A stretch of 59,099 nt of DNA, the filler included, from Dimargaris cristalligena (Eukaryota), in assembly GCA_003614675.1 (NCBI GenBank). It is 4 parts of 4 records of this genome, joined end to end, with 100 filler letters (N's around TTAATTAATTAA, not from the genome) between each part and the next. Parts side by side here need not be neighbours in the genome. Positions count along the whole stretch, not along the records: positions 44,421 to 59,099 come from ML002942.1; 3 more parts are not named here. One strand, 5' to 3'. Position numbers and translations under genes: made by a program. The notes beneath the pieces were generated by a model. That model ran no database searches, was not told the DNA's origin, and was given only the letters and a program-made list of their open reading frames with translations. Shown here piece by piece: positions 1 through 59,099 of the stretch; position 1 is the first letter of the stretch; each line of letters starts with the position of its first letter.

Positions 1-453
1 ATTTATGACTGATAATTTATTGTCTACATTTCTAAGAATGGTCTGGCTGGACATTTAGTAAAGCCAGGGCTGGGCCTGTAACCATTATAAGTAGTGAGAT
101 TTTATGATTTTAAGCGATGTGCAAAGTCATGGAGTATAGTTAAGTGACATAAAGGGACGAATTACAAATCTGAACTATGGCGGTTATGTCACCACATGAA
201 GGATAATAGCAGCTATATAGTCGAAATATTTTACATTAACTAGATTTGGGGCCAAAAAGGGCGGCCTTGTTAGAATGTTATTGACTATATACAATAACAT
301 CACCTATTTCCCTAGAGTGCAGTCCCTTTTTTTTTATCCATCTCTTTGAAATTGGCCGTGTTTTGTTTTCTTTGCAACCCCCCTTTTTTTTTTGTCAAAT
401 ATCTACACATTCCCAATTGCTAGCTGTTATTGTATATATATACTTTTGCAGTC

Positions 454-1824
454 ATGTCCAGTTTTCAACCAAATCTTCCGACCAAACCTAAGGCGAAGAC
501 CAAAGTACAGCGCTTCTGGCCCGGAAAGGCTCCTGATGCGGCTCTTCTGGAACGTTCCTCGTCGGAAGGGGAGAATGAACCTTTAGACGCGGAACCAGGC
601 GAATGGGCCGTGCAATCGGAATCCGATTCCGAAGATGAAGGCCATGGTGCAGCAGGAGGCCTTCGCCAAACCACTACACATGGTGTTGGGGCGCAACCGG
701 GCTCTCCCCCAATCGTTTCGGCGTTTCGGGGTAAAATAAGCCTACCGACGGCTACTGCGCCCAGCTGGGCGGCTGGTTCAGTGGGCTCCCCCTCGGGTTC
801 GGCCGGTTCGTCCCGGTCGGCTTCCCCGGCCCGGTCATGGTCCCATGGGGAGGAAGACAGCGACTTGGACGATCGGCCCTCGGCTGCCGCTACTACCACC
901 ACTACTACGCCAGGTCGTCAATCGAAATCGAGTTCTGGCCCAGGCGCTTCTACGACCCCCCAAAGTGAATCTGAGGGTGAATCGGTATTACTCAAACCAG
1001 TATTTGTCTCCCGGGCACAGCGGGCCCTACGTGCCCAGGTGCAGCAAAATGTCCAAGTCGTGCCCACTCCCGCTGATGCGCCAAAGGCTTCCCCAACAGC
1101 CGACGACACTAAGGCGATGGAGGAACGTAAGCGGGCCACCCGCCAAATGATCGAGGATGCCATCCGGGCCGAACAACTGGAGGCCCGTGGCACCACCCAG
1201 GATGACCTATTAGAGGCAGCCGATGATACAGATAACCTTGATCCAGCGGCGGAACGGGCCGAATGGGAGGAACGGGAGCGAGCCCGGGGCCTACGTAACC
1301 AACAGGAGGAAGAGGCCCGGGTGGAGGAAATTCGGGAAGCTGGACGGCGCCAGAATCTCACCCCAGCTGAACAGCGTGCAATTGACGCGCTGCGACGGAA
1401 ACAGCAACAGGAACGGGAAATCGAAAAACGGGAGAGTCGACAAGCAGCCGGAAGCGGCCTACCCGGTGCGGGACCCGCGCACCACAAAGGGGCGTTCTTC
1501 AGTGACCAGTTTGGGGATTTGGCACGAGCTTCCAATAGCATCCCACCGGTGGCTACTGCCGCGGCCACCAAATCCGCGGTCGAGGCCCTGCCTGATATCA
1601 TGAAGGTCAAGAATTTTGGCCGCGCCAGTCAAACCAAATGGAAATCCCTCAAGCATGAGGATACAAGTCGTTCCGATGCCTTATGGAACTCCGAACGAAG
1701 CCATCGGAGGCGGCACTCTCGGGAACGGGATCGGGATGAATCCAGCAGAGATCGGCGGTCTTCTCGACGCGAGTATCGCGAAGACCGTTCGGACCGCTCA
1801 GACCGGCGGAGTGACCGCTACTAG
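454..1824 (+). CDS. MFAP1: Microfibrillar-associated protein 1 (spliceosomal B-complex protein, Spp381-like), single exon
   Basis: Motifs KPVFVSRAQR, DDTDNLDPAAERAEWEERERAR, HHKGAFF, LPDIMKVKNFGRASQTKWKSLKHEDTS; N-terminal RFWPGKAP; RS/RD-rich tail; first ATG at 454. Confidence 0.9.
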   Translation: MSSFQPNLPTKPKAKTKVQRFWPGKAPDAALLERSSSEGENEPLDAEPGEWAVQSESDSEDEGHGAAGGLRQTTTHGVGAQPGSPPIVSAFRGKISLPTATAPSWAAGSVGSPSGSAGSSRSASPARSWSHGEEDSDLDDRPSAAATTTTTTPGRQSKSSSGPGASTTPQSESEGESVLLKPVFVSRAQRALRAQVQQNVQVVPTPADAPKASPTADDTKAMEERKRATRQMIEDAIRAEQLEARGTTQDDLLEAADDTDNLDPAAERAEWEERERARGLRNQQEEEARVEEIREAGRRQNLTPAEQRAIDALRRKQQQEREIEKRESRQAAGSGLPGAGPAHHKGAFFSDQFGDLARASNSIPPVATAAATKSAVEALPDIMKVKNFGRASQTKWKSLKHEDTSRSDALWNSERSHRRRHSRERDRDESSRDRRSSRREYREDRSDRSDRRSDRY

Positions 1825-2112
1825 GTCACATAAGCTGCCTGATTGGTATATTACCCGCACCGTCTACGCAACTTTTATGCAACAATAAATTTAGAATACA
1901 TTTCCACAAATTCTATTCATTTCGGTATATACCTGGTGGTTTCAAATGTGATTACAAAGGGGAATAGAAAGGAACGGGATAGAAACGTCTTTTAAAACGA
2001 TTGGTTAGATTTATTCTGGAAACGGCACCACATGTGGAAAATCGGGAGTGGGTTCTACATAATGTGCTCTGTTCCTCATTAAATTATCGGCGTAGGAAAC
2101 TCCAATTGGCAT

Positions 2113-3239
2113 TTAAATGGGTTTGATCTAAGAAAATCGAAAAATAAATGAAATATATAATTGCAAAGTGTTAGTAAGCAGACTCTAATTGAAGCAAGCC
2201 ATACTTGCTATTAGCAGTTGACGCGGATAATACCCCCCTTCTCCCAACCAGCCTTAATGTAAATGCCTATCAATAAACTACAAGGCTTACCTTGAAATGC
2301 GACGATATGAGCGATAACATCAGGCACTTAAGATCCTGGACTAAGTAGTAAAATACTCGTAAACCTTCGGGATCCTCGCTACGTTGTACTTCGGCCAATG
2401 ATGCAATTTTAGAGGTCACAAAGGAGATGTGCTTATCGCCAAGGCGAATTTCAAGTTCTTGTTTACCGTCCGAATTCCGCTGGGGCCACTGTTCGTCATC
2501 CTCCCTGGGATTCCCAACACATGTCGAATAATCACCACAATGTTAAATTAGATGGCATTAGTAACGGAGGGTTTGTGGTAGGTTAAAGGGTAGCTATTAC
2601 AAAGGTTCGCAACCACTAGACAATCACTTATTTGGAGTACTATTATTTTTTAGTAGGGTTCCCATATCCACCCTGTTAACTTACTGTAAAATTTCAGAGT
2701 CCTTGATTATCCGTTTGACTTCACTGATCACGGCCGGCGTTACTTTCACTGGTGTAGATAGGGATGTAGTTGCATAGAGGGTCAAAGTAAACGTAAATGC
2801 AGTTAGTTGCCAGTAAAAGATTATCGACTAGGCGGGCGATAGTAAAGTGGCCAATGAGACGATTCACTGCTCGCATGGCAGCCGGGGCACAACACTGAAT
2901 TCATGGCTTACTCTGTTTGCGAATCATATTTTCATTGCGGTAGTTGGAATTGTTGGCATAGCGGCATATGCCATCCGCATGGAATTCGAACTCGAGAAAT
3001 TCGTGGCCAAAGCGACCGGAATGGCCAGTGCTAGGTGCAGAAAACAGGAAATGTAAGGTAGTCGAGGATGGAAAACGAGTAGAAAGCTGTGAGGTTAGGT
3101 CTTGGTATAGGGTTACTGAATGGTGGAAGCTAGGCGGCAAGTTAACAAGCGGTTGATAGTTCAGAGGGCGAACAGGCTACTGGGTACCTGAACACAGTAC
3201 TTACTAGTAGCGGAGGAAGAAGGGCTCTTCAATGTCCAT
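2113..3239 (-). CDS. MAGO: Mago nashi, exon junction complex core; five exons approx. 3239-3205, 3030-2912, 2748-2685, 2504-2291, 2127-2113
   Basis: Spliced translation [28 protein letters not shown]...[10 protein letters not shown]...[11 protein letters not shown]...EDDEQWP...[10 protein letters not shown]...[32 protein letters not shown]; canonical GTAAG/AG junctions. Confidence 0.96.
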
Positions 3240-3774
3240 GGTAGTAGTATAGGCGGTTGGGATGTGGTAAAGAAAAGGGCAAAGAAGAAGAGTAGGAAAT
3301 AATAGTTGAAATAACGGCAATGGGCCTGTTGAATCGTGAAACAATGAGGGTAAGTTACTAAGGTCAATAGGGAATATTCCTGTGGGTGTTTTTTACCTCT
3401 CCACCCATAAAAAAGCGTTCACTAGTTAACTACAAGGAGTATATCAGACCGGCTTTCATTCCCAATGGGCTTTCTCTCCTCTCCCCTCCTGCAGTCATAG
3501 AATTTGGGTCGATTAGCCTATCTTAACAGCACAGTCTGTACTCCTGCTTATCCAAGGCATTTTTGGATTCAGGCCTACTCTAGGTGAGGCTTTTCTCTAA
3601 ATATTTACACATATGGAACCATTAACCTAGCATTAACAATATATCCAGCAGTAACATCTACACACCACTCCACATTAGCCACTAGTACAAGTAGGCACAT
3701 TCATATCTATACGAATACATCAGCAAATAGTAGTTACTGGCATAGTCTTAAAAATCCTTGTATTGTGTTGTTGT

Positions 3775-4395
3775 TTAGGCTCGTTTGGGGAACAACCGGA
3801 TCACCAAATACATTAAAATAAAGACCAGGCAGACCAGCAGGACCATCAGCCAGGTCATCCACGTAGTGCCCCACGACTTACGAGTATAGGTCCCCAGCCG
3901 ACCACCCTGTTGCTGGAGGCGGTTTTGATTCGTACCCATGACTTCTTGGGCCTCTTGAAGGGCCTGGTTGGCAAATGACGGGGGTAGCGGCAATTCGATG
4001 ATAAAACGGTGATATGGTTAGAGAAAAGGCCAGCATTGGGTTCGGGATATATTAATAACACATATCCAAGTGAATGGGGGGGGGGGATGACCTCCCGGAT
4101 TGGAATGGGCGGTCCCCGGCGTGGCCGAAATTGCTCGTTAGGGCTACACTACGCCGGCAAAACCATCCCCCTTTCAACTCCAGGGTACTTCGTCTCGACC
4201 TACCTTTTCGTCCTGTGTCAGAATATCCTTGAAAGCGAGACTGTTTCCCTTGAGGGCCTGGGCCATCCGCACCAGGTCATCGGTTAATTCATCCTGCACC
4301 TGGCGGTGATGGGCCACGAGACGTTCGACGTCCTTTTCGTCGGGGTCGTCTGGGGCATACTTGCGTTGGCGGAAAGTCGAGTTACTTTCCCGCAT
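3775..4395 (-). CDS. USE1: USE1-like ER Qc-SNARE, 126 aa; exons 4395-4204 and 3963-3775
   Basis: HHRQVQDELTDDLVRMAQALKGNSLAFKDILTQDEK SNARE heptads and C-terminal TM helix WLMVLLVCLVFILMYLVIRLFPK; phase-0 GTAGGT...CAG intron. Confidence 0.8.
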
Positions 4396-4901
4396 TGTGA
4401 GGGCAGGTGGGTTGTATTACGGTGAAGTAGAGGCGAATGGGCGGGTGGGGGGGGGGGGATGTGCTTGACAGTACCCGGTATGGCTTTATGCGATTTGCCT
4501 AAGGGTTCCAGGAAGGGTCGTTATAAAGGAAAAGCGAGGGCTGGACTCTGTCGTGGTGAAACCGGAAGTAAACTAGCTAAAAAGAAGGCGGAAAAAGAGC
4601 ACACATAAACATAGCCCATGAGGTAGCCCCCCCACGTTGGGCTTGGGTTGTATTTCTTAGAAAGTCCGCCAAGCTTGGTGAACGGCCTGCCACAGCTACA
4701 CCATTCTCCCAGTGCCAGTGCCTTTACTGCTGACTCGCTTGACTATCCTATTGTAGGTCGTCGTCATGCTCTACCCCTTCACCACCAACTTCTCATGAAT
4801 TCAATCTACTCCTTTGCCTTGCTCAGCATCTGTTTCACTATTATAAACCCCCTTCTTCTGTCCATCCTTGCTCTATATTCACTTCCCTCGTCTGTTTAAC
4901 C

Positions 4902-6762
4902 ATGATTCTCTTGGAACCCAGCAGCTACATCTTGGAAGAGTCCCTTCTCCAGCGCTTCACCAGGTATGTTGTTCATCCCACTCTGTAGGCCCTGCGCAAA
5001 TGACCAAACTATCTCACTTTGGAGAGTGGGCCACAGTAGGCACCCCCTCTCGCCCACTCATTATGGAACCCCGTCACTCACCACCCACTGCCCAGTGGCA
5101 TGCCGCGCTTACTATTACTCTACTTTACTATTTGGCAGCGAAAAGAAGGAAGCTGTCGATATCCAGCTGGTGGACTTCGATGGCGTCCGGTACCACCTCA
5201 GCACCCCTACTAGCCGAACCGAACTGCTACTCTCGATGGCCGTTCCCTGTTTTGAGGAGCTGGTGAGCCACGGCGCCCAGGATATCATCCAGAAAGAGTA
5301 CAGCGCCCACTTGGCCCCCGAGGTAGAGCAGGGCTACAACGTGTCCCTGAAGTTCGATTTGGAGAACGTCCCTGACGATAGTGGTAAGTACCGTTGAGCT
5401 AGGGTATCGATCAGATATGATGGGCCCTAAGAGATCGAATAATATTACAAATACTATTGAACCACCATCTTACCCATCCGCTGATAGTGCTATACTATCG
5501 TCTTCGGCCCTCATGCCACCAGGCGCTACCCAATTATTGGTGTTTGTCCATCTGATTTTACGTACCAATACCCTCCCTGTCTCACCCCCTGTATCCTATC
5601 AACAGCCGCTCTGGCCAAGCGCATCGGTCTACTGAAACGCAATGTGTTTGCCGCCCCGTATGAAAAGGCGTTCAAGGAATGGGAAACCGAGCTCCAAGAG
5701 CCAGGGTCACTGATGACTATCCACTACCGCGAGGAGGAAGCCATCTACATCCGGGCCAGCGAGGACCGGGTCACTGTCATCTTCAGCACTCTTTTCAAGG
5801 AAGAGATGGATCGTATTTTTGGTCGAGTGTTCCTCCAGGTATGATCCGTTGCTTTTTATTAGGACCCATTGTCAGATCGGACATCTGCATCTCAGGAAGT
5901 AGTGGCCAATTATTATTCCTAACTCGTAATATGTCAACGGAATTACCAATACCAGCCGACTAACACCATTATTATTAACATACCTGTCTTGGTGCCAACC
6001 CCTCTGAAATGCTTTTAGGAATTTGTCGATGCCCGTCGCCTGGCGTCTATTCAGAATGCCCCGCAGGTTCTATACTCCAACCGGGAGCCCCCACTTGAGA
6101 TTCGCCACTTGCCCAACCTGAAAGACGACGAAAGCGTAGGCTATGTCACCTTTGGTAAGTGATCCCCTTATTTACTCATAACTTATACTTCCCGCTTTTC
6201 TACCGTCTCAGCTGAATACTCTCCCTGTACCACGGGCTCAGACGAAGTATTGATGCTTATGCTTCACTATCCTTTACATGACTACCAAACATGTTACCCG
6301 ATCCGCCACAACTGAACAGTCCTCTTTCCTCGTCATTTCGAACACCCCGAAGTGCGTGAAAAGACCATCTCCGACATCCAGCTTTTCCGCGACTACCTGC
6401 ACTACCATATCAAGTGCTCCAAGGCTTACATGCACTCCCGCATGCGGGCCCGTGTGCAGGACTTTTTGAAGGTGCTGAACCGCGCCAAGCCCGAACGGAC
6501 CACCTCCAACGAAAAGAAACTGGCTAGGTAAGCACTTCAACCGGCTGGGTTCCATGGAATCCTCTCGCTTTAACTCTGAACTTGCCCAATATCCACCCAC
6601 CCCCTACCCACCACTCTTCGCCAAGCATCTTGCCCCCCGTATTAGGATTGCCACTAACCCCATAGAGTCTTGCATTTTATTTATTTATATTTACATTGAC
6701 TAATATCCCATAGCGGCCGCTCATTCCGACCCAGTCCCATTTCATCCCGCCCGACCGTTTAG
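4902..6762 (+). CDS. ARPC2: Arp2/3 complex subunit 2 (p34/Arc35); exons 4902-4963, 5139-5383, 5606-5838, 6019-6154, 6320-6527, 6714-6762
   Basis: MILLEPSS..., [23 protein letters not shown]...[19 protein letters not shown]...[31 protein letters not shown]; all junctions GT-AG and in frame. Confidence 0.97.
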
Positions 6763-7829
6763 TCTACACAGGCTCGAGATGTGCTTATCGGTTGGTTACT
6801 CAAGCGGCTTGTGCAGGTTATGACTACTCACCAACCAATCTATACACCCAGCTATTTACAAGACCTCCAGTCGATGCTCGATATTGAATTACATAATACA
6901 ATTATATACTACCCAAACTGCATCTTAAGGAGGATGTATTGCACCGCCGCTTTGTTTGAGTAGCCTTCTTAGCCATTAAATAATAATACTCCTATGCGAT
7001 GCTACCTGTAGATCAAATGCGAAATGGTGTTGGATAGTTATATTGATTGATATTTATATAGTCTTTGGGGTAGTGGGTTAATGTGGGGAGTTCGGGAAGG
7101 ACAGGGGCATGGAGGACGGAAGGGTTTCCTGCCATCGATAACGTTGGGTAGGTAAAATATATGATAATAGGTATGTTCGGAATGACACTAAAACCCAGGT
7201 AAAACTCGGAAACACTAATACGCGGATAGAGCTCTGATGACTCTGGGATGGCACTAAAATGGTCCTCGAAAGAGAAACTCGTTTTCCTGGAGACGTTCGC
7301 ATAATATAGCTTATTATATTCATGAATCAGAAATACCGACGTTATTTTTACAGCGCCAGCCAGCACAAGGCGAATAGTATAAATTTGTAGCAATTTAGCA
7401 ATAGGGACCGAATGTTAAGGTATAGAGAATTTGATGCCGAATTGCCGCAGCGCTAAGAATCATGAAATGGACGGAACCGACGAGGTTCTGACGTCAATTT
7501 AGAAGACGAATAACTGGGACATACCAGTAACGACCAGGGCGGGTCAATGTCTAATCCAGTTGGGCATGCACACTGCGGACCGTACCTGAGTTTCCAATTA
7601 AAAATGTGGGCCAAAATGGTAAAGATGTTTCAACTGCCCTAGTTTCCATTACTAGTTTGGCTATACATTAACCGAGTCCCAGCCACCATACTGACAATAG
7701 CTACTATAGACCATTACATTATTACTACTGAAGAGTGGTATGCCGGCGCAAAGAGGTCTTGCTCCAGAGATTTGCATTTGGGAACCCACTAAACAGCCGA
7801 CCATGCAGCTGCCTGTTAAATGACAGAGT

Positions 7830-8900
7830 ATGTCATCAAGATCATGACAGAATCATGATGTTAGCCCTCACCCCATATAAGCCTTCGCCGCCGCTCACAC
7901 CTTTCATGACCCCAGAGGTGTAATTTAATTGATGTCTAACTCCTGGGCATTGGTTCTGGGGCGATATCATTAAACGTGCTGGACGACACTAACTCCCTTT
8001 CAGGATTTTCCCTACACCATCTACCAGCGCGTGTGGCGGACTTGGAGTCACATTCCACAGCATGTATTTGGGCTAGGCCATTGTGCTAGTAATCTGGCCG
8101 CTGCTGCCTGGATAGCGCATTCGCGCTGGTCGGGTCAGGTGACCATTGGGTGCTTTAATGGCTGGTCTATTCCAGTAGTTGCAGAATACTCGCGGGTGCT
8201 TGCCACGGGGTGTTGTCTGTGATAAATTGCCTTCCGCCTGGACTGCCGTCCAATCCTGCCACCCGTGGTATACCCCTCCTGTCGCTCTTTCCACCACCTG
8301 GTACAACCCCTTTCTCCTCTCCATTTATTGCCCAAAGTTCGCTGGTTTTTGCTTCACCGTTACTAATATCTCCTCTTCGAATTTCTTTCTTATATCGCTC
8401 ACATTCGCCGTTTCCAGTGCCCTCCCCCGCCGGGTCTTCACTCTACTTTCCGTGGCCTGAGCTAGGTCCCATTCCGCTACCCTTGTTGGCCCGTCCTTGT
8501 CGCCCGTGTGCCACAGCCACTGTGCTTCGTCCGCTATAGCCAGCGCTCCTTGAAGTGCAACCCATAGTGTGAGCCCAGTGTCCGGGTCCGAGAGCACAGT
8601 GTGCACCTTCGTAATTTGGGGTAAGTACTTCACCCACCCGGCCTGGGGCCTGTTGTCACTCGCCAACCCCGATGTAACCCATGTGGCCTACATCGACGTA
8701 CACATGTTTACCCGGCTGCCACCTCTCCGTGGTTGTTATATTGGGTGGCCGATTCTCGTGTGGGCAAATGCGTGTAAGTGGTCACATTCCGGAGATCTTC
8801 AACACGATAATCAGTGATATCCCACTTTTCTCCTTGCGACCACCGGTCTCCGAGTATATCGACGTACTCAGTACCCTAGGAATAGCCCGCGGCTTATTTG
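7830..8900 (-). mobile_element. Degenerate Ty3/Gypsy integrase fragment with polypurine tract and start of 3' LTR (LTR begins at 7988 on minus; left end uncertain)
   Basis: Minus-strand PGKHVYVDVGHM, WVKYLPQI...TGLT, KFEEEILVTVK...RKGLYQVVER (GPY/F-like) with stops and deletions; GAAAGGGAGTTAG immediately followed by TGTCGTCC. Confidence 0.6.
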
Positions 8901-9452
8901 TCACCACCTAGTGAAGCCCCCGGCATGGTAACACCCTCTTCACCGCCACTAACGCCTGCTCTTAGCCCAGTGGAACCCAAAATTGGCATTGCCCAAAAGG
9001 AGGTTCACGGGCTCCAAGGTATCCCAGCTGAGACATTCGCATTGGCTGACCCCTTGGTTGATGAGAAATTTATAAAAGCTGACACTCCATATCTGTCCCT
9101 AACCGGTATATCATACTGACATTACCCCTAAGGGGTTGTATATTTCAAATCCTAATGCCTCTTAAATCCGACGATGGCACTTGCTTATAGATTATATGGT
9201 GTCGAATTGCGCGCGAACAAACTCAACTGGGTCAAACAGACCGCAAAGAAAATCGGGGTCCGCATTTGCGCCATTATACCTGCCAATTCTGGCGATTGAA
9301 TTATTGTTGGGGAGGCTGGTAAGGTTATCGAAACACTTAGTGCTGTACAGGTAGATCTCGATCAGTATAAAGTGTCGGATAGTTTTATGAGACTCGTGAC
9401 ACATATCGGCCGACTGATCGTGTTCTACATCATAAAGGGTAATCAGTTATAA

Positions 9453-10001
9453 ATGGGGTACGATCCATCCCGAATTAGACGGTGTTACGACGAGTTACTG
9501 CACGGGTATGAGTCGGCCGTGGAAAATACGTGGCGCGATATTCTTTACCAATGCTTTGGTGATTCCTTTGACATCAAACACCAGTCCAGATTTGTATACA
9601 GAGATACTCGCAACGACCGAATAAGAACAGCTGAGCCTGATCTTATCGTAGTGAAACACGACAGAACGCCGGTGTTTGTCATGGAATGTAAACCATCTGG
9701 TGGTAACCTGGTTAATACCGAGAAACAATTGAAGAAATGCCTACGCATTGCTAAGTGCACTAGTGGGGCGGTGGCGATTGGGACAGACATGTATCTATAC
9801 AGCCTCGATTCTAAAAACAATACGCTAAGTCATTTAGACTCGTGCTCTATCACCAGTAGGTATTTACCGTCTCTGACCAGCCAATTTATCGACGGATACA
9901 CGTTCAAGGATCTGGATTCTGATATAGAAGTAGAAGAAGAGGATGCTTGTGAATCTCCTAACACTATTTATCTCGACGGCCAATCACTGCCGGGGCATTA
10001 A
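9453..10001 (+). CDS. PD-(D/E)xK restriction-endonuclease-like fold protein, 182 aa, intronless
   Basis: E in N-terminal helix (YESAVENTW), PD (EPDLIVV), ExK (VFVMECKP), then QL helix and GAVAIG strand; acidic tail. Confidence 0.7.
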   Translation: MGYDPSRIRRCYDELLHGYESAVENTWRDILYQCFGDSFDIKHQSRFVYRDTRNDRIRTAEPDLIVVKHDRTPVFVMECKPSGGNLVNTEKQLKKCLRIAKCTSGAVAIGTDMYLYSLDSKNNTLSHLDSCSITSRYLPSLTSQFIDGYTFKDLDSDIEVEEEDACESPNTIYLDGQSLPGH

Positions 10002-10603
10002 GAATGCGTTTACACTGACACTGAGGTGTCGTGCAGCGACTATTTCGATAGTACATACATGCCATTAAGCCAGGACTCGGCGTCCAGTTTACCTATTCGG
10101 GGTGGTTTTGAAACTACGATAGCGCTGTAGTAAACGTTTGGTGAACACTGTTACCTTTAGTTCGAGGGGGACTGCTGTAGTACAATGAACACGTCGGCCA
10201 TCAGCTTTTACTACCCGGCTATTTATTCACCCGGTGATTCCATTATGAATACAATGATTATTGATGTTTGCAACCCTTATGCCCGATTTCTATTGATATG
10301 ATGAGTTTAATGAGAATATTTCTATGTCTTTCGGGAAGTCAACACCCGATTTATTATTTGATATTCATGACAACGACCATGTACTATGCCATTTTTTTGC
10401 CAATATTCTGAATTGTATAATTATATTCTGGAATATTTATAACGATTGCTTTACGGCCTCAGTTCAGGAAGCCCTCTTCCTCCCAAGAAAGTGCTATTTT
10501 TACTCATAAATTTCCTTATCTTTCATGACTATGATTCCATTTCATTAATTATTTGTAAATAAATATCTTTTTCATTAAACTAGATATTTTTCTACTAGTA
10601 TAT

Positions 10604-11187
10604 TATCACCCAGGTTGACCACTCTTAGTCCATTAAGAGTCCCAAGGATAGGCTTCTAATGGTGAATGGGGCTTAGACCCAGCCAAGTAGGTCTTAGTAT
10701 TAGAATGGGGGCATGTTACTAACTAATAAAGGTTACTAAATTCAGGTACATGCAAAGGTTGTGCAGTAGGTATACTTATTAGTCAGTATAATGGGAGTAG
10801 GTGTATATAATATTTATTGGGATAAACTAGGGGTCAGAATAAGCTAAGGAATCAAACCAGTCCTAATGGGGGCTGGTTATATATATGTAAGTAACAATTC
10901 CAAAGGGAGGTCCCCAGAGGAAGATGCCACTAAAACTAATAGTATGATAAATAGCCAACTGGATGGCTGTGAGGACCTAGAAGACTCCATTGGGAACTGG
11001 TAGAGTCTTTAGATCAGCCCAGGAGTGATTAGTGTGAACTATGGGGTCTAGAAGGGGAACAGTTATGTGATATATGATGATCCCATAGTACTGGGGGTGA
11101 CCATGGGAAGGTTAATATGGTACTATATGGCCTAATAAGGCTGGATAATTATTATGTATAGATTAAGTCAGATTAGGAGGGCCAATA
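10604..11187 (-). repeat. LTR family A copy 1 (3' LTR of the adjacent Gypsy relic)
   Basis: Minus strand begins TATTGGCCCTCCTAATCT after PPT AGGGAGAGAGTGA and ends ACCTGGGTGATA; homologous to copies at 14034, 37971 and 38715. Confidence 0.85.
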
Positions 11188-12447
11188 TCACTCTCTCCTA
11201 CTGTAGCCTTGTCCTTAAGGCCTTTGATAAATGTAATAATCTGGTTGCCAGATACTCATTCTTATTGAAGGAGTTTATTGTGAACCACAGGGGTGATGGT
11301 ATATGTATTGCCACTATGGATTCCTTTAATTAAGATGGGGCCCTTGAAGGGAGTTTGTAAGGACAGGGGCCTATGGGGGACTTAGACTAAGACACTGTCT
11401 TTGATATGGTACTATGTGGGGTCCATGGGTTTAGGGCCCGGCTTATGGCAGACTCACTGGTAAGCCTTGCTGAGATAGCTGTAGAGTTTGTCAATGTAGG
11501 TGGAGCCAGTGGAGGCCTGGAGGGTGCCAGATTCAGCATTTAGGGTAACATCTACAGGTATGCAAGGGTCTTAGCTATACATTAAGTAGAATAGCTTATT
11601 AGTAATAACATGGACATGGGCTGTGTGGTAGGCTAATAAGTAGAGGACTAGGTGTTAGTCCTATTGTAGATTATCCCTGGAAGAGTGTTTTTCAATGATA
11701 AATTTGAGTATACCATTGAGTCATTCTATAGCTCCATTACTCTGGGGATGGTATGGGACTTCTATTTGATGGTCTACCCCCAAGATGTGCTGTGTTTGCC
11801 AGAGTATACTTGTAGTGAATTGTTTACCACAATCAGAGATAAGGATCTAGGAGCAGCTGTAGATGCTGATCACATCTTTGATGAGGAACTGAATAATAGC
11901 TTAGGCCATAATGTTTGGGACAGTGTGAGAAAAAGGCCAGCAGGTGAAATAGTTAACAGTAACTAAGATGAACTTATTGCTATTCTGGGTGGTGTTAAAT
12001 GGGTCAATTATGTTAATGCCTAAGTAGTCTAATGGCCTGGTGAGGGGGGTTACCAACTGTGTGGGAGGTTGGGGGGCATATTAGTAGCATTGGAAGGTCT
12101 CACAACCTTGCATATATTTCTCTATATCCTTGTCCATAGAGGCCTAGTACACAGTCTGGCAGAGTTGGTGTAGGACTGTCTTGGTGTCTAGGTGGCCAGT
12201 GCCAGGTCTGCTATAGGTGGCATTAATGGCCACTACTTAGTGAGATTTAGGCAGAACAAGGTAGTTCTGCCTACCAGGGCCCTATTGATATAACAGTTGG
12301 TCCACCAGCATAAAGGTCTAGTTCTTTCCACAGAATTTTTAGAACATTCTGTCCTCCATGTAGTTGTGTAGGTGTTTTATGTTAGGGTCTGCCTACTGAT
12401 CCTGGAGCATCTGGGTTGGGGGGACAGTATCACAGTATGTTTGTATC
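11188..12447 (-). mobile_element. Ty3/Gypsy integrase pseudogene, hypermutated
   Basis: Minus-strand HLDTKTVLHQLCQTVY*ASMDKDIEKYMQGCETFQC (HHCC region), ISDCGKQF, HPQSNGAIE*LNGIL, PFKGP; stops arise from CGA>TGA and TGG>TAG. Confidence 0.88.
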
Positions 12448-13099
12448 AAGTCACTAAAATAAACAAAAACAAAATAATATTAAAAGGGCAGGGTGGCTTC
12501 TCCAGGTGAACTGGTTTATCACTCAAATGAAAAATATATATAAATAATACCAACTATATAAAGTTTTTAACTAAAGTAATCTAATATAATAATTACTTGT
12601 TTAGAAGCTCAAAAGGTCTACCCTTAGTAACCACAACTTGAAGTATAAAATCCCAATAACTAGAGTAATAATAAAGATATTTTTATTATTAAAGAAAAGA
12701 TATATAAAAAATTAACACAAAGAAATTGACACACAAAAGAAAAGAGGGGGAAAAGTTATCCCTTACATGTAAAAATATGTATACTAATGCATATACCAAT
12801 CACTCTCATGAATGTACCAATCACTTGCATGCATTGCCCAATTGACTGCATTGATAGTGCATATTTAATCCAAAGGAATGCTAAGGTTTTTGGATCTATA
12901 GCTAAGAGTGCTAAGCCATTCTCTATATGGGGCAGAGAATTATTAAAACTAATAAAATAAAAGTAAGCCTACATAACTAATAAAAAGTAAATAATAAATT
13001 CATATAGTAAAACTAATAAAAAGAAGGGAGAGAATAAAATCAAATAACCACTAGTAATCAAGCATGAATATGCATATCCAATAATAGGGTTAGTATCCA

Positions 13100-13287
13100 T
13101 CCACTAATAGGAATAACTATATATTATAAAGGAAAAAATTATATGGAAAGAATGTGTTAAAAGGGAAGGGATAAAAACTAGATTATACTAGATAAAAAAG
13201 CTACTTCATACCTTATATATAAATATAATAATCAAATAATAATAGTTTATACCTGTGGCAATCAGGGGATGCTCTACCTTGCCACAA
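13100..13287 (-). repeat. Repeat family B copy 1
   Basis: Reverse complement starts TGTGGCAAGGTAGAGCATCCCCTGATTGCCACAGGTATAAAC and aligns to copies at 13434 and 14591. Confidence 0.8.
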
Positions 13288-13433
13288 CAGTAGCTGCCAA
13301 GACTATGGGCTGGATGTCAGAAGATCCAAAGCTGGAAGAGCTGTGTTCTGCCTTATCCAGGGTGGCAGTCTCCATTAATAGGGGGGATTTATAGTATTAA
13401 AAGAAAAGCTAGGTAATAGGGTCCCCAGGGTGG

Positions 13434-13637
13434 TGTGGTAAGGTGGAGTGTCCCCTTAATTGCCACAGGTACAAACTATTATTATTTAATTATTATATTC
13501 ATATATAAGGTATGAAGTAGCTTTTCTTTCTGGTATAACTAGTTTTTTCTCTTCACCTTTAACCTATTCTTTCCATATGAATTTTCCCTTTGATTTTTAT
13601 ATATTCCTATTAGTTAATCTTATTGGAATAACCGCAA
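13434..13637 (+). repeat. Repeat family B copy 2 (TG...CA bounded, about 204 bp)
   Basis: TGTGGTAAGGTGGAGTGTCCCCTTAATTGCCACAGG...AATAACCGCA. Confidence 0.75.
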
Positions 13638-14033
13638 GTTCTCTCATAGATGATAATCTGAGATTGATAATAAAGCTTAAGTCAAAATTAGATAAAAGTA
13701 GAAAAGAACTGCAAGGAGATGATTAAGCTCTCCAAGATAGTTTTATTAGGGAGAATCTGACCAATAGGAGGCCAGTAAGAATATGCCATATTGGGAAGAA
13801 TATTCCACACTTGGGATAAAATGGTTTTCTAACATTCCCCTCAGTGAGTTTTGAGTGTCATCATATTGAGCTTAACACAGTGGGAGAAGGAGAAGGAGGA
13901 GAGCGGTTTGGTCAGGATGTCCGCTCTTTACTCTTCACTCTTTACTTGCTTCAGAATTATATTTTCTTTTCAAATATGGTCCCATATGAAATGGAGTCTG
14001 ATGTCCATGTTTAGTTTGATTATGATTCATTGG
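13638..14033 (-). mobile_element. Ty1/Copia RNase H C-terminus, PPT and 3' LTR relic
   Basis: Minus-strand TKH/MDIRLHFIWDHI*KENIILKQVKSEE*RADILTKPL; TGAGGGGAA followed by TGTTAGAAAA near 13834. Confidence 0.8.
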
Positions 14034-14566
14034 TGTCGCCCCTCCTAATCTGTCCTAATCCAACTGCTATGATCACCATCATAGCAGGCCGTATAGCACC
14101 ATATTGTACCCCCGGCCCTAACAAGGCCAGACATCACTGATATCTCCTTACTGGCCGGACCTCCCCGGGTTCGCACTAATCACTCCTAGGTGATCCTAGT
14201 GCCTTCCAATTCCCATGGAAGTCCCGCTCATCCGAGGACCAGCCGGTCCTCCTTATTGTTATCCTCTTAAGTAGTCCCTGGCGTATATATAACTGGGCCC
14301 CTCTTGGGACCAGTTAGCAGCTCAGCTTATTCTGACCCCCCATAGTTTACCCAATAAACTCTATATATGCTCACCCCCCGGTACTGGCCAGTAAGTGTGC
14401 ATTGGTGCACATCCCCTACTTACATAGTACACTTACTTTATTTAGTTAGTATTAGCCATTGTACCTAATACTAGTAGCCCACTTGGCCATGTCCAACACC
14501 CCGCTTACCGTTAGAAGCCTACCCCTGAGACTCTTGATGGACTAAGAGTGGTTAACCTGGGTGACA
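14034..14566 (+). repeat. LTR family A copy 2 (solo LTR, least mutated)
   Basis: TGTCGCCCCTCCTAATCT...GGTTAACCTGGGTGACA; TG/CA termini; flanks TTGG/CTGG may be a mutated 4-bp TSD. Confidence 0.85.
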
Positions 14567-14590
14567 CTGGTGGAGGACCATATCAAACGG

Positions 14591-14730
14591 TGTGGCAAGG
14601 TGGAGTGTCCCCTTGATTGCCACAGCTACAAATTATTACTATTTGACTATTATATTTATATACAAGGTATGAAGCGGCTTTTTTGTCTAGTATATCCAGT
14701 TTTTTTCCCTTCCCTTTTAACCCATTCTTT
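14591..14730 (+). repeat. Repeat family B copy 3, truncated by contig end
   Basis: TGTGGCAAGGTGGAGTGTCCCCTTGATTGCCACAGCTACAAA... Confidence 0.8.
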
Positions 14731-14830
14731 NNNNNNNNNNNNNNNNNNNNNNNNNNNNNNNNNNNNNNNNNNNNTTAATTAATTAANNNNNNNNNNNNNN
14801 NNNNNNNNNNNNNNNNNNNNNNNNNNNNNN
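14731..14830. other. Artificial contig spacer
   Basis: N run containing TTAATTAATTAA (stops in six frames). Confidence 0.98.
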
Positions 14831-15531
14831 GAGGCAATCAATGAAATGGTGTGTTCTACTCGAGGTGGGGGGGGGGGGGGGGGGGGGTTGGGATGAATGA
14901 TCTGCTCGTTCTAACGTGACGGGTGAACTTAGTTTGAACTTTGACTAATTCAGAGGGTTCCGATTTAGGACGGGCGAGATACTGAAGTTGGATGTCCACT
15001 CCTCCTATCTTTATGTGCCCTTAGCTTAAGACCCCGGCTTGTTTAGGAAATTAAATAAAGTTTAATGTAAAAATCTTGAAACCAGCTCAGATAGTATTAA
15101 TACTGCGTTATAGGGCAGTGGGTCAGGGTTGAAACACACTTTCGAAGGGGTAGAGGGTTAACGGTCAATATTAGTGAGGGGAGGGGGATTTCAGCCGTTA
15201 TTCCACAGTCCCTACAAGAACTGGGGCTCTATGGCTCGAAACCATTTTAATATTTCTCTTCTACTACTACCGAGCTGCCTCCACAAGACCCACACGATGC
15301 AGCAAGCCGTGCGGCCACATAGTGTCAGCTGGTCTAGTTCAATCGCGGTATCTTGGAGGACCGGGTGCTAAGCCAAAAGGGCCCTTGGGCCGTGGTAGAC
15401 TCAATCCGGTAAGTGCCCGCATTCCACTGAAACCATTTTACCTTGCTTAACTTACTGCCAATCACATAATACTTACCCAGTCTCTTTTAATTGCGCATTG
15501 GCTTAGTTTTGTCTGTTTGCCTGGCCCACCC

Positions 15532-17990
15532 ATGCCTAAACGGTGGTACTCCCTGCACCTGGAACTCTTTTCGGTTCAACCGACCTCGTCCTCCGCCACA
15601 GGCCGTCTTGGACAGTGGCAAATCCGACTCCAACAGCTCAGCGCCTGGTTCCTAGAACCGCCTTCGGGAGCTGCCTCACCTCCACCCAGCTTCGCGTCTC
15701 TATTAGCAGGCGAACCCCACCCCTTCGCTGGACCCCATGGCCGCCGGGTTGGCCCAATTCACCTGGATTTACTACAGCCTACTATGTCTAACCACCCCAG
15801 AAGCGCCACACCAGTTCCGGCCGACACGGTCCTCCGCGGTCGGTTTGTAGCCAACAACCTGGAAATCGACTCCGCCGACTACCCCTGGGGAGTGGTGCAC
15901 CTCTATCGCGATTCCGAGCCTCCTCAGACGACCCAGACGGTGGCTGCCAGTCCGCAGCCGGGCACGTTATTGGCCATTCTAGCGGTCCCCACCTATATGT
16001 CCGCTGCAGACGTCCTGTCGTTTCTGGGCGGCTACCGGGAAGCCATTCTTCACATTCGGACCATCCGGGACCAGCACCCCAACCGCTATCTGGCATTACT
16101 TCAGTTTCAGACGCCCTCGGACGCTGACCACTTTTACACAACGTACAGCGGTCGGGCGTTTAGCTCGCTTGAGCCCGAAAAATGCCACGTGGTGTACGTT
16201 AACGAAGTCCTCGTCCAACCGTCGGCCGTACCCGATCATGCTCTGCCTCTGTTCTTGGACGCCACTGGCGTTCCGGCCGATTCAGCGGAAGCCAGGGGCA
16301 GTGATGAGTCCACCGCTCCTGTGGTACCTGCCCGGCTCTTGGAATTGCCCACGTGTCCGGTTTGCCTAGAGAGCCTGGATTCATCAGCCACGGGGCTTAT
16401 GACCATCCTATGCCAGCACACCTTCCATTGCCAATGCCTATTCCGATGGGGGGATGGCAGCTGTCCAGTCTGCCGGTACAGTGCCAATCGACGCCGGACG
16501 GGGTCCACCGAAACCACCCCTAATGTCAGGAGGAGCAGTAACCGTTTACCTGTGGACCCTGTTCCTTCACCGGTCCTACAGGGGGCGGGCGGCGGGGCTG
16601 AACCGGAGGGCACCGAATCTACTACCCCGTTGCCTGAGGCTCTGCCAACCCATTTATCGGGATCCAGCGACGATGATTTGGAAACCCAGTGCGCTCACTG
16701 CGGGGCCAGGGATCATTTATGGATCTGCCTTATTTGCGCGCATATCGGGTGCGGCCGTTATCAGGCCGGCCATGCCCACCAACATTTCGAAGCCACTGGA
16801 CATCTATACTCGCTGGAGCTGGAGAGTCAGCGAGTCTGGGATTACGCCAATGAGGGGTAAGTTATCCTCTTCCCCCTCCTCCTTTGATCTATTATATTAT
16901 ATCGTGAATGACGCGTCCCTTCAAGTAATTGTATGCCTTCCCTTTGTGCAAATACTAATATTGCGGGATCTAATTGGACCTAGCCATTCTAATACACCTT
17001 ATCTTCACTTTAACCGCTTAGATACGTACATCGACTCATTCAAAATCGGGCCGATGGCAAACTGGTTGAGCTACCAGAACCGAATTCGCCAAGTCCTAGT
17101 GGGACCGTTGGTCTGGAGGTAAGGGTTGGTCTTGGATGCCCCGGTTATCTAGCTGGTATTGCACCTCATTGAAATTCGGACACTAATAATGCCTATGTAA
17201 TTAATGTATTATCCTTCGGGAAGCAATCTCTGTCAACAGGAAAAAGTCCAGTCCCTCAATACTGAATTCGCAGGATTACTCGACTCCCAGTTGGAGTCCC
17301 AGCGGCAATTTTACGAGTCCCAAATCGACAATCTGGCCCGGGACTGGTATCACACCGTAGAGGAGCTACGAGCCACTCGCCGTGAGCGCAGCCAGTGGAT
17401 GAAAAAATACCAAGAAGCCCAGCAAACTAACCAAAGCACCCGTACGCATCTCCTAGAGTTAGAAACGACCAAACATAGATTTGACAAGCGCGTGGACAAA
17501 TTGTCCGCCCAGGTGGCCAAGCTGGAGCAGCGCTGGACCGAAGAAGCCGAGGTAAGGATTTTCGACATGGCCTAGCCCCTCCCCGGCGGTTGCGTGCAAG
17601 GGTGTGTACCATCCCCACTGGGGTATTTTTCCACCGCGTTTACCGTTTAGAAAGATGGTGGAACCCACCGCTTAATGAACCACGCCTTATGTAGATATAA
17701 CCGCTGAACCTATGAATACATGTATCACTCGTTTTGGGACCCGATAGCTAAACAAGGCTCTGTCGGCCAACCAATCGACCCTCAAAGGGGAACTAGCGGC
17801 CAAGGACCAGACCATTGCGGAACTACAGGAACAAGTGCAAGACCTCATGGCCTATCTGAGCATGCAGCAAAAAGTGGCCAGCGACACCTCCCTACAAGGG
17901 GCCGACGTGGTGGGGGTGTCGACTCGTCCGTCACCGGCCTCATCGGCAGCGGCCCGCGCCACCCCCACTAAAGGCCGCAAAAAGAAATGA
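15532..17990 (+). CDS. BRAP: BRAP2/ETP1-family RING-H2 + ZnF-UBP E3 ligase; exons 15532-16856, 17022-17118, 17240-17551, 17748-17990
   Basis: BRAP2 domain LAILAVPTYMS...PNRYLALLQF...FSSLEPEKCHVVYV; RING ELPTCPVCLE...CQHTFHCQCL...CPVCRY; ZnF-UBP LWICLICAHIGCGRYQAGHA...VWDYANEGYVHRLIQN; coiled-coil LDSQLESQRQFYE. Confidence 0.95.
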
Positions 17991-19254
17991 CCTAGGGTTA
18001 TCAGTGCCTGGGATAACAAAGCGGACTGGGGTGGTATATCACCACTACCCCCTGATTCACGAATATACGAGCCGGAAGTTCGGTCCAACTAGAGCGATAT
18101 AACCATTCATTTTTAAACAAGATTGCCCCTCTTTGGTAAGGTTGCGCGACTCTTGGTAGTAATAAAGGTACCCTACGTTTCTTTTCATTTACACCATCGC
18201 CCTAATTTATGGCTGGCCCGATGAATTTCTTTTGATGGGGTATTTTTACATTATTATTATTAATCTAGCGGGTAGTGGCAGGCTACAACGCTGGTCAGTC
18301 CATGACCCTCCCCCGTTTTCGCCCATAGTATGTGTGAATATGGGCGAAGTTCAGCTCGGTTGTGTAAGGTTTTAACTGATATGCGTATGGGAAAATCGGC
18401 GGGATGTTTATTTTCAACCAGTAGTATTTGCCTCATCAAATGGATTTTTCGTTAAACAGCCTGGTTGAACTACTCCCATATCCTAGGGGGTGGTGATATT
18501 CTTAGCAAGAAGCGACTTTGCAGTTCTGGGCGGCAAATGGATGCATCGCCGTGATAAGTAAGGTGTTTTCTAGGGGCGGGGGGGATTAGGGGCAACATAG
18601 TGAGGGGGGTGCTGATGACGAAGCGCTCCCCATTCCCCCGACCGTCACCCATCACGTGGGACCTCTTGCTTCCGGTTGGTGCCGAACGGGGCTGGGTGGC
18701 TCCAGGGCCAATTATTGCCCCGGCCGGTGGGGGATTTTTCCCAAGCCAGGCTGGCCTGCTGTAGTTTACAGTATGGGGGGTATAGAACAGAGAGGCTGTC
18801 CTCCCCCAATTATTGGACAGCAATGGGAGGGAGGGTATTATATACAACCCCCCCTTTTAGCCTCTAATCTGCCTATTCTATTATATATATACTAGTGTAT
18901 ACTATTTTTACTCGTCGCCCATATGTGTATGCATATGGGGTTGGCTGCCCCGCACTAATTCTTGGCACCCTTGCGATTCCGTTGGATCACACTCGTCGTC
19001 ACCTCTTCTCTATCGTTTCTTTCTTTTCTTTACGCTTCTCTATTTTTGAATTCCTCTTTCTTGTCATCCATTAAACGAAAGCCTCCTTCCTGGGTAGCGT
19101 ACTTTTACCGATTCCCTTCGGATCTATTTAATTCTATTTGCCTACCGGCCTCTCCTACTTTTAGAGGGACTCCCTTCAGTTTCCGGGTTGGCTATATTCA
19201 CGACTGATCCCCCCAACTGCGACGCCGCTCGTCCTCCGCAGACCCTATACAGCT

Positions 19255-20727
19255 ATGGTTGGCGCGTTTAGTGCCTGGGCCCGGAGGCATAATATTGTGT
19301 CCATGTTTCCGGTCGCCCAGCGACACCTGGCCATCTCCCTCAAGCGCCTGGCCATCCTTAACCAGGCCCGCATGGGGCTGCAGCAGAAGAAGCGCGCCAT
19401 GGTACTCACCCCGCAGGCCCGCTCCCTGCACCTGGCTCCTCCCGTCGGCTCCCTGTCCTCCTCCGCCCGCTCGTGCGCCGCACCCTTCGCGTTCCCCGCC
19501 CTGGGCCAGTTTGCCCCCTCCCCGCTCTGTAGGGCCAGTTTGTTGGTCCAGGCCGTTGTGCGTATCGTGGTCCGCTTCTGGGTGGGCCGCCACCACCCCC
19601 GTCCGACCGGCCCCGGCCTACACCACTTCCGGGCCCAGTGGGCTCACCACCGCTCCTCCTACACCCAGCAGCACCACTGTTGGTTGGAGGGGGGCCGCCC
19701 CCGTTCCCCCTTTGCCTCGGCGTTCGCTTCCTTTGGCCAGTTCTCGGGCCGCCTCTCCCGCACTTTCTGCACCACAAGCTCCCGCTTCTTTACTCCCTCG
19801 GCCCTACCCTCGCTGGCGTCGGCCGCCCGGGCGGGTCCTGCCCATCGCGTAGCCGCCTTTAGCTGCAAAGCCAGTGAACTGGCCCTCTTACAGCGTCGAC
19901 TGGGCGAGGAAACCTCGGCCCGAGTCCCCGGTGGGGCGCTTCCGCGGCTAGGCCTTTTTCGCTCTCCTCGCCGGACACCCCAGGCTCCCCTCGGCCTCAC
20001 TCGCCCCTTTAACCCAACCGGGAACCGGCCCGCTCTATGGGGGGTCCGCTCTCTGACCACCCTGCTTCCCGCGCGGCCCCCGGCCCCCGAGATGCCACTA
20101 CCTGACCTAATCTATGGCTCCGCGCAATTCGAGCCCGTCATCGTGCAGCTCGAAATCTCCATCGTATCGGCTGAGCTGAGCCCGGTCTTCTCTCCCGAAG
20201 CGGACACCACGGCACCCGCTACGGTACTAGCTAAACTGCGCACCGCCCAGGCCCTTCAGGAGGCCCACCTTTGCACCGTTACGCGGATGGTGGAACAGCT
20301 CGCCGACACGCTACCCTGCTGTCAACTCACCACGCGGGACTCGTGCGTGGTGGTTAATTTTCCACCGGGGCTAGCCCGCCGTTACGTGGAGCGTATGCTG
20401 CGTTCGCTTGGCATCGATCCCTCTACACAGTCGTTTACTTGGCGCGAGTCCCCCTTGACCCCCGCCCCCTCCGGCATTCCGGAAACACAATGTCCCCGGT
20501 ACCCGAATCTGGATCTGGCCCTTTCGGTCTACTCGTCCACGGATAGCAGCAGCAGTGGTATTGAATCGTGGATGGACCAGACGGTGCCTACTCTCCTTCT
20601 CGAGCAGTTGGCCACACCGCCCACCGGTCCCGCCGAACCGACCCCGGTCGACGACTTTATGTTCCAGCTTGACCAGCTTGTCAGCGATCGCTATACGTTT
20701 GGACCGCGGTGCGCCCTATCCCACTAA
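19255..20727 (+). CDS. Hypothetical protein, 490 aa, intronless; Arg/Ala/Ser-rich N-half
   Basis: Long GC-rich ORF with coding-like codon usage and pyrimidine-rich leader; VVVNFPPG...VERMLRSLGI faintly recalls fungal Spg5-like proteins (unverified). Confidence 0.7.
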   Translation: MVGAFSAWARRHNIVSMFPVAQRHLAISLKRLAILNQARMGLQQKKRAMVLTPQARSLHLAPPVGSLSSSARSCAAPFAFPALGQFAPSPLCRASLLVQAVVRIVVRFWVGRHHPRPTGPGLHHFRAQWAHHRSSYTQQHHCWLEGGRPRSPFASAFASFGQFSGRLSRTFCTTSSRFFTPSALPSLASAARAGPAHRVAAFSCKASELALLQRRLGEETSARVPGGALPRLGLFRSPRRTPQAPLGLTRPFNPTGNRPALWGVRSLTTLLPARPPAPEMPLPDLIYGSAQFEPVIVQLEISIVSAELSPVFSPEADTTAPATVLAKLRTAQALQEAHLCTVTRMVEQLADTLPCCQLTTRDSCVVVNFPPGLARRYVERMLRSLGIDPSTQSFTWRESPLTPAPSGIPETQCPRYPNLDLALSVYSSTDSSSSGIESWMDQTVPTLLLEQLATPPTGPAEPTPVDDFMFQLDQLVSDRYTFGPRCALSH

Positions 20728-21922
20728 CTAGAATGATGGACACTTCCTTCCTCCTCCGCGGTTATTTATTTGCGCGACCTGGCCTACCCCGGCTGGTGCC
20801 CTGTACTTTAGCATCCGGTGCCCTTCTGGCCCTTGTTGTTTATCTTTCCTATATATCTATATAATGTTGGTGGGGTTTCATTTTGCCCATGGCCACCTCC
20901 CGCTTGGTTCCTTCTTTATTTTATATATTAGTTACTTTTTTTATATATTTTGTTCATCCCCACTTCCTTTGGCTCGGTTGAGTGACCTGGTCACCTGCGA
21001 GAGTCCTAATGACACCCCCTCTTTTGCCACGAAGCTCTTCTCTTAATGACCCTTGATTATATGACACAACAGCCCCTTCCTCCCCCTCTAACCAGTTTAT
21101 TTATTTTTGGGTTGAGGATATCCCCCTGGGACATCTTCCGCCTAGGTGAATAGAGTAAACCACTCCGTCCGTACACCAATAAACCGCCGTACACCATCTA
21201 TTATTGCTCCACCCGGCCGGAGTTGCCTGTATTATCCATTGATGAATCAATTAATTACTAGGAATGCGTCTTGGTACTGGGTTGATTAGTAGTACCAGTT
21301 ACCACCAGTACAGGGCACAGGTACAGCACCCCAAAGATATATAAGGTAAATGGCCGATTGCATTAGGCCCAACAGGGATGGCGGTAATTTTACCCGTAGG
21401 TCCGACAGACCGACGCGGCCTGGTTCCCCAAGGTACACCCTAACCCACCTACTACTACTAAGCAGGGACCTCTAACAAATCCCCAAATTGGGGGAACAAA
21501 TGGGGTGCGAAAACCAACGGACCAATCATGGCAGAGATAGCCTTCCCTCCTCTTCCACCCATTCCTAAGCCAAGTGTGTGTGAGTGAAAGTGAGAGTGAG
21601 AGTGTGCATGCGTGGTGGAGGCGCAGTGGTTCGTGAGGGCTATATAGATTTTCCAAGCTAGTGGGCGGCTTTATGTAGTGTTGTTGAGGCGGGGGGGGAA
21701 CCACCCTTTCTCCTCACCACTACCACTACCACTACTACTACTACCACCATTATTTTTGCTCTACGCATTGCCTCTCCTTGACCCCGCGAACCTCCGTTTG
21801 CTTGGTCTAGTATTAGTCGATTCCGATAACCACCACCATCGGTAACTCTCTTTCTCCAGTGCTTCACCTTCGCCCAGTCCCGGGCTATACGGCCATCTCC
21901 CCATTGACTGCATTACCCCGTC

Positions 21923-23017
21923 ATGACCAAGCCCATTAAGCGCCGGAAATCCCGGCACGCCCAGTCGCCCATCAAGAAAATCATCACCAACACCCGTGAT
22001 AGTAAGTGACCCCCCCCCCCATCCTAATGCCACGATAGTTGCGCCCGCGCCAACCCCAACACCGCGTCTGCTGACCATTGGCACTAATACTACTATATCT
22101 ACTGCCATCCCCGCCCCCCATAAAATAGGCCCGGCCCGCCTCAGTACCGACCCTGCCTCACCCCTTTCCCCCAGCCCCCAGAGCCCCCGGTTTCCCGACT
22201 CAGCTTCCCATGACCCCCGCGACGAACAGCAAGGCGACCTATCGTTCTACCAGGTTCCGCTCACCGTACTGTACTACTTTTCCAGTTTTGTACGCCAGCG
22301 CACGGTGGGGGCCCTCCGGGCATTTCTGGCCCGCCGGGACTGGGTCGGGTCGACACTGGGACTTGCCGCCTTTTTGACTCTAATCCATACCTGGCAGGGC
22401 CCCCACTCCGAGGCCCTGGCCCAGGTGGACGGCCTCATCATGTGGTACAGCTACTGGGTTCTACTGGGCATTGCCTCGTCCATTGGACTAGGCGCCGGTC
22501 TCCATACCTTCGTGCTCTTCCTTGGCCCCCATATTGTTGAAGTAACCCTAACCGCCTACCGGTGTGGGCACCTCCAATTCGACGATCGAGGTCCTGCTGC
22601 GTAAGTTAATTTATATGAACCAGCCTTCTTGGTGGGTGTTGACTAACCCGAATAATCGCACTGGCCTATTCTGCGCGCTTTTTCTCCGCATTGGACTTTG
22701 AATACCTACTTACTTCCTCTAACTTAACTGCCTTTGGACCTACTATGGATTGGATTTTTGCGCTACCGAGCAGATTCGTCTGCCGGGATAGCTCGTCGGT
22801 ACCGATAACCACCGGCAGCATTCTTCACAAGGTCCTGTGGGCAAGCCTATGCTGGGGTGCTGGTACTGCAATTGGCGAGCTGCCTCCCTACTTTATGGCC
22901 CGAGCTGGTAAGCGCCCCTTTCTTTTTTATAGATATCCTGTATTAGATCATCCTACTCAGCCAATCCACCTGATAAAATTACACTACATCCGATCTTCAT
23001 GATGGTCTAATACCTGA

Positions 23018-23050
<33 letters not shown>

Positions 23051-23716
23051 CCCCTCCCCTAAACTACCCATTTGGTGGTTTTTATTATAACCCCCGCTCG
23101 ACCATTATTAGCTGCCTTATCGGGCCGCAAGAACCCCGAGTTGGATGCCCTCAATTCACTCCAAGACGATCCTCAACGCCCTCTGTCCCTCAAAATGCGA
23201 GGCTTATTAGCCGTCTACAAAATGCTACAACGCCTAGGCTTCATCGGCATCTTCCTCTTTGCATCGATTCCCAATCCCTTGTTTGACTTGGCCGGAATTA
23301 CCTGCGGCCACTTCCTGGTGCCGTTCCACACGTTCTTCACCGCCACCTTTCTGGGCAAATCCGTGGTGAAAAGCACTATTCAAACCGTGACGGTGATTTT
23401 GATCTTTTCCCAAGATAGCCTTGACCGCCTTTTGCAGTTGGTTGAACACTACTCGCCAATCCTTCGCCAAACTATTGAACGGGTTATCCAGAACCAAATC
23501 CTGGCCCTACAGGGCCAGGCCATGCCCGATGCCGCCGGCGGCACCAACCTGGTGTCCGTCGCCTGGAATGGGTTTATCGTCCTCACCCTACTCTACTTTG
23601 TAATCTCCATCATGGAGTCCTGTGCCACGACGGCCCTAGAGGAGGAGATTGCCGCCCGGGATCCCCCTTCCTCGTCGCCCATGGTCACAGCCGCTTCCAA
23701 GAATAGGGATTCCTAG
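21923..23716 (+). CDS. VMP1: Vacuole membrane protein 1 (DedA/VTT scramblase, autophagy); exons 21923-22001, 22129-22600, 22774-22907, 23112-23716
   Basis: YWVLLGIASSIGLGAGLHTFVLFLGPHI, WGAGTAIGELPPYFMARAA, FASIPNPLFDLAGITCGHFLVPFHTFFTATFLGK. Confidence 0.95.
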
Positions 23717-24357
23717 GCCCACCTTGGTATTTGACCCTATTCGGGCTTGTCTAGGGTGAGGCTTATCAATCTCTCCTTTTCCCCGCTATGCTGCCCTGCA
23801 CATTGTATATCTATACACCGATGTATGTGTAAATGCAAGGATATCTCACCCTCTATTTTGTTCATTTTTAAAGCGTATATCTCGATTTATGGCATTTTTA
23901 ATTTCTATTCTATTAAACTCTTCGTATATACAAACTAATTAATAGCACAATGCGCCATGCCGCAGCTCAGTGTTTTTATTTGAATCTGGTGGATACAGCA
24001 ACAGGAAATGTGTGGCATTAATAGCAGGAAGTACACTAACTAAATCACCTGATGAGCTAACTTGGCCAAGATGGCAACACCACCACCACACACACACGCT
24101 ACACTGATTCATAATAATAATGATATATATATATTCTATTTACTTTTATGGGCCAACAGGAACCAAGACCACCAACAAGCCCACTGGATAAGTGGAAAGT
24201 GACTAGACAGTCGGAAGTGTTTATTCTTCCCGGGTAGCATGAAAATGAAGTCCGCCTGCTTTCTCCTTCCTTGTTAACCCCTCCTTATTCCTATTTCGCA
24301 TTCTAATATCCACCGCATTCCCCTTTCACCCCACACTCCTCCTTCCTTATCCCTACC

Positions 24358-49945: not shown

Positions 49946-51382
49946 TCTGTAACGGGGATATTCCGGGGGAAAAGGGAAAGGTGCGAAGGGGAGAAGCTAG
50001 AGAGGATTCGCCTGTCACACAAGGACTACGTGGTGCGTGATCTTCGAATGTAACGAAAAGCGGGATTGTGTATAATAATAAAAATATAGAGTATAGTGCG
50101 GACTCCTTAATGGGGGTATATAAGTAGGTAATGAGCCGAGGAGAGAGCAGCTGGACACAAGTTTCGGCGGCCAACCAAAGAGGAGTATATATTATATAAA
50201 AGGAGAGAGGGGCCGGCGGTTGGTTGGCTATGTTAGTCACGAAACCACCGTCAAATATACTGTGCTGCTTGGGGGATTTTTCGAAGCTGTGGTGGGGCGG
50301 CAGTAGCCTATAGTAATAGTTATTCATAGACCGGGGGCTGTGTGCGCTGTAGTGGTGGAGTGTGTGGAGAGACAGCCCCTGTAATTCGACGAGACCTTTA
50401 GAGCTCAGGGGAGGGGAGGGTGCAAAGCCCAAACCAGGCACTATAGAAAATAATCCAGGGGAAGGAGCCAAAAAGCATTAGCCCTACAGCAACTTGGCCA
50501 TTGGTAGAGCGGTTTAAGCTGCTTGATATGAGGCCCACCAATGGCGTTGAATGAGTCATACATAGGCCGAGGAGGAGGGCCAAGTATCTATACCGCCAAA
50601 TGGTGGCTTTCCAAGAATATAATGCCTATTTTATTGAGACATGAAGAGTTCGGGGTGTTGCGTGTAAGAAACCTAACGTATATCTCTTGTTCTTTAGTCG
50701 GCTAACAGGGGCGGTAGCTGCTTGCCAATTGCAGGGCGGCGGGATGCCATCAATAGCAGGGTTTAGTGTCAACCTGAACTGCGAGTGGTTAACGGGGTGG
50801 TACGTTGAAAAGGGGGGGAGACTCGCCTTCGATAGATGGATGAGCACACCGACAAGAAGGGCGCCGGGCTTTCCCATTTTATAGATCGATTGAGGCCTTT
50901 GGGATGTGACAATGATAACACACCTTTCCCCTATGCGGGGTGTTTTCAACGGTAGGTATATTTGGTTATTGTCTTGGGAGTGGCCGCCACGGGGCCAACT
51001 CGTCCGGTTTCCGCATTTGCATGGTATCAGTGGAGCAGTTGGTTAGACGATGGATGCACAATGGTAGGCCGTGCGACCGGGTCTTCTAACATCGATTCTA
51101 GGGCCGATTAGAGTACTCAAAAGAGGAGGAGGGGTATGGTCGTAGAGTAAAAAATGGAGGCGACAAATGCTCGTGTAGCCCAACCGGTATGTAAATAAAT
51201 TAACATAGGTTGTTGATGTCGCGCATCCTTCCTCCCTTCTGCCAAGGTAATACCAAACCACTAGGCCAAACAGCTTTTATAAATACCGGTGCAACGAGAT
51301 GCCCGTCTACCTCTCCTCGTTGTTCTTGCTGACTTTAGAATTAAACGCTCTTCTTTCATTGTTAGATACTTTTATTTAGCAA

Positions 51383-51470
51383 ATCTATATCTATATCTAT
51401 ATCTATATCTATATCTATATCTATACCTATACCTATACCTATTTTACAACTGCCACTGCCACTGCCACTG
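51383..51470 (+). repeat. (ATCTAT)n grading into (ACCTAT)n, then (CTGCCA)n, upstream of the zinc-finger gene
   Basis: Directly visible hexamer tandem arrays. Confidence 0.9.
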
Positions 51471-51499
51471 CCTCGGTCTTGTGTTTTATATACATCAGA

Positions 51500-52508
51500 A
51501 TGGGTTTAGCTATCCAAGTCGGTCTATTGGTGCTGCTACTAGGCGGAGGAATCCCGCGCTCGTCTGCTGGGGTTATCTCCACCCAAGGGGGCGCCTCCTA
51601 CCACCGCGAACCCCCACCGCCCACTGACTCCGACTACCGAGTCGACCCGATGAGCCTAGACTCCATAGCCAACGAGTTCCCTCAGCGCCAAAGGTCTTCG
51701 CCGTCGTCGGTATCGTCGACATCATCGGTACCACGGTTAACTTGGCCTTCCCACCCTGAGACCGACTGGACCATCTCGAAAGGGGACGCGGAGGCGAAAA
51801 AGGGGGTGGTGGGAATTAATTCCCTCCTCAACGAACCTAACCCGACGGGCGGAGGTAGTATATCCGCCGAACCCTACCCCGAATTCCCCCCCGGTGTCCC
51901 AAGGGCCCGTCACTCTTCTCTGCCCCCCCCCCACGGAGGCTCTAACCGAATCACTGTCCCCAGCTAACAATCACCTACAACCGACCCAGCCGTTCCGCCA
52001 CTATTCACCCCAATCAGACGAGTGGAATAATTACCGTCCAGTGGCGGACTTCCCTTTTTCGAACCAGGTACCATTATTGAATCCAACAGTGGGCCTGAAC
52101 CCAAACCCAAACCCCACCACCACTACCACAACTACTACCGCCTCCGCTAGCACCCGCCCGTACTACTTCTTCTCGCCCATCATCGCTGGGAGTGGACCCC
52201 CACAGCCGTATCGGACTGGTCAGACTCGCGATCGTCAACCACCATCGCCTTCTTCTTCCACCCCATCCCATTCCCGTAAAGGCAAAAAGAGAGCCCCCCA
52301 AAAACAGAAGCAAGCAAAGCTCGACTGTAAATTTTGTACTCGACAAATCTCCACCGCCATGGCCCTACGTGGTCACCACAAGATGCACGAAGCCGACCTA
52401 GGAGAGACCTGCAATAAATGTCAGGGCTACTATCCCAATAAGCAATTTAAGACACACAAGAAAGAATGCTGTGTTGTCCCTCCTTCTCCTCCTTCGGCAA
52501 CATTTTAA
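51500..52508 (+). CDS. Signal-peptide-bearing C2H2/C2HC zinc-finger protein, about 335 aa, split by a one-base frameshift in a C10 run (51923-51932)
   Basis: MGLAIQVGLLVLLLGGGIPRSSA signal-like; RKGKKRAPQKQK basic patch; CKFC-x12-H-x3-H and CNKC-x11-H-x3-C; C9 instead of C10 fuses the two ORFs. Confidence 0.7.
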
Positions 52509-54711
52509 TTTTCTAATTATTATTCCTCCCGCCATCCCCTGGCTGGCCTGGTTGCTAGCCAACCCAGCTGTAACCCCGAGGCACCTTATCAAGAGCAGCC
52601 ACAGGTGTCAACTGGGGTTCGTTGGCCCCTCCAAGGTTAGGCCTATTACAAAATGGGCTCAGTTGACCACGATATATATATATATATATATATATATCTC
52701 GCATTGTCGATATACCCTTAAATTAAACTATACCATCTAAAACTGCTCCTATTGGTAAGCCCAATTTGGTAACAACTGCTCAAGAAGCAATAGTCAGTTT
52801 GTTAGATTATAAAAATTCCTCACTACATACCCCGCTCAAAAAAGGTATACTGCTAGACGATTGCCCCGCCTTTTTATCTCTTGTTTCCCCTTTAAGCTGC
52901 TTTTGGTTTTTATTATCTTGCAATACACCTGTTCCAGTATAAACTAGACGCATTAAATTGGCTACTATTTAACGGCCCTCCCAGTCAAATAAATTTTATC
53001 TTAACCTATTATAGATTTAGTATCTCTACTATCTTTGCCCAATTATATTCTCTTTGTTTGGGTATGGTGTTGTAATTATTTACTTAACTATGTAGGCATC
53101 ATGGGTTGCTGATGATTCATACTGACGTTGGCTCATATGGCTTGATATCTTTCGATGGGTTAACCGTTATTGGCCATAATCGCTATAGGTTGTGTTTGGT
53201 ATATTAGTGCCATGACTCATGCAATTTTCTAGGAATGCGTATTATCACAAATGACGAAACTCCGAGTCATGTCGAGTGACTGATCTCTGTCCTTCAATGC
53301 CACCGCCCATTCCCCCCAAAGTATTTAAATTGGGAGTTCTAGGCGAGTTGAAGAGAGAATAGGTTCAGAGGTTGCTACTGCGCCACTAGGGCCGCCATGT
53401 ACCGCCCCTGTCAACGGACTCACGACCAGGCCACCACAAGCGCCTACTCCTCCCTTGGTATCTACTGGGTCCGAGACCACTTGGGTGAAATGCAAGCCAG
53501 CTGTATAAAGTTTTACATGATTTGTGTATGGGAGAGTATGTGGGAGAATAACCATTTTAACCAGTAATGTTGGCCCCATCTAATGGATTTTCCGTTATAC
53601 AGCCGGGATGAACTTCTCCCACTTCGTCAATTAACAGGGATCATGATGAGTGCTCCAGCATAAAAGTGAATGGTTTCCTCACCCCGATATGGCTCCTTAG
53701 ATGGCTACATTCCTATCCGCTTATTATTATCTTCTATATGTTAAGTATCATTCCTACTTCATCGCTAGAGAAAGGTAGACGTTATGGGGTGCGGTCAAAT
53801 GGTTTACCCTTTAAAAATAAAGGTGGTCAAAATAGCGAAGTCCTATAATAGGGTCTGTTATGGATTTGGCATGGGCTCCACTGTGCTGCGTTACACATAA
53901 GGTAGGCTATATCGACGCCCACTCAAAGGCTAGGCATGTTCAAAGTCCCCCCTCTTTCTTTTGCGCCTTTCGTTGGCATATTACATCTACAATAATTGTG
54001 TAGCACGAAGGACCAAGCCGTTAGAGTTGTATTGGGCGGGTAATGGATAATCGAAAAAAGTACATCATACCCGCCTACTAGTCACCTTCGTCATTGGCTT
54101 GGCATAACCAGGCCCAAGAATTATCCAGCCGCTTCAAAGCCCCTTTCGAGCAAAAGATTCGTAGGGGAAAAGTTCAAAACAGTGGTGTAGAAATTAAAGT
54201 GCAATGCGGATGGGAAATGGATGAGAAATGTATTTCTACCCTGTAAAGCCCATTTATCCAATGGACCTGCTGCTTTACACCCCCATCGAGTTTCCCTCAA
54301 ACGGACGATGTTGCACAATTGTATTCCGACTACCATTTTATAAGGCCTCTCGTATAAAAATGTAGCCTCAAGGCCAATAGTGGCGCTCGACTCTGGTTTG
54401 GGGTTACATCCTATATGGTACTTTAGCTTTTCGCCTACAGTCGCCTGCCTACCATCCCAACTCTTGTGTATATTTTCCGCCGAATCGGCTAAAATCTGGT
54501 CCGCCATACCTACAAACGTGCCAATGTATCGCTTCGGCTTACATTGCAGACGTTTATATAAGGATGCCCAACGCTCACCATATCCCAAACCACCCAACCC
54601 ACTATACTGCTTCTCTTTCCTCGACCCTATCTACCCTCGTCCAATATTGTTAATATTTTCCTTGTTCGGAAGTCTCTCTTTCTGTCTACCTTATAGCCCT
54701 GTCCACCCCGT

Positions 54712-56274
54712 ATGAAACTGTCCCCCGTAGCGTGGTTGCTGATGGGCATCGCCCCTGTCTGTCACGGTGCCACACCCAATTTAAAAGCGTCATCCCTGAT
54801 TAATTTACCAGTCGAAATTGATGATATGGTACTCGACAGGTGCGATGCGACTAGCGAGTATAGGCTCAGTCAAGTTTGTCAAAAGTGGCAATCTACATAC
54901 TTGGGACGGGAAGGCAATAGAATGCGGAAGGTAAGTAATAAAAGTATATTCTATGTGCATAATTAGGTATGGTACGTCTCGCTATTTCCCATGCACCTCT
55001 TTAGGGTACTGCCATTGCGTCGCTTAGTTTTGCTAGTACCCTAAAATGGTGCCATGAACTGTCAGGCCTACCACTCCGCCAATTAGCTCTTTTGCCATTG
55101 AGTTTTTCCTTTTGGATATTCCTCAACCCACAGGGCCTCTTGCTGTACCTATCAAATCCAGTCAATCACATTTCCAAAATTATCTAATTCACCAACATCT
55201 TTCTAACTGTATCTATTGATTAATCCCCTCCGAATCTACACAAAACACTAATGTCAGGTGATTATCGAATTATTAAGTCAGTCAACCCCCACAGATTGGC
55301 GGGTTCTCATTCCCGAAGACGACTTCAGCACCCTTTATGCTCTACTAGCATCCGACATTCGTGTCAATTTTTATCAGCGCCGCATCTGGGAGGGTCTAGA
55401 GACATCGGGCCATTCCCGGGATGGTGGTTGGCAAGGTAAAGAACGTCTGGCCATTCGATACCCCCACAGCCGAGCTTTGGTCAAGGAGCTGGTCCCAAAA
55501 TTAGCCCGGATTGCCGCCTGGGGGGATTTGCCCAGTGCCCCGCTTCACGAAGTACAGCCGAACAAGCTACTCACAATAGCACCACTGTATTGGGCTATAC
55601 AAGAGGGAAAGACGAGCGCCGTGGATGTCATCATGGACCAGATCATGCTAAGGAGTAACTCACTCGCCCTGGGCACGGCCATTGCCAATCAATTAGACGG
55701 CGACATGGTGTATCTTGCCGGCGTTTTAGCTCTCCCCCAAAACGTTCAGCAGCAAGTACAGCAATCCAGTCGTGGCGGTGACTACAGTAATGTCACTGAC
55801 CCCCAGCTTATCCCGGACGATTGGCAGGATGTTATTTTAACCATCTGGGGCGATTCTTTCCGATTCGACCTGCTGTGCTCGGTGGCGGTGCAGTACATTG
55901 TCCAAGGGGATGCAGCTGGCCTGGCCAAACTCAAGACATGGACGACCCAATTTCTGAAAAATTGGGACGTGGGGTTAAAGCAGTTGGTTTTGGCGGTGGC
56001 GGCCGAGACTGGCCATCTGGCCCTATTGGATGACCCCCGAGTGGCCCCCTTGTTCGAAAACTTCCAGCCGGTACTTCCCCAATATATGTTGCGCTGTATG
56101 GAGGCCAATGGGTGGATGAAGGCAGTCGAGCATTTTGAGAAGCAGTGGAATGTTATCAGAGCGGACAAGTCTGTACCCACTTACAAATGTCAAGACCAGA
56201 TGCCCAACACGGCACCTCTCAGCCTGAATTCCCAGGGGGTCTTGACCTTGACCTATATTCCTATGGTTCTTTAG
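54712..56274 (+). CDS. Secreted F-box protein (family member 4), 411 aa; exons 54712-54930 and 55258-56274
   Basis: Signal peptide MKLSPVAWLLMGIAPVCHG-A; F-box SLINLPVEIDDMVLDRCDATSEYRLSQVCQKWQS; GTAAGT...TCAG phase-0 intron; ankyrin-like APLYWAIQEGKTSAVDVIM and LAVAAETGHLALL; TATA-like TTTATATAAG near 54553. Confidence 0.85.
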
Positions 56275-57246
56275 CCATGGGCTGTAGTCGAATATTACTG
56301 AGACGCCGCGGACATCGACTGTGACCAATATTTTAGGGTAGTGTACGTGCTATTTGATTCTATATATAGCACCGTCAGTTTACCTATTAGGAAGGTTTAA
56401 TGCTCGGTCATCAGTACAGCCAGCGAAAATTACAACGAAATCAGCAATTGTTGATTATTTCGGTTGAAAATGGCCGCGTTTGAATATATGATGCCTTATC
56501 AAAATAACTTTTAAAAAAAATCAGTATATATATATAAACCATTGTTTTTATATGGTCCTTGTTCGGTGGAGCATACTACGAGGCAGATTTTAGTGCTCTG
56601 TTTATTACTTTCTATTCATTGCACATATTTATAATCCCCTTCAACAAAAAAATACATTTTATTAATAAATCGTATATACGAACAACCAGCCCAATCTCCA
56701 ATTTGTCCATCGACTCATTCGGCTCTTTTAGTCGCTACTTTTACCAACCCTGTCCATTTTTATATCAATCTTGGCAACGCACTATGTACTGGGAGTTGGC
56801 CATAAGATGTAGTAGTTAAGTCCTGAAATTGAGGTAGTTTGTGAGCACATTATCAAGAGAATAAAGATCGCCTAATTAGCAACTTCTTGCCCAAACTGCC
56901 ATTACTGGCTTAGCCAAGTACGCCGGTATTGAAAACTCCCGCTTGCCATTTCGCGGAATACACGGCAGGTGTGCATCTGGGATGGGATTGCGTCGACAGT
57001 GTTTCCTGGTCTCATCCCGTGGGCAAGTGGCCATGGTGGTATGTTACTGCTGGGAGAAGAATGCTAATAAAAGAGGTTCTATATATAATGAAACGTCCAC
57101 TGGCTGCTTGTTGAGCACTGAGTTACGAAATGCTGTTAGTTGACGCAAAACATGCCAAACATACTACTTCCTACATATGGGAGTAGTTCAACAAGGCTAT
57201 ATAACGAAAAATCCATTTGATGAGGCAAATACTACTGGTTGAATAT

Positions 57247-57293
57247 AAACATCCCGCCGATTTTCCCAAACATCCCGCCGATTTTCCCAAACA
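57247..57293 (+). repeat. Perfect 21-bp tandem duplication
   Basis: AAACATCCCGCCGATTTTCCC x2 plus AAACA. Confidence 0.9.
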
Positions 57294-59099
57294 CATAACG
57301 GTTAAAACCTTATACAACCAAGCTGAACTTCACCCATATGCAAATTCGATTACTATATGTGTATTGCTGCAAAGTACAGGATTGGGGAAAGCCTGTTTTC
57401 TATCGATTTTATCGGGTACGATCATTTCCATATTTATTCATGTTATTACGACGGAGGCGAGGCCAATGCCTCGATGGTATATACCATCGTCACCGCTGAA
57501 ACTGTGGGCGATAAGCAGCCGCTGATATCGAAGTCCGATAACAGAGAACAGAGGTCGTCGATGACGAATAACCATCGCTGGTAACCGCGTGAACATCCCG
57601 GCGATATTACGAGAACTCTTCATATCCGAATGATTTATTTAAACCCGCCTTTTTCCTCCTTGATTCGGGGAGAACGAATATGAGTACGAATATGGCCGCA
57701 GCGTAAGATTTCCTATCTATTTTAAAAGTATATTATTTTTCACGAGTATTTTCTCCCAAGTATCTTTTAAAAAATTATTATGTAATTTAGTTTCAGCATA
57801 CTTCTTAAAAATATACTGACCGTTTATTTATTAAGAAAAGATCCACGAGGGTGAAGCCGAAAGTAGCCAGGATTCCTTTATTTCTTTAACATCAGCCAAT
57901 TTTATTGATTTATTCGATTCTAATATATATAATTCTGATACTCGTTAAATTCTACTATTTCTCGTTTGTCTCGTCACCGTTCTGTCTTTCCGAGGGAGAC
58001 AGAGTCCTCGTTACCAGTATCATCATCGCCCTCACCACCTCCGTCTTGCCCTGGCTGACCGCTTGAGCGGTTACTACCGGCCTCCTCCTTCTCGCGGTCC
58101 GGTGGTCTTCAACCCGGCGGGGCCACGTCGAACCCACCCGGATCCCCGGGCCGCGTCAATACATATTTTTGCTATTTGCTACACAGAATGGATACCAAAA
58201 GGTTAAAACAAAGCTATGATTGATGAATCATGGGCGGGATGTGATATCAACCGCTGACATTCAATTGTGGCATGCTGGACGGCACTACGTATTCTAATAT
58301 GGCGCTGATGGCCTTGAAAGTAGCAAGATATTGTGGTGAGCTTTAGAATTCGGAACCCTGAAACATCAGTTGGACTTCCTAGGCTCAATGGGATAACCGG
58401 TGGTGGTATTCGCAATTGGTCCCTCACGCACTAAGGAAAGGTTGGGTATTGTTTTACAGACACCTGTTTCGTCAGTAAATGTGAGAGAGGAGCAATCCGA
58501 TTAGAGCGATCAATCAGGTTGAATATAGATGCTACCGGATATTTAATGCCCCCACCAATTATCCCACCCTCTTATTATAAAATATTGCTGATTCGCGCCA
58601 TAATTCAGCCAAATCAACTCAAACAATGCCGGTTGCTAAGTACCACTGTTTAGTACAGTGAACAACAATCATCTCTTTATGTACACAACACAAAAACTTC
58701 CCAGTACCCAAAATACAGAACTAGAAAAGTGTAGAATTGAAAGTCTTTTATTACGGATTGGAGTACGGGTTGAACTATGAGTGTCCCCACTCTATTATCG
58801 ATGGAGTAGGGGAACAACATAAAGAACGCCGCGTCAATCCAATCAAGCACATGAGTGCTATTTGTCGGCAAAAAAAGAAGATATTTAGGCAACCAGGGCG
58901 GAGGCGGTGGCGGATTCGCTGTGAGATTAAGGGGAAAGTAGAAATACAAGTATACAGGGCAAGGCAACCAATGTCGGAATTACCAGGAGATGGTTAGCAA
59001 AGTCGACTATTGCCCAGAATGTGGGGAGGCACGCCCAAAACTCACCACAGGAGAGCCTTGAAAATGCCTTGCACAAACCGAAACAATGTCCTAGGTTGG

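Follow-up and report, generated by a model that had tools for sequence, protein, structure and literature searches.

A family of signal-peptide zinc-finger genes in Dimargaris cristalligena, with a possible role inside host fungi

Do two adjacent open reading frames (ORFs) of Dimargaris cristalligena, the first opening with a signal-peptide-like segment and the second ending in zinc fingers, form a single gene, and if so, what might a secreted-type zinc-finger protein do in a fungus that parasitises other fungi? Dimargaritales are described as parasites of Mucoromycota and some Ascomycota that act via a biotrophic haustorium in the available text of PMC9866270. The molecular control of host fungi by haustorial fungi is almost unstudied. 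The locus lies in a stretch of 59,099 nucleotides, filler included, that was analysed here as a whole (the window). Based on sequence comparisons, we assign it to an expanded family of secreted zinc-finger proteins whose most likely role is that of effectors within the cells of the host fungus, a reading to which we give a probability of roughly 0.62.

Gene structure and the interrupted reading frame

The features named in a preliminary description of this locus are all present in the sequence (Table 1), including the signal-peptide-like start, the SSAG site, a middle part rich in Pro, Ser and Thr (P+S+T = 41%), the basic patch, a C2H2 and a C2HC finger and the INSLLN motif. The window contains a single match to the tandem finger pattern, and 400 base shuffles contain none. 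A TATA[AT]A element is found at the aligned place in the focal gene and its three close paralogues (4/4), which favours transcripts carrying the signal peptide. A short, non-conserved upstream ORF of 26 codons starts at 51299, 20 bases past the TATA box, and the presumed 5' untranslated region contains a TA/TAC-type microsatellite (51376-51483) where the contigs of all sequencing runs are cut. On contig C735, the focal gene is flanked by a HIS7-like gene on the opposite strand and by an F-box-like gene.

Table 1. Coordinates, in the window, of the focal zinc-finger gene, its features and its F-box-like neighbour.
Feature	Position	Strand	Remark
TATA-like box	51278..51285	+	TATA[AT]A; lies about 220 bp before the ATG
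Focal zinc-finger gene	51500..52508	+	single exon, about 335 aa if the C run is in frame; start ATG at 51500, final stop 52506-52508
Signal-peptide-like segment	51500..51568	+	residues 1-23; SSAG at 51560-51571, putative cleavage after SSA
First amphipathic motif, MSLDSIAN	51650..51673	+	MSLDSLIN, MSLASIIN in paralogues
VGINSLLN, candidate Tup1-interaction motif	51809..51832	+	IxIxxLL / [VI]xx[IL][LM] type; INSLLN at 51815-51832
C10 homopolymer	51923..51932	+	frameshift site; length varies between runs
Stop closing a 155-aa product	51965..51967	+	in use when the run is C10
Basic patch RKGKKR	52275..52292	+	candidate nuclear localisation signal
C2H2 finger	52326..52388	+	C-x2-C-x12-H-x3-H; ligand pattern
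C2HC finger	52410..52469	+	ligand pattern
F-box-like neighbour with signal peptide	54712..56274	+	two ORFs; context only, separate from the focal gene

The two ORFs are one gene interrupted by a run of ten cytosines, without an intron. An intron joining them was rejected, as no candidate has a good donor site and because the DNA is colinear with the paralogues C1001 and C8, in which the frames are open across the break. The C run was compared between contigs of four out of five sequencing runs (X1, X2, X4 and X5), three of which, X1, X2 and X4, may have supplied the window sequence and are not independent. The X1 contig has the same C10 as the window, i.e. the frameshifted form, the X2 contig has two extra C, the X5 contig has one C fewer, and the X4 contigs end at the run. 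With the run length of X2 or of X5, the distance between the ATG and the final stop is divisible by three; the ORFs, which the preliminary description allowed might never be found joined, are thus joined in frame in the contigs of these two runs. As real alleles and errors of sequencing or assembly look alike in contigs, the focal copy is not callable as intact from them, and D. cristalligena may be non-haploid according to the available text of PMC10386755. The focal copy is probably intact in some strains, and we consider it quite likely that it is functional in at least some. Elsewhere in the window, G/C homopolymers of 11-21 bases at 14867, 4076, 4447, 22010 and 46716 may be further sites of frameshift or assembly problems.

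Searches of the same genome identified three close copies of the focal gene. C293 reads ATA where the start codon should be and has lost one Cys, C8 carries an in-frame TGA and a frameshift between the fingers, and C1001 is an intact 247-aa ORF that has lost its fingers; C8 also has RKGK at a position similar to that of the focal basic patch. A counting method, rough on such short stretches, gave dN/dS values between the focal copy and these three paralogues of 0.16-0.22 for the signal peptide (24 codons), 0.41-0.82 for residues 25-131 and 0.67-1.14 for the fingers, and signal-peptide values of 0.52-0.59 among pairs of damaged copies. By this measure the signal peptide of the focal copy is under purifying selection, while the values for the fingers would fit relaxation as well as diversification.

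The family could be real and the focal copy nevertheless a young pseudogene, with the frameshift as a true common allele in a subfamily that is dying out. C10 in both the window and run X1, the damage in 3/3 close paralogues and finger dN/dS values near 1 would fit such a history, as would the state of 37 further loci, about 19 of which seem broken, their family-type signal peptide lying upstream in a different frame or ahead of a stop (these were picked by eye and may include genes with introns). We nonetheless regard it as unlikely, since the gene is in frame in X2 and X5, since the X5 contig differs from the window by no substitution in the focal ORF as against five in the flanks (and two in the F-box gene), and since only the focal copy among the four keeps its start codon, all eight zinc ligands and a low signal-peptide dN/dS.

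The wider family and its neighbours

Family members were drawn from 30 of the 39 matches of a protein search and from 150 scored candidates, out of 270, of a search with PF00096. Keeping those whose zinc fingers have a Met 50 or more residues ahead of them left 64 distinct ORFs; all counts are lower bounds. N-terminal hydropathy is bimodal among them, with 37/64 ORFs at or below 1.58 and 27/64 at or above 1.92 (one of these a fragment), by a score of our own that also fires on F-box helices and has a single positive control (L139); a propeptide search for positive-control signal peptides gave one gene only. At internal Met positions, used as a null, the score reaches 1.6 in 3 of 290 cases. The focal signal-peptide-like segment scores 2.96, compared with at most 1.58 in 23 non-secreted-type finger ORFs, a contrast set chosen by eye from the 37 low scorers as conserved-type factors (two via a looser filter). 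This score and the low dN/dS of the segment both support a putative cleavable signal peptide. Many of the remaining low scorers are inner fragments of broken family copies.

At least 26 intact ORFs have a signal-peptide-like start (hydropathy 1.92-3.74). They are single ORFs of 223-590 aa, all pass a Pfam C2H2 cut-off (26/26) and share a layout of signal-peptide-like start, low-complexity middle and one to eight fingers, the latter counted by a pattern of our own definition. Signal-peptide-like start and finger stand in one frame in these 26 relatives, and in the focal gene in the X2 and X5 contigs but not in the window or X1. A genome search for paralogues combining a predicted signal peptide with C2H2 fingers, suggested at the outset as a check, thus finds these intact genes and about 19 more that are apparently broken. 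The N-termini of the family fall into 13 BLAST clusters, which argues against a single chance N-terminus that was copied.

Several members keep TGEKP-type linkers and recognition helices resembling those of the parasite's own non-secreted factors; L039 matches the non-secreted L044 at 51% over 59 residues, and a two-finger group matches L050 at 38-51% where L050 is the best non-secreted match. These helix-similar secreted/non-secreted pairs may be of the Crz1, Msn2 and Nrg1 types. L039 (G000:C378, positions 166-1935 of the locus) encodes a 590-aa signal-peptide protein with three canonical fingers and is closer to L044 than to the secreted members, so that a separate recruitment is likely. Long arrays, unusual for a fungus, are present in the secreted-type L023, L026, L028 and L030, which have 6-9 tandem fingers with TGEKP-type linkers. 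In a further set of arrays (alignment A3: L010, L013-L015, L017, L019, L021, L025 and L035), the last finger has an extra conserved Cys in its helix and the penultimate finger often has no fourth ligand nearby, and the array may possibly end in an interleaved double finger.

The family is easy to miss, as exact public protein records exist for only 4/26 intact ORFs and two members are annotated in one assembly as finger fragments of 51-55 aa without the signal peptide. Two D. cristalligena records are exact matches, RKP34425.1 for the ORF of one paralogue and KAJ1993419.1 for another family member. No orthologues in other species were identified among 27 candidates, and a broader search gave 161,041 matches, the best 150 of which are all long multi-finger proteins of at least 800 aa. 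The sequence record suggests birth-and-death or fast turnover of the family, which, with its at least 26 intact signal-peptide zinc-finger genes in a fungus parasitising fungi, is apparently undescribed.

The preliminary description also placed a secreted F-box gene 2.2 kb from the focal gene. A gene with a signal-peptide-like start does begin at that distance downstream on contig C735, but its F-box falls below the Pfam cut-off (E 0.0026). The two genes are separated by a short high-copy repeat (53480-53740), with contig depth above 10,000 in all four runs and many loose ends. A signal-peptide-like segment precedes the F-box-like region in about 10 of 28 PF12937 matches, in the neighbour and in two relatives, a class judged by eye with a score that also fires on bare F-box helices. 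The signal-peptide F-box-like family comprises about 13 loci of G000 (L119, L123-L125, L130-L132, L135-L137 and L108-L110), whose products are probable ubiquitin-ligase-hijacking effectors. These genes support the second class of proteins with intracellular domains envisaged earlier, and with it the notion that several types of intracellular domain are exported by this fungus.

Fingers, candidate corepressor motif and proposed mechanism

The first focal finger was initially described as a perfect C2H2 finger, which holds for its ligand pattern but not for the remainder of the sequence, as the fingers are divergent and match no Pfam family (0 at E<=0.05). The best PDB sequence match of the fingers is SALL4 (E 0.0008); Foldseek gave no match at E<=0.001, with top rows that are all C2H2 proteins, and an ESM Atlas search gave generic C2H2 clusters only. 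An AlphaFold2 model built on a 10-row alignment contains two beta-beta-alpha units (mean pLDDT 75), the second finger being weaker. The canonical linker is absent, and the pair carried by the focal subfamily corresponds to fingers one and two of the longer non-canonical array that is present in C467, among others.

Mat-alpha2 is reported to bind the WD40 domain of Tup1 via an IxIxxLL motif (available text of PMC4943189 and PMC10163088), and [VI]xx[IL][LM] has been proposed as a fungal Tup1-interaction pattern, on weak statistics and with an enrichment that its author calls not robust (PMC4943189, same limits). The early impression that INSLLN resembles motifs of fungal repressors is borne out, as VGINSLL fits both the IxIxxLL spacing and the proposed pattern. 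Its counterparts are MDISSLLN in C1001 and MPISSLLN in C8, while C293 is degenerate at this site; the [VI]xx[IL][LM] motif (INSLL in the focal gene, ISSLL in both C1001 and C8) lies outside the DNA-binding domain, and a second similar motif is found upstream of it. The published pattern occurs in 4/4 members of the subfamily, which are related sequences and include C293 through a match elsewhere in its sequence, and is not significantly enriched across the family (7/26 intact members, shuffle mean 3.9, with 87 of 1000 shuffles reaching 7). A relaxed form, [ILV]xx[LIFY][LIV]N, occurs in 8/26 members compared with 0/1000 shuffles, a result that we do not count as a test since the pattern was written after the data had been seen. 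Similar motifs open the non-secreted finger ORFs L060 and L041, the former locus (G000:C73:13100-18600) holding a four-finger, non-secreted gene twice in tandem, in nearly identical copies that start with MDIHTLLN. The Tup1 WD40 domain of D. cristalligena is 69-70% identical to that of three Mucorales, and thus a motif suited to the parasite's Tup1 should also suit that of these Mucorales.

In the proposed mechanism, the focal protein would enter the secretory pathway, be released at the haustorium with loss of its signal peptide, and enter the host nucleus via its basic patch. There, its two fingers would dock on DNA or on a chromatin protein, and its IxxLLN motifs would recruit the host Tup1 corepressor. 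For the family as a whole, we favour host-delivered nuclear effectors with moderate confidence from sequence features. Action of the focal subfamily by Tup1-based repression is a more tentative proposal. The same caution applies to a scenario in which the parasite's own C2H2 factors became several dozen secreted mimics that enter host nuclei, some of them imitating conserved fungal regulators in their recognition helices, and the focal subfamily silencing host genes via host Tup1. It is very improbable that the slippery C run acts as a switch by which the focal copy yields either the full-length protein or, as in C1001, a product with the motif but no fingers.

The proteins might instead be secreted for a role outside the nucleus, e.g. 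binding zinc, RNA or a host protein, which the non-canonical fingers of the focal subfamily and the presence of a basic cluster in only 8/26 intact members would suit. We consider this improbable, given the DNA-binding-type linkers and nuclear-factor-like recognition helices of other members and the combination of basic patch and corepressor-type motif in the focal copy. That the hydrophobic start is an uncleaved anchor of a membrane-tethered transcription factor of the parasite itself is more doubtful still, for although the focal N-terminus has no basic residue ahead of its hydrophobic core and an Arg behind it, the core is short and runs into a Gly/Pro/Ser/Ala stretch such as cleaved peptides typically have, and most members start with M-R/K and end their signal-peptide-like segments in small-residue sites. 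If the preferred reading of host-delivered nuclear effectors is true, fungus-on-fungus biotrophy has reached a strategy of plant pathogens, on a larger scale. Laboratory yeast could serve to test each step, from secretion and nuclear import to DNA binding and dependence on Tup1, since the machinery of the host is itself that of a fungus.

Comparison with known systems

In the accessible literature on Dimargaris and other mycoparasites, no report of secreted C2H2 effectors was found, although supplements or the original genome paper could name such domains in secreted proteins. The available text of PMC9866270, PMC9391592 and PMC10386755 contains no match for zinc, and the C2H2 text in the accessible part of PMC10406608 is not about secretion. 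Similarly, no eukaryotic C2H2 protein aimed at a fungus is among the effectors in the available part of PMC12886408. The same part describes Mycetohabitans TAL effectors, which likewise bind DNA and are aimed at fungal nuclei but are bacterial and consist of TAL repeats, and TOPLESS-binding effectors of plant pathogens, which also hijack a corepressor of the Groucho/Tup1 family but do so via EAR motifs on plant proteins. The motif of Mat-alpha2, as far as described in the sources above, has the same spacing as the focal VGINSLL, which stands in a secreted-type protein.

Secreted C2H2 nuclear effectors as such are already known from rice blast. MoHTR1 and MoHTR2 of Magnaporthe oryzae are described as C2H2 proteins that, once secreted, enter the nuclei of rice and act as repressors of promoters (available text of PMC7672089), and MoHTR3 is a further system of this kind (PMC10189765, likewise in part). 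From these texts, MoHTR1-3 resemble the focal gene in combining a signal peptide, predicted in the focal case, with a C2H2 finger and flanking basic residues in a fungus with a biotrophic interface, and resemble the reading favoured here in the proposed repression in the host nucleus, a likeness that carries no claim of homology or of membership in that group. The host is a plant for the MoHTR proteins and a fungus for D. cristalligena. Compared with the 10 C2H2 candidates among 20 given for Magnaporthe in the text available, D. cristalligena encodes at least 26 intact genes with up to eight fingers, and whereas MoHTR1 and MoHTR2 are described there as having no intrinsic repressor activity, the D. 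cristalligena subfamily carries a candidate corepressor motif.
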